Part shown: piece after piece, positions 1-64,000 of the stretch
How the letters are laid out: each line of letters begins with the position of its first letter
How positions within the stretch are numbered: the first letter of the stretch is position 1
NCBI RefSeq assembly: GCF_013315695.1
Contig: NZ_CP054353.1
Direction: 5' to 3' (one strand)
Source of the DNA: Escherichia coli
Lineage (GTDB): Bacteria; Pseudomonadota; Gammaproteobacteria; Enterobacterales; Enterobacteriaceae
DNA length: 64,000 bases
The notes under the pieces: generated by a model
Database searches by the model: none
Seen by the model: only the letters and a program-made list of their open reading frames with translations
What the model was told of the DNA's origin: nothing
Made by a program: the position numbers and the translations under genes

Positions 1-2432
1 GGATCGGTCGCGTCCAGCGTCAGTTTGTTAACCAGCTGTGCGGCGTCGAAGAACGGCATGTACACCAGGCCCTGTGGCGGACGGTTACGACCGCGCGTTT
101 CAACAATCGAGATCACTTCGCCACGGCGAGAAACCACTTTCACTTTGTCGCCACGGCGCAGATCGCGCGCTTTCGCATCCAACGGGTGAATAAACAGGAC
201 CGCTTCCGGGAAGGCGCGGTGCAGTTCCGGTACACGGCGAGTCATACTGCCGGTATGCCAGTGCTCCAGAACGCGTCCGGTAGAGAGCCACAGGTCGTAC
301 TCTTCATCCGGTGCCTCCGCCGCCGGTTCGAACGGCAGCGCGAAGATCACCGCTTTGCCATCCGGTTTACCGTAGAACTTGTAGCCTTCGCCCGCTTTCA
401 CGTACGGGTCGTTACCTTCGCTGTAACGCCACTGCGTTTCTTTACCGTTCACCACCGGCCAGCGCAGACCGCGCGCTTTGTGGTAGTCATCGAACGGTGC
501 CAGATCGTGACCGTGACCGCGACCAAACCATGCGTACTCTTCGAACAGCCCTTTTTGCAGATAGAAGCCCAGCTCGCGGGATTCATCGTTCAGCTGATCT
601 TCCGCCAGTTCGGATACCGGGTATTTGCTCACTTCCGGGGTGGCATACAGCACTTCGTACAGCGTTTTGCCACGCAGTTCCGGTTTCTTCGCCAGCAGCT
701 CTTCCGGCCATACTTCTTCTGTTTTGAAGCGGCGGGAGAACTGGACTAACTGCCAGAGATCCGATTTCGCTTTGCCCGGTGCCTGTACCTGCTGACGCCA
801 GAACTGAGTACGGCGTTCGGCGTTACCGTAAGCGCCCTCTTTCTCTACCCACATTGCGGTCGGCAGGATCAAGTCGGCGGCCAGCGCACTGACTGTCGGA
901 TACGGATCGGAGACGATGATGAAGTTGCGCGGATCGCGCCAGCCCGGCATACGCTCTTCATTAATGTTCGGCCCGGCCTGCATGTTGTTGGTACACATGG
1001 TCCAGTAAACATTCAGCTTGCCGTCTTTCAGCGCACGGTCTTGTGCCACCGCGTGCAGACCGATTTTCGCCGGAATGGTGCCGCTCGGGATATTCCACTT
1101 CTTCTCGCAGATATCACGGTGTTTCTCGTTAGTCACCACCATGTCCGCAGGCAGACGGTGAGCAAAGGTGCCCACTTCACGCGCAGTACCACACGCGGAA
1201 GGCTGCCCGGTCAGGGAGAACGGACCGCAACCCGGCTGGGAAATTTTGCCGGTCAGCAGGTGCAGGTTGTAGACCAGGTTGTTGGCCCACACGCCACGAG
1301 TATGCTGGTTGAAGCCCATCGTCCAGTAGGAGATGACTTTCTTGTTCGGATCGGCATACAGCTGCGCCAGTTGTTCTAACTGGTCTTTCGGCACGCCGGT
1401 CATTTCGGCGGTTTTTTCCAGCGTATATTCAGCAACGAAGGCTTTGTAATCTTCAAAGCTCATCGGTTCGGAGGCGTCAGAACCTGGATTCTTCGCTGCT
1501 TTTTCCAGCGGATGGGTCGGACGTAAACCGTAGCCGATGTCCGTCGCCCCTTTGCGCAGGTTAACGTGTTTGCTAAAGAAGTCCTGATTTATCGCATTGT
1601 TTTGAATGATATAGTTGGCGATGTAGTTCAGGATCACCAGGTCTGATTGCGGCGTAAAGATGATGCCGTTATCCGCCAGCTCGAAGCTACGATGCTGGTA
1701 GGTAGAAAGCACCGCCACGGTGACGTTCTGGTTGGAGAGACGACGGTTAGTGATGCGCGACCAGAGGATCGGGTGCATTTCCGCCATGTTCGCGCCCCAC
1801 AGCACAAACGCATCAGCCTGCTCGATGTCGTCATAGCAGCCCATCGGCTCATCCATACCAAAGGTACGCATAAAGCCAACTACCGCCGACGCCATACAGT
1901 GACGCGCGTTCGGGTCGATGTTGTTCGAACGGAATCCCGCTTTAAACAGCTTGGACGCGGCATAACCTTCCCAGATAGTCCACTGACCAGAACCGAACAT
2001 ACCGATCGATTCCGGCCCTTTTTCTTTCAGGGCGGTTTTGAATTTCTCTTCCATCACATCGAAGGCCTGATCCCAGGTGATTGGGGTAAATTCGCCTTCT
2101 TTGTCATATTTACCGTTTTTCATACGCAGAAGCGGCTGCGTCAAACGGTCTTTACCGTACATGATTTTGGGCAGGAAATAGCCCTTAATGCAGTTCAGAC
2201 CACGGTTAACCGGTGCGTCCGGGTCGCCCTGACAGGCCACCACACGCCCCTGCTGCGTTCCGACCAGAACGCCGCAACCAGTACCGCAGAAACGGCACGG
2301 CGCTTTATCCCATTTAATGGCTTCCTGCTGACCAACAACGGCGCGGGCAACGCCCGGCACGCTGAGACCGGCAGCCGCCGCAGCGGCCGCAACGGCGTTA
2401 GCTTTCATAAAGCTACGACGACTGAGTTTCAT
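1..2432 (-). CDS. napA: periplasmic nitrate reductase catalytic subunit NapA, C-terminus runs off the window start
   Basis: Minus-strand frame from ATG at 2432 ([11 protein letters not shown]..., twin-arginine signal) stays open to position 1; absent from ORF track because it is open at the window edge; overlaps napD stop by 4 bp. Confidence 0.9.
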
Positions 2433-2692
2433 GGTGTTTCCTCACCTTGCTCTTCCTGCTGGTGATAAACCAGCGACACCGCCAGCACGCCCTCTACGTT
2501 GCGTACTGACTCAATGGTTTGAATCAGCGTTTCGCTGTCTTCTGCTTCCACCACCACAATCAACTGACCGCTCGGCGCGTCGCTGACAGCAACTTCACAG
2601 CCGGGAAAGGCGTTCAGTTGGGTGCTGATGTCTGAAATTCGTTCGCTTTTGGCCTGCACGACCAGGCTGCAAACTTGCCAGTTAGTGTGCAT
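2429..2692 (-). CDS. napD: NapA chaperone NapD
   Basis: 87-aa ORF matching NapD as I recall it; operon position between napF and napA. Confidence 0.9.
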
Positions 2693-3176
2693 GGAGATAC
2701 TCCGCAGTTATGGCTGATACCGGACAACTGGCTGCACATGCTCCACATCCGTTGCAAAGTTGGCTATTAAGTTGCGGCTGGTAGATCCCGGAGAGCGTCG
2801 GGCGAAAGATAATTGCCATTGGCTCACAGCTATCCTGACAGCGGCGGCATTCAACTGTTTGATACGCCAGGCACACCTCCCCGATGGTGAACAGCAAATC
2901 CCAGGCCCTGGTGTGGCGCGGAGAAAATAGCGATTCGGGGCAAGCCTGCGCGCAGGCGTAACAGAAGCTGCACTCGTTATTTTTGAAATTAACGCTCGGA
3001 TAGCCGCCAGCGCCGCGTTGCAGGATGTTGTTTTCACAAGCATTAATACAGGCGTCGCAGCGGGTGCAATGGGTCAGAAAATGAGATTCATCACCGGACC
3101 AGGGCGGACGGATACCGTTACTGGCTTTGCGCCAGCGACCAGTGAGTATGCCCCGACGGGATGCATCAATCTTCAC
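2682..3176 (-). CDS. napF: ferredoxin-type protein NapF (multiple 4Fe-4S CxxCxxCxxxCP motifs)
   Basis: 164-aa ORF with repeated Cys clusters; first gene of nap operon. Confidence 0.9.
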   Translation of the reverse strand: MKIDASRRGILTGRWRKASNGIRPPWSGDESHFLTHCTRCDACINACENNILQRGAGGYPSVNFKNNECSFCYACAQACPESLFSPRHTRAWDLLFTIGEVCLAYQTVECRRCQDSCEPMAIIFRPTLSGIYQPQLNSQLCNGCGACAASCPVSAITAEYLHAH

Positions 3177-3289
3177 ATTGACCTTCCATCATTAACGCGC
3201 TCTGAAAATTGAGAGCGACCAAATAAACCGCATAATTAATAAGCCATTTTTATAGCCGCTAAGATATTAAAGGATGTGTCAAAGATGCA

Positions 3290-3305
3290 TACCCCGATCG
3301 GGGTA
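3290..3305. promoter_or_regulatory. perfect 16-bp palindrome TACCCCGATCGGGGTA, 7-2-7 heptamer pair typical of NarP/NarL sites, upstream of napF
   Basis: Palindrome read directly; position about 115 bp upstream of napF start fits the known NarP-activated napF promoter; a partial FNR-like half site (ATCAA) lies about 20 bp further upstream. Confidence 0.6.
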
Positions 3306-3583
3306 AAACCTGTAGCAGGATCAAAAGAGTGGCGGGAAGCGTGGCAAAAACGGGCTTTTGCTCACATTTCAAATGGTTATAAACATATTTATATAGCGAT
3401 TAATTCGCCAGAGATATTTCTGCTGGTTTGTTTTCTCATCAGAATTTAACACTAAAAGAGCAGGTAAAATTATCTGAATGTTCTTTAAGTTATTCATAAA
3501 GCAAATTAATAAATCTGATGAATATGTTAACCTTCAGCGACATCATCGGTGAAAACCTATAAATGAAGAAGGAAAGCAAAAAA

Positions 3584-4072
3584 ATGAAGACCATTCTACC
3601 TGCAGTATTGTTTGCCGCTTTCGCCACCACTTCCGCCTGGGCGGCAGAAAGCGTCCAGCCGCTGGAAAAAATCGCACCTTATCCACAAGCTGAAAAAGGC
3701 ATGAAGCGTCAGGTGATTCAGTTAACTCCGCAAGAAGATGAATCTACCCTGAAAGTAGAACTGTTAATCGGTCAGACGCTGGAAGTCGATTGCAATTTGC
3801 ATCGTCTCGGCGGGAAGCTGGAAAGCAAAACGCTGGAAGGCTGGGGCTATGATTATTATGTCTTTGATAAAGTTAGCTCGCCGGTTTCCACGATGATGGC
3901 CTGCCCGGATGGCAAGAAAGAGAAGAAATTTGTCACCGCGTATCTGGGCGATGCCGGAATGCTGCGTTATAACAGCAAGCTGCCGATCGTGGTGTATACG
4001 CCAGACAATGTGGATGTGAAGTACCGCATCTGGAAGGCGGAAGAGAAAATTGACAACGCGGTTGTTCGCTAA
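3584..4072 (+). CDS. eco: ecotin, periplasmic serine protease inhibitor
   Basis: ORF 3563..4072; start placed at internal ATG 3584 ([10 protein letters not shown]... signal peptide) to give the 162-aa ecotin I recall. Confidence 0.9.
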
Positions 4073-4089
4073 ACTACTGTGAAGTGCTG

Positions 4090-4216
4090 CAACCCGTAGG
4101 CCGAATAAGGCGGTTACGCTGCATCCGACATCTAACGCCCGAGCCGGTTGCCTGATGCGACGCTGACGCGTCTTATCAGCATACGCCACATCCGGCAAAC
4201 CATGCCGGATGTGGCA
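4090..4216. repeat. REP/BIME cluster (GCCGGATG / CTTATC-type palindromic units) between convergent eco and mqo
   Basis: Three imperfect palindromic units resembling the REP consensus read in sequence. Confidence 0.7.
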
Positions 4217-4221
4217 CATCA

Positions 4222-5880
<1,659 letters not shown>

Positions 5881-6046
5881 TTACTTTTAGTCGCTTTATT
5901 GCAGGTGAGATTTGCGCGGCATCAACGGTAACACTTAAGTAACAACATTTAAATAATGTTTATAAATTATATTCTAATTTTAGAAACATTATAATTTCGT
6001 TGATTAATTATAGGGTTATTAGAAATGAAGGGATTTTTAGCATATT

Positions 6047-6073
6047 GACCTGGCGGCAGCAGTCCGCCAGGTC
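6047..6073 (-). terminator. stem-loop GACCTGGCGG-N7-CCGCCAGGTC 13 nt downstream of yojI stop
   Basis: Perfect 10-bp inverted repeat read directly; no strong U-tract, so terminator function is uncertain. Confidence 0.35.
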
Positions 6074-6085
6074 AGCGTCGAAATA

Positions 6086-7729
6086 TTATGCCGTCCGGGC
6101 AACGGCATCACGCGAAGCAGCATCGCGCTCTTCGCCTGTCAGCTCGCTAAGTTGCCCGTTGCGCATTTCCAGCAGGCGGTCAGCGTGGATAAAGTAATGA
6201 TCATCATGACTGATGGCGAATATGGTTTTACCCATCTCCTGCATCAGCGGCAGCAGCACCTGATAAAACTCACGGCGGAAGTGTGGGTCCTGATCCGCCG
6301 CCCATTCATCCAGCAGGATAATATCGCGTTCTTCTGCCAGCGCCAGCAACAGCGCGACGCGTTTTTTCTGCCCTTTTGATAACTTCAGGTTAACAATACG
6401 CCCGTTACTTAACTCAAGCTTATGAGCCATTTTCAGCTGCGCCAGCCACTTCTCAACCAGTTGCGGGTTAACGGGTTGCCCCTCCGGCCCCAGCAGTTGA
6501 TCAAACAGCCAGACATCGGTAAACACTGCCGAAAACAGTTTGCGATAATCTTCCGGTTGTTCGCCGCTGACAGGTTTGCCATCCAGCAAGATTTCGCCGC
6601 TTTGTGGCTGATACAAGCCCGTCAGCAACATCGCCAGCGTCGATTTTCCGCTACCGTTGCCACCAATCAGAAACAGCAGTTCGCCACGTTTGATGGTGAG
6701 GTTAATCGGCCCAACGGAAAACGCGTTATCCTGATAAGCAAACGTCACGTTACGCAGCTCCAGCGTTTGCCAGTTGGGAAACGCCTGCGGGCGCGGAAAC
6801 TCTGCTTTGAAAGGCGCGAGCGCGAATTTGTTCAGCTTGTTAAACGCCACCTGCGCCGTCAGCAGCGTCGGTAATGCGCCAACCGCCGAAAGCAGCGGCG
6901 TACGCAGGAATAACAGCGTCAACGAATAGGTCGCGGCAACGTTGGTATCAGCCCAACCGAGACTGTTCGCCATCCAGAACACCAGGCCGATAGCGCCCAG
7001 CATCATGATGTTTGACCAGTTCACGGCACTAAGATGGAAGGTGTCTGCGCGGATAATATGATGGCGATACTCTTGCGCATCAGGAATGTAGAGGTTGTTA
7101 AACACATACTCGGCGCGTTCCCGGTTCAGAGTCAGCTCTTTGCGCCCTTCGAGTACGGTTTGAAAATCCGTGTACAGCTTATCTTCGGTTTCACGCAGGG
7201 TCGCCATATGTTTGTACACCCGCGCCACCAGTATAAAACCACCCCAGATGGTGACTGCCATCCAGATAGCCGTTACCAGCAACATTTTGCCCGACAGCAT
7301 CCACAAATACGCCGCTGAACCGATAGTGAGAATGATCCCCTGCACCAGTTCCGGCAGACGCACAAAAGCAATGGTGATATTGCGCACATCGCTGGTTAAC
7401 CCCGCCAGCAACGAGGCGCTACCAAGTTGTTCAATGCGCTCGACATGGGTATCCAGAATCCGCTTGATAAATTCACTACGCAGTCGGTAAACGAAGTGAT
7501 GCCCCAAAGTGGTGAGCGCCAGTTGCGATCCGAGAGTGACTGCCATCAACAGCAACAATAATCCCAGAAACTCCGGCAACACCAGCAGACTGGTATCCGC
7601 CGTTTCGATAAGGCGCTGATTGATAAAAGCAATTAAGCCAATGCCTAATGCCGCACTGGCGAGGCTTAGCGCCATCACACTGATAAATGGCCAGCGATAC
7701 TGCCGCCAGACAAGTACAAGAAGTTCCAT
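6086..7729 (-). CDS. yojI: ABC transporter permease/ATPase fusion YojI (microcin J25 efflux)
   Basis: 547-aa ORF with N-terminal TM domain and C-terminal Walker A (GGNGSGKST) and ABC signature. Confidence 0.9.
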
Positions 7730-7804
7730 GCAGAAAACCCGGACAATGAATTACAGCCCGCAGTTTAAACATCTTCGCGCGCACAGCAATAATAATTCTT
7801 ATTT

Positions 7805-8455
7805 TTATTCTTTTTTACCTGCCTGCCGGAATGTCAGGTTGTAGCGGCAGTCGGTGGTGAGTGGATGCCCCCCCACTTTCAACGGTTGAATGCCATGATA
7901 AAACAGCCGCGACTCACCACCCCATACCACCACATCGCCATGTTCCAACAACAAACGTTTGAGCGGATCATTTCGTTTCAGGCCGCCAAATTGAAAAATC
8001 GCGGGTAAGCCCAGAGAAACAGAAACAATTGGCGCGCGCAGATCCGGTTCGTCTTTATCCTGATGCAGCGACAGTTTCGCGCCAGGAACGTAGCGGTTGA
8101 TCAAACAGGCATCTGGCTGGAAATCTGGATAGCCCGCCGCCGTAGCCGCACGTTGGCATAAATCATGAAAACTCTGCGGCATGGCGGGCCACGGTTTATT
8201 TGTTTGCGGATCAATGGGCGAATAGAGATAACCTTGCCGATGGGTCGTCCAGCCCAGATGCCCACAGTTGGTCATCGCCACCGACATGGTATATCCGCCT
8301 GGAGTGACCATCTGGCGAAACGGCGACTGGCTGGCAACGTCATTAATATCGCGGATTAGTTGCTCCGCAGCGTTAAAAGCAAAACGGTGCAAAATCACCG
8401 CTCCAGCCGCCAGTGGTTCTTGCCACGGTTCAGCATCAGCAAACAGATCCAACAT
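7805..8455 (-). CDS. alkB: alpha-ketoglutarate/Fe(II)-dependent DNA dealkylating dioxygenase AlkB
   Basis: 216-aa ORF matching AlkB; start overlaps ada stop (operon ada-alkB). Confidence 0.9.
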   Translation of the reverse strand: MLDLFADAEPWQEPLAAGAVILHRFAFNAAEQLIRDINDVASQSPFRQMVTPGGYTMSVAMTNCGHLGWTTHRQGYLYSPIDPQTNKPWPAMPQSFHDLCQRAATAAGYPDFQPDACLINRYVPGAKLSLHQDKDEPDLRAPIVSVSLGLPAIFQFGGLKRNDPLKRLLLEHGDVVVWGGESRLFYHGIQPLKVGGHPLTTDCRYNLTFRQAGKKE

Positions 8456-9519
8456 TACCTTTCCTCATTTTCAGCTTCGCGGCGCAGCAGTTGCGCTTTG
8501 CGCGACACGCCCCAGCGGTAACCGGAAAGTGTGCCATCACCACGGACCACCCGATGACAGGGTATTATGATAGCCAGCTTGTTGGCGGCACAGGCACTGG
8601 CAACGGCCCGTACCGCTTTCGGTTTGCCGATGGCATTAGCCAGTTGCTGATAACTGACGGTTTCACCGCAAGGTATCGTGCGCAGGGCCTGCCAGACTTG
8701 TTGCTGAAAAGCAGTGCCGCGAATGTCCAGCGGTAACGTCAGCGGCGTATCGCGTTGATTGAGGCTGGCGATCACTTCACGCACATGTTGCTGAAACGTC
8801 AGATCGGCAGGCGCGTTGTCGGCAGCGGGAAACATCTGCTGCAACTCGCTGATTAATGTCGCATCATCATCGCCCAACAATATCGCGCAAATCCCCCGCT
8901 CGCTTTCTGCCACCAGGCAACGGCCCAGCTCACAATCAGCCAGCGCGTAACGCACCGCCAGATTTTCGCCACCGTGACGGAATTGTTTAGCCGTCATGCC
9001 CAGCGTTTCATCGGCTTTACGGTAGTAACTGCTGCCGTCGGGAAATCCGGCATTGAGAATCGCCTGAGTCACGCTCTCCCCTTTTGCCAGAGACTCCCGC
9101 AATCGGCGAGCACGCCAGGCCTGCTGCCAGGCTTTCGGCGTCATTCCGGTAGTCGCTTTAAACAATCTATGCAAATGGAACGGACTCATCGCCACCTGGT
9201 CGGCTAAGGCTTCCAGCGTTACAGGCGTTTCCTGTTCCAGAAGTCGGCAGGCGTGGGTAATTTTATCAAGGCGATGTTGCTGGGCATTGGCTTTGTCTGG
9301 CTGACAACGTTTGCAGGGGCGAAATCCGGCGGCGAGTGCCTCGCTGGCATTTGCGTAGAAGGAGACATTTTCCCGCAAGGCATGTCTGGCGCGGCAAGAC
9401 GGACGGCAAAAGATACCTGTGGTGCGCACGGCGAAAACGAATTCGCCGTCGGCATTCGGGTCGCGGGCTAAGACAGATTGCCAGCGTTGATCGTCTGTTA
9501 AGCATGTGGCGTTTTTCAT
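8455..9519 (-). CDS. ada: Ada bifunctional transcriptional activator / O6-methylguanine-DNA methyltransferase
   Basis: 354-aa ORF with N-terminal Cys cluster and AraC-type HTH, and C-terminal PCHRV methyl-acceptor motif. Confidence 0.9.
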   Translation of the reverse strand: MKNATCLTDDQRWQSVLARDPNADGEFVFAVRTTGIFCRPSCRARHALRENVSFYANASEALAAGFRPCKRCQPDKANAQQHRLDKITHACRLLEQETPVTLEALADQVAMSPFHLHRLFKATTGMTPKAWQQAWRARRLRESLAKGESVTQAILNAGFPDGSSYYRKADETLGMTAKQFRHGGENLAVRYALADCELGRCLVAESERGICAILLGDDDATLISELQQMFPAADNAPADLTFQQHVREVIASLNQRDTPLTLPLDIRGTAFQQQVWQALRTIPCGETVSYQQLANAIGKPKAVRAVASACAANKLAIIIPCHRVVRGDGTLSGYRWGVSRKAQLLRREAENEER

Positions 9520-9592
9520 AATCTGCTCCCTGGTTAAGGATAGCCTTTAGTCTGCCCGGTCACCATCGCGCAAAAACCAACAATCTTGCGCT

Positions 9593-10648
9593 TTAATTTT
9601 TTTCGCTGATAAGGAAGCTTTTAAACTGCGGCGACATCCAGGTTTTAAAGCTATCGCCCTCTTTGGTGATCATATAGACCGCCAGCCCTTCCCGGCGAAC
9701 AACTTCTTTGGCTTTATCCGGCCCGAGCACCATCAAACCTGTGTCCCAGGCGTCGGCTTCCAGCGCCGTCGGGGCAATCACCGTCACGGATACCAGATTA
9801 TGTTCAATGGGACGCCCGGTTTGCGGATCGATAACATGAGAAAGACGTTTGCCGTCCAGTTCGTAATAGTTACGGTAGCTGCCAGAGGTGCTAATGCCAT
9901 GACCGTTGATATCCACCACGGCCTGAACCGCGTTTTCTTTATCGGTTGGTTTTTGAATCGCTACCCGCCACGGCTGGCCTTCAACGTTCATACCACGGCT
10001 GTTCAGCGCGCCGCCCACCGACACCAGATAGCGGGAAATCCCTTCCTGCTCCATCAAGCGTGCCAGATGATCCGCCGCATAGCCTTCGCCGACGGTAGAG
10101 AGATCGACATATAAATCCGGCAGGTTTTTTTGCAGATATTGCTGATGCGACTGATTAATGACCGTCAGGTGCTGTAAGCCGGTTTTGGCTTTCATCGCAT
10201 CGATCTGTTCCTGACTCGGAATTTGAACCGGCTGTTGTTCCGGACCGAAACCCCACAGATTCACCAGCGGCCCGACGGTTATATCCATCGCGCCATCGGT
10301 CTTCGCGCCAATGCGTAGCGAGGTGGTGACGATATCGGCCATCGCTTCACTTACCGGCCACGGCGACAAACTTTGCGAGTCGTTAAAGCGCATCAGCGCG
10401 GAATCTTTTTTATAGGTCGAAAGCAGCTGATCGTCGGCGTCCAGCTGGGTCTGAATCTTTTCTTTAAGTTCGGCACTGCGTTTGGCGTCAATGCCCGGGA
10501 TGCTGGCACGCCAGAAGGTACCCATAGTTTTGCCTTCAAGAACGGTAACTTCAGTAGCGTGGGTTTTGGCGGGTTGTGGTTTTTGATCGCAACCAACAAA
10601 GAAGAGCGCGGCAGCCAGCAGTGCCACGCGGGTAAAGCTTATTTCCAT
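9593..10648 (-). CDS. apbE: FAD:protein FMN transferase ApbE (lipoprotein)
   Basis: 351-aa ORF with lipoprotein signal (LFFVGC) matching ApbE. Confidence 0.85.
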   Translation of the reverse strand: MEISFTRVALLAAALFFVGCDQKPQPAKTHATEVTVLEGKTMGTFWRASIPGIDAKRSAELKEKIQTQLDADDQLLSTYKKDSALMRFNDSQSLSPWPVSEAMADIVTTSLRIGAKTDGAMDITVGPLVNLWGFGPEQQPVQIPSQEQIDAMKAKTGLQHLTVINQSHQQYLQKNLPDLYVDLSTVGEGYAADHLARLMEQEGISRYLVSVGGALNSRGMNVEGQPWRVAIQKPTDKENAVQAVVDINGHGISTSGSYRNYYELDGKRLSHVIDPQTGRPIEHNLVSVTVIAPTALEADAWDTGLMVLGPDKAKEVVRREGLAVYMITKEGDSFKTWMSPQFKSFLISEKN

Positions 10649-10716
10649 ACGTGATTATCCTCATGCGAACGGTCGCAAGAGTACACCAAAAAACTGTGTT
10701 TGTACGCTGAAAACAA

Positions 10717-10740
10717 TGAAAAAAGGGCCCGCAGGCCCTT
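10717..10740 (-). terminator. rho-independent terminator of ompC (GGGCC-TGCG-GGCCC hairpin followed by U-run on minus strand)
   Basis: Hairpin and T6 run read directly about 20 nt downstream of ompC stop. Confidence 0.75.
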
Positions 10741-10759
10741 TGTTCGATATAAATCGAGA

Positions 10760-11878
<1,119 letters not shown>

Positions 11879-12000
11879 TTATATGCCTTTATTTGCTTTT
11901 TTATGCCACTGCATACTGATTAACCCTCATTAATCAGTCGGCAGGTCCATTCTCCCCAAAAATGCAGAATAATCCAACACGAATATGATACTAAAACTTT

Positions 12001-12042
12001 TAAGATGTTTCATTTATCGCTATAGATGTTTCAAAATGTAAA
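12001..12042. promoter_or_regulatory. OmpR-binding region of the ompC/micF divergent promoters (contains TTTACATTTTGAAACATCTA on minus strand)
   Basis: Sequence motif matching the OmpR consensus site read directly, located between ompC and micF. Confidence 0.65.
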
Positions 12043-12197
12043 TACAAGGGAACTTTTTAAGATTATTGCGGAATGGCGAAATAAGCACCTAACATCAAGC
12101 AATAATAATTCAAGGTTAAAATCAATAACTTATTCTTAAGTATTTGACAGCACTGAATGTCAAAACAAAACCTTCACTCGCAACTAGAATAACTCCC

Positions 12198-12290
12198 GCT
12201 ATCATCATTAACTTTATTTATTACCGTCATTCATTTCTGAATGTCTGTTTACCCCTATTTCAACCGGATGCCTCGCATCCGGTTTTTTTT
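12198..12290 (+). ncRNA. micF: MicF antisense sRNA (represses ompF translation)
   Basis: Sequence GCTATCATCATTAACTTTATTTATTACCGTCATTCATTTCTGAATGTCTG... ending in hairpin plus T8, matching micF as I recall it, divergent from ompC. Confidence 0.85.
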
Positions 12291-12601
12291 ACCCTTCTTT
12301 ACACACTTTTCATTATTCTGTGCTACCACAGAAAAACTATAACGCTTGTTAACTATTTCACAAATAATTAACATCAGCATAATTTCCAGCAATCTTCGTT
12401 TATTTGCAATTAATTTCGTTGGGCTTTTTGTAGGTTATTTGTACAGCAAAATGGCGCTTGTACATCTATTTCCCCCAATGCAGGATGATAAATATCACGG
12501 GAGAATAGAAAATCATCAATCAGGTAAGAGTCTGGAATTTCACACTGTACCCTTTATACTGCCCTATCACTTCGCGAAGTTTTAACAGGTCATAAACACG
12601 A

Positions 12602-15274
12602 ATGCGTCAGAAAGAGACAACGGCCACGACCCGCTTTTCACTCCTACCGGGGAGCATTACCCGCTTCTTTTTACTGTTGATCATTGTGTTACTGGTGACG
12701 ATGGGGGTAATGGTACAAAGCGCCGTTAACGCCTGGCTGAAAGATAAAAGTTACCAGATTGTCGACATTACCCACGCTATCCAAAAGCGAGTCGATACCT
12801 GGCGTTACGTGACCTGGCAGATCTACGACAACATTGCCGCGACAACCTCCCCCTCCTCCGGCGAAGGTTTACAAGAGACGCGCCTGAAACAGGATGTCTA
12901 CTATCTGGAGAAACCACGCCGCAAAACGGAAGCGTTAATCTTTGGCTCTCACGACAACTCAACGCTTGAGATGACTCAACGGATGTCCACTTATCTGGAT
13001 ACATTGTGGGGCGCAGAAAATGTACCGTGGTCGATGTATTACCTGAATGGTCAGGATAACAGTCTGGTGCTGATCTCAACCCTACCCCTCAAAGATCTCA
13101 CCTCCGGATTTAAAGAATCGACCGTCAGCGACATTGTTGATTCACGTCGTGCAGAGATGTTGCAACAGGCCAACGCCCTCGATGAACGCGAAAGCTTTTC
13201 TAACATGCGCCGCCTGGCCTGGCAGAACGGTCATTACTTTACCTTGCGTACTACCTTTAACCAGCCAGGACATCTGGCAACGGTCGTGGCTTTTGATCTG
13301 CCGATTAATGATTTGATCCCACCGGGTATGCCGCTGGACAGTTTCCGCCTTGAGCCAGACGCGACGGCAACGGGAAACAATGATAATGAGAAAGAAGGGA
13401 CGGATAGCGTCAGTATCCACTTTAACAGTACGAAGATTGAAATCTCCTCGGCACTCAACTCTACCGATATGCGCCTGGTCTGGCAGGTTCCTTATGGCAC
13501 CTTATTGCTGGATACGTTGCAAAACATTCTGCTGCCACTGCTGCTGAACATCGGTTTGCTGGCGCTGGCGTTATTTGGCTATACCACATTCCGCCATTTC
13601 TCCAGCCGCAGTACAGAAAGCGTCCCCAGCACGGCGGTCAATAACGAATTGCGCATTTTACGGGCAATTAATGAAGAGATAGTCTCACTGCTGCCGCTCG
13701 GCCTGCTGGTTCACGATCAGGAATCGAACCGCACAGTCATAAGTAACAAAATTGCCGATCATTTGCTGCCGCATTTGAATCTGCAAAACATCACCACCAT
13801 GGCGGAACAGCATCAGGGGATTATTCAGGCGACGATCAATAACGAGCTGTATGAGATCCGCATGTTCCGCAGCCAGGTTGCGCCGCGCACACAAATTTTC
13901 ATTATTCGCGATCAGGATCGCGAAGTGCTGGTAAACAAGAAACTCAAGCAGGCGCAGCGTCTGTATGAGAAAAACCAGCAGGGGCGGATGACCTTTATGA
14001 AAAACATTGGCGATGCGCTGAAAGAACCCGCACAGTCCCTGGCGGAGAGCGCGGCTAAACTCAACGCCCCGGAAGGCAAACAACTGGCGAATCAGGCAGA
14101 TGTGCTGGTGCGGCTGGTCGATGAAATACAGTTAGCGAACATGCTTGCGGACGATAGCTGGAAAAGTGAGACGGTGCTGTTCTCCGTGCAGGATTTAATT
14201 GATGAAGTTGTGCCTTCAGTGTTGCCTGCCATCAAGCGTAAAGGTCTGCAACTGCTGATTAACAATCATCTGAAAGCACACGATATGCGCCGCGGCGATC
14301 GCGATGCCTTACGACGTATTTTGCTGCTACTGATGCAATATGCCGTGACCTCAACGCAATTGGGAAAAATCACCCTTGAGGTTGTTCAGGATGAGTCCTC
14401 CGAAGACCGCCTGACGTTCCGCATTCTGGACACCGGAGAAGGCGTAAGCATTCATGAAATGGATAATTTGCACTTCCCGTTTATCAACCAGACCCAAAAC
14501 GATCGCTATGGCAAGGCGGACCCGCTGGCATTCTGGCTGAGCGATCAACTGGCGCGTAAACTGGGCGGTCATTTAAACATCAAAACGCGGGATGGGCTTG
14601 GTACACGCTACTCTGTGCATATCAAAATGCTCGCAGCTGACCCGGAAGTTGAAGAGGAAGAAGAGCGTTTACTGGATGATGTCTGCGTAATGGTGGATGT
14701 TACTTCGGCAGAAATTCGGAATATTGTCACTCGCCAGTTAGAAAATTGGGGTGCAACCTGTATCACACCCGATGAAAGATTAATTAGTCAAGATTATGAT
14801 ATCTTTTTAACGGATAATCCGTCTAATCTTACTGCCTCTGGCTTGCTTTTAAGCGATGATGAGTCTGGCGTACGGGAAATTGGGCCTGGTCAATTGTGCG
14901 TCAACTTCAATATGAGCAACGCTATGCAGGAAGCGGTCTTACAATTAATTGAAGTGCAACTGGCGCAGGAAGAGGTGACAGAATCGCCTCTGGGCGGAGA
15001 TGAAAATGCGCAACTCCATGCCAGCGGCTATTATGCGCTCTTTGTAGACACAGTACCGGATGATGTTAAGAGGCTGTATACTGAAGCAGCAACCAGTGAC
15101 TTTGCTGCGTTAGCCCAAACGGCTCATCGTCTTAAAGGCGTATTTGCCATGCTAAATCTGGTACCCGGCAAGCAGTTATGTGAAACGCTGGAACATCTGA
15201 TTCGTGAGAAGGATGTTCCAGGAATAGAAAAATACATCAGCGACATTGACAGTTATGTCAAGAGCTTGCTGTAG
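12602..15274 (+). CDS. rcsD: Rcs phosphorelay phosphotransferase RcsD (YojN)
   Basis: 890-aa ORF with TM segments, degenerate kinase-like domain and C-terminal HPt domain; directly upstream of rcsB. Confidence 0.9.
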   Translation: MRQKETTATTRFSLLPGSITRFFLLLIIVLLVTMGVMVQSAVNAWLKDKSYQIVDITHAIQKRVDTWRYVTWQIYDNIAATTSPSSGEGLQETRLKQDVYYLEKPRRKTEALIFGSHDNSTLEMTQRMSTYLDTLWGAENVPWSMYYLNGQDNSLVLISTLPLKDLTSGFKESTVSDIVDSRRAEMLQQANALDERESFSNMRRLAWQNGHYFTLRTTFNQPGHLATVVAFDLPINDLIPPGMPLDSFRLEPDATATGNNDNEKEGTDSVSIHFNSTKIEISSALNSTDMRLVWQVPYGTLLLDTLQNILLPLLLNIGLLALALFGYTTFRHFSSRSTESVPSTAVNNELRILRAINEEIVSLLPLGLLVHDQESNRTVISNKIADHLLPHLNLQNITTMAEQHQGIIQATINNELYEIRMFRSQVAPRTQIFIIRDQDREVLVNKKLKQAQRLYEKNQQGRMTFMKNIGDALKEPAQSLAESAAKLNAPEGKQLANQADVLVRLVDEIQLANMLADDSWKSETVLFSVQDLIDEVVPSVLPAIKRKGLQLLINNHLKAHDMRRGDRDALRRILLLLMQYAVTSTQLGKITLEVVQDESSEDRLTFRILDTGEGVSIHEMDNLHFPFINQTQNDRYGKADPLAFWLSDQLARKLGGHLNIKTRDGLGTRYSVHIKMLAADPEVEEEEERLLDDVCVMVDVTSAEIRNIVTRQLENWGATCITPDERLISQDYDIFLTDNPSNLTASGLLLSDDESGVREIGPGQLCVNFNMSNAMQEAVLQLIEVQLAQEEVTESPLGGDENAQLHASGYYALFVDTVPDDVKRLYTEAATSDFAALAQTAHRLKGVFAMLNLVPGKQLCETLEHLIREKDVPGIEKYISDIDSYVKSLL

Positions 15275-15290
15275 CAAGGTAGCCTATTAC

Positions 15291-15941
15291 ATGAACAATA
15301 TGAACGTAATTATTGCCGATGACCATCCGATAGTCTTGTTCGGTATTCGCAAATCACTTGAGCAAATTGAGTGGGTGAATGTTGTCGGCGAATTTGAAGA
15401 CTCTACAGCACTGATCAACAACCTGCCGAAACTGGATGCGCATGTGTTGATTACCGATCTCTCCATGCCTGGCGATAAGTACGGCGATGGCATTACCTTA
15501 ATCAAGTACATCAAGCGCCATTTCCCAAGCCTGTCGATCATTGTTCTGACTATGAACAACAACCCGGCGATTCTTAGTGCGGTATTGGATCTGGATATCG
15601 AGGGGATCGTGCTGAAACAAGGTGCACCGACCGATCTGCCGAAAGCTCTCGCCGCGCTGCAGAAAGGGAAGAAATTTACCCCGGAAAGCGTTTCTCGCCT
15701 GTTGGAAAAAATCAGTGCTGGTGGTTACGGTGACAAGCGTCTATCGCCAAAAGAGAGTGAAGTTCTGCGCCTGTTTGCGGAAGGCTTCCTGGTGACCGAG
15801 ATCGCTAAAAAGCTGAACCGCAGTATTAAAACCATCAGTAGCCAGAAGAAATCTGCGATGATGAAGCTGGGTGTCGAGAACGATATCGCCCTGCTGAATT
15901 ATCTCTCTTCAGTGACGTTAAGTCCGGCAGATAAAGACTAA
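15291..15941 (+). CDS. rcsB: response regulator RcsB (LuxR/FixJ family)
   Basis: ORF 15246..15941; start moved to ATG 15291 (MNNMNVIIADDHP...) to give the 216-aa RcsB. Confidence 0.9.
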   Translation: MNNMNVIIADDHPIVLFGIRKSLEQIEWVNVVGEFEDSTALINNLPKLDAHVLITDLSMPGDKYGDGITLIKYIKRHFPSLSIIVLTMNNNPAILSAVLDLDIEGIVLKQGAPTDLPKALAALQKGKKFTPESVSRLLEKISAGGYGDKRLSPKESEVLRLFAEGFLVTEIAKKLNRSIKTISSQKKSAMMKLGVENDIALLNYLSSVTLSPADKD

Positions 15942-15944
15942 TCA

Positions 15945-16030
15945 CCTGTAGGCCAGATAAGACGCGTTAGTGTCTTATCTGGCATTTGCACTGAATGCCA
16001 GATGCGGCGTAAACGCCTTATCCGTCCTAC
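15945..16030. repeat. REP-like palindromic units between convergent rcsB and rcsC
   Basis: GATGCGGCGTAAACGCCTTATCCG-type units read in sequence. Confidence 0.6.
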
Positions 16031-18876
16031 GATTCCCGCGATTTCCTGACCCTCTCGGCATATACCGTCAGCGTCTGTTTTATCACATCCAGCGTTACCG
16101 GCTTCGACAGGCAGCTGTCCATACCGGACTCCAGACACCGCTGCTTCTCTTCAGCCAACGCATTAGCAGTTACTCCGATTACCGGCAACGTCAGTCCCAA
16201 CTGACGAATGCGTTGCGTCAAGCGGTAACCATCCATATTTGGCATGTTGACGTCGCTAAGCACGATATCAATATGATTCTTGCTAAGTACATTAAGCGCA
16301 TCGACGCCATCATTCGCGGTTTTACATTGATAACCCAACGATCCCAACTGATCTGCCAGCAGACGCCGGTTAATCGGATGATCATCCACGACCAGAATCA
16401 TCATATCGTCGTTATCGCTGACCGCTTTGTCCGTCGACGGCAGAGCGTTAGCAGGATCATCGCTCTCCATCTCGATCAAATAAATACGCGCCAACAATGC
16501 CGGTAGCTCATGCGGTGCAGCCACACTGTGTACCCACTCCCCTGGCGCTTTCTCCAGCGGAATACCAATATGGCGACGACAGAAGGTCACTACCGCTCTA
16601 CCCTGCCATTTTTTGCTCACTACCTCGTCAGTGATTAACACATCTTCGGGAGTCGGTTCCTGCCCTTCGTATGTTGTAACGACGATGCCGCTGCGCTGCA
16701 AACTGGTTTCCAGGAACTGACAGAGCGACGCATTGCGGACCGCCAGCCAGCAGCGTTTACCACTCAACCCTTCCACGCCTTTTTTCTGCGGGTACTGAGC
16801 GCCGTACAACGGAATACGCACGGTAAACTGGCTGCCTATTCCCGGTTCTGAATCTACCGAGATGTCGCCGTCCATCATGCTGATCAGTTTTTCACAAATC
16901 GCCAGACCCAGACCGGTCCCCTGGAAGTTTCGCTGTACGCCCGTTCCGACCTGGAAGAAGGGATCAAACAAGCGCACGACTTCTTTCGCCGGAATCCCCA
17001 CGCCGGTATCGCGAACACGGATAGAGAGATAATCGCCATCAGCGCGAACTTGCAAAACTATACAGCCGGTATCGGTGAATTTTATGGCGTTACTCAACAG
17101 GTTGGAGATGACCTGCTGTAAACGCATCGGGTCGCCATTTAAGGCCACTGGCACATCCGGTTCAATAAAGCAGTACAAGCCTAACTGCTTGCGTACCACC
17201 AGCGGTAAATAGTTGGCGGTGATGTGGTTCATCACTTCACGCGGTGAAAACTCACGCGGTTCGATCTTCAACTGTTCTGATTCAATTTTCGAGAAATCGA
17301 GAATATCGCTGATAATTTTCAACAACAGGCTGGAAGAGTTGTTCATTGCCGTCACCAGACGATCGACGCCTTTCGGTAACTCTTTGGTTTGCAACAGATC
17401 CAGGTTACCGATAATGCCATACAGCGGCGTTCGCAGCTCATGACTGACGGTGGCAAGGAACATCGATTTTGACTGGCTCGCCTGTTCCGCTGCTTGTGCC
17501 ATCTCCTGCAACGACTCTTCCATCTTCACGCGCGAAGAAACATCCACCAGCACACAAATGGCCACGTTTTCATTACGATAGCGCGAATGGACGAAGCTGA
17601 TTTGCAGATTGGTATTGTTGCTGGTCAGGACATCAACAAAATTGACCTGCTGCCCACAGATAATTTGTGTCAGCCGTTGGCGATCCTCATGCGTAAGCAT
17701 ATTGAGATAGGTATGCGCCAGTTCGTTACTTAAAATATTGACGCCATCAGCGGTACGCAATATGCAGATACCCACTGGCGCGGAGGCGACAATCTTGCGA
17801 TTAAACTGCTCATGTTCTTCCAGTCGCAGGGCGTCGCTTTCCGCCGGAATGAAAATACGCCGCTCGTACATCCGCGCGAGAGTAAACAATGCAGCTCCGG
17901 CAAGCACATTCAGCAAAATTGCGTTAAGGATCAACATGCGAATGCGTTCCAGCACCTTATCAACCGGCACCGAATACACGATGCTTAGCGATGAGGGTGG
18001 CAGATTTTTCTTCAGCACCAGCTCCCGGAACCCTTCCGTATAGCCAAACCAGGAGCGTTCCTGCATCCAGCGAGGATCGCCCTTAATTTTGCTTTCTGGT
18101 CCGGTAAGCGAAATCAGGGTATGACCATTTTCATCAAGAATGGTAACCCCCATCGGCAACGTACCAGGCAAGAAAAAGTTCTCCATCCGGATGGTCTGCT
18201 CGACACCCAAAAGCGCCTGCAACCGGTTCGCCAGATAAACTGGCGTCAAGGCGTAAAAATACCCGACGCCAGGGCGCGGACCTTCGCTGATCCAGTAGAG
18301 GTTACTGCCGCTATCATCTTGTGGTGCATTTCGATATTTATTAATGCGTTCATGCAACGCTTTTAGCGCGGTATCGCGTTCCACTGGCATATCACGCAGA
18401 CCGAAATTGGCCATGCAGAGGTTATCGCTGCCGATTAAAAATACCCGGTTGAGATCGTAAGCCGCAGAAAAATTATCGCGCCAGTAGCGCATAAACCACG
18501 CCAATGACTCCAGAGAACCTCGCCAGGTGTTACTCATTGCGGAACAATCAGAGTCAGCAAACAGCGGTTCAAACGCAGGCACATCCGTCTGCGTTTCTCG
18601 TCCACGCGGGGAAAGCACACCGTTTTCTGCCGATAAGCGATTTTCGGCGATGTACTTCAGCTCTTTCATCACATCAGAGGTGCGTTGAATAAAGCGCTGA
18701 GCCTGATCGGAACTCAGATTAAATTCCTGACGAATTTCCGATTCTCGCTGATGTAACGCATTAACGATGTAAAAAACGGATGAAAAAGCAATCAACAGCC
18801 AGAGCACTAACGCCAATGCTCTGAACATGTAGCGCGAGGCTTTCAGGGTTGTACGAAAAGAAGCAAGGTATTTCAA
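16027..18876 (-). CDS. rcsC: hybrid sensor histidine kinase RcsC
   Basis: 949-aa ORF with TM sensor, HisKA/HATPase and C-terminal receiver domain. Confidence 0.9.
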   Translation of the reverse strand: MKYLASFRTTLKASRYMFRALALVLWLLIAFSSVFYIVNALHQRESEIRQEFNLSSDQAQRFIQRTSDVMKELKYIAENRLSAENGVLSPRGRETQTDVPAFEPLFADSDCSAMSNTWRGSLESLAWFMRYWRDNFSAAYDLNRVFLIGSDNLCMANFGLRDMPVERDTALKALHERINKYRNAPQDDSGSNLYWISEGPRPGVGYFYALTPVYLANRLQALLGVEQTIRMENFFLPGTLPMGVTILDENGHTLISLTGPESKIKGDPRWMQERSWFGYTEGFRELVLKKNLPPSSLSIVYSVPVDKVLERIRMLILNAILLNVLAGAALFTLARMYERRIFIPAESDALRLEEHEQFNRKIVASAPVGICILRTADGVNILSNELAHTYLNMLTHEDRQRLTQIICGQQVNFVDVLTSNNTNLQISFVHSRYRNENVAICVLVDVSSRVKMEESLQEMAQAAEQASQSKSMFLATVSHELRTPLYGIIGNLDLLQTKELPKGVDRLVTAMNNSSSLLLKIISDILDFSKIESEQLKIEPREFSPREVMNHITANYLPLVVRKQLGLYCFIEPDVPVALNGDPMRLQQVISNLLSNAIKFTDTGCIVLQVRADGDYLSIRVRDTGVGIPAKEVVRLFDPFFQVGTGVQRNFQGTGLGLAICEKLISMMDGDISVDSEPGIGSQFTVRIPLYGAQYPQKKGVEGLSGKRCWLAVRNASLCQFLETSLQRSGIVVTTYEGQEPTPEDVLITDEVVSKKWQGRAVVTFCRRHIGIPLEKAPGEWVHSVAAPHELPALLARIYLIEMESDDPANALPSTDKAVSDNDDMMILVVDDHPINRRLLADQLGSLGYQCKTANDGVDALNVLSKNHIDIVLSDVNMPNMDGYRLTQRIRQLGLTLPVIGVTANALAEEKQRCLESGMDSCLSKPVTLDVIKQTLTVYAERVRKSRES

Positions 18877-19555
18877 AGGGGCGAAGCTCCGCCTCAGGTG
18901 ACCGATGGAGTGTGGTTAAGGTAGCGGTAAAAGCGTGTTACCGCAATGTTCTCTCTTCTCTGGAATATGATACACCGCCGAGAAATCATCACCTTAACCT
19001 CTGATAATCGTCATATACCGGACAAGACTAGTGGATTTCAGCATGCATTATATGAAGTGGATTTATCCACGCCGCTTACGCAATCAAATGATTCTGATGG
19101 CAATCCTGATGGTCATTGTCCCAACGCTTACTATTGGTTATATCGTAGAAACAGAAGGACGTTCAGCAGTCTTATCTGAAAAAGAGAAAAAACTTTCTGC
19201 CGTGGTCAACCTGCTTAATCAGGCGCTAGGCGATCGCTATGATCTCTACATCGACTTACCGCGTGAGGAGCGTATCCGCGCATTAAATGCAGAACTTGCC
19301 CCCATTACCGAAAATATCACTCACGCCTTCCCTGGCATCGGCGCTGGTTATTACAACAAAACGCTGGATGCGATAATCACCTACGCGCCTTCAGCGCTAT
19401 ATCAGAATAATGTGGGCGTTACCATTGCCGCAGATCACCCTGGTCGCGAAGTCATGCGTACAAATACCCCTTTGGTTTATTCAGGCAGGCAGGTGCGCGG
19501 CGATATTTTGAATTCAATGATCCCCATTGAGCGTAATGGTGAAATCCTCGGCTAT

Positions 19556-19564
19556 ATCTGGGCC
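19556..19564. repeat. target-site duplication ATCTGGGCC (left copy)
   Basis: Identical 9-mer immediately flanks both IS1 ends. Confidence 0.9.
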
Positions 19565-19579
19565 GGTAATGACTCCAAC

Positions 19580-20083
19580 TTATTGATAGTGTTTTATGTT
19601 CAGATAATGCCCGATGACTTTGTCATGCAGCTCCACCGATTTTGAGAACGACAGCGACTTCCGTCCCAGCCGTGCCAGGTGCTGCCTCAGATTCAGGTTA
19701 TGCCGCTCAATTCGCTGCGTATATCGCTTGCTGATTACGTGCAGCTTTCCCTTCAGGCGGGATTCATACAGCGGCCAGCCATCCGTCATCCATATCACCA
19801 CGTCAAAGGGTGACAGCAGGCTCATAAGACGCCCCAGCGTCGCCATAGTGCGTTCACCGAATACGTGCGCAACAACCGTCTTCCGGAGCCTGTCATACGC
19901 GTAAAACAGCCAGCGCTGGCGCGATTTAGCCCCGACATAGCCCCACTGTTCGTCCATTTCCGCGCAGACGATGACGTCACTGCCCGGCTGTATGCGCGAG
20001 GTTACCGACTGCGGCCTGAGTTTTTTAAGTGACGTAAAATCGTGTTGAGGCCAACGCCCATAATGCGGGCTGTTGCCCGGCAT
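19580..20083 (-). CDS. insB: IS1 transposase InsB reading frame (expressed as InsAB' fusion by -1 frameshift)
   Basis: 167-aa ORF matching IS1 InsB. Confidence 0.9.
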
Positions 20084-20277
20084 CCAACGCCATTCATGGC
20101 CATATCAATGATTTTCTGGTGCGTACCGGGTTGAGAAGCGGTGTAAGTGAACTGCAGTTGCCATGTTTTACGGCAGTGAGAGCAGAGATAGCGCTGATGT
20201 CCGGCGGTGCTTTTGCCGTTACGCACCACCCCGTCAGTAGCTGAACAGGAGGGACAGCTGATAGAAACAGAAGCCAC
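20002..20277 (-). CDS. insA: IS1 InsA (transposition inhibitor / N-terminal part of transposase)
   Basis: 91-aa ORF with zinc-finger Cys motif (CPSCSA...CSHC) matching IS1 InsA. Confidence 0.9.
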
Positions 20278-20332
20278 TGGAGCACCTCAAAAACACCATC
20301 ATACACTAAATCAGTAAGTTGGCAGCATCACC

Positions 20333-20341
20333 ATCTGGGCC
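20333..20341. repeat. target-site duplication ATCTGGGCC (right copy)
   Basis: Identical 9-mer immediately flanks both IS1 ends. Confidence 0.9.
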
Positions 20342-21642
20342 AATGAATTAACCGAAGATATTCGCCGCCAGGCCTGGAAAATGGATGTGAGGATTATCAT
20401 TGTGCTCACCGCCGGTTTGCTGATAAGCCTGCTGTTGATTGTCCTTTTCTCCCGTCGCCTGAGCGCCAATATAGATATCATCACCGATGGCCTCTCGACT
20501 CTGGCACAAAATATTCCCACTCGATTACCACAATTGCCCGGTGAAATGGGGCAAATCAGTCAGAGTGTTAACAACCTCGCCCAGGCACTGCGTGAAACGC
20601 GGACACTTAACGATCTGATTATTGAAAACGCTGCCGATGGCGTCATTGCCATTGACCGCCAGGGTGATGTAACCACCATGAACCCGGCAGCAGAAGTCAT
20701 TACTGGCTATCAACGTCATGAACTGGTAGGGCAGCCTTACTCCATGTTGTTCGACAATACTCAGTTCTACAGTCCAGTACTGGATACGCTGGAACATGGC
20801 ACCGAACATGTAGCACTGGAGATCAGTTTTCCAGGCCGTGACCGCACCATTGAACTCAGTGTCACGACCAGTCGTATTCATAACACGCACGGTGAAATGA
20901 TAGGTGCTTTGGTGATTTTCTCTGATTTAACTGCCCGCAAAGAAACCCAGCGCCGCATGGCGCAAGCAGAACGCCTCGCTACACTGGGTGAGCTGATGGC
21001 TGGCGTGGCGCATGAAGTACGTAATCCGCTAACGGCTATTCGTGGTTATGTACAGATCTTGCGCCAACAAACCAGCGACCCAATACATCAGGAATATCTG
21101 TCCGTAGTACTCAAAGAAATCGATTCAATTAACAAAGTTATTCAGCAATTGCTCGAATTTTCACGTCCACGCCACAGTCAATGGCAACAAGTCAGCCTCA
21201 ATGCATTGGTTGAAGAAACTCTGGTACTGGTACAAACCGCCGGCGTACAAGCGCGGGTCGACTTCATAAGCGAACTGGATAATGAATTAAGCCCGATTAA
21301 CGCCGATCGTGAACTGCTCAAACAGGTACTACTGAATATCCTGATCAATGCCGTCCAGGCTATCAGTGCACGAGGGAAAATTCGCATTCGAACCTGGCAA
21401 TACAGCGACTCACAACAGGCCATTTCGATAGAGGACAACGGCTGTGGCATTGATCTCTCGCTGCAAAAAAAGATCTTCGATCCCTTTTTCACCACCAAAG
21501 CCTCAGGAACCGGGCTTGGTCTGGCGTTAAGTCAACGCATCATTAATGCCCATCAGGGTGATATTCGCGTCGCCAGTTTGCCGGGCTACGGCGCAACCTT
21601 CACGCTTATTTTACCGATCAACCCGCAGGGAAATCAGACTGT

Positions 21643-23028
21643 ATGACTGCTATTAATCGCATCCTTATTGTGGATGATGAAGATAATGTTCGCCGTATGC
21701 TGAGCACCGCTTTTGCACTACAAGGATTCGAAACACATTGTGCGAACAACGGACGCACAGCATTACACCTGTTTGCCGATATTCACCCTGACGTGGTGTT
21801 GATGGATATCCGCATGCCAGAGATGGACGGCATCAAGGCACTCAAGGAGATGCGCAGCCATGAGACACGGACACCCGTTATTCTGATGACGGCCTATGCT
21901 GAAGTGGAAACCGCCGTCGAAGCGCTACGCTGCGGGGCCTTCGACTATGTTATTAAACCGTTTGATCTCGATGAGTTGAATTTAATCGTTCAGCGCGCTT
22001 TACAACTCCAGTCAATGAAAAAAGAGATCCGTCATCTGCACCAGGCACTGAGCACCAGCTGGCAATGGGGGCACATTCTCACCAACAGCCCGGCGATGAT
22101 GGACATCTGCAAAGACACCGCCAAAATTGCCCTTTCTCAGGCCAGCGTCTTGATTAGTGGTGAAAGCGGCACCGGGAAAGAGTTGATTGCCAGAGCGATT
22201 CACTACAATTCGCGGCGGGCAAAGGGGCCGTTCATTAAAGTCAACTGCGCGGCACTGCCGGAATCGTTGCTCGAAAGTGAACTGTTTGGTCATGAAAAAG
22301 GTGCATTTACTGGTGCACAAACCTTGCGTCAGGGATTATTTGAACGTGCCAACGAAGGTACTCTGCTCCTCGACGAAATTGGTGAAATGCCGCTGGTACT
22401 GCAAGCCAAATTACTACGCATTCTGCAGGAACGGGAATTTGAGCGGATTGGCGGCCATCAGACCATAAAAGTTGATATCCGCATCATTGCTGCCACCAAC
22501 CGCGACTTGCAGGCAATGGTGAAAGAAGGCACCTTCCGTGAAGATCTCTTTTATCGCCTTAACGTTATTCATTTAATACTGCCGCCTCTGCGCGATCGCC
22601 GGGAAGATATTTCCCTGTTAGCTAATCACTTTTTGCAAAAATTCAGTAGTGAGAATCAGCGCGATATTATCGACATCGATCCGATGGCAATGTCACTGCT
22701 TACCGCCTGGTCATGGCCGGGAAATATTCGAGAGCTTTCCAACGTTATTGAACGCGCCGTCGTGATGAATTCAGGCCCGATCATTTTTTCTGAGGATCTT
22801 CCGCCGCAGATTCGTCAGCCAGTCTGTAATGCTGGTGAAGCAAAAACAGCCCCTGTCGGTGAGCGTAATTTAAAAGAGGAAATTAAACGCGTCGAAAAAC
22901 GCATCATTATGGAAGTGCTGGAACAACAAGAAGGAAACCGAACCCGCACTGCTTTAATGCTGGGCATCAGTCGCCGTGCATTGATGTATAAACTCCAGGA
23001 ATACGGTATCGATCCGGCGGATGTATAA
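21643..23028 (+). CDS. atoC: sigma54-dependent response regulator AtoC (NtrC family)
   Basis: 461-aa ORF with receiver domain, AAA+ Walker A (GESGTGKE), GAFTGA motif and C-terminal HTH; start overlaps atoS stop (ATGA). Confidence 0.9.
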   Translation: MTAINRILIVDDEDNVRRMLSTAFALQGFETHCANNGRTALHLFADIHPDVVLMDIRMPEMDGIKALKEMRSHETRTPVILMTAYAEVETAVEALRCGAFDYVIKPFDLDELNLIVQRALQLQSMKKEIRHLHQALSTSWQWGHILTNSPAMMDICKDTAKIALSQASVLISGESGTGKELIARAIHYNSRRAKGPFIKVNCAALPESLLESELFGHEKGAFTGAQTLRQGLFERANEGTLLLDEIGEMPLVLQAKLLRILQEREFERIGGHQTIKVDIRIIAATNRDLQAMVKEGTFREDLFYRLNVIHLILPPLRDRREDISLLANHFLQKFSSENQRDIIDIDPMAMSLLTAWSWPGNIRELSNVIERAVVMNSGPIIFSEDLPPQIRQPVCNAGEAKTAPVGERNLKEEIKRVEKRIIMEVLEQQEGNRTRTALMLGISRRALMYKLQEYGIDPADV

Positions 23029-23039
23029 CGCCAAAACTT

Positions 23040-23080
23040 GCTATGCAGAAATTTGCACAGTGCGCAATTTTCTGCATAGC
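23040..23080. promoter_or_regulatory. AtoC binding site: inverted repeat GCTATGCAGAAA-N17-TTTCTGCATAGC upstream of atoD
   Basis: Perfect 12-bp inverted arms read directly; spacer itself is near-palindromic (TTGCACAGTGCGCAA). Confidence 0.7.
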
Positions 23081-23162
23081 CGCTCATTCTCCTTATAAAC
23101 CCCCATCTAATTTATCCTTTTCTATTCAATTAGTTAAATAACAACCCCCAATAATCTCATTC

Positions 23163-23178
23163 TGGCACTCCCCTTGCT
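23163..23178 (+). promoter_or_regulatory. sigma54 (-24/-12) promoter of atoDAEB: TGGCAC-N5-TTGCT
   Basis: Matches the sigma54 consensus TGGCAC-N5-TTGCW; located about 45 bp upstream of atoD start and about 100 bp downstream of the AtoC palindrome. Confidence 0.75.
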
Positions 23179-23223
23179 ATTCCCTGACTGTACCCACAAC
23201 GGTGTATGCAAGAGGGATAAAAA

Positions 23224-23886
23224 ATGAAAACAAAATTGATGACATTACAAGACGCCACCGGCTTCTTTCGTGACGGCATGACCATCATGGTGGGCGGATT
23301 TATGGGGATTGGCACTCCATCCCGCCTGGTTGAAGCATTACTGGAATCTGGTGTTCGCGACCTGACATTGATAGCCAATGATACCGCGTTTGTTGATACC
23401 GGCATCGGTCCGCTCATCGTCAATGGTCGAGTCCGCAAAGTGATTGCTTCACATATCGGTACCAACCCGGAAACAGGTCGGCGCATGATTTCTGGTGAGA
23501 TGGACGTCGTTCTGGTGCCGCAAGGTACGCTAATCGAGCAAATTCGCTGTGGCGGAGCTGGACTTGGTGGTTTTCTCACCCCAACTGGTGTCGGCACCGT
23601 CGTAGAGGAAGGCAAACAGACACTGACACTCGACGGTAAAACCTGGCTGCTCGAACGCCCGCTGCGCGCCGACCTGGCGCTCATTCGCGCTCATCGTTGC
23701 GACACACTTGGCAACCTGACCTATCACCTTAGCGCCCGCAACTTTAACCCCCTGATAGCCCTTGCGGCTGATATCACGCTGGTAGAGCCAGATGAACTGG
23801 TCGAAACCGGCGAGCTGCAACCTGACCATATTGTCACCCCTGGTGCCGTTATCGACCACATCATCGTTTCACAGGAGAGCAAATAA
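23224..23886 (+). CDS. atoD: acetate/acetoacetate CoA-transferase alpha subunit
   Basis: 220-aa ORF matching AtoD; operon atoDAEB. Confidence 0.9.
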
Positions 23887-24536
23887 TGGATGCGAAACAA
23901 CGTATTGCGCGCCGTGTGGCGCAAGAGCTTCGTGATGGTGACATCGTTAACTTAGGGATCGGTTTACCCACAATGGTCGCCAATTATTTACCGGAGGGTA
24001 TTCATATCACTCTGCAATCGGAAAACGGCTTCCTCGGTTTAGGCCTGGTCACGACAGCGCATCCAGATCTGGTGAACGCTGGCGGACAACCGTGCGGCAT
24101 TTTACCCGGCGCAGCCATGTTTGATAGCGCCATGTCATTTGCGCTAATCCGTGGCGGTCATATTGATGCCTGCGTGCTCGGCGGTTTGCAAGTAGACGAA
24201 GAAGCAAACCTCGCGAACTGGGTAGTGCCTGGGAAAATGGTGCCCGGTATGGGTGGCGCGATGGATCTGGTGACCGGGTCGCGCAAAGTGATCATCGCCA
24301 TGGAACATTGCGCCAAAGATGGTTCAGCAAAAATTTTGCGCCGCTGCACCATGCCTCTCACTGCGCAACATGCGGTGCATATGCTGGTTACTGAACTGGC
24401 TGTCTTTCGTTTTATTGACGGCAAAATGTGGCTCACCGAAATTGCCGACGGGTGTGATTTAGCCACCGTGCGTGCCAAAACAGAAGCTCGGTTTGAAGTA
24501 GCTGCCGACCTGAATACGCAACGGGGTGATTTATGA
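23886..24536 (+). CDS. atoA: acetate/acetoacetate CoA-transferase beta subunit
   Basis: 216-aa ORF matching AtoA; start overlaps atoD stop. Confidence 0.9.
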   Translation: MDAKQRIARRVAQELRDGDIVNLGIGLPTMVANYLPEGIHITLQSENGFLGLGLVTTAHPDLVNAGGQPCGILPGAAMFDSAMSFALIRGGHIDACVLGGLQVDEEANLANWVVPGKMVPGMGGAMDLVTGSRKVIIAMEHCAKDGSAKILRRCTMPLTAQHAVHMLVTELAVFRFIDGKMWLTEIADGCDLATVRAKTEARFEVAADLNTQRGDL

Positions 24537-25855
24537 TTGGTCGCATATCGCGTTTTATGACGCGTTTTGTCAGCCGGTGGCTTCCCGATCCACTGATCTT
24601 TGCCATGTTGCTGACATTGCTAACATTCGTGATCGCGCTTTGGTTAACACCACAAACGCCGATCAGCATGGTGAAAATGTGGGGTGACGGTTTCTGGAAC
24701 TTGCTGGCGTTTGGTATGCAGATGGCGCTTATCATCGTTACCGGTCATGCCCTTGCCAGCTCTGCTCCGGTAAAAAGTTTGCTGCGTACTGCCGCCTCCG
24801 CCGCAAAGACGCCCGTACAGGGCGTCATGCTGGTTACTTTCTTCGGTTCAGTCGCTTGTGTCATCAACTGGGGATTTGGTTTGGTTGTCGGCGCAATGTT
24901 TGCCCGTGAAGTCGCCCGCCGAGTACCCGGTTCTGATTATCCGTTGCTCATTGCCTGCGCCTACATTGGTTTTCTCACCTGGGGTGGCGGTTTCTCTGGC
25001 TCAATGCCTCTGTTGGCTGCAACACCGGGCAACCCGGTTGAGCATATCGCCGGGCTGATCCCGGTGGGCGATACTCTGTTCAGTGGTTTTAACATTTTCA
25101 TCACTGTGGCGTTGATTGTGGTGATGCCATTTATCACCCGCATGATGATGCCAAAACCGTCTGACGTGGTGAGTATCGATCCGAAACTACTCATGGAAGA
25201 GGCTGATTTCCAAAAGCAGCTACCGAAAGATGCCCCACCATCCGAGCGGCTGGAAGAAAGCCGCATTCTGACGTTGATCATCGGCGCACTCGGTATCGCT
25301 TACCTTGCGATGTACTTCAGCGAACATGGCTTCAACATCACCATCAATACCGTCAACCTGATGTTTATGATTGCGGGTCTGCTGCTACATAAAACGCCAA
25401 TGGCTTATATGCGTGCTATCAGCGCGGCAGCACGCAGTACTGCCGGTATTCTGGTGCAATTCCCCTTCTACGCTGGGATCCAACTGATGATGGAGCATTC
25501 CGGTCTGGGCGGACTCATTACCGAATTCTTCATCAATGTTGCGAACAAAGACACCTTCCCGGTAATGACCTTTTTTAGTTCTGCACTGATTAACTTCGCC
25601 GTTCCGTCTGGCGGCGGTCACTGGGTTATTCAGGGACCTTTCGTGATACCCGCAGCCCAGGCGCTGGGCGCTGATCTCGGTAAATCGGTAATGGCGATCG
25701 CCTACGGCGAGCAATGGATGAACATGGCACAACCGTTCTGGGCGCTGCCAGCACTGGCAATCGCCGGACTCGGTGTCCGCGACATCATGGGCTATTGCAT
25801 CACTGCCCTGCTCTTCTCCGGCGTCATTTTCGTCATTGGTTTAACGCTGTTCTGA
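24533..25855 (+). CDS. atoE: short-chain fatty acid transporter AtoE
   Basis: 440-aa polytopic membrane protein; operon position. Confidence 0.9.
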   Translation: MIGRISRFMTRFVSRWLPDPLIFAMLLTLLTFVIALWLTPQTPISMVKMWGDGFWNLLAFGMQMALIIVTGHALASSAPVKSLLRTAASAAKTPVQGVMLVTFFGSVACVINWGFGLVVGAMFAREVARRVPGSDYPLLIACAYIGFLTWGGGFSGSMPLLAATPGNPVEHIAGLIPVGDTLFSGFNIFITVALIVVMPFITRMMMPKPSDVVSIDPKLLMEEADFQKQLPKDAPPSERLEESRILTLIIGALGIAYLAMYFSEHGFNITINTVNLMFMIAGLLLHKTPMAYMRAISAAARSTAGILVQFPFYAGIQLMMEHSGLGGLITEFFINVANKDTFPVMTFFSSALINFAVPSGGGHWVIQGPFVIPAAQALGADLGKSVMAIAYGEQWMNMAQPFWALPALAIAGLGVRDIMGYCITALLFSGVIFVIGLTLF

Positions 25856-25885
25856 CGGCAACCCTACAGACAGAAGGAATATAAA

Positions 25886-27070
25886 ATGAAAAATTGTGTC
25901 ATCGTCAGTGCGGTACGTACTGCTATCGGTAGTTTTAACGGTTCACTCGCTTCCACCAGCGCCATCGACCTGGGGGCGACAGTAATTAAAGCCGCCATTG
26001 AACGTGCAAAAATCGATTCACTACACATTGATGAAGTGATTATGGGTAACGTGTTGCAAGCCGGGCTGGGGCAAAATCCGGCGCGTCAGGCGCTGCTAAA
26101 AAGCGGACTAGCTGAAACGGTGTGCGGATTCACGATCAACAAAGTGTGCGGTTCAGGTCTGAAAAGCGTGGCGCTTGCTGCACAGGCGATTCAGGCAGGT
26201 CAGGCACAGAGCATTGTGGCGGGGGGTATGGAAAATATGAGTTTAGCACCCTACTTACTCGATGCAAAAGCACGCTCTGGTTATCGTCTTGGAGACGGAC
26301 AGGTTTATGACGTAATCCTGCGCGATGGCCTGATGTGCGCCACCCATGGTTATCATATGGGGATTACCGCCGAAAACGTGGCTAAAGAGTACGGAATTAC
26401 CCGTGAAATGCAGGATGAACTGGCGCTACATTCACAGCGTAAAGCTGCAGCCGCAATTGAGTCCGGTGCTTTTACAGCCGAAATCGTCCCGGTAAATATT
26501 GTCACCCGGAAGAAAACCTTCGTCTTCAGTCAAGACGAATTCCCGAAAGCGAATTCAACGGCTGAAGCGTTAGGTGCATTGCGCCCGGCCTTCGATAAAG
26601 CAGGAACAGTCACCGCCGGGAACGCGTCTGGTATTAACGACGGTGCTGCCGCTCTGGTGATTATGGAAGAATCTGCGGCGCTGGCAGCAGGCCTTACCCC
26701 CCTGGCTCGCATTAAAAGTTATGCCAGCGGTGGCGTGCCCCCCGCATTGATGGGTATGGGGCCAGTACCTGCCACGCAAAAAGCGTTACAACTGGCGGGG
26801 CTGCAACTGGCGGATATTGATCTCATTGAGGCTAATGAAGCATTTGCCGCACAGTTCCTTGCCGTTGGGAAAACCCTGGGCTTTGATTCTGAGAAAGTGA
26901 ATGTCAACGGCGGGGCCATCGCGCTCGGGCATCCTATCGGTGCCAGTGGTGCTCGTATTCTGGTCACACTATTACATGCCATGCAGGCACGCGATAAAAC
27001 GCTGGGGCTGGCAACACTGTGCATTGGTGGTGGCCAGGGAATTGCGATGGTGATTGAACGGTTGAATTAA
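25886..27070 (+). CDS. atoB: acetyl-CoA acetyltransferase (thiolase II)
   Basis: 394-aa ORF with thiolase active-site regions (NKVCGSG..., C-terminal CIGGGQG). Confidence 0.9.
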
Positions 27071-27082
27071 CCAATAAAAACA

Positions 27083-27110
27083 CCCGATAGCGAAAGTTAT
27101 CGGGCGTTTT
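27083..27110 (+). terminator. rho-independent terminator after atoB (CCCGATA-loop-TATCGGG then T-run)
   Basis: Hairpin plus TTTT read directly 13 nt after atoB stop. Confidence 0.7.
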
Positions 27111-27143
27111 CTTGAACATCGACGGCGAAGGTAACTCCATTAA

Positions 27144-27920
27144 TCACCAGTCAAAACTTTTCACCAGCGTCAGCTCGCCAGCATTACGCATCGGTACAAT
27201 AAATGTTTCCTGTTTCTCATTGACCGATCCTTCATCGGTGATCAGCGTCAGTTGGGCGGTGGTTAATTCCGTTTCGCTGCGTCCGCCATAGTAGTTGATA
27301 TACACCTGATAGCGCCCGTGAACTGGCGCTGGCATGGCGAAAATCTCGGGGCCGTACCCCGTCGTGACATCCATATCCAGTGCGCCACTGTTGTTCAGCA
27401 CGGTGTTACCGTACCAGGCGTGTTCGCCATCGGGCGTAACAACGTGAAGGTCGAGGTCGGTATTGTCCGTATCCCACGAGAGAACCAGCCGTAAACGTGC
27501 ACGAATCGTTCCTGTACCCGGCGTTGAGTAAAACTGCATTTTTTGCCGGCTTTGCCCATCCGGGCTGATGACCTGCACGCTGTTGCTGCCTTCAGTGAAA
27601 ATATAAGGGCGTGCAAATGAACCATCGGATTCAATTCTCTGCGGCATACTGGCACCGTTGACCACCAGCCGGCCCTGCTGAACTTTACCCGCCGCAGCAT
27701 AATTCTTTATTTTGCCGCGGATCTGCGCTGAGATATTTTGATCATCTGCCATGTTGACGGACGACGCCGGGTAATTGATCGATTGTGAAAAACTGGCATC
27801 TTCGCCCTCTGCCGGATGCCAGCCAGAGAGCGGTGCATCAATCTCGACTTCCTGCACACCTTCACTGTGAGCGACAGGCGAAAGCGCCACCAGTAACAAC
27901 GGAAGAAAAATCTTTCGCAT
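27144..27920 (-). CDS. yfaP: YfaP, secreted DUF2135-type protein of the alpha-2-macroglobulin gene cluster
   Basis: 258-aa ORF with signal peptide; synteny with yfaQ-yfaS-yfaT-yfaA. Confidence 0.75.
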   Translation of the reverse strand: MRKIFLPLLLVALSPVAHSEGVQEVEIDAPLSGWHPAEGEDASFSQSINYPASSVNMADDQNISAQIRGKIKNYAAAGKVQQGRLVVNGASMPQRIESDGSFARPYIFTEGSNSVQVISPDGQSRQKMQFYSTPGTGTIRARLRLVLSWDTDNTDLDLHVVTPDGEHAWYGNTVLNNSGALDMDVTTGYGPEIFAMPAPVHGRYQVYINYYGGRSETELTTAQLTLITDEGSVNEKQETFIVPMRNAGELTLVKSFDW

Positions 27921-27924
27921 AGCA

Positions 27925-29574
27925 TTAGTCCATTAATAATTGTCGGGTCAGCGTTTCGATATAGTTCTCATCAAGCCCGGTGGGATAACCATCAAAGGCC
28001 AGGTGCAGATACTCATGGGTTAAATCCAGCCGATCCTGAAGCGTAAAGAAGTTACGAATAAACAGCCGTTTCTGCTGCCGATCGGTATAGGGGAAACCTG
28101 AGACTAAACGACAGACCGCAAACACGTCTGGTTCGTTGTAGCCCGTCTCGCCTTGCAATATACGCCGCCACTGCGGCATTTTTTTCGCCAGCCAGGCTTT
28201 CGCTTTGGGTAATAACTGACAGGTTGAGCGTGGCGCTCCCCAGCGGCTAAGGCTGTTGTCGGGATAAGCAAACGCGAGTATCTGGTCGTAACGCTCTCCC
28301 TGCCCCGCCTGGGCCGTGGCTTGCCGCCAGGAAAGCGTCCCTTCGGTAGCGCGACTGCCGTGATAATGAACCGGATCGCCCGCATAGATAAGATCCTGCG
28401 TCCAGGCGGTCATCGTTCGCGCCCCCGTGGTAGCTGGCGAAGCCGAAACACGCTGTGTGGCGCTGCTGTCAGGGATGGTCAGGCAATCGCCTTCCCGATT
28501 GGCGTTTTGCTGTAAAAAAGTGCGTATCGCCACGGTCATGGCTTTCGCTGCCTCAGGGGGCGTACTTTTCGCCTCGCGATCCAGAACTCTGGCAACATAC
28601 TCTTCACGATCGAGATGCGACTGCAATTTCAGTTTGCCCTTTTCGCTCAGTAAGGTCGTCTCACCGTGGCTGACAAACGTAATGTGGTTACCATTGGCGA
28701 ACGTCACACGATAGCGCCCATTAAGTACGCCGGGTTTTACTGCCGTCGTACTCTTTTCCGCTGCGATTTTCTTCAGCGGATAGCGGGCAAACAGCTCCAC
28801 CTCTACACATTGCCCACTGGCAACCTGCGTCGGCACTGGCAAAACCCGATTAAGCACCGTCGCATAACGGGTCAGTACCGTTTTGCTGGTGCCACTGCCA
28901 GTCACCCACAGCGGTGTACCATCGGTTAACCAGCCAGCAAAACCACCCTGACGGATTTCCTGTTTATCATCGGCAAACCAGCTCCAGGTTTTCACCCGTA
29001 CCCGACTACCGAGCATAGATGCGACACCGATTTTCGCCTCGTCCAGCACCACATCCAGTAAGACTTCCTGAGCTTTGTTTTGCGCGGGTAACGTCGCTAA
29101 TGAATCAAGCAGTGATTTAACCGTTACCGAGGTTTCTGGCTTCAGCGTAGTAAGAGACGCTAACCACGCAGGTGCCTGACGCTGTTGCCAGTATTGCCCC
29201 CACACATCTGCGCCAATATGCAACCGCTGCGGCGCAAAATAGAGCCCACAGGAACGTACCAGCGCGATATCGCGCGTTATGCTCTCCCCTGCCTGACAAC
29301 AATAAACCTCTTCCGGGGAGTTTCCGCGACACTGGTAGGGCTGCTCCGGTTGATGGGTATCCTCCAGCCAGGCGTAAACATACAGTTTCCATAAACTCCC
29401 TAACGGCGTGGTGAGCGTGTCAGGTAATGCTGAGACTTTGGTCACGCCTGATGACGACAGCTGATACAGTTGATCGTGCTGCGCGCCCCGCAGCGCCAGT
29501 TGTAACGGCGTCTCCTCCGCAAGCGTTGGCAGAGTAACCAACGCTAATAGCCAGACGATTCTGCGCCAGTTCAC
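27925..29574 (-). CDS. yfaQ: YfaQ, secreted DUF2300-type protein
   Basis: 549-aa ORF with signal peptide; synteny. Confidence 0.75.
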   Translation of the reverse strand: MNWRRIVWLLALVTLPTLAEETPLQLALRGAQHDQLYQLSSSGVTKVSALPDTLTTPLGSLWKLYVYAWLEDTHQPEQPYQCRGNSPEEVYCCQAGESITRDIALVRSCGLYFAPQRLHIGADVWGQYWQQRQAPAWLASLTTLKPETSVTVKSLLDSLATLPAQNKAQEVLLDVVLDEAKIGVASMLGSRVRVKTWSWFADDKQEIRQGGFAGWLTDGTPLWVTGSGTSKTVLTRYATVLNRVLPVPTQVASGQCVEVELFARYPLKKIAAEKSTTAVKPGVLNGRYRVTFANGNHITFVSHGETTLLSEKGKLKLQSHLDREEYVARVLDREAKSTPPEAAKAMTVAIRTFLQQNANREGDCLTIPDSSATQRVSASPATTGARTMTAWTQDLIYAGDPVHYHGSRATEGTLSWRQATAQAGQGERYDQILAFAYPDNSLSRWGAPRSTCQLLPKAKAWLAKKMPQWRRILQGETGYNEPDVFAVCRLVSGFPYTDRQQKRLFIRNFFTLQDRLDLTHEYLHLAFDGYPTGLDENYIETLTRQLLMD

Positions 29575-36463
<6,889 letters not shown>

Positions 36464-36569
36464 AGCAAAACTTTACCGCGCCCTAATACGACAAAAGCCC
36501 AGACTTTGCAGCCTGGACTTTTCAATTCAAACAAGGGAGATATCTCCCTTTTGGCATGAAGACGTAAAA

Positions 36570-39197
36570 TTATTCTTCTTCTGGCTCGTCGTCAACGTCC
36601 ACTTCCGGAGCGATTTCATCGTCTCCTTCCGCGGCACTGCCATCGATGGTGTCCAGATCTTCCTCGTCAACCGGTTCAGCAACACGTTGCAGACCCACTA
36701 CGTTTTCATCTTCCGCAGTACGGATGAGGATCACGCCCTGGGTGTTACGGCCCACGATGCTGATTTCTGAAACGCGAGTACGTACCAGCGTACCGGCATC
36801 GGTGATCATCATGATCTGGTCGCAGTCATCTACCTGCACCGCGCCAACCACTAAACCGTTACGTTCGGTAACCTTGATGGAGATAACCCCTTTCGTCGCA
36901 CGCGACTTGGTTGGGTATTCCGCCACTGCGGTACGTTTACCATAACCGTTCTGCGTTGCGGTGAGGATTGCGCCATCACCACGAGGTACGATCAGAGAGA
37001 CGACTTTATCGCCTTCGCCTAAACGAATACCGCGAACACCGGTGGTGTTGCAGCCCATCGCACGGACAAAAGACTCTTTAAAGCGCACCACTTTACCTTC
37101 AGCGGAGAACAGCATTACTTCATCTTCGCCACTGGTCAGGTCAACGCCGATCAGCTCATCGCCTTCAACCAGTTTGATCGCCACTTTACCGGCGGTACGC
37201 AGACGGTTGAATTCGGTGAGGACAGTTTTCTTCACGGTACCGTTAGCGGTCGCCATGAAGACTTTCACGCCTTCTTCAAACTCGGTCACCGGCAGGATCG
37301 CAGTGATACGTTCGTCCTGCTCCAGCGGCAGCAGGTTGACGATCGGACGACCACGCGCGCCACGAGTAGCTTCTGGCAACTGGTAAACCTTCATCGAATA
37401 GACGCGACCACGGCTGGAGAAGCACAGAATATGGTCGTGCGTGTTCGCCACCAGCAGTCGGTCGATAAAGTCTTCTTCTTTAATACGTGCGGCAGATTTA
37501 CCTTTCCCGCCACGACGCTGCGCTTCATATTCCGAAAGCGGCTGATATTTAACGTAGCCCTGGTGAGAGAGCGTCACGACCACATCTTCCTGGGTGATCA
37601 GATCTTCCAGGTTGATGTCTGCGCTGTTGGCGGTGATTTCAGTACGACGTTTGTCACCGAACTGTTCACGAACCAGCTCCAGCTCTTCGCGGATCACTTC
37701 CATCAGACGATCGGCGCTACCAAGAATACGCAACAGCTCCGCGATCTGATCCAGCAGCTCTTTGTATTCGTCGAGCAGTTTTTCGTGCTCAAGGCCGGTC
37801 AGTTTCTGCAAACGCAGATCCAGAATCGCCTGAGCTTGCTGTTCGGTCAGGTAGTACAGACCATCGCGCACGCCGAACTCTGGCTCCAGCCATTCCGGAC
37901 GCGCAGCATCGTCGCCCGCACGTTCCAGCATCGCGGCAACGTTGCCCAGCTGCCACGGATTAGCAACCAGCGCGGTTTTCGCTTCTGCAGGCGTCGGCGC
38001 ATGACGGATCAGTTCGATGATCGGGTCAATGTTCGCCAGCGCCACGGCTAATGCTTCAAGGATATGAGCACGATCGCGAGCTTTACGCAGTTCGAAAATG
38101 GTACGACGGGTCACCACTTCACGGCGGTGACGAACAAACGCCGCGATGATGTCTTTCAGGTTCATGATCTTCGGCTGACCATGGTGCAATGCCACCATGT
38201 TAATACCGAAAGAAACCTGCAACTGGGTCTGGGAGTAGAGGTTGTTAAGCACAACTTCACCGACCGCATCGCGTTTCACTTCAATCACGATGCGCATACC
38301 GTCTTTGTCAGACTCATCACGCAACGCGCTGATGCCTTCCACGCGTTTTTCTTTTACCAGTTCCGCAATTTTTTCGATCAGGCGAGCTTTGTTCACCTGA
38401 TACGGAATTTCGTGGACGATAATGGTTTCACGCCCGGTTTTGGCGTCAACTTCCACTTCCGCACGGGCGCGGATATACACCTTGCCACGACCGGTACGGT
38501 AAGCTTCTTCAATACCGCGACGACCGTTAATGATTGCCGCCGTCGGGAAGTCCGGCCCCGGGATGTGTTCCATCAGCCCTTCAATGCTGATGTCTTCATC
38601 ATCGATATACGCCAGACAACCGTTGATGACTTCCGTCAGGTTGTGCGGCGGGATGTTGGTTGCCATACCTACGGCGATACCGGAAGAACCGTTCACCAGC
38701 AGGTTAGGAATTTTGGTTGGCATGACGTCCGGAATTTTTTCCGTGCCGTCATAGTTATCAACGAAATCGACCGTCTCTTTTTCGAGATCGGCCATCAGTT
38801 CATGGGCAATTTTCGCCAGACGGATTTCCGTATAACGCATTGCCGCCGCAGAGTCGCCGTCGATGGAACCGAAGTTACCCTGACCGTCTACCAGCATGTA
38901 ACGCAGCGAGAATGGCTGCGCCATACGGACGATCGTGTCATAAACCGCCGAGTCACCATGGGGATGGTATTTACCGATTACGTCACCAACGACACGGGCA
39001 GATTTTTTATAGGCTTTGTTCCAGTCATTGCCTAGTACGTTCATGGCGTAAAGTACGCGACGGTGTACCGGCTTCAGGCCATCTCGGACATCCGGCAGCG
39101 CACGGCCAACAATGACCGACATCGCATAATCCAGATAGGAGCTCTTCAGCTCTTCCTCAATGTTGACCGGTGTAATTTCTCTCGCAAGGTCGCTCAT
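36570..39197 (-). CDS. gyrA: DNA gyrase subunit A
   Basis: 875-aa ORF; active-site Tyr region and QRDR ([11 protein letters not shown]) present; acidic C-terminal tail. Confidence 0.95.
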
Positions 39198-39407
39198 CTA
39201 ACCGCTATCCCTCTACTGTATCCCGGATTCAAAGGTCGGAGATTATAACACAATCGCTTGCGGACGGGTAAACGTAATGCAGGCTTCCGGGCGCTGTAGA
39301 TCTACTGCGTTTTACCCCACCGCCAGCACACATCGCGCTGGCGGTGAACGACAAAGGAACAAAGACCGCAACACGCTTCCTGTGCCTCAATAAACACCAG
39401 AAATAAT

Positions 39408-39527
39408 GGCTATACTCGTCATACTTCAAGTTGCATGTGCTGCGTCTGCGTTCGCTCACCCCAGTCACTTACTTATGTAAGCTCCTTGGGATTCACTCGC
39501 TTGTCGCCTTCCTGCAACTCGAATTAT
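39408..39527. repeat. ERIC/IRU enterobacterial repetitive intergenic consensus element
   Basis: Contains CGCTCACCCCAGTCACTTACTTATGTAAGCTCCTTGGGATTCAC, matching both ERIC primer-site halves as I recall them, plus the flanking imperfect palindrome. Confidence 0.7.
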
Positions 39528-39547
39528 TTAGAGTATATAAATCGCCG

Positions 39548-40750
39548 TTATTTGATCACATAGGCAAGATATTGTTGTACGATTTCATCGTTTAATTCCT
39601 GACCAAGCCCAGGCAACTCTGGCGCGACATAATAGCCATTCTCGGGTTGATAATCGTAAGTACAAAGTTCCCGAATACATGCTTTCATCGCATTGGTATG
39701 ATGTTCATGAATAATAAAGTTAGGTATTGCAGTTTCCATATGCAGCGCCGCTACTGTTGAAACAGGCCCGCCACAAACATGTACCTGAACGGTTGTGTCA
39801 TATATATTGGCATAATCACAAATTTTCTTTCCCTCTGTAATGCCACCACAAAGACACAAATCAGGTTGAGCTACCGCAATTGATTGTTTTTCCAGTAAAT
39901 CACGATATCCCCAGCGAGTATAAGAACGCTCACCTGTTGCTATCGGAATCGATGTTGAACGGGCAACTTTCTGCATATTATCCGAATTTAATGGATGAAT
40001 TGGCTCCTCATAGAGAAAAATACGATATTTCTCTATTGCTTTGGCAAACTGGATCGCTGAATTTGTTCCTAGAAGAGAATGAATCTCTACAATAATATCA
40101 GCATCGTCGCCCATTGCTTCACGCATAGCGGCAATTCTTGCCTCGCCCATTTTTAATTGTTCGGCCAGTAATAAGCCAGAGTAATTTCTATTTTTGTTCT
40201 GAAAGACACAATCGCCGCCATGCAGATCGATTTCAAGCGGATCAACTTTTATCGCATTATAACCTTCTGCAATAGCGGCACGCGCTGCCTCTGCATACTC
40301 TTCAGGCGTTACTAATATTTGCCTTTTTTCGCCCCAACCAAATTGTAACTGACTGGCGTAAGTTCTCAATTTATCGTTAGTCTTTCCCCCCAGTAGTTGA
40401 TAAACCGGCACGTTTAAATATTTACCTTTAATATCCCATAAGGCAATATCAATAGCGCTCATACCTGCGTAAAAAACATTACCACCGCCCATTCCCCAAA
40501 ATGTTTTCCTGAAGAGGAATTCCCAAATCTTCTCAATGTTCAACGGATCTTCACCAATGATGAGAGGGGCTAAATCTCTGATAATACCAACACCAGATTT
40601 TGCACCTGCACCATAGGCTAATCCTACTTCGCCAACACCACTTATTCCAGCATCGGTATTAACCCGAATAAGTACTGGATTATAAGAGGCCATAGTTTGA
40701 TCTCTTTTTTTGAGTTCGCAGTCAAAAATTTCTACAGATGTAATCTTCAT
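39548..40750 (-). CDS. enolase-superfamily sugar-acid dehydratase (mandelate racemase/muconate lactonizing enzyme fold; DgoD/ManD-like)
   Basis: ORF 39548..40762; start placed at ATG 40750 (MKITSVEIF...) which has a GAGG Shine-Dalgarno 7 nt upstream; N-terminal capping domain and metal-binding barrel motifs typical of the family. Confidence 0.8.
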   Translation of the reverse strand: MKITSVEIFDCELKKRDQTMASYNPVLIRVNTDAGISGVGEVGLAYGAGAKSGVGIIRDLAPLIIGEDPLNIEKIWEFLFRKTFWGMGGGNVFYAGMSAIDIALWDIKGKYLNVPVYQLLGGKTNDKLRTYASQLQFGWGEKRQILVTPEEYAEAARAAIAEGYNAIKVDPLEIDLHGGDCVFQNKNRNYSGLLLAEQLKMGEARIAAMREAMGDDADIIVEIHSLLGTNSAIQFAKAIEKYRIFLYEEPIHPLNSDNMQKVARSTSIPIATGERSYTRWGYRDLLEKQSIAVAQPDLCLCGGITEGKKICDYANIYDTTVQVHVCGGPVSTVAALHMETAIPNFIIHEHHTNAMKACIRELCTYDYQPENGYYVAPELPGLGQELNDEIVQQYLAYVIK

Positions 40751-40762
40751 AAATAACCTCAT

Positions 40763-41998
40763 TTATTTAGCATGTGAAATAACATTGTCTTTCTGGGCGT
40801 TATCTTTTTTATTATCAATTTTCATTGATAACAAAATAGCTACGGCGATAAAGCAAAGAATCGCCTCAACAATAAATATCCCCGTGGCTCCATAATGTGT
40901 AGAAACATAGCCAAGTGATTTATTGATCAGAAAACCACCCAAACTTGAACAAGAGTTAATAAACGCAATACTGATTGCCAGGCCTGATGGTGAAAGTAAA
41001 GCTGAGGGTAAAGCCCAGTACGGACCGTAATAACTGAGAATGCCTACACCGTATAATGTTAATCCCATCATGCGCAGCGTCATCGAAGGTACAAGTGCGA
41101 TCATTAAAAAACCGCAACCTGCAACCAACATCGGTAGTGCGGCATGCCATTTCCTTTCATTCTTTTTATCGGAATGCCATCCCCATAATGGCATACTGAA
41201 CATCGCGAAAATAAACGGAATACTCATAATCAAACCGACATCGGTATCTGTGAAATCCGATGAAAATCCTTTAACCAACCCCGGTAACCAGTAATTTGCC
41301 GCCAACGCCGCTGCCTGAATAAACATATAAGCAAATGAGAGTTGTAGTAATACTGGATTTTTAATGATTGACAGAAAAGATGCATTTGTATTTTTATTTA
41401 ATGCTGCGGCTTTTTCGTTATCAGAATTAAGTTTATCGACCAATGCGGTGACTTGCGATGGTGTAAGCCAGCGGGCTTTTTCCGGACGATCTGGCAGTAA
41501 ATAAAAGGTCAGCGCCCCCAATAACACCGTAGGAATGCCTTCAATAGCAAAAAGCCAGCGCCATCCTTCATAGTTACCGGTATTCATATGTTCAATAATC
41601 CAACCAGACATTGGTGCCGCCAGCACAGATGCAACTGCGATTGATAACATAAAAAAGCTATTCACTTTTCCACGTTCGCGCGCCGGGAACCAACATGCCA
41701 GGTAGTAAACCATGCCAGGGAAAAACCCCGCTTCAAATATTCCCAAAAAGACCCGAGCGAGCAATATATGCTGGGTGTCTTTGGCAAAGAAAATTAACGT
41801 TGTTACTGTTCCCCAACCAACAATAATGGCGCTAATCCATTTTCTTGCACCTAACTTTTGCAATCCAATACTGCTCGGAGTTTGAAAAATTAAATAGGAC
41901 ACAAAAAATATTGAAGATATATTAGCAAAATCCTCTGGAGTAATACCAAGGGATTCATTCATGCGTAAAGCGGCAAACCCAATATTAACACGATCCAT
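40763..41998 (-). CDS. MFS transporter, anion:cation symporter-like (sugar-acid uptake); 5' end apparently frameshifted, see findings
   Basis: 411-aa ORF with MFS signature (DRVNIGFAA...) ; the expected first about 31 codons are in a different frame (ATG at 42090). Confidence 0.75.
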   Translation of the reverse strand: MDRVNIGFAALRMNESLGITPEDFANISSIFFVSYLIFQTPSSIGLQKLGARKWISAIIVGWGTVTTLIFFAKDTQHILLARVFLGIFEAGFFPGMVYYLACWFPARERGKVNSFFMLSIAVASVLAAPMSGWIIEHMNTGNYEGWRWLFAIEGIPTVLLGALTFYLLPDRPEKARWLTPSQVTALVDKLNSDNEKAAALNKNTNASFLSIIKNPVLLQLSFAYMFIQAAALAANYWLPGLVKGFSSDFTDTDVGLIMSIPFIFAMFSMPLWGWHSDKKNERKWHAALPMLVAGCGFLMIALVPSMTLRMMGLTLYGVGILSYYGPYWALPSALLSPSGLAISIAFINSCSSLGGFLINKSLGYVSTHYGATGIFIVEAILCFIAVAILLSMKIDNKKDNAQKDNVISHAK

Positions 41999-42180
41999 AT
42001 AGTTAAAAAATACAGAATAAATGCTAACGGAATAATCTTCCTTTTCACAATAGAAATGGCATCATACAAATCTTTCTGAGGACTGCTCATTTTGTTTCAC
42101 CTTTTGTGCTTCAATGAATAAGAGTACTACCCGAAGTGGATATTACGTAAAAAATAATCCAGTTCAAAAGGTGATGTGTT

Positions 42181-42196
42181 ATATCTGATATATCAG
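42181..42196. promoter_or_regulatory. palindromic operator-like site ATATCTGATATATCAG (copy 1) in divergent MFS/GntR promoter region
   Basis: CTGATATATCAG is a perfect palindrome; near-identical copy 70 bp downstream. Confidence 0.5.
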
Positions 42197-42250
42197 CCTG
42201 ATCATTGATTGAAACACTAACCTACAACAATAAGATACATTATTTTTGTC

Positions 42251-42266
42251 ATATCTGATATATTAG
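42251..42266. promoter_or_regulatory. operator-like site ATATCTGATATATTAG (copy 2)
   Basis: 15/16 identical to copy 1; 62 bp upstream of the GntR gene start. Confidence 0.5.
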
Positions 42267-42327
42267 ACACCTTCATTTATAAAATGATTACATATAATGG
42301 GTCAGCAGCTTAATAAGGGGCAAAGGA

Positions 42328-43026
42328 ATGAGAGATAAAGCGAAACGTGACTTAAGTCACATATCAATTGAGATACCAAAATCCGTAACCCAGGTCATCA
42401 AAGAAAAAATCAGGGATATGATAATTCATGGCGATCTCAGTCTTGGGCAACCGATAAGTGAAAATGAACTTTCGAATATTCTGGCGGTAAGTAAAACACC
42501 TATTCGTGAAGCTTTTATTTTACTTAGTCACAATGAAAATCTGATCAATATCATTCCACGCAGCGGAACATTCGTTTTTTCCGTAACAGATAAAGATATT
42601 AATGACCTCATAAAAATGCGAGTAATTCTGGAGCAGGGTGCAATTAGTGAAACAATGGAAAAGAATGCAAACAATGTCATCATTGAACTAAATAGTATAC
42701 TATCAAAATCAGCAAAAATTAATGCCGAGCGCGATACTCAGGCTTATCTTAAACTGGATCATGATTTTCATTATGTGTTTGTTAAATACGCTGATAATAA
42801 ATACATCTCTCAGGCACACCAATTGATATCCGCACGTTTACTTGCTATCCGTTATCGACTGGATTTCACTACGGAATATATCACCAATTCAAATCGTGGC
42901 CATGCGACTATTTTAGATATGCTAAAAAATAATAACGTTGAAGGTGTTTGTAATTTTATTACTCATCACGTAAGTAGTGGATTTACCGAGCGCGCACGAA
43001 AAATTCTCTCGTTATCTACACAGTAA
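42328..43026 (+). CDS. GntR-family transcriptional regulator (N-terminal wHTH, C-terminal FCD-like domain)
   Basis: 232-aa ORF with GntR HTH signature (ISENELSNILAVSKTPIREAF); strongly A/T-ending codon usage. Confidence 0.8.
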   Translation: MRDKAKRDLSHISIEIPKSVTQVIKEKIRDMIIHGDLSLGQPISENELSNILAVSKTPIREAFILLSHNENLINIIPRSGTFVFSVTDKDINDLIKMRVILEQGAISETMEKNANNVIIELNSILSKSAKINAERDTQAYLKLDHDFHYVFVKYADNKYISQAHQLISARLLAIRYRLDFTTEYITNSNRGHATILDMLKNNNVEGVCNFITHHVSSGFTERARKILSLSTQ

Positions 43027-43103
43027 AATGTGAATGAGTTTATAACACTGGCACTTTTCACCTGCTATACTGCCCGACAACCTTTATAGACTCTTATGTA
43101 ACA

Positions 43104-43826
43104 ATGAACACTGAAAATCTCCTTAAAAACAATAACGTAGACCACGAAGAGATCGCTAAATTTGAAGCCGTCGCCTCCCGCTGGTGGGATCTGGAAGGTG
43201 AGTTCAAACCGCTGCACCGTATTAACCCGCTGCGTCTGGGCTATATTGCCGAGCGTGCTGGCGGTTTATTTGGCAAAAAGGTGCTCGATGTCGGTTGTGG
43301 CGGCGGCATTCTGGCCGAGAGTATGGCGCGCGAAGGTGCGACGGTGACCGGTCTGGATATGGGCTTTGAGCCATTGCAGGTGGCAAAACTGCACGCACTG
43401 GAAAGCGGCATTCAGGTGGATTACGTGCAGGAAACCGTGGAAGAGCACGCGGCAAAACATGCCGGGCAGTATGATGTGGTGACCTGCATGGAGATGCTGG
43501 AGCACGTCCCCGATCCTCAGTCAGTGGTCAGAGCCTGTGCGCAACTGGTGAAACCGGGCGGCGATGTCTTTTTCTCGACGCTCAACCGCAACGGCAAGTC
43601 ATGGCTGATGGCGGTGGTTGGTGCTGAATATATTTTGCGCATGGTGCCTAAAGGTACACATGATGTGAAGAAGTTTATTAAACCGGCAGAATTGCTGGGC
43701 TGGGTGGATCAGACCAGTCTTAAAGAACGGCATATGACCGGGCTGCATTACAACCCTATAACTAATTCCTTTAAGCTCGGCCCCGGCGTTGATGTGAACT
43801 ATATGCTGCACACGCAGAATAAGTGA
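43104..43826 (+). CDS. ubiG: bifunctional 3-demethylubiquinone / 2-polyprenyl-6-hydroxyphenol O-methyltransferase
   Basis: 240-aa ORF with SAM-binding motif (VLDVGCGGG) matching UbiG. Confidence 0.9.
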
Positions 43827-43839
43827 GGTTGTTGTTTGG

Positions 43840-43955
43840 ATTCATCCGGCAACCGAGCCAAGCCTGATGCGGCGCTTGCCGCGTCTTATCAGGCCTACAA
43901 ATGCTCCCCGTAGGCCAGATAAGGCGTTTACGCCGCATCCGGCAACAGTGCCGGT
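43840..43955. repeat. REP/BIME cluster between convergent ubiG and yfaL
   Basis: Several GCCGGATGCGGCG / CTTATCAGGCCTAC-type units. Confidence 0.7.
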
Positions 43956-43965
43956 CAGACAGCGA

Positions 43966-46900
43966 TTACCATTTCACTGTCATCGACAAAAACCCTGCCG
44001 TCTGGGCAAAATCATCACTCCCTTTCTGCCACGCCACGCTACCACGCAGCGAAACTCGCTGACTGATATTGCCCGTTATTCCCACTTTTATTTCACCCCG
44101 TTGCTTCGCCGCATCGTCACTGATAGTGCTGCCATCTTCTTCAATTCCCGTCGAATGGGGATCGTGATAATAATTCAGATCTAACGTTGGCGTGACACCA
44201 ACAGCAGTACGCCATTCGCTGTGTAAACCCAGCCGCGTTTGAATATCATCACCCTGCGATTGTGACACGCGCGCATGGTTAGCGGCGGTAAAATCATCCT
44301 GCTGCACGCCCTGATAAATCACCTGCGTCTGCGGTTCAATCACCACACCATGCCCCGGTAACCACTGATAACCGGCTTCCAGCGAGGCGATAATCCCCGA
44401 CGAGTGGTAATGATCCACGCCATCGTCTTGTTCGGAAACATCATTGTTAAACCACACATATTGCAGCCAGCTATCCAACCAGGCCCCCTGCTTCTGATTA
44501 CCGTGCTGATACCAGCTTGAGGTCAGCCCAACGGCATAACCGTGGTTCTGGTTATCGGCGCGAGTTCCGGTCATATTCGAGCGGCTGTCGCCCTGGTTAT
44601 CGCTGTAGCCACCAACAATCCCAAGCATCCACTCGCCATCATCACCCCAGTGCCCGCTAAACAGGTTGCCGCTAAGCTGCACCGTAGAAGTGTCTTCATG
44701 CTGAGCCAACTGCCCTACCGCCGTGTAATGATAACGCCCGCCGATAACGCGTAAATTCAGCGTCTGACCATCGCCACCAGCGTGATCGCGTCGCTCCATC
44801 ACAAATGCCTGATTTGCCGCCCGCAGGTTATTAAAATATCCACCAACTTTGGCATTCAACACCGGCTGGTAGGCAGGCGTAGGTTCCGGGTCGGGGGTTG
44901 GGTCGGGATCCGGCGTGGGATCAGGATCTGGAGTCGGGTCCGGATCGGGCGGCGGCGTCGGATTGACTTCTTGCGATCGCAGATACCAGTCGTTGTTATC
45001 TTCCACCAGCGTATAGTCATACGCCCCCATATTGACGTAGCCGCTGCCCGCCAGACTGAACTGCGCATTGTTTTGAAATTGCGTTGGATCGGCTGCGAAA
45101 TCAACCACTTTAATGCCTGTAGATGTCGGCTCACCAATACCCGTAATGGGATTAATTACCACGGTCGTGTTGCCAGCAGTATTACCGTTCAACACCAGTT
45201 GGTCGCTTGCCGAGTCATCGCCGTTTAATTCGCTGTCGAGAAACAACGTACCGCCACCGGTGTAATCACCGTTTACCGTGAGCGTGTCGCCAGCGACGCC
45301 ATTTTGCAGACTGACAGCACCGGAAGTATTAGTTAGATCACCATTGACCGTCACGTCTGAAAGATAAGTCAGGCTGTCAGTTTCAAGGTTGGTATTAAGC
45401 TCGCCTGTCAGCGTCACACCATCGGTGGCATTCACCAACGTACCGTCGCCGCTAAACAGCGAGGCATCCAGCGCCTGGTTCGTATCCTGCTGCGTCAATC
45501 GCAACACAGTACCATCGGTTATGTCGATATCGCCGCCAGAGGTGGCATCGATTGAACGAATATCCTGATTTTGCCCGGTTTCAAAAACACCGTCTTCCCC
45601 CACCCACAGTGAAGAAACATAAGGAATAATATTCTCCGCTTCACCTTTTAGCGTTCCGTCCTCCACACGTACCGCAGACGTCGCAGTGCCGCTGGCGGTC
45701 AACTCAAGCGTCCCGCCGCCACTTTTAGTCAACGTGCTTACGCTATCCAGTTGTTGCCCGGTACTATCCGCCATCAACCCGCCCCATTGCGTATCTACAC
45801 CATCCTCAACGTGTATTTCGCCATCAGCGCGCATTTCAATATTCCTGCCCTGACCTGTTGTAGCCGAGCGAATGTCAACATCAGTCGTCACATCCATTTC
45901 ACTGTGTTGTTGGGGATCTGTGAAGATCACTGAACGGTTGTAACTTGTGTCCCCCAATTGCGAATTATCGCTGACTTCAAGCGTACCGGAGGCGATTTGC
46001 GTATTACCGAGATAACCGTTGTTATTCGCCAGCGTTACGCGCTGATCCCCCGCATTAATGACGACATAAACGCCATTCTGGCTGGCATCACTGCCGCCAA
46101 TATGTAAATCATCGCCACTGCTGATATCAACGACATCATTACTACCAATCACTGTCCCCCCGCTGCCGCTGATTTGCAGACCGTCATTGTATGAGCTATC
46201 GCCATCCCAGGTGGTGAAATCAGAGAGATCCAATACTCCGCTATTTAGCACGATCGATTGCGGATCGCTCTGCATTGCCCGTAAATCGGCCTGATTCCCC
46301 GCTAGCGACAATACGGCGTTATCTTCCACCACAATATCGCCGGTTAATGCCATCGACTGCGCCCCTGTCAGGAGATAGCTGCCATCTTGCGCTACCGTCA
46401 ACTGTCCTTCACCCTGAATCGAGCCGGAAAAACCGCCCTGGTTTACTGTAACATTGCCGCCTGCGTCGATATTCAAAATGCCATTAGCAAAACCGGTTAA
46501 TGAGTGCACAAACGTTTGTTGTGTATTGCCAACATTCAGTTCTGCCTGATACTCAGAATGAACAGTGCTGCCGACCATCAAACCAAAGCAATCCTGCGGA
46601 TCGCTCTGACAGTGCGTGTCGCCGACATTCATTAACTCATCGCTGCGCCCCAACGTCACCTCGCCATTCTGGATACTCATCTCGCCGGTAAACGCATTAT
46701 TGTCGGCATTGAGGACTAACTCTCCCGCTCCCTCTTTCACGATGACTCCCGTTCCGGCAAGAGAATCAATCGCGCCATCGTTGCTGGTATTGCCTATTAC
46801 CAGCGTTTTATCGGCGGCAATATTAAATTCAGCCACACTATGACCGATATACATAAAGCCCCCCGCCGCTGCCGTCGCCGAATGGTCATATCCCGAGGCG

Positions 46901-47724
46901 CTGTTATTTTCATCAATCATCACACCATTGTTTTGGTCATAATTATCATCAACAGAAATATCAATAAGATACGGGGATGTGGTGCTGCTGGTATAAATTG
47001 CTCCGCCATAACCTTCTGCATAGTTATTGGTAAAGGAGGTATTATTAATTATCGTTTTTCCTGAAAGATGTGTGTTATCCGTACTATTATCCGTAACATC
47101 AATGGCACCGCCGTCCCCATCACTATAGCTGGTTGATGTATATGCCTGATTATTATCAAAAATGACATCACTTAAATAAATATCATTATTGATAGAATAA
47201 ATAGCGCCACCTTTACCATCATTGGCGATATTATTCGCAAATATTGCATTAGTGATATTTAAATCCATATCACCGGCATCGTTTGTTCCCGCAGAATAGA
47301 TTGCTCCGCCATAGCCTCCTGCAACGTTACTGTCGAAAATAACATTCGCAAGATTTATCGTTGAGTTTTCTTTAGCAAAGATAGCTCCGCCATTATTATA
47401 TTCGCCACTAATCGAGTTATTAGCAAACAGGGTCATCCCTGTTTCATTTTGTGGTGATATCGTAAATTCAGCACTTTGCTGCAAAAATACGGCGCCACCG
47501 CTGGCATTATTGGCCATACCCGAAAAAATCACCCATTGCCCATCGGCGATGCTCCAGTCCTGCGTAATGCCTGAAAGGCTTTGCCTGCTGGCCTGACAAC
47601 TCGCTTTGATATCATATCCCTGGCATGAATCCAAAACCTCCGCGACACTGTTAACAGAGAAAAGAGATGCAATCATTGACGGGAGTAAAGATAAATACTC
47701 CTTGCGTAGAAAAATAATCCGCAT
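43966..47724 (-). CDS. yfaL: AIDA-like autotransporter adhesin YfaL (EhaC) with passenger beta-helix, Pro/Thr/Asp-rich linker and C-terminal beta-barrel
   Basis: 1252-aa ORF; signal peptide; linker PTPPPDPDPTPDPDPTPDPDPTPDPEPTP; C-terminal barrel ending in aromatic residue (KW). Confidence 0.85.
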   Translation of the reverse strand: MRIIFLRKEYLSLLPSMIASLFSVNSVAEVLDSCQGYDIKASCQASRQSLSGITQDWSIADGQWVIFSGMANNASGGAVFLQQSAEFTISPQNETGMTLFANNSISGEYNNGGAIFAKENSTINLANVIFDSNVAGGYGGAIYSAGTNDAGDMDLNITNAIFANNIANDGKGGAIYSINNDIYLSDVIFDNNQAYTSTSYSDGDGGAIDVTDNSTDNTHLSGKTIINNTSFTNNYAEGYGGAIYTSSTTSPYLIDISVDDNYDQNNGVMIDENNSASGYDHSATAAAGGFMYIGHSVAEFNIAADKTLVIGNTSNDGAIDSLAGTGVIVKEGAGELVLNADNNAFTGEMSIQNGEVTLGRSDELMNVGDTHCQSDPQDCFGLMVGSTVHSEYQAELNVGNTQQTFVHSLTGFANGILNIDAGGNVTVNQGGFSGSIQGEGQLTVAQDGSYLLTGAQSMALTGDIVVEDNAVLSLAGNQADLRAMQSDPQSIVLNSGVLDLSDFTTWDGDSSYNDGLQISGSGGTVIGSNDVVDISSGDDLHIGGSDASQNGVYVVINAGDQRVTLANNNGYLGNTQIASGTLEVSDNSQLGDTSYNRSVIFTDPQQHSEMDVTTDVDIRSATTGQGRNIEMRADGEIHVEDGVDTQWGGLMADSTGQQLDSVSTLTKSGGGTLELTASGTATSAVRVEDGTLKGEAENIIPYVSSLWVGEDGVFETGQNQDIRSIDATSGGDIDITDGTVLRLTQQDTNQALDASLFSGDGTLVNATDGVTLTGELNTNLETDSLTYLSDVTVNGDLTNTSGAVSLQNGVAGDTLTVNGDYTGGGTLFLDSELNGDDSASDQLVLNGNTAGNTTVVINPITGIGEPTSTGIKVVDFAADPTQFQNNAQFSLAGSGYVNMGAYDYTLVEDNNDWYLRSQEVNPTPPPDPDPTPDPDPTPDPDPTPDPEPTPAYQPVLNAKVGGYFNNLRAANQAFVMERRDHAGGDGQTLNLRVIGGRYHYTAVGQLAQHEDTSTVQLSGNLFSGHWGDDGEWMLGIVGGYSDNQGDSRSNMTGTRADNQNHGYAVGLTSSWYQHGNQKQGAWLDSWLQYVWFNNDVSEQDDGVDHYHSSGIIASLEAGYQWLPGHGVVIEPQTQVIYQGVQQDDFTAANHARVSQSQGDDIQTRLGLHSEWRTAVGVTPTLDLNYYHDPHSTGIEEDGSTISDDAAKQRGEIKVGITGNISQRVSLRGSVAWQKGSDDFAQTAGFLSMTVKW

Positions 47725-48257
47725 ATTAATCTGACCATCATGTTCTATAAGACGGCATATTTAATCGCATTATACGATATGGGTTATTTTTCTTTTGTAA
47801 ATTGTTCAACCCGGTGCAATGGCTATTTTGTTATTATTTCATGAATAATATCAGTGCGTCATAATTCAAGTTAATCACCTTAAGGGATATCAGTTATGTT
47901 TAAACTGAATTAAAGTAATGAATAATTTTCTTATAATATAAGGTAAATTAACAAAATGGCTTCGCATTTAACAACAACCGAAGAGAAAACAACCATTTCG
48001 ACATCAACAATCGCTTACATTCGCTTATATATTGACCATAACTGATACATCAGATTATGTGATGACTCGTGCTTAGATCAATTTTTGCAATCATTAGCCA
48101 AAAGATTAATAAACCATCTATATCAATTTATCTAACCTATTCTTCCGTTCAAGAAATCGCCGAACAGTTATTTTTAACAAATTTTTCTCTTCCCATTGAC
48201 TTTCCCGGACACCTTGTCTGACCTAAGGTGCGCGAAAGCCACTTTTTCCTTCCTGAG

Positions 48258-48266
48258 TTATCCACA
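48258..48266 (+). promoter_or_regulatory. DnaA box TTATCCACA in nrdA promoter region
   Basis: Exact consensus 9-mer read directly about 155 bp upstream of nrdA. Confidence 0.6.
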
Positions 48267-48295
48267 AAGTTATGCACTTGCAAGAGGGCCATTTT

Positions 48296-48345
48296 CACAC
48301 TATCTTGCAGTGAATCCCAAACATACCCCCTATATATAGTGTTCT
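48296..48345 (+). promoter_or_regulatory. two NrdR-box-like palindromes (CACACTATCTTGCAGTG and CCCTATATATAGTGTT) bracketing the nrdA core promoter
   Basis: Two partially palindromic 16-bp elements about 31 bp apart, matching the NrdR box pattern as I recall it. Confidence 0.55.
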
Positions 48346-48419
48346 AAGCAGCTTCCCTCACTACAGGTAGTCTGCATGAAACTATTGCGGAAAGAATTCC
48401 AAAAACAGGTACGACATAC

Positions 48420-50705
48420 ATGAATCAGAATCTGCTGGTGACAAAGCGCGACGGTAGCACAGAGCGCATCAATCTCGACAAAATCCATCGCGTTCTGGAT
48501 TGGGCGGCAGAAGGACTGCATAACGTTTCGATTTCCCAGGTCGAACTGCGCTCCCACATTCAGTTTTATGACGGTATCAAGACCTCTGACATCCACGAAA
48601 CCATTATCAAGGCTGCCGCAGACCTGATCTCCCGTGATGCGCCGGATTATCAGTATCTCGCCGCGCGCCTGGCGATCTTCCACCTGCGTAAAAAAGCCTA
48701 CGGCCAGTTTGAGCCGCCTGCGCTGTACGACCACGTGGTGAAAATGGTCGAGATGGGCAAATACGATAATCATCTGCTGGAAGACTACACGGAAGAAGAG
48801 TTCAAGCAGATGGACACGTTTATCGATCACGACCGTGATATGACCTTCTCTTATGCTGCCGTTAAGCAGCTGGAAGGCAAATATCTGGTGCAGAACCGTG
48901 TGACCGGCGAAATCTACGAAAGCGCCCAGTTCCTTTATATTCTGGTTGCCGCGTGCCTGTTCTCGAACTACCCGCGTGAAACGCGCCTGCAATACGTGAA
49001 GCGTTTTTACGACGCGGTTTCCACATTTAAAATTTCGCTGCCGACGCCAATCATGTCCGGCGTGCGTACCCCGACTCGTCAGTTCAGCTCCTGCGTACTG
49101 ATCGAGTGCGGCGACAGCCTGGATTCCATCAACGCCACCTCCAGCGCGATTGTTAAATACGTTTCCCAGCGTGCCGGGATCGGCATCAACGCCGGGCGTA
49201 TTCGTGCGCTGGGTAGCCCGATTCGCGGTGGCGAAGCGTTCCATACCGGTTGTATTCCGTTCTATAAGCATTTCCAGACAGCGGTGAAATCCTGCTCTCA
49301 GGGCGGTGTGCGCGGCGGTGCGGCAACACTGTTCTACCCGATGTGGCATCTGGAAGTGGAAAGCCTGCTGGTGTTGAAAAACAACCGTGGGGTTGAAGGC
49401 AACCGCGTGCGTCATATGGACTACGGGGTACAAATCAACAAACTGATGTATACCCGTCTGCTGAAAGGTGAAGATATCACCCTGTTCAGCCCGTCCGACG
49501 TACCGGGGCTGTACGACGCGTTCTTCGCCGATCAGGAAGAGTTTGAACGCCTGTACACCAAATATGAGAAAGATGACAGCATCCGCAAGCAGCGTGTGAA
49601 AGCCGTTGAGCTGTTCTCGCTGATGATGCAGGAACGTGCGTCTACCGGTCGTATCTATATTCAGAACGTAGACCACTGCAACACCCACAGCCCGTTTGAT
49701 CCGGCTATTGCACCAGTGCGCCAGTCTAACCTGTGCCTGGAAATCGCCCTACCGACCAAACCACTGAACGACGTCAACGACGAGAACGGTGAAATCGCGC
49801 TGTGTACGCTTTCTGCTTTCAACCTGGGCGCAATTAACAGCCTGGATGAACTGGAAGAGCTGGCAATTCTGGCGGTTCGCGCACTCGACGCACTGCTGGA
49901 TTATCAGGATTACCCGATCCCGGCCGCTAAACGTGGAGCGATGGGGCGTCGTACGCTGGGTATTGGTGTGATCAACTTCGCTTACTATCTGGCGAAGCAC
50001 GGTAAACGCTACTCCGACGGCAGCGCCAACAACCTGACGCATAAAACCTTCGAAGCCATTCAGTATTACCTGCTGAAAGCGTCTAATGAGCTGGCGAAAG
50101 AGCAAGGCGCGTGCCCGTGGTTTAACGAAACCACTTACGCGAAAGGGATCCTGCCGATCGATACCTATAAGAAAGATCTGGATGCCATCGCTAATGAGCC
50201 GCTGCATTACGACTGGGAAGCACTGCGTGAGTCAATCAAAACGCACGGCCTGCGTAACTCCACGCTTTCTGCTCTGATGCCGTCAGAGACCTCTTCGCAG
50301 ATCTCTAACGCCACTAACGGTATTGAACCGCCGCGTGGTTACGTCAGCATCAAAGCGTCGAAAGACGGTATTCTGCGCCAGGTGGTGCCGGACTACGAGC
50401 ATCTGCACGACGCCTATGAACTGCTGTGGGAAATGCCGGGTAACGATGGCTATCTGCAACTGGTGGGTATCATGCAGAAATTTATCGATCAGTCGATCTC
50501 TGCTAACACCAACTACGATCCGTCACGCTTCCCGTCAGGAAAAGTGCCGATGCAGCAACTGCTGAAAGACCTGCTCACCGCCTACAAATTCGGGGTTAAA
50601 ACGCTGTATTATCAGAACACCCGTGACGGTGCTGAAGACGCACAAGACGATCTGGTGCCGTCAATCCAGGACGATGGCTGCGAAAGCGGCGCATGTAAGA
50701 TCTGA
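48420..50705 (+). CDS. nrdA: class Ia ribonucleoside-diphosphate reductase alpha subunit
   Basis: 761-aa ORF with N-terminal ATP-cone and C-terminal Cys pair. Confidence 0.95.
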   Translation: MNQNLLVTKRDGSTERINLDKIHRVLDWAAEGLHNVSISQVELRSHIQFYDGIKTSDIHETIIKAAADLISRDAPDYQYLAARLAIFHLRKKAYGQFEPPALYDHVVKMVEMGKYDNHLLEDYTEEEFKQMDTFIDHDRDMTFSYAAVKQLEGKYLVQNRVTGEIYESAQFLYILVAACLFSNYPRETRLQYVKRFYDAVSTFKISLPTPIMSGVRTPTRQFSSCVLIECGDSLDSINATSSAIVKYVSQRAGIGINAGRIRALGSPIRGGEAFHTGCIPFYKHFQTAVKSCSQGGVRGGAATLFYPMWHLEVESLLVLKNNRGVEGNRVRHMDYGVQINKLMYTRLLKGEDITLFSPSDVPGLYDAFFADQEEFERLYTKYEKDDSIRKQRVKAVELFSLMMQERASTGRIYIQNVDHCNTHSPFDPAIAPVRQSNLCLEIALPTKPLNDVNDENGEIALCTLSAFNLGAINSLDELEELAILAVRALDALLDYQDYPIPAAKRGAMGRRTLGIGVINFAYYLAKHGKRYSDGSANNLTHKTFEAIQYYLLKASNELAKEQGACPWFNETTYAKGILPIDTYKKDLDAIANEPLHYDWEALRESIKTHGLRNSTLSALMPSETSSQISNATNGIEPPRGYVSIKASKDGILRQVVPDYEHLHDAYELLWEMPGNDGYLQLVGIMQKFIDQSISANTNYDPSRFPSGKVPMQQLLKDLLTAYKFGVKTLYYQNTRDGAEDAQDDLVPSIQDDGCESGACKI

Positions 50706-50835
50706 TATTGAGATGCCGGATGCGGCGTGAACGCCTTATCCGGCATACGGCTCGGTTTGTAGGCCTGATAAGACGCGCCAGCGTCGCATCAGGCACAGGA
50801 TGCGGCGTAAAATGCCTTATCCGGCATTAAACTCC
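50706..50835. repeat. REP/BIME cluster between nrdA and nrdB
   Basis: Tandem GCCGGATGCGGCG...CTTATCCGGC units. Confidence 0.7.
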
Positions 50836-50850
50836 CAACAGGACACATTC

Positions 50851-51981
50851 ATGGCATATACCACCTTTTCACAGACGAAAAATGATCAGCTGAAAGAACC
50901 GATGTTCTTTGGTCAGCCGGTTAACGTGGCTCGCTACGATCAGCAAAAATATGACATCTTCGAAAAGCTGATCGAAAAGCAGCTCTCTTTCTTCTGGCGT
51001 CCGGAAGAAGTTGACGTTTCTCGTGACCGTATCGATTACCAGGCACTACCTGAACACGAAAAACACATCTTTATCAGCAACCTGAAATATCAGACGCTGC
51101 TGGACTCCATTCAGGGTCGCAGCCCGAACGTGGCACTGCTGCCGCTGATCTCGATCCCTGAACTGGAAACCTGGGTCGAAACCTGGGCGTTCTCAGAAAC
51201 CATTCACTCTCGTTCTTATACCCATATCATTCGTAATATCGTTAACGATCCGTCCGTTGTGTTTGACGATATCGTCACCAACGAGCAGATCCAGAAACGT
51301 GCGGAAGGGATCTCCAGCTATTACGATGAACTGATCGAAATGACCAGCTACTGGCATCTGCTGGGCGAAGGCACCCACACCGTTAACGGTAAAACCGTGA
51401 CCGTTAGCCTGCGCGAGCTGAAGAAAAAACTGTATCTCTGCCTGATGAGCGTTAACGCGCTGGAAGCGATCCGTTTCTACGTCAGCTTTGCCTGCTCTTT
51501 CGCATTCGCTGAACGTGAGCTGATGGAAGGTAACGCCAAAATTATTCGCCTGATTGCCCGCGACGAAGCCCTGCACCTGACCGGCACCCAGCATATGCTG
51601 AATCTGCTGCGCAGCGGCGCGGATGATCCGGAGATGGCGGAAATTGCCGAAGAATGTAAGCAGGAGTGCTATGACCTGTTTGTCCAGGCGGCACAGCAAG
51701 AGAAAGACTGGGCGGATTATCTGTTCCGTGACGGTTCGATGATTGGTCTGAATAAAGACATTCTCTGCCAGTACGTCGAGTACATCACCAACATCCGCAT
51801 GCAAGCTGTCGGTTTGGATCTACCGTTCCAGACACGTTCCAACCCGATCCCGTGGATCAACACCTGGCTGGTGTCTGATAACGTACAAGTTGCCCCACAG
51901 GAAGTTGAGGTGAGTTCTTATCTGGTCGGGCAGATTGACGCGGAAGTGGACACCGACGATTTGAGTAACTTCCAGCTCTGA
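50851..51981 (+). CDS. nrdB: class Ia ribonucleotide reductase beta subunit (diiron-tyrosyl radical)
   Basis: ORF 50800..51981; start moved to ATG 50851 ([12 protein letters not shown]...) to give the 376-aa NrdB. Confidence 0.9.
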
Positions 51982-52235
51982 TGGCCCGCGTTACCCTGCG
52001 CATCACTGGCACACAGCTGCTGTGCCAGGATGAACACCCTTCCCTTCTGGCGGCGCTGGAATCCCACAATGTGGCGGTTGAGTATCAGTGCCGCGAAGGT
52101 TACTGCGGTTCCTGTCGCACACGCCTTGTTGCAGGCCAGGTGGACTGGATTGCCGAACCGTTAGCCTTTATTCAGCCGGGGGAAATTTTGCCCTGTTGTT
52201 GCCGGGCAAAAGGCGATATTGAAATCGAGTTGTGA
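51981..52235 (+). CDS. yfaE: 2Fe-2S ferredoxin YfaE (NrdB diferric cofactor maintenance)
   Basis: 84-aa ORF with Cys cluster (CREGYCGSC...CC); start overlaps nrdB stop. Confidence 0.85.
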   Translation: MARVTLRITGTQLLCQDEHPSLLAALESHNVAVEYQCREGYCGSCRTRLVAGQVDWIAEPLAFIQPGEILPCCCRAKGDIEIEL

Positions 52236-52288
52236 TCGGGTACTAGCGCCAGATACGACGCTTACGCGTATTATCTGGCCTACAACGA

Positions 52289-52939
52289 TTACATGGCGTA
52301 GTAATACGCTTTCACCTGCTCCCAGTCCGCTTTAGGGATCGGCTCCAGATATTTTTCCAGCTGGCGGAAGTCATGATTAATCGCTTTATCACGACGCAAG
52401 CGGCGACGACTTTTCTCCAGGTCAAGAAATCCAGCTTCTGCCTTACCTTCTGTTTTCACATAGATATGGCGAACATAACAACAGCCATGCTGACAATTAA
52501 CGCTATGCATTTTCTTAAACGCCAGCGCCACTGCTTTCAACATGGCTTGCCGTACTTCGTCAGAATAAGGCGATACTGCATGCCGGGCATACCAGTCAGC
52601 AATGCTGATGAACCCCGCCATATCTTCAGTCACCAGCAACGCGCGCCATTCCCCCTCAATTTTCACCGCTTCACCAAAAACGATCTTCGGCACGATGACA
52701 CCAGCCCGTTCCAGTTCTTTAATTACCGCAACCTCACGGACAATCGTTGGTCGACCGAACGGATAACGTACGGAATGAAACAGATGATGCGTCATGCGCT
52801 TTACATATAGCTTTTTGCCGTTGCGCTCGACGCATTGCACCCCGCTCATACCATTACGGCGATAGTTAGGCTCTTCAACCCAGTCGCCCTCTGTTGCCCA
52901 CCAGTGATTAAATTCGTCGTGCTTTGCTGAAACTGCCAT
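52289..52939 (-). CDS. inaA: InaA, kinase-like protein (Kdo/WaaP family fold)
   Basis: 216-aa ORF matching InaA. Confidence 0.8.
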   Translation of the reverse strand: MAVSAKHDEFNHWWATEGDWVEEPNYRRNGMSGVQCVERNGKKLYVKRMTHHLFHSVRYPFGRPTIVREVAVIKELERAGVIVPKIVFGEAVKIEGEWRALLVTEDMAGFISIADWYARHAVSPYSDEVRQAMLKAVALAFKKMHSVNCQHGCCYVRHIYVKTEGKAEAGFLDLEKSRRRLRRDKAINHDFRQLEKYLEPIPKADWEQVKAYYYAM

Positions 52940-53019
52940 ACCCTATCGCCTGTCATTTTTTATTTACGACAATGACTATAGGTGGTTACCTGCGAAAAAT
53001 CTTAATGAAACGTGTCGTA

Positions 53020-54210
53020 TTAATGAATTTCTTTTGCCACTACTAGCGCGACACCGCTTTTGCCCTTCATTTGCAGCGCATAGACTCCACCAGCCACTAC
53101 CACTAATAGTGCACCCAGCAGATAAATCATTCGGTAGCCAGTATGTGCAACCATCATCCCCATCACACAGGCTCCCAGCGCCAGGCCTGCATCCATCGCA
53201 TTGAAGAAGAGGGAGTTTGCGACACCGATTTTATGCGGTTCCACTGAACTGATAATCTGCGTCTGAAAAACTGGCGTCACGGAACCATACCCGATACCAA
53301 TCAATGCGCCAGAAACAACCATCATTATGCTTCCCTGGGTGTAGCCGAGAACCACCAGTCCTACCGTAAAGAACACAAGGCAAGGGTAAACCACATATTT
53401 CGGTCCTTTTTTGTCGCAGACATTGCCGGTAAAGGTACGGCAGATCATCAGGAAGATAGCGTAGCAAAGCAGGAAATTACTGGCTGCCGACATCAGGTTA
53501 AGTTCGCGTGCATAAAGCGCCAGAAAAGCAGAAACCCCGGCATACGAAAAGGTCATAAAAAAGGTGACCATCGCAAATGGCAACGCCGCGCGATCGAACA
53601 TGGCGGCGAAGCCCATTTTCGGCGTTGAACCATCAGCATGGCTGATAACCGGCGGCACTGTCATAATCAGCGACAGAATAATCCCCACCGCTGCCACGCC
53701 GGTGCATAACCAGAAAGCCATATTAAAGGCCTCCCAGCGCGCCATATTCAGGCCAATCCACGGCCCGACCACCATTGCCAGCCCCATTGCCAGAGAGAAA
53801 AAACTGATGCCCTCCCCACGTCGGGAGGCCGGGATCAGCCGCGCGGAAATCGTTCCTTTTACCGTAGTGATAACCCCGAAGGTAATACCATGAAGCACCC
53901 GAATAAAAAGCAGTGATTCAATTGAGTGGCAAAAAGGATACAGCGCAGTGACCACCAAGAAGGCCAGAGAAGAGAGCCCCAGAATAGTTTTATTCGAGTA
54001 TTTGCCCACCCATTGCCCGGCAAAGGGGCGAATAACAATGGCGGCAATTAAAAATAAAGTCACCAACAAACCTGCTTTATCAGGAGAGGCATGCAAGCGG
54101 TCTGAGATATAAATTGGCAACAATGTTAGTAAAACATAAAAGACGAAGAAAATAATAAAGCTGATGATGGTTATTGCCCAAAAATCCTTCGTCCATAACT
54201 TCTCTTTCAT
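53020..54210 (-). CDS. MFS transporter (12-TM efflux-type)
   Basis: 396-aa hydrophobic ORF with MFS loop motifs; divergent from LysR regulator. Confidence 0.75.
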   Translation of the reverse strand: MKEKLWTKDFWAITIISFIIFFVFYVLLTLLPIYISDRLHASPDKAGLLVTLFLIAAIVIRPFAGQWVGKYSNKTILGLSSLAFLVVTALYPFCHSIESLLFIRVLHGITFGVITTVKGTISARLIPASRRGEGISFFSLAMGLAMVVGPWIGLNMARWEAFNMAFWLCTGVAAVGIILSLIMTVPPVISHADGSTPKMGFAAMFDRAALPFAMVTFFMTFSYAGVSAFLALYARELNLMSAASNFLLCYAIFLMICRTFTGNVCDKKGPKYVVYPCLVFFTVGLVVLGYTQGSIMMVVSGALIGIGYGSVTPVFQTQIISSVEPHKIGVANSLFFNAMDAGLALGACVMGMMVAHTGYRMIYLLGALLVVVAGGVYALQMKGKSGVALVVAKEIH

Positions 54211-54325
54211 ACCCTACCGCCTGTCAGGATGACGCACGCAGACAACACTCCCGTTACTGCGGTTGCGTCAAATTGTGATGTACTTTGCAGAACAGAAGTA
54301 TAAATGGCGGCATGCTATTAGAGAA

Positions 54326-54340
54326 ATTAATCGTTTTAAT
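54326..54340. promoter_or_regulatory. LysR-type T-N11-A box ATTAATCGTTTTAAT in divergent promoter
   Basis: Inverted half sites ATTAA/TTAAT with 5-bp spacer, 22 bp upstream of the LysR gene. Confidence 0.45.
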
Positions 54341-54361
54341 ATTATTGATTAGCAAACTCTA

Positions 54362-55261
54362 ATGACTCTTACCCAAATAAATTCTTTACTCGCCGTGCTG
54401 GATTACGGTGGCTTTACTGAAGCCAGCAAGCGATTGTTCATGACGCAGTCGGCGGTAAGTCAGGCAATTGCTGCCCTCGAACAAGAACTTGGCGTGAATA
54501 TACTGTTACGCGATCGCCGTAAAGCTATACAACTGACCTCTGCAGGTCACCGCATTATGCATCATCTGCGCGCCATTAATCGGGAAGTGAACGCAGTAAA
54601 AGAGATAGCCGAGCAGGAAAAGCAGAACCCTCAAAGAACGCTGAGACTTGGTTGTTTCCCCAGCGTCTGCGCCTGTATCTTACCGGCTGTGATTCGCTAC
54701 TTTGAAATTCATCATCCGAATATAAAAATTATTCCTTTTGAGGAAAATAGCACAGCGATTATTGATTCCCTTCAGAATGAATCCATTGATGCCGGTTTTG
54801 TTCATTTTCCGGTGAGCGGAATGTACTCCGTGCCCATTTATCAGGATAAATTCACCGTAGTGTTACCGCCCAACCATGCTCTGGCAAAAAACAGCACTAT
54901 TACAGTGGAAGAGTTAATGGGTGAACCATTAATTATTAGTAAAGGACGCTATGAATTAAGCATTATGGCACTATTTAAAGAAAAGAATATTACCCCACAG
55001 ATAAAATATGAATTTAATCACCCGGATACAGCGATCAGTTTTATTCGACAGGGATTAGGCATCGCCTTATTACCAGAGTTAACGCTGAAAACCATTGCAG
55101 ATGAATTGTGTTCCGTTCCTCTCGAACCAACCTTCTATCGACAGATTTCGTTGCTGGCTAAAGAAAAGCCGGTAGAAGGCAGTCCACTGTTTTTACTACA
55201 AATGTGCACAGAACAATTAGTGGAGAGTGGAAAATTTGATATGAGACAGGATGGCGCATGA
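54362..55261 (+). CDS. LysR-family transcriptional regulator, full length
   Basis: 299-aa ORF with N-terminal HTH (TEASKRLFMTQSAVSQAI); corresponds to the locus I recall as the yfaH remnant in K-12. Confidence 0.75.
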   Translation: MTLTQINSLLAVLDYGGFTEASKRLFMTQSAVSQAIAALEQELGVNILLRDRRKAIQLTSAGHRIMHHLRAINREVNAVKEIAEQEKQNPQRTLRLGCFPSVCACILPAVIRYFEIHHPNIKIIPFEENSTAIIDSLQNESIDAGFVHFPVSGMYSVPIYQDKFTVVLPPNHALAKNSTITVEELMGEPLIISKGRYELSIMALFKEKNITPQIKYEFNHPDTAISFIRQGLGIALLPELTLKTIADELCSVPLEPTFYRQISLLAKEKPVEGSPLFLLQMCTEQLVESGKFDMRQDGA

Positions 55262-55280
55262 ACGCCATCCTGCAGTAGCA

Positions 55281-56357
55281 TTACTCTTTATTAAGGAATT
55301 TTACTGCCTTATCAGGGAAATCAGTAAACAGCCCATTTACACCCGCTTTGTTATACAGAGCATCATATAACTGATTCACATCAGTAGTGTATTCAGGCAG
55401 CTTATCTGACCGCACGGTGTAAGGATGCACTACCAGTTTATTCTGCTGAGCATCTTGCACCATGCCAGTGAGTTTGATATTACCTGGCTGCGATGTCTCC
55501 TCAATCAACATATGGTAATCCGGACCAATACCATCAGCATATTCCGCCACCTGTTTCATGGCCCCCGGCTTAAACATCCAGTCGTAGTTGTAATTAACCC
55601 AGCTTCCGTCCGGCTGTTTCTGCTGAGTTTCGTTCCAGTCGGTATAGGCAATCAGCTGTACCAGATTGAGGTCCATGCCCATTTTAGGTTCCAGCTCATT
55701 CTTAATACGCTTCAGTTCATCGGCATCAAAACATTGCAAATAAACTTTGTCGTCCTTACCGGTGTAACCATATTTCTTCAGCACTTCCAGCGTTTTTGCC
55801 GCAATATCCTTCCCTTCCTGATGATGGAACCACGGCGCTTTAATCTCCGGGTAGATACCAATATTTTTCCCGGTAGAGTGATTTAACCCCTGAACAAATT
55901 CAATCTCTTCTTCAAAGGTGTGCACCCGGAAGTCGGACTTACCCATTGGGAAACGCCCCGGATAAGTCTGTACTTTCTTACCGTTTTCAATATCGAAACC
56001 TTCGGTAAATTTCAGTGACTTAATTTCATCGAGCGTGAAATCTATCGCGTAGTAACGACCGTCTTTGCGCGCCCGATCCGGGAAACGATCGGCAACATCA
56101 GTAACACGATCGAGATAATGGTCATGCAGAACAACCAGATGGTCGTCTTTGGTCATCACCAAATCCTGTTCCAGATAATCCGCTCCCTGCGCATACGCCA
56201 TCGCTTTTGCTGGCAGCGTATGCTCCGGCAAATATCCACTGGCACCGCGATGGGCGATGACTATTTTTTCGTTGCTGTCCGCCGCCATTGCACTGCTTCC
56301 CATGATCATTCCACTCATCATGATCGCCATGCTAAGGTTTTTCAGCGTCAATTTCAT
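55281..56357 (-). CDS. glpQ: periplasmic glycerophosphodiester phosphodiesterase
   Basis: ORF 55281..56414; start placed at ATG 56357 (MKLTLKNLSMA... signal peptide) with GGAGG 8 nt upstream. Confidence 0.9.
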   Translation of the reverse strand: MKLTLKNLSMAIMMSGMIMGSSAMAADSNEKIVIAHRGASGYLPEHTLPAKAMAYAQGADYLEQDLVMTKDDHLVVLHDHYLDRVTDVADRFPDRARKDGRYYAIDFTLDEIKSLKFTEGFDIENGKKVQTYPGRFPMGKSDFRVHTFEEEIEFVQGLNHSTGKNIGIYPEIKAPWFHHQEGKDIAAKTLEVLKKYGYTGKDDKVYLQCFDADELKRIKNELEPKMGMDLNLVQLIAYTDWNETQQKQPDGSWVNYNYDWMFKPGAMKQVAEYADGIGPDYHMLIEETSQPGNIKLTGMVQDAQQNKLVVHPYTVRSDKLPEYTTDVNQLYDALYNKAGVNGLFTDFPDKAVKFLNKE

Positions 56358-56361
56358 GCCA

Positions 56362-57720
56362 TTAGCCTCCGTTGCGTTTTTGCAGTAATTCCTGATGGCG
56401 ACGTTTTTCGCCAATCATCACAACAATCAACAAGATAACCGCCAGAATGCTGCCGCCAATCATTACCATAAAGCCGCCATCCCAGCCGAAGAAGTCCACG
56501 GTGTAGCCAACAATCGCGCTCGCCGCCACCGAACCGCCCAGGTAACCAAACAGCCCGGTAAAGCCCGCTGCCGTACCTGCCGCTTTTTTCGGTGCCAGTT
56601 CCAGCGCATGCAGACCGATCAGCATCACAGGGCCGTAGATCAGGAAGCCGATAACAATCATACAAATCATATCTACGGTTGGGTTACCTGCCGGGTTCAT
56701 CCAGTAAACGATAGTCGCGATGGTTACCAGTGTCATAAAGAAGACGCCGGTGGCCCCACGGTTGCCACGGAAGACTTTATCCGACATCCAGCCGCACAGC
56801 AGGGTGCCCGGAATGCCCGCATACTCATAGAAGAAGTAGGCCCAGGAGGATTTATCCAGCGCGAAGTGTTTCACCTCTTTCAGATAAGTCGGTGACCAGT
56901 CGAGGATGCCGTAACGCAGCAGATAAACGAACACGTTGGCGATAGCGATGTACCACAGCAGTTTGTTCGGCAGCACGTACTGCATGAAGATTTGCTTCGC
57001 CGTCAGCTCCTGTTCCGCTTTTTCGTTATAGTCGTCCGGATAATCATTTTTGTACTCTTCGATCGGCGGCAGGCCACAGGATTGCGGGGTATCGCGCATC
57101 ATCGCAAAGGCGAACAGTGCCACCAGAATGGCGCAGAAAGCGGGCATATAGAGCGCCGCGTGCCAGTCATTGAACCAGGCCATCCCCAGCAGGAACAGCA
57201 GCGGCGGAATACCACCACCGACGTTGTGTGCACAGTTCCACACTGACACAATGCCGCCGCGTTCTTTCTGCGACCACCAGTGCACCATAGTACGGCCACA
57301 CGGCGGCCACCCCATCCCCTGGAACCAACCGCAGAGGAACAACAGTACAAACATCACCGCAATGCTCGACGTCGCCCACGGCACAAAGCCCATAAACAAC
57401 ATCACTGCCGCCGCCAGAATCAAACCTGCGGGCAGGAAAACGCGCGGATTCGAGCGATCCGACACCGAGCCCATGATGAATTTCGAAAATCCATAAGCAA
57501 TCGAGATCCCCGAAAGGGCAAAACCTAAATCACCGCGTGAGAATCCCTGCTCGACCAGATAAGGCATAGCGAGCGCAAAGTTCTTACGAACCAAATAGTA
57601 AGCAGCATAACCAAAAAATATCCCCAGGAAAATTTGCCAGCGCAATCGACGATAAGTCGGATCGATCTCCGCAGCAGGTAAGCGCGCTTTGTGTGGCGCT
57701 GGTTTAAAAATACTCAACAT
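56362..57720 (-). CDS. glpT: glycerol-3-phosphate:phosphate antiporter
   Basis: 452-aa MFS ORF matching GlpT. Confidence 0.95.
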
Positions 57721-57992
57721 TGAAAGCCTCCGTGGCCCGTGGTCTTATTTATGATTAACAGACTGATTCAGTGGGAGAACCTGCCGTTTCTTGAGTTGCC
57801 GCGATGTTAAGAAAACATTCATAAATTAAATGTGAATTACCGCACACATTATTAAATACGATGGTTTAAATGTTCAGAATGACGCATGAAATCACGTTTC
57901 ACTTTCGAATTATGAGCGAATATGCGCGAAATCAAACAATTCATGTTTTTACTATGGCTAAATGGTAAAAAACGAACTTCAGAGGGATAACA
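57721..57992. promoter_or_regulatory. divergent glpTQ / glpACB control region (CRP-like site TGTGAATTACCGCACACA at 57831..57848; GlpR operator-like repeats around 57890..57950)
   Basis: CRP-like motif and TTCGAAT/CGCGAAAT repeats read directly; arrangement agrees with the known glp regulon architecture. Confidence 0.5.
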
Positions 57993-62057
<4,065 letters not shown>

Positions 62058-62070
62058 ACTCCCTTCTGAT

Positions 62071-62103
62071 GCCCGGTAAGCATGTGGTTACCGGGCATTT
62101 TTG
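62071..62103 (+). terminator. rho-independent terminator after glpC (GCCCGGTAA-loop-TTACCGGGC then T-run)
   Basis: Hairpin plus TTTTT read directly 14 nt after glpC stop. Confidence 0.75.
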
Positions 62104-62249
62104 CGTACACGATTCCGTGCCCAATGTATACGTTGCAACGCAGTGAAAATTCCTCTGAAAACGTCTCGCAAAGGCTGAAACTGGCAGATGTCAAAGGCCC
62201 GGGATAACCGTAATGTCGCGTCATCATAAATATCAGGTGACGGACAACC

Positions 62250-63209
62250 ATGACCGAATCAACAACCTCCTCCCCGCATGATGCGGTGTTTAAAACCTTT
62301 ATGTTCACACCCGAAACCGCACGGGATTTTCTGGAAATACATCTACCAGAGCCGCTGCGCAAGCTTTGCAACCTGCAAACTTTACGCCTGGAACCCACCA
62401 GCTTTATTGAAAAAAGTTTACGCGCTTACTACTCGGATGTTTTGTGGTCGGTGGAAACCAGCGACGGTGAAGGCTATATCTACTGCGTGATTGAACATCA
62501 AAGTTCCGCGGAAAAGAATATGGCCTTTCGGCTAATGCGCTATGCCACTGCCGCCATGCAACGTCATCTGGACAAAGGCTATGACAGAGTCCCGCTGGTG
62601 GTACCATTGCTGTTTTATCATGGCGAAACCTCGCCCTACCCGTACTCACTCAACTGGCTGGATGAGTTTGACGATCCGCAACTTGCCCGGCAGTTGTACA
62701 CCGAAGCTTTTCCGTTGGTGGATATCACCATCGTACCTGACGATGAGATCATGCAACATCGGCGTATAGCTCTGCTGGAACTGATTCAAAAGCATATTCG
62801 CGACCGCGATTTAATCGGTATGGTCGACAGGATCACCACGCTTTTGGTTAGAGGCTTCACTAATGACAGCCAGCTACAAACGCTGTTTAATTATCTGCTG
62901 CAATGCGGCGATACCTCCCGTTTCACCCGTTTTATTCAGGAGATTGCCGAACGTTCACCACTACAAAAGGAGAGATTAATGACTATTGCTGAACGGCTGA
63001 GGCAGGAAGGGCATCAAATTGGCTGGCAGGAGGGTAAGATTGAAGGTTGGCAGGAGGGGAAATTGGAGGGTTTGCAGAAAGGCAAAGTAGAAGGTATGCA
63101 TGAACAAGCCATTAAAATTGCCTTGCGCATGCTGGAACAGGGCTTTGAACGTGAGATTGTGCTGGCGACAACCCAACTCACTGATGCTGATATTCCGAAC
63201 TGTTATTAA
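62250..63209 (+). CDS. yfaD: Rpn-family (YhgA-like, transposase_31 / PD-(D/E)XK) recombination-promoting nuclease homolog
   Basis: 319-aa ORF; N-terminal nuclease-like domain and C-terminal repeat module ([25 protein letters not shown]); I recall yfaD being renamed rpnE. Confidence 0.8.
62979..63209 (+). CDS. candidate in-frame internal small protein (RpnS-like C-terminal domain of YfaD) with its own ribosome-binding site
   Basis: Strong SD AAGGAGAG 7 nt upstream of in-frame ATG 62979 ([19 protein letters not shown]...); the same SD and start sequence is duplicated at ypaA. Confidence 0.45.
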
Positions 63210-63221
63210 AAGGAGAGATTA

Positions 63222-63407
63222 ATGACTATTGCTGAACGGCTACGGCAGGAAGGACATCAAATTGGCTGGCAGGAGGGTAAATTAGAAGGCATGCATGAAC
63301 AAGCCATTAAAATTGCCTTGTGCATGCTGGAACAGGGCATTGAGCGTGACCAGGTGCTCGCGGCCACTCAGCTAAGCGAAGCCGATCTGGCAGCGAATAA
63401 CCACTAA
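63222..63407 (+). CDS. ypaA: YpaA, free-standing paralog of the Rpn C-terminal domain
   Basis: 61-aa ORF; first 33 nt including the SD are identical to the internal start region of yfaD. Confidence 0.7.
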   Translation: MTIAERLRQEGHQIGWQEGKLEGMHEQAIKIALCMLEQGIERDQVLAATQLSEADLAANNH

Positions 63408-63447
63408 TTAACACAGGCCCACAGCCGATCCCCATGGGCCTTTGATA

Positions 63448-64000
63448 TCAATAACTACCTTTTACGCGTGGCCCATTTTTGCCTGATTTAAACATCGCCA
63501 GTCGTTGATCCAGGGCATCGCTGTAGAGCATCGTGTCAACGCCAACAGCGACAAAGTTCGCTCCCCACGCCAGGCATTGCTGCGCCATATCAGGAGCCAC
63601 AGCCAGAAAACCAGCAGCTTTACCCGCAGCACGGATCCGCCGAATGCTGGTTTCAATAATTCGCTGCACTTCCGGGTGCCCGGCGTTATCCGGGTAGCCC
63701 AACGAGGCAGAAAGATCCGCAGGTCCAATAAACACGCCATCAATTCCTTCGACGCCGAGGATTTCGTCCAGGTTATCCAGTGCTGTTTTACTTTCCACCT
63801 GCACCAGCAGACAAAGCGAATCGTTGACGTGCGCCATGTAATTCTCAATGCGTCCCCAGCGAGCAGCCCGTGCCACACTGGCCCCAACACCACGCTCACC
63901 GTAGGGAGGATAGCGCGTGGCAGACACCACCTGACGTGCCTGATCGGCAGTATCGACCATTGGGATCAGTAGAGTTTGCGCGCCAATATCCAGGACTTGT
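63448..64000 (-). CDS. rhmA: 2-keto-3-deoxy-L-rhamnonate aldolase (HpcH/HpaI family), N-terminal part beyond window end
   Basis: Minus-strand frame open from 63448 to the window edge; the listed 170-aa ORF is only the C-terminal part (…[16 protein letters not shown]…). Confidence 0.8.

Follow-up and report, generated by a model that had tools for sequence, protein, structure and literature searches.

The divergent intergenic region between yfaL and nrdA occupies positions 47725-48419 (695 nt) of a 64-kb stretch of Escherichia coli DNA (the window), as defined by both the list of open reading frames and the RefSeq annotation. yfaL starts at 47724 on the minus strand and the ATG of nrdA is at 48420; RefSeq annotates their products as an AIDA-I-type autotransporter and the alpha subunit of class Ia ribonucleotide reductase, respectively. 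The same locus in K-12 is the nrdAB regulatory region (NC_000913.3 2344170-2344864), which is 96.4% identical to ours across all 695 nt. Only strain-level substitutions separate the two sequences, and the DnaA boxes, the -35 and -10 elements, NrdR boxes 0 and 1, and the HusR motifs described below are identical. The spacer is 100% identical in E. coli strain MS 21-1 and is present at a coverage of at least 80% in 5,422 of 5,426 complete E. coli genomes. The initial annotation, made from the sequence of the window, had described about 700 bp of AT-rich DNA in front of nrdA, and the spacer does have a GC content of 34.5%, compared to 50.8% for the window as a whole. This composition is uneven, with 29.8% GC in the distal segment (47725-48150) and 42% in the segment next to nrdA (48151-48419). 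Pairwise diversity within E. coli is also uneven, at 0.016 in the promoter half versus 0.058-0.092 in the distal part. Other than a pair of DnaA boxes, a repeat search of the spacer returned only short AT-rich repeats.

The proximal ~270 nt (48151-48419) can be read as the nrdAB promoter, of the sigma-70 type, followed by the 5' UTR. At its upstream end is a control block (AAGAAATC, a T-rich stretch and ATTGAC; 48151-48200, plus strand) that our alignments find conserved across Enterobacterales. This block may correspond to the Fis, IciA or AT-rich cell-cycle element of the literature. Directly ahead of the DnaA boxes, inspection of the sequence also reveals an imperfect inverted repeat of 45 nt (48197-48241). 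Published work attributes the cell-cycle control of nrdAB to a cis-acting AT-rich sequence together with an inverted repeat of 45 bp that precedes the DnaA boxes, and the repeat at 48197-48241 is probably this element. Two motifs reported in 2026 to be bound by HusR (YnfL; PMC12844172) map to 48205-48220 (CCGGACACCTTGTCTG, inside the inverted repeat) and to 48240-48255 (CACTTTTTCCTTCCTG).

A DnaA box had been predicted upstream of nrdA, and we find it as TTATCCACA at 48258-48266 on the plus strand, 162 nt before the ATG. A repeat search combined with motif mapping adds a second, imperfect box, TTATGCACT, at 48270-48278 on the same strand. TTATCCACA occurs twice in the 64-kb window, where 0.48 occurrences are expected by chance, and is invariant in 13 Enterobacterales that share this type of promoter. 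Like the boxes of DnaA-regulated promoters, it is a conserved 9-mer that matches TTATNCACA and lies near a promoter. The core promoter consists of a -35 element, TTGCAA (48278-48283, plus strand), separated by 17 nt from a -10 element, TATCTT (48301-48306, plus strand), and places the transcription start approximately a few bases further downstream. The blocks that contain the -35 and -10 elements, CACTTGCAA and CACTATCTTG, are likewise invariant across the 13 Enterobacterales, among them E. coli, Yersinia, Serratia, Dickeya, Rahnella, Edwardsiella and Leminorella.

Using the oligonucleotides of a recent study of NrdR (Rozman Grinberg et al. 2025, PMC12176259), we mapped three NrdR boxes on the plus strand: box 0 (TCACACTATCTTGCAG, 48295-48310), box 1 (CCCCTATATATAGTGT, 48327-48342) and box 2 (TCACTACAGGTAGTCT, 48358-48373). 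Box 1 has two mismatches to the NrdR consensus and is self-complementary at 12 of its 16 positions. Box 2, which is separated from box 1 by a 15-nt linker, has 5 mismatches; box 0, with a 16-nt linker to box 1, matches poorly, having 8 mismatches in the register that was tested. The arrangement is that of an NrdR operator, which is made of two partially palindromic boxes of 16 bp that are 15-16 bp apart. According to the same study, the classical upstream box 0, which covers the nrdAB -10 element and start site, binds with a KD of >6 uM, and the functional site is formed by box 1 and the newly described downstream box 2, with a 15-nt linker and a central AG, at ~100 nM. The initial annotation had pointed to two palindromes resembling NrdR boxes in front of nrdA. 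Both are present, but the upstream one is the box 0 that is reported not to bind, and the working pair is box 1 with box 2. The published affinities refer to the K-12 sequence, in which box 2 begins with GT as opposed to TC in the window. Further downstream in the nrdA 5' UTR, our alignment shows that 13 nt (CGGAAAGAATTCC, 48388-48400, plus strand) are deleted in strains of the phylogroup B2 type. The 5' UTR does not fold unusually relative to shuffled sequences (z = +0.77). From annotation and alignment, the ribosome-binding region ACAGGTA and the nrdA start codon together span 48405-48422 on the plus strand, and ACAGGTA is invariant in 20 Enterobacteriaceae.

The positions of these motifs and their strong conservation come from our analysis, and the regulatory mechanisms are those of the literature. 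In published accounts, the nrdAB promoter is described as regulated by DnaA, Fis and IciA, and H-NS is described as acting on it (PMC3946193, PMC12176259); DnaA-ATP is reported to be a concentration-dependent switch at this promoter. Following these mechanisms, DnaA-ATP would tie transcription of nrdAB to the initiation of replication, NrdR loaded with dATP/ATP would tie it to the dNTP pool, and Fis, IciA, H-NS and HusR would provide further inputs. The suggestion that nrdAB is under both cell-cycle and dNTP-pool control is correct and agrees with the published regulators. It is already textbook knowledge, and the regulatory reading of the proximal segment re-identifies one of the best-studied promoters of E. 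coli.

The distal AT-rich segment (47725-48150) is lineage-specific and variable within E. coli. Among ~60 Enterobacterales loci that were fetched with NrdA, ubiG (plus strand) lies directly before nrdA, and no counterpart of the distal segment was found in them. A yfaL-like gene precedes nrdA only in the representatives of two Escherichia species, in a Pseudocitrobacter MAG and in RIT691 among the ~60 loci. In Citrobacter, Klebsiella and Enterobacter the distance from the ubiG stop codon to the AAGAAATC block is ~70-100 nt, and the E. coli interval between ubiG and the nrdA control block is occupied by REP-like elements, yfaL and ~425 nt of AT-rich DNA. Given that these relatives pass from ubiG to the control block over so short a distance, the AT-rich half is part of an inserted segment. 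In E. albertii, ordinary blastn picks up homology no earlier than spacer position ~353, and a more sensitive alignment gives the distal segment only ~62% identity.

A consensus scan places a promoter-like site for yfaL, TTGATC-16-CATAAT, at 48054-48081 on the minus strand. A constitutive RpoD promoter of yfaL with the same hexamers was identified by SELEX in vitro (Shimada et al. 2014, PMC3946193), and the genomic SELEX table of that paper also carries an H-NS flag on the yfaL/nrdA spacer. The -10 element of this putative promoter is not conserved in E. albertii. Transcription from 48054-48081 would, we infer, produce a leader of ~320 nt that runs antisense through the small ORF discussed below. 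In its 30% GC within a 51%-GC genome, its absence from related genera and its fast evolution, the distal segment resembles AT-rich, horizontally acquired DNA that is silenced by H-NS. It also resembles the H-NS-silenced DNA found by cryptic adhesin genes, since it adjoins the autotransporter gene yfaL/ehaC. It differs in abutting an essential and highly conserved promoter, and its putative occupancy by H-NS is taken from the table flag and from a sentence in PMC12176259. We propose that the distal ~425 nt are the fast-evolving part of an Escherichia segment made up of REP elements, yfaL and AT-rich DNA, and that they most likely contain only the yfaL promoter and leader and a silencing platform bound by H-NS.

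The distal segment contains an ORF of 29 codons on the plus strand (47956-48045; translation MASHLTTTEEKTTISTSTIAYIRLYIDHN), which the initial annotation had noted together with an AAGG upstream and had considered a possible small protein or leader peptide. The ORF, its coordinates and its translation are as described there. The AAGG is at 47940-47943, 12 nt ahead of the ATG, a distance that is too great for a good Shine-Dalgarno sequence. An ORF of this length is expected in DNA of this composition: ATG-initiated ORFs with 29 codons or more number 3 in the spacer and average 2.8 over 2000 shuffles that preserve dinucleotide content, and 96% of the shuffled spacers have at least one. A minority of E. 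coli lineages have an open frame. The window and VE-F10 carry it open with an ATG start, as does ETEC1701, where three amino acids are changed. The K-12 allele starts with ATG and has TAG at codons 3 and 10, the alleles of O26:H11 and O157:H7 start with ATG and have TAG at codon 10, that of A65EC starts with TTG and has TAG at codon 10, and those of the B2 strains uk_P46212 and EcPF7 start with TTG and have TAG at codon 3. The frame is thus broken in every classical laboratory and pathogen lineage tested, and it is open in the window strain because TCG replaces TAG at codon 3 and GAG replaces TAG at codon 10.

To count these alleles in the 5,426 complete E. coli genomes, we used five allele-specific megablast queries of 30 nt, which are effectively limited to exact matches, since a 120-nt megablast query missed the K-12-type alleles owing to its 28-mer word requirement. 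The open allele of the window type was found in 612 genomes and the open ETEC1701 type in 215. The allele with TAG at codon 10 is carried by 1,629 genomes, the K-12 type with two stops by 1,807 and the B2 type by 975. A stop within the first 10 codons therefore interrupts the ORF in 4,411 of the 5,426 genomes (81%), versus 827 (15%) in which it is open and 188 (3.5%) with unclassified alleles.

Conservation in relatives had been put forward as the test of this ORF, and the frame does not survive it. Besides the stops in K-12, O26, O157 and B2 strains, the E. albertii counterpart of the region, recovered by sensitive alignment at ~62% identity, has no ATG, and we found no counterpart ORF outside E. 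coli, including in E. albertii and L005. The base responsible for the codon-10 stop of most E. coli, a T, is also present in E. albertii; on this evidence the codon-10 stop is probably ancestral and the open frame derived. The 14 variable sites among eight E. coli alleles fall 7, 3 and 4 times on codon positions 1, 2 and 3, with no third-position or synonymous bias, and the ORF is as diverse (0.066) as the non-coding DNA on either side of it. An exact look-up of the 29-aa peptide found it absent from ~15 billion predicted proteins, and the ORF is annotated in no RefSeq record. Lastly, the ORF ends 374 nt ahead of nrdA and upstream of the nrdA promoter, and therefore cannot encode a leader peptide of nrdA.

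Taken as a whole, we are highly confident that the spacer is the control region between two divergent transcription units, the cryptic autotransporter gene yfaL and the essential ribonucleotide reductase operon nrdAB, that it is built from two parts which differ in origin and constraint, and that the small ORF is there by chance. The ORF would then be a by-product of base composition that encodes nothing functional. It resembles bacterial small proteins and leader peptides (up to ~50 codons) only in its size and its ATG start and, unlike them, has neither a conserved frame, nor a coding pattern of substitution, nor a good Shine-Dalgarno sequence, nor a position in the leader of the nrdA mRNA. 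In favor of a genuine, lineage-specific gene for a small protein or leader peptide, recently born in the ~15% of E. coli with sense codons at positions 3 and 10, one could cite the intact frames of the window, VE-F10 and ETEC1701, the 827 genomes with ten open initial codons, and the combination of an ATG, an upstream AAGG and a promoter-like site just upstream at 47899-47926. Each of these must be set against the interruption of the frame in four genomes out of five by a stop that looks ancestral, substitutions that carry no coding signature, a length that chance predicts, a 12-nt Shine-Dalgarno spacing, a position that makes the nrdA-leader role impossible, and the absence from annotations and protein sets. 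We consider such a gene extremely improbable. Another reading is that the product is not a protein but an RNA, such as a long structured yfaL leader or an antisense or small regulatory RNA. A yfaL promoter ~330 nt upstream of the start codon would give a long leader, and E. coli and E. albertii have a few conserved blocks in common, TTACATTCGCT and ATCAATTTT among them. However, the putative yfaL leader folds no better than shuffled sequences (z = -0.04), scanning 47000-49000 against Rfam with a permissive E-value yielded just two matches, both at chance level (E = 0.2-0.26, far under the gathering scores), no terminator-like site was found, and the diversity of the segment is high, so that a regulatory RNA here is also very unlikely.

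A similar question arises in the promoter half, where the sole RefSeq-annotated CDS within the spacer, ypaB (47 aa; 48149-48292, minus strand), overlaps the DnaA boxes, the -35 element and the inverted repeat on the opposite strand. Were ypaB a real protein-coding gene, it would account for part of the conservation that we assign to the nrdA promoter. RefSeq and UniProt both list it, with 156 cluster members, its ORF is open in most E. coli, and a HusR-dependent change in "ypaB" mRNA has been reported (PMC12844172). Against this, B2 strains have CTG in place of the start codon and the gene is left unannotated by RefSeq in them, and the E. albertii counterpart has an in-frame TGA at codon 18. 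In addition, the conserved bases of ypaB coincide with the DnaA boxes, the -35 element and the inverted repeat, which are conserved as far as Yersinia, where no such ORF is implied, and the apparent essentiality of ypaB in a CRISPRi screen was explained by the nrdA promoter inside it. ypaB is doubtful as a protein gene, and a coding function that contributes to the conservation seems to us unlikely; its conservation is explained most simply by that of the promoter. The cross-strain comparison that breaks the 29-codon ORF thus casts doubt on an annotated gene as well. For short ORFs in AT-rich spacers of the H-NS type, the lesson is to check a few other strains before flagging a candidate; for the 29-codon ORF, K-12 alone suffices to refute it.

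In comparing nrdA promoters among the sampled Enterobacterales loci, a set that does not include Salmonella, we observed two architectures. In the first, the DnaA box is 69-79 nt upstream of NrdR box 1 and the -35 and -10 elements are shared; this type is found in E. coli, E. albertii, the Pseudocitrobacter MAG, Yersinia, Serratia, Dickeya, Brenneria, Rahnella, Edwardsiella and Leminorella. The second has a canonical pair of NrdR boxes (ACTCACCATATAGCGT, 15 nt, CCCCTAYATATAGTAT) followed immediately in the 5' UTR by TTATCCACAGAGTTAGTCACA and a convergent TGTGGATAA, such that the DnaA boxes are downstream. Citrobacter, Klebsiella, Enterobacter, Kluyvera, Kosakonia, Cedecea and Buttiauxella have this second type, as do Pantoea, Erwinia, Mixta and Tatumella; it is the layout of all sampled Enterobacteriaceae and Erwiniaceae apart from Escherichia and the Pseudocitrobacter MAG. 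We considered whether the yfaL insertion is always paired with the upstream-DnaA promoter and rejected this, as RIT691 (L036) combines a yfaL-like gene with the downstream-DnaA type. A blastn search with the E. coli spacer finds matches in Brenneria, Dickeya, Rahnella, Serratia and Lonsdalea and none in closer genera. Going by these sequences, Escherichia is the odd one out in its family for the layout of the nrdA promoter.

We did not find a comparison of the two architectures in the NrdR papers that we consulted, PMC12176259 among them. In Salmonella, mutating either of the classical NrdR boxes is reported to derepress nrdAB, which is what the canonical-pair type of promoter would predict. 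Tentatively, the nrdA control region of Escherichia may have been swapped by recombination or horizontal transfer, perhaps together with the yfaL insertion or by way of a mobile copy like that of the P1-family phage-plasmids, although we regard this history as somewhat less probable than its contrary. If true, the swap would explain why E. coli uses boxes 1 and 2 versus the apparent use of boxes 0' and 1 by its relatives. The difference in layout matters for extrapolating the E. coli model of DnaA and NrdR control to Klebsiella, Enterobacter, Citrobacter and Salmonella.

Copies of part of the spacer are also found outside the chromosome. A search of E. coli plasmids gave 235 matches to the spacer, and the best-matching plasmid that we examined covers window positions 48163-48303; the matching plasmids are P1-like phage-plasmids. 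In P7, SJ46, P1-like plasmids and several P1 records, ~130 nt (window positions 48167-48296) are 95% identical to the chromosomal sequence, compared to ~83% for P1 itself. The two DnaA boxes and the -35 element, along with the inverted repeat, are part of the phage copy, which diverges at the -10 element and box 0 and has neither NrdR box 1 or 2 nor a downstream nrd gene. GenBank records M95666 and NC_005856 already label this copy an "nrdA-like promoter" and mark a dnaA box in it.

Comparison of the nrdA promoter and 5' UTR (window 48151-48419) with the sequence upstream of position 3001 in the Enterobacterales nrdA loci (among comparison loci L005-L084; Salmonella lay outside the sample) uncovers two layouts. 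In the first, the DnaA boxes lie upstream of NrdR box 1; this arrangement is found in Escherichia, one Pseudocitrobacter MAG, Yersinia, Serratia, Dickeya, and Edwardsiella, and the -35/-10 blocks of Escherichia and the Pseudocitrobacter MAG are identical to those of the other four genera. In the second layout, which is found in Citrobacter, Klebsiella, Enterobacter, Kluyvera, and Erwiniaceae, a canonical NrdR box pair is followed by convergent DnaA boxes within the 5' UTR. Given that Escherichia has the layout of Yersinia, Serratia, Dickeya, and Edwardsiella, unlike that of Citrobacter, Klebsiella, Enterobacter, Kluyvera, and Erwiniaceae, the sequence comparison suggests that the Escherichia nrdA promoter may have been replaced through recombination.

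The upstream part of this promoter is also found on mobile elements. A copy of approximately 130 nt (window 48163-48303; 4001-4139 and 1201-1315 in comparison sequences L002 and L091, respectively) is present at 95% identity in P7, SJ46, and pPBS4-p1, which are P1-family phages or phage-plasmids, and it spans the inverted repeat, both DnaA boxes, and the -35; in P1 itself the copy is ~83% identical. The P1-family copy was already known, as GenBank records carry it under the annotation "nrdA-like promoter". Among E. coli plasmids, we find 235 matches to the spacer. In the window, the nrdA promoter elements coincide with the annotated minus-strand gene ypaB (48149-48292), whose ORF is not conserved: B2 strains have CTG as the start, and E. 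albertii has TGA at codon 18.

The AT-rich distal part of the spacer (47725-48150) was also compared with that of L005, a genome that GTDB uses as a representative under the label "E. coli strain SCPM-O-B-8794". Its distal spacer (L005 2303-2766) is E. albertii-like, with 76% identity to E. albertii and ~62% to the window, although the protein encoded by its yfaL has 91% identity. Based on this disparity, we infer that the AT-rich spacer either evolves much faster than both flanking genes or was exchanged. In the window, yfaL (43966-47724, minus strand) is an uninterrupted ORF of 1,252 codons, and its 5' end is highly polymorphic within E. coli (diversity of 0.07). In strain MS 21-1, which has the same spacer sequence as the window, RefSeq lists yfaL as a pseudogene with an internal stop; 6 of 6,695 aligned bases differ between the two sequences. 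The ubiG-yfaL spacer is filled by REP-like palindromic elements (43827-43965; GCCGGATGCGGCG...CGCCGCATCCGGC). Other genera have no such elements between ubiG and nrdA; in the window, they delimit the yfaL insertion on one side.

The nrdA leader also varies among strains. The phylogroup-B2-type strains uk_P46212 and EcPF7, whose entire spacer is only ~88-90% identical to that of the window, are missing 13 nt of the 5' UTR (CGGAAAGAATTCC, window 48388-48400). Separately, NrdR box 2 begins with TC (48358-48359) in the window strain, B2 strains, and E. albertii and with GT in K-12; published NrdR binding measurements used the K-12 sequence, with box 2 beginning GT.

Follow-up and report, generated by a model that had tools for sequence, protein, structure and literature searches.

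The inaA-glpQ interval and its two genes

Between inaA and glpQ, the window (the whole 64-kb stretch of E. coli DNA analysed here) carries two genes that diverge across a 151-bp spacer and encode a major facilitator superfamily (MFS) permease and a LysR-type transcriptional regulator (LTTR). An earlier note on this DNA had described such a pair in an interval of about 2.3 kb. This is confirmed here by the coordinates collected in Table 1: both ORFs are present, the interval measures 2341 bp, and the ORF list holds no other non-nested ORF within it.

Table 1. Position, strand and basis of the features at the inaA-glpQ locus (window coordinates).
Feature	Position	Strand	Basis or remark
inaA	52289-52939	-	flanks the pair
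MFS permease, 396 aa, ortholog of EHEC z3494	53020-54210	-	ORF and Pfam
Left CAGATAAA copy, left deletion end-point	53119-53126		K-12 junction comparison
Divergent control region, 151 bp, between both start codons	54211-54361		sequence, alignments
Second conserved spacer block GCGTCAAATTGTGAT, TGTGAT invariant	54264-54279		two alignments
Operator-like block ATTAGAGAAATTAATCGTTTTAAT	54317-54340		cross-genus spacer alignment
Dyad ATTAA-TCGTT-TTAAT (ATTAA-N5-TTAAT)	54326-54340		fits T-N11-A at 54327-54339
LysR-type transcriptional regulator, 299 aa, ortholog of EHEC Z3495	54362-55261	+	ORF and Pfam
Right CAGATAAA copy, right deletion end-point	54998-55005		K-12 junction comparison
A4 run, A5 in relatives	55231-55234	+	DNA alignment with O157:H7, K-12 and strain B1
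Inverted repeat GGATGGCG-catgaa-CGCCATCC	55249-55270	between convergent LysR and glpQ	read from sequence
glpQ	stop at 55281	-	flanks the pair, convergent with the LysR gene

The permease ORF matched Pfam MFS_1 (1.8e-58; 198.6 bits against a cut-off of 33.4) in two stretches, the best of them covering residues 14-336. The 396-aa MFS transporter that had been claimed is thus borne out, and the product is a predicted member of the major facilitator superfamily. It shares 99% amino acid identity with the O157:H7 protein, and its orthologs in Salmonella, Klebsiella and Kluyvera are also 396 aa long and about 85% identical. The homology search suggested for its subfamily gave a divided answer, since a distant likeness to YfcJ and YhhS emerged but every curated NCBIfam subfamily cut-off was missed by far. 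The best-scoring models were those of the YfcJ/YhhS group, PRK05122 (109.8 bits, cut-off 374) and PRK12382 (85.1 bits, cut-off 364), and membership of that subfamily was rejected on these scores. In BLASTP, YhhS was 24% identical over 376 aa and YfcJ gave a weak local match of 119 aa only. We therefore regard the permease as a distant paralog of this group and not as one of its members.

The regulator, of about 300 aa, shows the domain organization of an LTTR, with a predicted N-terminal winged-HTH (Pfam HTH_1, residues 3-63, 65.5 bits, cut-off 26.6, 4e-18) and a predicted C-terminal LysR substrate-binding domain (LysR_substrate, residues 88-267, 126.8 bits, cut-off 28, 1e-36). Over 291 aa it is 98% identical to its O157:H7 counterpart. 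No named LTTR equivalog (GltC, CidR, AlsR, CynR, HcaR, CysB, OxyR and others) passed its NCBIfam cut-off, the scores being 129 against 350 for GltC, 126 against 415 for CidR and 119 against 277 for CynR, and the nearest PDB relatives, CysB and BenM, reached only about 1e-21. The ORF previously described as a full-length 299-aa regulator is exact and includes both domains, although the canonical length is 292 aa: in the protein alignment, the orthologs, among them the allele of O157:H7 and the yfaH remnant of K-12, terminate in GKI* (292 aa). The window allele is longer because of a 1-bp deletion in the A run at the last codon, a -1 frameshift that turns GKI* into GKFDMRQDGA*. The 299-aa form also occurs in strain B1 and in matches of 100% coverage and 99.9-100% identity, including IAI39 and CE10, which suggests that it is tolerated; the seven-residue C-terminal extension could impair the regulator.

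The inverted repeat located where LysR and glpQ converge is also kept in K-12, as seen by DNA alignment, and is probably a terminator hairpin shared by both genes. It was not called by the terminator scan because it lacks a T-run. The extended LysR ORF of the window ends inside the loop of this repeat. An Rfam search of positions 52000-56500 returned two sub-threshold matches only, neither of them meaningful for the LysR-MFS pair.

The retained pair had been correctly observed but is already known: judged by sequence comparison, it is the ortholog of z3494/z3495, that is, O-island 97 (OI-97) of EHEC O157:H7, a locus already named and partly studied. OI-97 has the same position and divergent architecture. 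It differs from the window in its 292-aa regulator and in that a hypothetical protein, instead of glpQ, is encoded directly downstream of the LysR gene. OI-97 of strain EDL933 is described as a 2006-bp island absent from K-12, with z3494 as an MFS_YfcJ-like protein and z3495 as an LTTR, and is called laterally acquired (Wang et al., Microorganisms 2024, PMC10819331).

The shared spacer and its conserved dyad

The T-N11-A type box that had been noted in the shared promoter stood only in part. The bare pattern is no evidence, because the window contains it 3979 times where 3873 occurrences are expected, but a conserved dyad that fits it does exist in the spacer. This dyad is centred 29 bp upstream of the start codon (ATG) of the LysR gene, and ATTAA-N5-TTAAT was invariant in nine orthologous spacers from six genera. 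Within the same set of spacers, invariance extended to 15 of the 17 bases in AAATTAATCNTNTTAAT (the mean column identity of the alignment being 53%), and this sequence has a sole match with up to two mismatches in the 64-kb window. As a T-N11-A-type dyad located in the shared spacer, it is a candidate LTTR operator, and it offers a precise one for an uncharacterised regulator conserved across the Enterobacteriaceae. For the second conserved block, GCGTCAAATTGTGAT, possible roles are those of a CRP half-site, an activation site or a promoter element. Scanning for consensus promoters gave no call within the spacer, and promoter and terminator counts alike did not exceed those expected from shuffled sequence.

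The K-12 deletion and the distribution of the pair

The earlier note stated that K-12 retains only a yfaH remnant at this position, and took the window to represent the undeleted ancestral state; both statements held. MG1655 carries the yfaH pseudogene (b2238) alone, in an inaA-glpQ interval of 462 bp, and the comparison found no intact pair there. In this interval, a 3'-terminal MFS fragment of 107 bp is joined to a 3'-terminal LysR fragment of ~264 bp, with the 8-bp microhomology CAGATAAA at the junction, so that, with respect to the window, 1879 bp are deleted between two CAGATAAA copies. Because both 3' gene ends are fused at the microhomology, the K-12 site is a deletion scar and not an empty site. 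The alignments presented here show that K-12-type strains lost the module by a single 1879-bp microhomology deletion, with yfaH left behind. The K-12 locus has accordingly lost the whole spacer, the parts of the LysR gene that encode the HTH domain and most of the effector domain, and all of the MFS gene except those 107 bp. The remnant yfaH corresponds to the 3' end of the window-type LysR gene, of which residues 226-291 matched profile positions 2-67 of 68 in the NCBIfam yfaH model NF007272 (PRK09729; 140.8 bits, cut-off 139). Literature searches yielded nothing functional on yfaH, and no papers on STM2280 and STM2281, which we take to be the Salmonella locus tags for the pair.

Outside E. 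coli, the pair was found in the same position (nrdAB-yfaE-MFS<>LysR-glp) in E. albertii, Salmonella, Citrobacter, Klebsiella and Kluyvera, and this conserved position beside the nrdAB-yfaE and glp genes argues that the state seen in the window is ancestral. In Leminorella, LysR and MFS stay paired in a different neighbourhood. For the LysR protein, identity fell from 90% (E. albertii) through about 80% (Salmonella), about 77% (Citrobacter) and about 69% (Klebsiella) to about 60% (Leminorella). For the MFS gene, dN/dS was 0.025 with respect to O157 (46 synonymous and 4 nonsynonymous differences) and 0.076 with respect to E. albertii, and for the LysR gene it was 0.073 with respect to E. albertii. 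These values, of about 0.03-0.08, show here a signature of purifying selection on both genes where they are kept.

A census of 5426 complete E. coli genomes gave about 1212 with the pair, counted as at least 80% of the interval covered, and the closest matches to the window locus were IAI39 and CE10. The K-12-type scar was present in about 3100, with about 3116 genomes falling in the 90-95% identity band; sampled K-12-like matches covered 19-20% of the query and spanned 459-462 bp. Another 1057 of the 5426 genomes have an LF82-like gene-less interval of 202 bp. With an O145 type, which has a regulator allele of its own, the locus has four states, the others being the window type, the K-12-type scar and the LF82-like interval. 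The middle of the LF82/A32-type interval, roughly 71-88 bases (intergenic about 83-170), gave no significant similarity to the pair alleles, the outgroup loci or the rest of the window, and for this reason loss in the LF82-like group is deduced from the outgroups and not from a scar. In addition, the closest relatives include strains with IS1 insertions in the LysR gene, and the protein database holds shortened E. coli LysR variants of 241, 228, 199 and 184 aa. The two deletion states, the IS1 insertions and the shortened variants together show that the module is dispensable in E. coli.

Proposed mechanism and role of the module

We consider it probable that the pair is an ancestral enterobacterial module of an LTTR and a divergent 12-helix-type MFS protein, retained here, orthologous to OI-97 and controlled by the LTTR through the dyad. 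We infer regulation of the MFS gene from the conserved pairing and the operator-like dyad. According to this model, the LTTR would bind the ATTAA-N5-TTAAT dyad upstream of its own start codon and repress its own promoter; once a small-molecule co-inducer is bound, it would activate the MFS promoter on the opposite strand, and the MFS protein would work as a proton-coupled exporter. To this, an effect of the regulator in trans on rcsF and the LEE may be added from the work with O157:H7 (PMC10819331). As a working model we take PunR-PunC (YdhB-YdhC; PMC8376909), in which a LysR-type regulator is likewise divergent from a single MFS gene, although there is no close sequence relationship and neither protein was among the best family matches of the window pair.

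The top NCBIfam matches of the permease (YfcJ/YhhS-type, a multidrug model, CntE, EmrB, MxcK, Cmx and BcbE) are mainly exporters, and its nearest solved structures are NorA, a representative of the DHA1-type drug:H+ antiporters (2e-13, N-terminal half only), and the sugar efflux transporter PDB 6kki (9e-5). On this basis, a proton-coupled exporter is more likely than an importer, even if direction of transport and substrate are guesses, because the permease lies under every subfamily cut-off and is 24% identical to YhhS. LTTR-controlled uptake systems exist, and the weaker NCBIfam matches include aromatic-acid, galactonate, sialate and 3-hydroxyphenylpropionate symporters, so that a substrate:H+ symporter through which the LTTR induces nutrient uptake is conceivable. 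We find it doubtful, since exporters are the strongest matches by both family and structure and a catabolic enzyme gene accompanied the pair in none of the seven contexts examined.

Somewhat less likely still, in our opinion, is that the regulator acts mainly in trans, for example on rcsF and through it on Rcs and the LEE, with the MFS gene as an unrelated or incidental neighbour. In the 2024 paper, Z3495 is reported to raise LEE expression via rcsF in O157:H7, deletion of z3495 to lower LEE transcripts, adherence and mouse colonisation, and deletion of z3494 to give no phenotype in the assays used there; binding at the rcsF promoter was seen by EMSA and ChIP-qPCR (PMC10819331). These LEE and rcsF effects pertain to O157:H7 only, and all the ChIP-seq enrichments listed in that source are weak (log2 <= 1.81), many of them in rRNA, ribosomal-protein and chaperone genes. 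Against an incidental neighbour, the divergent pairing is kept out to Leminorella in another neighbourhood, and the invariant dyad is located in the shared spacer and, with up to 3 mismatches allowed over its 15 positions, had no match in the rcsF fragment of K-12 that is orthologous to the one used in the published EMSA. Moreover, most of the species with the pair are not known to carry the LEE, and control of the LEE therefore cannot be the conserved function.

A broader version, which we put forward as speculation and think rather unlikely, is that of an ancient, vertically inherited sensing and efflux module of the Enterobacteriaceae, with a rigid operator, lost at least twice in E. coli (K-12-type scar and LF82-like interval) and kept there as two deeply diverged regulator alleles, whose sensed and possibly exported metabolite feeds Rcs and virulence control in the lineages that retain the pair. 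If this were true, K-12 would naturally lack a conserved signalling input and serve as a null for it.

We hold it to be improbable that the module is decaying in this strain, its regulator inactivated by the terminal frameshift and the pair reduced to a functional pseudo-module. The frameshift itself, the IS1 insertions and the shortened variants would agree with decay, but residues 1-291 with both domains are unchanged, only the final residue being altered and seven added, and the 299-aa form recurs in strain B1, IAI39, CE10 and the other near-identical matches.

Finally, independent gain of the pair as a laterally acquired O-island by EHEC/EPEC and some ExPEC lineages is scarcely credible: its absence from K-12 and LF82-like strains, the two separate carrier clades from which independent acquisition is inferred in the source paper (PMC10819331) and the AT-richness of the window-type LysR gene (GC3 0.41 against about 0.5-0.6 in neighbours) are set against the K-12 scar and the single chromosomal position in five outgroups, which largely refute it as judged from these comparisons, together with a LysR divergence that grows with taxonomic distance. 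A horizontally acquired genomic island was likewise rejected as a description of the locus, the inaA-glpQ interval having no mobility gene such as an integrase, nor a tRNA or a flanking repeat.

Polymorphism of this kind, with an LTTR-transporter pair present in some strains and absent from others, is common in E. coli, and nothing here would surprise a specialist; the value of the ancestral, secondarily deleted module described above is mainly corrective and practical. OI-97 is a textbook example in which a supposed "O-island" reflects a deletion in K-12, and the correction matters because the sole functional paper on it reads lateral acquisition (PMC10819331). On the practical side, K-12 and the LF82-like strains naturally provide a null background and would therefore allow a clean add-back of the pair in the search for its ligand and substrate. 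Ten primers or homology arms listed in Table S3 of that paper (PMC10819331) match the O157:H7 locus with 0 mismatches; in the window, eight of these find their site with 0-1 mismatch, and the remaining two, which fail, belong to the 3' end, where the sequence is divergent or frameshifted. The primers published for z3495 map to the LysR gene of the window. The forward homology arm of the OI-97 knockout maps to positions 53087-53126, and the left boundary of this published knockout coincides with the left CAGATAAA copy.

The gene pair and the K-12 deletion

The earlier note had placed a 299-aa LysR-family regulator and a divergently transcribed 396-aa MFS transporter in about 2.3 kb between inaA and glpQ, and the ORF list reproduces their coordinates, lengths and orientations exactly, in an interval of 2341 bp. 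The observation is thus confirmed and its interpretation supported. The pair is already known as O-island 97 (OI-97) of E. coli O157:H7 (z3494/z3495), with yfaH as its K-12 remnant. What is added here is the deletion mechanism, a three-way population structure, evidence that the pair is ancestral and not acquired, a conserved candidate operator, a terminal frameshift in the window strain, and the finding that E. coli has another, deeply diverged allele of the regulator.

Features of the inaA-glpQ interval and its flanks, in window positions
Feature	Position	Strand	Basis
MFS ORF, 396 aa	53020-54210	minus	ORF list; Pfam MFS_1, 1.8e-58
LysR ORF, 299 aa	54362-55261	plus	ORF list; Pfam HTH_1 and LysR_substrate
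inaA	52289-52939	minus	One flank of the pair
glpQ	stop at 55281	minus	Other flank of the pair
Second conserved spacer block, GCGTCAAATTGTGAT	54264-54279		Spacer alignment

As the note had stated for K-12, the MG1655 interval (462 bp) contains only the pseudogene yfaH (b2238), whose NCBIfam model (68 residues) matches residues 226-291 of the window regulator slightly over cut-off (140.8 vs 139 bits). Alignment with the window confirmed that the two intact genes are absent from K-12 and gave two arms, one up to 53126 and the other from 54994, both including CAGATAAA (copies at 53119-53126 and 54998-55005). Since the arms overlap on this sequence, K-12 carries a microhomology deletion of 1879 bp (2341 - 462 bp), in which both promoters were lost and the MFS gene, reduced to its final 107 bp, became joined to a LysR gene of which the final ~264 bp remain. 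The K-12 locus is a scar rather than an empty site.

The mechanical glpQ call (55281-56414) yields 377 aa from a TTG start against 358 aa (1077 bp) in annotated GlpQ proteins; the added upstream part is therefore an artefact of ORF calling. Between yfaE and inaA, a match to naRNA4, a REP-derived RNA, lies below the Rfam threshold (52205-52280; 28.9 vs 59.5 bits) and is probably a REP element.

Ancestry of the pair and relation to OI-97

Orthologs of the MFS protein (396 aa, ~85% identity) were found in Salmonella, Klebsiella (oxytoca group) and Kluyvera, and identity to the LysR orthologs declines from E. albertii (90%) through Salmonella (~80%), Citrobacter (~77%) and Klebsiella (~69%) to Leminorella (~60%), beyond which it falls sharply to the ~30-40% of unrelated LysR-type regulators (LTTRs). 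The order nrdA-nrdB-yfaE, divergent MFS and LysR genes and then glp genes is kept in Salmonella, Klebsiella, Kluyvera, E. albertii and Citrobacter. In Leminorella the pair is still divergent amid different neighbours, which argues for a functional coupling of the two genes. Between the window and O157:H7, the MFS gene has 4 nonsynonymous differences against 46 synonymous ones (omega 0.025), and against E. albertii omega is 0.076 (MFS) and 0.073 (LysR); judged by these ratios, purifying selection is acting on both genes. The scar, the orthologs, the gene order and the purifying selection support the proposal that the window retains the undeleted ancestral state.

In E. albertii (locus L014, 2445-2636), no intact inaA lies between yfaE and the MFS gene. 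The 216-bp spacer there matches window 52239-52429 at 87%, including the 3' ~140 bp of inaA, a remnant indicating that this gene has been lost by deletion here as well; the region seems prone to deletion. Through the same ~40-bp unit, this spacer also matches the window at several other places (15946-15984, 50758-50796 and 43862-43952). At the corresponding site in Salmonella, Citrobacter, Klebsiella and Kluyvera, inaA was not seen.

OI-97 has been described as an O157-specific region of 2006 bp with two ORFs, z3494 with an MFS_YfcJ-type domain and the LTTR gene z3495 (Wang et al. 2024, PMC10819331). The primers of its Table S3 match the O157:H7 locus without mismatch and the window with 0-1 mismatch; the z3495 knockout arm AAATTAATCGTTTTAATATTATTGATTAGCAAACTCTAAT maps to 54324-54363, and the OI-97 knockout left arm stops precisely at the K-12 junction, 53126. 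The window and O157:H7 proteins are 99% (MFS) and 98% (LysR) identical. According to PMC10819331, deletion of z3495 reduced LEE transcripts, adherence and mouse colonisation, deletion of z3494 had no effect, and Z3495 bound the rcsF promoter (EMSA; ChIP-qPCR, 3.5-fold). The authors' conclusion that z3495 was laterally acquired is contradicted by the K-12 scar and the synteny.

In Table S4 (PMC10819331), the ChIP-seq coordinates look K-12-like (glpQ peak 2,351,168; glpA peak 2,352,683; MG1655 glpQ, glpT and glpA occupy 2,349,935-2,354,275), enrichments are all log2 <= 1.81, many peaks lie in rRNA, ribosomal-protein and chaperone genes, and no rcsF row was seen in the part covered. Mapping of the reads to a K-12-like reference, if that was done, would have hidden any binding at the spacer of the regulator itself. 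In O157:H7 Z1830 (L010, 3802-5313), the sequence past the LysR stop is unlike the window and holds a "hypothetical protein" gene, not glpQ, so that in this lineage an additional insertion or replacement separates z3495 from glpQ.

Control region and proteins

The T-N11-A box claimed for the shared promoter is uninformative as a bare pattern (3979 matches in the window vs 3873 expected), but a dyad in a conserved block stood. Across nine spacers from six genera (mean column identity 53%), there is a single rigid block, AT(T/A)AG-NN-AAATTAATC-N-T-N-TTAAT (54317-54340), whose dyad ATTAA-N5-TTAAT (54326-54340) keeps a constant distance of 29 bp to the LysR start codon. The 17-nt core of the block is found at one place in the 64-kb window and was not found, at up to 3 mismatches, in the K-12 ortholog of the published rcsF EMSA fragment; a consensus promoter scan called no site within the spacer. 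We infer that the dyad is a candidate recognition site. Bound there, the regulator would act as a repressor at its own promoter and also control that of the MFS gene, much as classical LTTRs do.

The homology search for the MFS subfamily disclosed a distant YfcJ/YhhS likeness (24% identity to YhhS), with every curated NCBIfam cut-off missed by far. The models following the YfcJ/YhhS type were mostly exporters (a multidrug model, CntE, EmrB, MxcK, Cmx, BcbE), and the closest structures were NorA (N-terminal half only, 2e-13) and a sugar efflux transporter (PDB 6kki). Because of these matches, and since no catabolic gene accompanied the pair in any context examined, export is the favoured role and import the less probable one. 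The LTTR matched no named NCBIfam equivalog; its nearest structures are CysB and BenM (~1e-21).

The regulator is 299 aa long because an A5 run reads A4 at 55231-55234, shifting the last codon and changing the C-terminus from GKI to GKFDMRQDGA. The GGATGGCG/CGCCATCC hairpin common to LysR and glpQ carries the new stop in its loop, and residues 1-291 are unaltered. This form, also present in strain B1 and in genomes matching the whole interval at 99.9-100% (including IAI39 and CE10), is probably tolerated.

Variation among E. coli genomes

In 5426 complete genomes, at least 80% of the interval was covered in 1212, and ~3116 fell in the 90-95% identity band. Sampled K-12-like matches covered 19-20% of the query and the same 459-462 bp span, which suggests one shared deletion. 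A gene-less 202-bp interval was present in 1057 genomes, LF82 among them; it aligns with the window only to 53038 and from 55249, and its central ~71-88 bases (L003 of strain A32, 4083-4170; same in LF82) had no detectable relative among both genes, the outgroup loci and the rest of the window.

The window matches IAI39, CE10 and clinical isolates related to them at 99.9-100% identity, and some of its closest relatives carry IS1 inside the LysR gene. Independent IS1A and IS1B insertions split this gene in AF14 (L011, 3514-4278; otherwise 100% identical to the window) and in two more of the closest relatives (matches H57 and H66). Truncated regulators are also found in the protein database (E. 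coli, 241, 228, 199 and 184 aa; Salmonella bongori, 177 aa; S. enterica, 165 aa), and with the insertions indicate recurrent inactivation.

A strongly differing haplotype occurs in ~105 carrier genomes (O145 and others). Against O145 RM12275-C1 (L004), the hyper-divergent segment is sharply bounded (window 54050-55330), extending from the LysR gene across the spacer into the initial ~150 bp of the MFS gene at ~75% nucleotide identity, with flanks at 95-100%; between the two LysR proteins identity is 84%, with saturated dS. This allele could come from another Escherichia lineage by recombination, or be an old polymorphism. The LysR gene of the window type is strikingly rich in AT (GC 0.43, GC3 0.41), GC3 being 0.53 in the O145 allele, 0.50 in the Salmonella gene and 0.55 in the adjacent MFS gene, and GC 0.51 in the whole window.

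Follow-up and report, generated by a model that had tools for sequence, protein, structure and literature searches.

The rpnE (yfaD)–ypaA locus of Escherichia coli: a probable Rpn-type nuclease with a putative nested inhibitor and an expressed, probably non-cognate duplicate

The DNA analyzed here is a 64-kb stretch of an Escherichia coli chromosome (hereafter, the window), and the locus under study is the chromosomal rpnE (yfaD)–ypaA locus of this species, one of the Rpn "gene-within-a-gene" systems known from the literature. Its features, listed in Table 1, comprise a long gene that encodes RpnE_L, a small in-frame ORF (rpnE_S) nested in the 3' part of that gene, and a free-standing small gene, ypaA, located just downstream. 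The long gene is rpnE and not a new Rpn gene: its product scored 709.5 bits with the NCBIfam rpnE equivalog NF007418 (cutoff, 583) and 172.9 bits with TIGR01784, the model of Rpn/YhgA-like nucleases (cutoff, 52.1). At the DNA level, the 1.4-kb region is 100% identical to that of E. coli strain MS 21-1, in whose annotation the gene is named rpnE, and ~96% identical to that of K-12.

Table 1. Features of the rpnE–ypaA locus, in coordinates of the 64-kb window
Feature	Coordinates	Strand	Basis
rpnE (yfaD) CDS, full-length RpnE_L, 319 aa	62250..63209 (incl. stop)	+	ORF list; NCBIfam equivalog NF007418
N-terminal PD-(D/E)XK / Transposase_31 (PF04754) nuclease domain, aa 8–209	62271..62876	+	Pfam, E = 6.2e-88
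Candidate internal promoter of a short rpnE_S(-ypaA) transcript: -35 ATGACA, 17-nt spacer, -10 TTTAAT	62863..62891	+	prediction only
Duplication 5' segment, copy 1 (holds the 33-mer)	62965..63055	+	direct repeat, 89% identity over 91 nt, 243-nt spacing
Shine-Dalgarno AAGGAG of the internal start	62967..62972	+	sequence; inside the exact 33-mer; 6-nt spacer to ATG
rpnE_S, nested small ORF from Met244, 76 aa	62979..63209	+	in frame with rpnE
RpnE tetrad (12-nt / 4-aa) repeat array, GWQEG + 5 units	63021..63095	+	TRF period 24, 3 copies; unit counts
Duplication 5' segment, copy 2; begins inside the rpnE stop codon TAA (63207-63209)	63208..63298	+	
Shine-Dalgarno AAGGAG of ypaA	63210..63215	+	sequence; 6-nt spacer to ATG
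ypaA (= rpnE_Ss), 61 aa, free-standing duplicate of the RpnE C-terminal module, 1 tetrad unit, "Y-type" tail	63222..63407	+	
GC-rich hairpin between convergent ypaA and yfaU, likely shared terminator	63415..63441	.	terminator-like site on - strand

The locus occupies a fixed place in the chromosome. A homologous locus was found in 5420 of 5426 complete E. coli genomes, flanked every time by glpC and yfaU, and all matches to its DNA in these genomes were chromosomal, with none on plasmids. The immediate neighbors in the window are glpABC and the rhamnonate genes, and the remainder of the 64 kb is core genome (nap, ompC/micF, rcs, ato, gyrA, nrdAB, glp), with no defense genes or defense-island context around rpnE–ypaA. 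Moreover, PADLOC-DB v2 contains no Rpn model, and its sole match was a weak one (E = 7.6e-5) between the C-terminal region and an unrelated candidate labeled "putative invertase". Judged by curated model and island context, rpnE–ypaA would not be classed as an anti-phage defense locus.

Reference annotations describe the two genes in other terms. PGAP names rpnE an "ISNCY family transposase" and ypaA "incomplete; missing N-terminus", and the MG1655 annotation gives rpnE as "inactive recombination-promoting nuclease-like protein" and ypaA as a pseudogene. An rpnE allele disrupted by IS2 is present in strain UTME-10. The labels of pseudogene for ypaA and of transposase or "inactive" protein for rpnE thus persist to date.

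RpnE_L would combine a PD-(D/E)XK nuclease domain with a helical C-terminal domain. The residues D11, D63, E82, Q84, R94 and D165 (PDDEI motif), taken from the study in which their mutation altered the activity of RpnA (Kingston 2017), are present in the RpnE of the window and in all nine E. coli alleles aligned, the numbering of RpnE being collinear with the RpnA model over positions 1–256. A sequence search of the PDB with full-length RpnE as query returned no real match. Among alleles, the N-terminal domain exhibited a pN/pS of ~0.07. Because the six residues tested in RpnA are all present and the N-terminal domain shows this low ratio, a live RpnE nuclease is plausible.

Previous work on the K-12 protein points the other way. 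In the study that defined RpnE as YfaD, K-12 RpnE gave negative results in all three assays, which measured recombination, SOS induction and toxicity to a recA-deficient strain, and was the one Rpn protein without activity (Kingston 2017). This negative result is weakened on two counts, since constructs of this type co-expressed RpnE_S, as has been pointed out for the family (Zhong et al. 2023, PMC10400941), and since the K-12 allele carries the substitutions L107Q and P155L. Leucine 107 and proline 155 are found in the window and in nine other non-K-12 alleles (six from E. coli, one metagenomic, one from a divergent E. coli-like genome and one from E. albertii), whereas K-12 has Q107 and L155. 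The sole RpnE allele ever assayed is that of K-12, with two derived substitutions.

The first-pass annotation of this DNA had placed an in-frame ATG within the long gene at 62979, preceded by a strong Shine-Dalgarno sequence, and had proposed that the C-terminal domain can be made from it as a separate protein. The analysis confirms the position and frame of this start. The ATG lies 729 nt from the start of rpnE ((62979 − 62250)/3 = 243) and corresponds to Met244 of the 319-aa ORF, and the same AAGGAG with a 6-nt spacer precedes both this ATG and that of ypaA. The strong Shine-Dalgarno sequence and the ATG at Met244 would lead to separate synthesis of the C-terminal domain as RpnE_S. The internal start of RpnA is likewise M244 and has been validated by mutation (Zhong et al. 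2023, PMC10400941). Furthermore, retapamulin ribosome profiling revealed an in-frame internal start peak for each of the five rpn genes, rpnA–E, and the product of the rpnE internal start was described as nearly identical to that of the independent gene ypaA (Meydan 2019, bioRxiv 10.1101/520783). For the K-12 ortholog, internal-start peaks are on record from Ribo-RET/Onc112, ribosome-profiling tracks have been published for rpnE–ypaA, SPA-tagged RpnE_S, RpnE_L and YpaA (RpnE_Ss) were seen by immunoblot, and K-12 dRNA-seq placed internal transcription start sites in all rpn genes (Zhong et al. 2023, PMC10400941). The Shine-Dalgarno/start segment of the window is identical to that of K-12.

The segment around the internal start is duplicated. 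The 33-mer AAAGGAGAGATTAATGACTATTGCTGAACGGCT, which comprises the Shine-Dalgarno sequence, the ATG and six codons, had been reported to occur twice, and it does: the 64-kb window holds exactly two copies (62966-62998 and 63209-63241), both on the + strand, and no match was found in 100 dinucleotide-preserving shuffles. The second copy had been placed at 63208..63240. For the 33-mer as given, these coordinates are shifted by one base, but 63208 is where the identity between the copies begins: it reaches one base further 5', giving a 34-mer from 62965 and 63208. The similarity extends well past this core, as 62965-63209 aligns end to end with 63208-63407 except for a 48-nt gap and a diverged 3' end. 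The gap corresponds to a 48-nt (16-aa) repeat block that is present in the rpnE copy and absent from ypaA. In the window, 5 of the 93 nt in the first 31 shared codons distinguish the two copies, compared with 15 of the 45 nt in the last 15 codons. The latter amount to ~7 amino-acid changes between RpnE_S and YpaA, and the first 20 residues of YpaA are those of RpnE_S. The diverged second copy that had been noted directly downstream is an intact ORF that aligns with RpnE_S along its length.

In keeping with what defines a free-standing RpnSs gene, ypaA is a separate ORF with its own Shine-Dalgarno sequence just downstream of its parent. Its ATG lies 12 nt past the rpnE stop, a gap shared by all two-copy loci of our first allele set. 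None of the 17 two-copy loci has lost the Shine-Dalgarno sequence, the ATG or the reading frame of ypaA, and the pN/pS of its non-repeat codons (0.19) equals that of the nested rpnE_S copy; both observations argue against a dead remnant. At the sequence level, YpaA matched the RpnA_S crystal sequence (PDB 7th0) with E = 4.7e-5, the gap in the alignment falling exactly at the repeats. The AlphaFold models were of low confidence (pLDDT of 68 for RpnE_S; a single helix for YpaA) and contained no bundle, and Foldseek with a low-confidence model again gave 7th0 as its top match, a weak one (E = 0.45, rmsd 14.9). Neither YpaA nor the C-terminus of RpnE matched Pfam DUF4351 (PF14261). The YpaA of the window carries C34 and E41, which occur in no other sampled allele.

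Regarding transcription, a strict promoter scan of the region yielded no sites, and the candidate in Table 1 was the sole 10/12 match upstream of the internal start in a relaxed scan. Between the internal start and ypaA, neither the strict nor the relaxed scan detected any promoter-like site. The duplicated segment starts only 14 nt upstream of the ATG, so that ypaA would not have inherited the internal promoter. Most likely, rpnE_S and ypaA are carried on one short transcript. The hairpin located downstream of ypaA has a fold energy of -12.1 kcal/mol (z = -2.1 on the + strand).

The two small proteins differ in a tetrad repeat array, whose units begin at residue 20 in RpnE_S and YpaA alike. 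In the window, RpnE has five units and YpaA one, that is, four fewer in YpaA (16 residues, ~24 A of helix). The hypervariable 4-aa repeats of the published system (Zhong et al. 2023) begin 8-20 residues past the initiating Met, and such repeats are found in RpnE_S and YpaA. Across 21 sampled loci, we counted 0-8 units in RpnE and 0-6 in YpaA, the lengths changing in 12-nt steps throughout. The 17 two-copy loci displayed nine RpnE/YpaA unit combinations (5/1, 0/1, 8/6, 8/4, 6/4, 5/2, 5/0, 3/1 and 1/4), and the two numbers were unequal in every one of them. We considered whether the lack of equal pairs is a sign of selection and rejected it, as shuffling of partners gives zero equal pairs 54% of the time. 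In a rank-spread sample of 60 genomes, ~57% carried a separate ypaA and ~43% were single-copy. The tails that follow the repeats differ as well: in two-copy loci the upstream copy is always E-type and the downstream copy always Y-type (..RD.VLAATQLSEADLAANNH), and a Y-type tail was found in four of the four single-copy E. coli loci sequenced.

Compared with K-12 rpnE (b2244)–ypaA (b4543), the locus of the window lies at the same glpC/yfaU site and shares the Shine-Dalgarno/start 34-mer, the Met244 start, the 12-nt gap and the E-type and Y-type tails. The repeat array sets the two alleles apart: RpnE_S has 76 aa with five units in the window and 56 aa with none in K-12, whereas the YpaA proteins of the two strains each have one unit. 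Published work on rpnE–ypaA already covers the nested start and its small protein as well as the downstream duplicate and how it evolved, and the locus holds no new biology in these respects. The first-pass annotation, which had offered the arrangement as its own inference, got the anatomy right, but the arrangement had already been described in 2019 and 2023. The locus can serve as a worked example of how a genuine gene-within-a-gene system is recoverable from raw sequence. We found no follow-up on RpnE or YpaA after 2023 in the literature searched.

Previous studies provide the functional frame for the family. For RpnA, RpnB, RpnC and the plasmid-borne RpnP2, the long protein (RpnL) is toxic or SOS-inducing and is blocked specifically by the cognate small protein (RpnS); RpnA_S forms complexes with RpnA_L and stops DNA cleavage; and the C-terminal domain common to both proteins has a long dimerizing helix that carries hypervariable 4-aa repeats (Zhong et al. 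2023, PMC10400941). The addition of one repeat to only one partner abolished neutralization in the RpnC system (Zhong et al. 2023, PMC10400941), and a commentary on that work states that a repeat mismatch prevents complex formation. RpnE shares with these four systems the PF04754 domain, the equivalent internal start, a small protein of identical N-terminus and the hypervariable tetrad in helix 1. It differs in its experimental record, as toxicity, neutralization, complex formation and, for RpnP2, phage defense have been demonstrated for them, whereas K-12 RpnE was negative in the earlier assays. Protection against phage has been demonstrated for RpnP2 only (Zhong et al. 2023, PMC10400941). 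Thus, the general statement that had accompanied the locus, that Rpn nucleases are toxic antiphage proteins restrained by nested small proteins, is well founded in its toxin/antitoxin part for RpnA, RpnB, RpnC and RpnP2, but its antiphage part applies to RpnP2 alone and K-12 RpnE showed no activity.

Two further kinds of gene resemble ypaA. In some E. coli strains, rpnC_Ss likewise is a free-standing RpnS module situated just 3' of its parent, rpnC. It belongs to a different paralog and locus, and in the published phylogeny both downstream copies cluster with their respective parent genes (Zhong et al. 2023, PMC10400941), so the duplications that gave rise to rpnC_Ss and ypaA are regarded as independent. 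Free-standing RpnS-like genes of the DUF4351 type also encode a small RpnS-type protein as a separate gene, yet they are distinguished from YpaA and the RpnE C-terminus by their PF14261 domain.

Taken together, we consider it probable, with good confidence, that RpnE_L and RpnE_S constitute an Rpn-type gene-within-a-gene nuclease–inhibitor pair and that YpaA is a duplicate that is expressed and maintained by selection, probably a non-cognate one. By homology with RpnA, RpnB, RpnC and RpnP2, RpnE_S would pair with the identical domain of RpnE_L via its long first helix and hold the nuclease off; toxicity of RpnE_L and its neutralization by RpnE_S are inferred from the same systems. The ypaA gene would have originated within E. 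coli as a tandem duplicate of the Shine-Dalgarno-to-stop segment, and the Shine-Dalgarno copy it thereby received would serve its translation. In the strain of the window, YpaA is probably not a cognate inhibitor of the neighboring RpnE_L, because it has four fewer repeats and a different last helix, and because specificity in the published system is governed by a one-repeat rule. Against this explanation as a whole we count the inactivity of K-12 RpnE, RpnP2 being the sole phage-defense case, the lack of a defense island, the lack of a PADLOC model, the low confidence of the structure models and the fact that the unequal repeat numbers cannot be told apart from chance.

The most direct competitor casts YpaA as a redundant antitoxin, cognate to the adjacent RpnE_L and additional to RpnE_S, with two sources of inhibitor buffering the toxin. 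The shared first 20 residues, the same Shine-Dalgarno sequence and start, the detection of YpaA protein in K-12 and purifying selection on ypaA are all compatible with such a role. We nevertheless regard it as unlikely in view of the one versus five repeats in the window, the unequal numbers throughout the two-copy loci, the loss of RpnC neutralization upon gain of a single repeat, the reported block of complex formation by mismatch, and the divergence over the last 15 shared codons. Accordingly, the description of the locus as a toxin with both a nested and a duplicated antitoxin-like partner agrees with the architecture published for K-12, but its "duplicated antitoxin" is doubtful. At the opposite extreme, ypaA might be a functionless pseudogene or recombination scar of the tandem duplication, as its labels in MG1655 and PGAP and its absence from ~43% of the sampled genomes would allow. 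Intact ORFs, Shine-Dalgarno sequences and start codons in all 17 two-copy loci, length changes that are in frame every time, a pN/pS matching that of the nested RpnE_S region and the tagged protein detected in K-12 make this reading very improbable.

A broader objection is that rpnE as a whole has decayed into an inactive Rpn paralog, so that there is no toxin to restrain and the small proteins are leftovers or otherwise employed. The three negative K-12 assays, the "inactive" product name in MG1655 and the IS2-disrupted allele of UTME-10 speak for decay; conservation of every residue tested in RpnA, the N-terminal pN/pS of 0.07, and persistence of the gene at this position in almost every E. 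coli genome and also in E. albertii speak against it, and the K-12 allele has the derived L107Q and P155L and was assayed with RpnE_S co-expressed. On balance, decay of the entire locus seems quite unlikely. It is extremely improbable that rpnE is the transposase of an ISNCY-type element, with the 33-mer as part of its mobility machinery. That notion draws on the PGAP product name, on the Pfam family name Transposase_31 and on a 14-nt imperfect inverted repeat (62187-62200 / 63436-63449) that flanks the module. We rejected this repeat as element ends and attribute it to chance: its right arm is a terminator stem, its left arm is not conserved (GGCCT in K-12-type alleles versus GGCCC), and by our own estimate ~0.16 inverted-repeat pairs of such kind are expected by chance per 1.4 kb. 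In addition, the marks of an insertion sequence (terminal inverted repeats, target-site duplication, variable location) are not those of rpnE–ypaA, which sits at a fixed chromosomal site and has no plasmid matches; the published analysis found no terminal repeats, no target duplications and no autonomous PD-(D/E)XK transposases (Zhong et al. 2023, PMC10400941); and the copies of the 33-mer are coding direct repeats.

With RpnE_L/RpnE_S as the nuclease–inhibitor pair and YpaA as the probably non-cognate duplicate, YpaA might act as a spare of the non-cognate kind, donate sequence to the C-terminal module by recombination, or serve as a decoy. A more specific and decidedly speculative proposal is that YpaA is not a spare antitoxin but a mismatched, expressed "alternative specificity cassette", for which the conserved segment from the Shine-Dalgarno sequence through the start to helix 1, comprising the 33-mer and its flanks, would be the recombination substrate. 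If this were true, the downstream module would replace or remodel the C-terminal domain of RpnE, producing single-copy Y-tailed and hybrid-tailed alleles, and under pressure from phages the toxin–antitoxin pair could change its repeat number together with its tail in a single step. In a variant of the proposal, free YpaA homodimers would act as a decoy or sensor and not as an inhibitor.

The origin of the duplication may be reconstructed with the help of two outgroups. In E. albertii, rpnE occupies the same site as a single copy whose array has three units and whose tail is Y-like; in a divergent E. coli-like genome, the only copy ends in a hybrid E/Y tail. These two loci were those recovered by a scan of species-representative genomes for the Shine-Dalgarno/start segment; they were used as outgroup and are too few for a phylogeny. 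The simplest history that fits the sequences has four steps, each of them inferred: an ancestral single-copy gene would have carried a Y-type tail; the Shine-Dalgarno-to-stop segment would have been duplicated in tandem within E. coli; the tail of the nuclease-attached copy would then have diverged or been replaced; and the 5' part would have continued to be homogenized, with repeated recombination between the copies. Since its origin, ypaA may have been reshaped by slippage of the 12-nt repeats and by inter-copy recombination. This history agrees with published phylogenetic work, according to which ypaA is a second RpnE_S copy derived from rpnE and can be lost via deletion or fusion with the N-terminal part of rpnE (Zhong et al. 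2023, PMC10400941). A scan of metagenomes for the junction between the rpnE stop and the ypaA start identified only one contig.

The annotation of ypaA, the 61-aa duplicate of the RpnE C-terminal module (63222-63407), conflicts with the evidence gathered for this gene. In MG1655 ypaA (b4543) is annotated as a pseudogene, and PGAP describes it as 'incomplete; missing N-terminus', beginning at the rpnE stop codon. These labels are contradicted by the ypaA ORF, Shine-Dalgarno sequence and ATG codon, all of them intact in 17/17 loci, by a pN/pS of 0.19, and by the detection of tagged YpaA as a protein in K-12 (PMC10400941). Among the sampled alleles, the window YpaA carries two private non-synonymous changes, Cys34 and Glu41, at positions where all the others, including the close relative S88, encode Arg and Asp.

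The report that RpnE is 'inactive' rests on the K-12 allele, the sole RpnE allele ever assayed. Allele comparison revealed that RpnE of K-12 MG1655 and C600 (locus L028:1-900) contains Q107 and L155, whereas L107 and P155 are encoded in the window, in six further alleles from E. coli, in one metagenomic allele, in a divergent genome resembling E. coli, and in E. albertii. The negative assay result may be peculiar to the K-12 protein. Regarding expression, a published table of constitutive promoter sites for minor sigma factors, obtained by genomic SELEX, lists in its heat-shock sigma section a site assigned to the glpC/yfaD/ypaA interval (PMC5493296). This site, at K-12 coordinate 2355640 (glpC > yfaD > ypaA), is located at a resolution too coarse to separate a promoter of rpnE from an internal promoter of the nested small ORF rpnE_S (PMC5493296).

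Variant rpnE alleles were observed in other genomes. The single-copy rpnE of 'E. coli' SCPM-O-B-8794 (locus L026:1403-2173, minus strand) encodes a 22-residue tail that mixes the upstream-copy and ypaA-type tails. This hybrid tail suggests that the rpnE and ypaA copies recombined, with a breakpoint within the last helix. The single-copy RpnE of E. coli O169:H41 2014EL-1345-2 (locus L022:211-1185) displays an internal duplication of a different kind, seen in a 19-residue segment; its unit of 8 aa (24 nt) takes in residues that precede the usual tetrad array, and slippage therefore extends beyond the 12-nt unit. In E. coli UTME-10 (locus L009:1651-3523), an IS2 insertion cuts rpnE short after about 211 codons, and this allele is a natural knockout of the C-terminal part of the nuclease and of the internal start.

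A 14-nt, 93%-complementary inverted repeat (62187-62200 / 63436-63449) flanks the entire rpnE-ypaA module. It was judged to be a chance occurrence, because its right arm is a terminator stem and its left arm is not kept in K-12-type alleles.

For other parts of the window, PGAP flags as pseudogenes in the 100%-matching strain MS 21-1 yfaQ (frameshift), yfaT (internal stop), the autotransporter gene yfaL (internal stop), and two genes with frameshifts, one for a GntR regulator and one for an MFS transporter; the rhamnonate transporter gene just outside the window is likewise flagged. Either disrupted genes are unusually dense here, or the flags stem from sequencing errors. Two Rfam matches above the gathering score, MicF and naRNA4, are both ordinary for this region.

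Window coordinates of the variant codons, PGAP-flagged genes and small RNAs
Feature	Position	Strand	Remark
RpnE codon 107	62568-62570		L in window, Q in K-12
RpnE codon 155	62712-62714		P in window, L in K-12
YpaA codon 34	63321-63323		Cys in window, Arg in the other sampled alleles
YpaA codon 41	63342-63344		Glu in window, Asp in the other sampled alleles
Genes flagged as pseudogenes by PGAP	about 28081-29573, 34112-34735, 40762-43026, 43966-47724		Converted from MS 21-1 record
MicF sRNA	12197-12290	+	Adjoins ompC
naRNA4	15951-16027	-	REP-derived nucleoid-associated RNA

Follow-up and report, generated by a model that had tools for sequence, protein, structure and literature searches.

Introduction

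The closest described systems are the rpn genes of Escherichia coli K-12, where each of the five genes has an internal start that yields a small protein, RpnS (Zhong et al. 2023, PNAS, PMC10400941). In the same study RpnA_S and RpnB_S blocked the toxicity, SOS induction and nuclease activity of the long proteins, and RpnC_L was blocked only by a small protein of equal repeat number. RpnA_S was found to be a three-helix dimer in which helix 1 carries a 4-aa repeat of strain-variable number, and its structure points to the corresponding helical domain at the C-terminus of the long protein as the site of contact (Zhong et al. 2023, PMC10400941). Ribosome profiling and SPA tagging have both revealed initiation inside K-12 rpnE (Zhong et al. 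2023, PMC10400941; Meydan et al., bioRxiv 520783). The identity between the RpnE C-terminus and YpaA had been noted earlier (Meydan et al. 2019, bioRxiv 520783), and Zhong et al. (2023, PMC10400941) name ypaA as rpnE_Ss, a second copy of RpnE_S that is derived from rpnE and is detected in K-12 by SPA tag and ribosome profiling. They also report that rpnSs genes can be lost by deletion or fusion, that rpn genes are without terminal repeats or defined ends, and that in some species the free-standing RpnS goes under the label DUF4351. When K-12 RpnE was assayed for recombination, toxicity and SOS induction it showed no activity, and RpnA-D63A was inactive (Kingston et al. 2017).

We found no later literature on YpaA function. 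The duplication, the nested antitoxin gene and repeat-number specificity were already described in 2023, and what is added here is descriptive: the frequencies, the allele pairs, the range of copy number and which of the two tails is ancestral. An earlier note, made from the letters of the DNA, had described the 3' end of yfaD (rpnE) and ypaA as a tandem, partially deleted duplication shaped by a short repeat, and its claims are taken up below where the evidence bears on them.

Results

Layout of the locus

The window is the whole 64,000-nt stretch of E. coli DNA that was analysed. Near its end the rpnE-ypaA module sits between glpC (end 62057) and the convergent yfaU/rhmA, with the following genes and signals.

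62250 to 63209, plus strand: rpnE (yfaD), an open reading frame of 319 aa for the "L" (full-length) form of Rpn; its stop codon lies at 63207-63209
62967 to 62974, plus strand: internal Shine-Dalgarno sequence AAGGAGAG within rpnE, read from the sequence
62979 to 63209, plus strand: rpnE_S, 76 aa, read in frame from Met244 of RpnE with its ATG at 62979, the presumed antitoxin
63210 to 63217, plus strand: second AAGGAGAG, the Shine-Dalgarno sequence of ypaA, with the rpnE stop codon immediately before it, read from the sequence
63222 to 63407, plus strand: ypaA (rpnE_Ss), an open reading frame of 61 aa with its ATG at 63222, the free-standing copy of RpnE_S
63415 to 63441, no strand assigned: G+C-rich hairpin between the convergent ypaA and yfaU (rhmA), scored on the minus strand and with a weak T tract on the plus strand

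The hairpin is likely to be a terminator shared by ypaA and yfaU (rhmA). Rfam and tRNA scans gave nothing near rpnE-ypaA; tRNA genes are absent from the window, and the Rfam matches elsewhere in it, the MicF sRNA (12197-12290, plus strand) and a naRNA4 (REP325-type) element (15951-16027, minus strand), are ordinary E. coli features.

In RpnE a PD-(D/E)XK nuclease domain at the N-terminus is followed by a helical domain at the C-terminus. Residues 8-209 belong to Pfam PF04754 Transposase_31 (294.6 bits, E=4.4e-88, cut-off 21), and the protein exceeds the cut-offs of NF007418, the NCBIfam equivalog for RpnE (709.5 bits, cut-off 583), and of TIGR01784, the Rpn family model (172.9 bits, cut-off 52.1). 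Its residues 1-256 align without offset to positions 1-256 of the RpnA model, and residue 63 is an Asp equivalent to D63 of RpnA. The search of full-length RpnE against PDB sequences gave no meaningful match. In PADLOC-DB v2, which has no Rpn model, residues 208-300 (window 62871-63149) weakly match the candidate PDLC01084 "C3a178 putative invertase" (E=7.6e-5) and YpaA matches nothing; the RpnE match probably reflects the helix-turn-helix-like nature of its C-terminal domain.

The small gene nested in rpnE is a consistent feature, with the internal Shine-Dalgarno sequence and the in-frame ATG conserved in all the loci read. A simple consensus scan for a sigma-70 promoter inside rpnE found none, and the internal transcript is taken from the literature. 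The second small gene, ypaA, is a separate open reading frame directly downstream of rpnE with a ribosome-binding site of its own, which is the layout of a free-standing RpnSs.

Both small proteins are predicted to have a helical fold like that of RpnA_S. YpaA finds the RpnA-S chain of PDB 7TH0 by phmmer (E=4.7e-5), and the only gap in that alignment, 12 residues, falls exactly at the repeat array. Foldseek against the PDB also returns 7TH0 as the top match (probability 0.99, E=0.1). In the AlphaFold models, whose confidence is moderate (pLDDT 72-74, falling to 55-62 within the repeats), helix 1 covers residues 3-53 of RpnE_S and 3-37 of YpaA and short helices follow, so that YpaA is predicted to have three helices. 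Since the modelled first helices differ by 16 residues, the 16 extra residues of RpnE_S would lengthen helix 1. Pfam PF27070 HTH_Rpn_C is recorded, in precomputed annotation, on homologous small proteins and on 61-aa neighbours of rpnE. DUF4351 (PF14261) gave no match at E<=1 for RpnE, RpnE_S or YpaA.

The tandem duplication

The alignment and its direct repeats divide the 3' end of the module into two copies.

62965 to 63207, plus strand: copy 1 of the tandem duplication, 243 nt
63208 to 63407, plus strand: copy 2 of the tandem duplication, 200 nt

The duplication that the earlier note had proposed is confirmed, and ypaA is a tandem duplicate of the nested rpnE_S including its ribosome-binding site. 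Direct repeats pair 62965-63055 with 63208-63298 (89%) and 63069-63191 with 63264-63386 (80%), and a global alignment of 62963-63209 with 63210-63407 gives 165 identities in 182 positions outside gaps (90.7%). The local alignment score is 65, compared to 8.0 +/- 1.1 for 500 shuffles. The similarity reaches well past the first 33 nt: with the first 50 nt removed the score is still 57, compared to 7.5 +/- 1.0 for shuffled sequence. Homology begins 14 nt upstream of each ATG (AAAAGGAGAGATTA), and this leader of 14 nt is identical in both copies, thus the copied part takes in the ribosome-binding site but at most 14 nt upstream of the ATG. At the protein level YpaA aligns to positions 244-308 of NF007418, the RpnE model (E=2.8e-30), compared to 1.9e-7 for the RpnA model. 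The identity is unevenly spread over the copies: the head, made up of the first 20 codons, agrees at 56/60 positions, the middle, 16 codons that follow the array, at 46/48, and the tail at 36/60.

The 12-nt repeat array

The two copies also differ in the number of units in an internal array.

63024 to 63095, plus strand: array of six 12-nt units in rpnE and rpnE_S, from Tandem Repeats Finder and unit parsing
63267 to 63290, plus strand: array of two 12-nt units (WQEG KLEG) in ypaA, from unit parsing

Tandem Repeats Finder reports 63024-63095 as a 24-nt period present in 3.0 copies. One unit of 12 nt encodes 4 amino acids, and the length difference between the copies is exactly 48 nt, or 16 codons. 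The earlier note had described ypaA as lacking a 19-residue expansion; 16 of those residues are truly extra in RpnE and the other 3 are present in ypaA too. The absence itself holds in this strain, where two units stand against six, and it is limited to this strain because both arrays are polymorphic. Among 27 E. coli loci and additional database proteins the unit number runs from 1 to 9 in rpnE and from 1 to 7 in ypaA. Calling ypaA a partially deleted copy is likewise apt for the window alone: K-12 has the opposite polarity, with 1 unit in rpnE and 2 in ypaA, and neither copy is therefore simply a deleted version of the other.

Written as (rpnE, ypaA), the window is (6,2) and K-12 is (1,2), and elsewhere we read (6,3), (6,1), (4,2), (7,5), (9,2), (9,5), (9,7), (2,5) and (9,3). 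In all the loci read, length changes in either array are multiples of 12 nt and in frame. The comparison between E. coli genomes that the note had called for, with both copies changing in number from strain to strain in whole units, fits its suggestion that slippage or unequal recombination shapes the array. Head and middle haplotypes are found in either copy across strains and are identical within some genomes, and because they are common to both copies this indicates that sequence has been exchanged between rpnE and ypaA.

The unit numbers of rpnE and ypaA are unequal in 22/22 two-copy loci from complete genomes, which represent 11 distinct combinations. A rule that the two numbers are never equal was considered and dropped: if the observed numbers were paired at random only about 5% would match, so that 0 matches in 11 combinations is not significant, and L034, a locus from a metagenome, carries 2 units in each of rpnE and ypaA.

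Tails and ancestry

The ends of the two copies are the part in which they are least alike.

about 63150 to 63209 (also given as 63140-63209), plus strand: rpnE-type C-terminal tail, 60% identical to the ypaA tail
63345 to 63407, plus strand: ypaA-type tail (ERDQVLAATQLSEADLAANNH), ancestral-like by its likeness to single-copy rpnE tails

To place the tails we used an exact-pattern scan of one genome per species, which yielded five Escherichia loci, from E. albertii, E. whittamii and three further representatives, one of them labelled "E. coli". All five are single-copy and occupy the same genomic site. Their rpnE tails are 79-94% identical in nucleotides to the ypaA tail, with downstream flanks at 78-88%, compared to 62-73% for the rpnE-type tail. 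Several arrays of other Escherichia end in LQKG KVEG, as E. coli rpnE arrays do. The single-copy E. coli alleles that we read always have the ypaA-type tail. The C-terminal divergence that had been attributed to ypaA is real in that only 36 of 60 tail positions are identical, but it is the rpnE tail that departs from the ancestral form and not that of ypaA. Because other Escherichia carry one copy with a ypaA-type tail, the rpnE tail would be the derived one. The most economical account of these sequences would have a one-copy ancestor, with ypaA keeping its tail and terminator and rpnE keeping the array type and gaining a divergent tail.

Within the tail, 7 of the 11 codons that encode the same amino acid in both copies differ synonymously. 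Because the synonymous differences are near saturation, we infer that the rpnE-type tail may be of old or foreign origin rather than the product of fast change after a recent duplication. Two possible donors were pursued and rejected. A tblastn search against plasmids matched only mislabelled chromosomes, and a sensitive blastn search for another E. coli paralogue found the tail at the rpnE locus only. One single-copy allele (L029, 1403-1636, minus strand) has a hybrid tail, rpnE-like in its first half and ypaA-like in its last half.

Distribution in E. coli

The two-copy form was counted with a 131-nt query spanning the junction of the rpnE tail and ypaA, run against 5426 complete E. coli genomes. 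The junction is present in 3133 of these and is 95-100% conserved. About 2280 genomes are single-copy, because only the half of the query that also lies inside rpnE matches in them, and 42% of all E. coli genomes searched are without ypaA. The genomes with the rpnE-type tail are exactly the 3133 with the junction, and the tail is itself 95-100% conserved; only 1 of the 5426 complete genomes has two such tails. The allele of the window is not of the K-12 type. It matches E. coli MS 21-1 at 100%, and identity of at least 99% over 62700-63470 is reached in only 39 of 5420 genomes.

Loci with three copies are found in metagenome and draft assemblies (L034, L035, L040 and others), where rpnE is followed by a free-standing small gene with an rpnE-type tail and then by ypaA. 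Their unit numbers, in that order, are 2/5/2 in L034 (1006-1617), 9/5/1 in L035 (922-1605) and 1/3/? in L040 (924-1301).

A few loci have a damaged rpnE. The nuclease part is truncated beside Tn7-like tnsA/tnsB in L033 (1-985) and split by a frameshift in L037 (519-1201) and L041 (471-1073), and the small open reading frames are intact in each.

The NCBI pipeline annotates ypaA (63210-63407, starting from the rpnE stop codon) as a pseudogene, "incomplete; missing N-terminus", in the strain of the window and in many RefSeq genomes. Among the loci read this annotation applies to L002-L005, L007, L009, L010, L015, L016, L018-L022 and L024-L027, in which the open reading frame, ribosome-binding site and ATG are intact. 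The pseudogene call looks like an annotation artefact caused by the similarity of YpaA to the C-terminus of RpnE.

Discussion

Our preferred reading, to which we give a probability of roughly 85%, is that rpnE contains a nested antitoxin gene for RpnE_S, that ypaA is a duplicate of this gene, and that the repeat array sets the pairing between the small and long proteins. The internal ribosome-binding site and the ATG at 62979 (Met244) would yield the C-terminal 76 residues as a separate RpnE_S. If it resembles RpnA, RpnB and RpnC, the long protein would be a DNA-cutting toxin with a proposed antiphage role, held inactive by the small protein, which would pair with the C-terminal helical domain identical to itself. 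Helix 1 would be longer or shorter according to the number of units, and this would decide which small and long proteins fit one another. Inside one copy or between the two, replication slippage and unequal recombination could then change the number of units, remove a copy or add a third.

The toxicity of RpnE_L from this strain, its neutralisation by RpnE_S and any role of YpaA are inferred from the paralogues. The inactivity of K-12 RpnE on overexpression possibly comes from an excess of its own small protein. If the rule found for RpnC applies here, YpaA would be non-cognate for the resident RpnE_L in most strains, because the unit numbers differ in all 22 of the two-copy loci from complete genomes. 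The earlier note had suggested that repeat number could tune an interaction between the small protein and the nuclease domain. Number specificity has been shown for the paralogue RpnC, which agrees with the first part of this, but the RpnA_S structure shows a contact with the corresponding helical domain at the C-terminus of the long protein rather than one with the nuclease domain.

A different role for YpaA could be that of a second-specificity module, which stores an alternative helix length with the ancestral tail and can be swapped into rpnE or can neutralise RpnE variants that are not resident in the strain. Several observations are in line with this, including the unequal unit numbers in 22/22 two-copy loci and their 11 combinations, the haplotypes common to both copies, and the reported loss of rpnSs by fusion (Zhong et al., PMC10400941). 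The single-copy allele L008 is also suggestive, in that its tail is of the ypaA type and its array of the rpnE type, the array being identical in DNA to that of rpnE in L004. However, with about 5% matches predicted by chance the lack of a match among 11 combinations carries no significance, and L034 has 2 units in rpnE and ypaA alike. We consider this proposal tentative and on balance rather unlikely. The same doubt applies to an extended form of it, in which YpaA is a stored alternative specificity and the rpnE-type tail was imported from a distant rpn allele during a single origin of the two-copy form in E. coli; this too we would treat as speculative.

It is improbable that ypaA is a decaying relic, a pseudogene without a function of its own in which the repeat differences are neutral slippage. 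The annotation as incomplete in many genomes, that of the window's strain included, would fit such decay, as would the 42% of E. coli genomes without ypaA and the fact that its unit number is usually unmatched to that of rpnE. Yet no two-copy locus read has lost the ypaA open reading frame, its ATG or its Shine-Dalgarno sequence, the length changes are without exception multiples of 12 nt, and the junction is 95-100% conserved across 3133 genomes. In addition, YpaA has been detected in K-12 by SPA tag and ribosome profiling (PMC10400941), and the small open reading frames are kept where the nuclease domain of rpnE is broken or truncated (L033, L037, L041).

That rpnE is an insertion-sequence transposase (ISNCY) with the duplication as a by-product of transposition is very hard to sustain: the NF007418 name "ISNCY family transposase" and a 14-nt imperfect inverted repeat bracketing the module (62187-62200, GATGTCAAAGGCCC; 63436-63449, GGGCCTTTGATATC), of a kind seen in 0/40 shuffles and partly conserved in K-12, E. 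albertii and E. whittamii, are outweighed by the same glpC-yfaU site in all the Escherichia loci read, the presence of rpnE once per genome at its locus and never on plasmids, the lack of a target-site duplication adjoining the inverted repeat that would mark an insertion sequence, the lack of terminal repeats or defined ends in rpn genes (Zhong et al., PMC10400941), and a 3' arm that overlaps the terminator hairpin, which may account for the repeat.

Under our preferred reading of a nested antitoxin gene and its duplicate, the locus is an instance of a published theme. The rpn genes are a described case of an antitoxin encoded within its toxin gene, in which a hypervariable repeat sets partner specificity, and in the rpnE-ypaA pair a copy of the antitoxin module also forms a gene of its own. 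The strain survey supplies concrete pairs of rpnE and ypaA alleles with which the role of YpaA can be probed.

Comparison with known systems

The nearest relative is the same locus in K-12, where rpnE, rpnE_S and ypaA share with the window the glpC-yfaU site, the nested start, the free-standing downstream copy and both types of tail. The difference is one of alleles only: rpnE has 1 unit (299 aa) in K-12 and 6 units (319 aa) in the window, while ypaA has 2 units in both and the two YpaA proteins differ at a few residues (L24M, R34C, F40I, D41E).

RpnA_L and RpnA_S (PDB 7TH0) resemble the present pair in an 11-residue N-terminal sequence, the helical fold and the nested layout of the genes. The crystallised RpnA_S is without repeat units at the place where RpnE_S and YpaA have 12-24 extra residues, and, unlike ypaA, no free-standing second copy of it has been described in the literature. 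Such a copy does exist for rpnC, as some E. coli strains have rpnC/rpnC_Ss, where the nested small gene was independently duplicated in tandem (Zhong et al. 2023, PMC10400941). That is a different paralogue at a different locus, and it is to RpnC that the experiment on repeat specificity belongs.

A more distant likeness, an analogy drawn by Zhong et al. (PMC10400941), is to the specificity subunits of EcoR124I and EcoR124II, in which the number of a 4-aa helix repeat (TAEL) also changes specificity. These proteins belong to an unrelated family, and there the repeat sets the length of a DNA spacer rather than the pairing of one protein with another.
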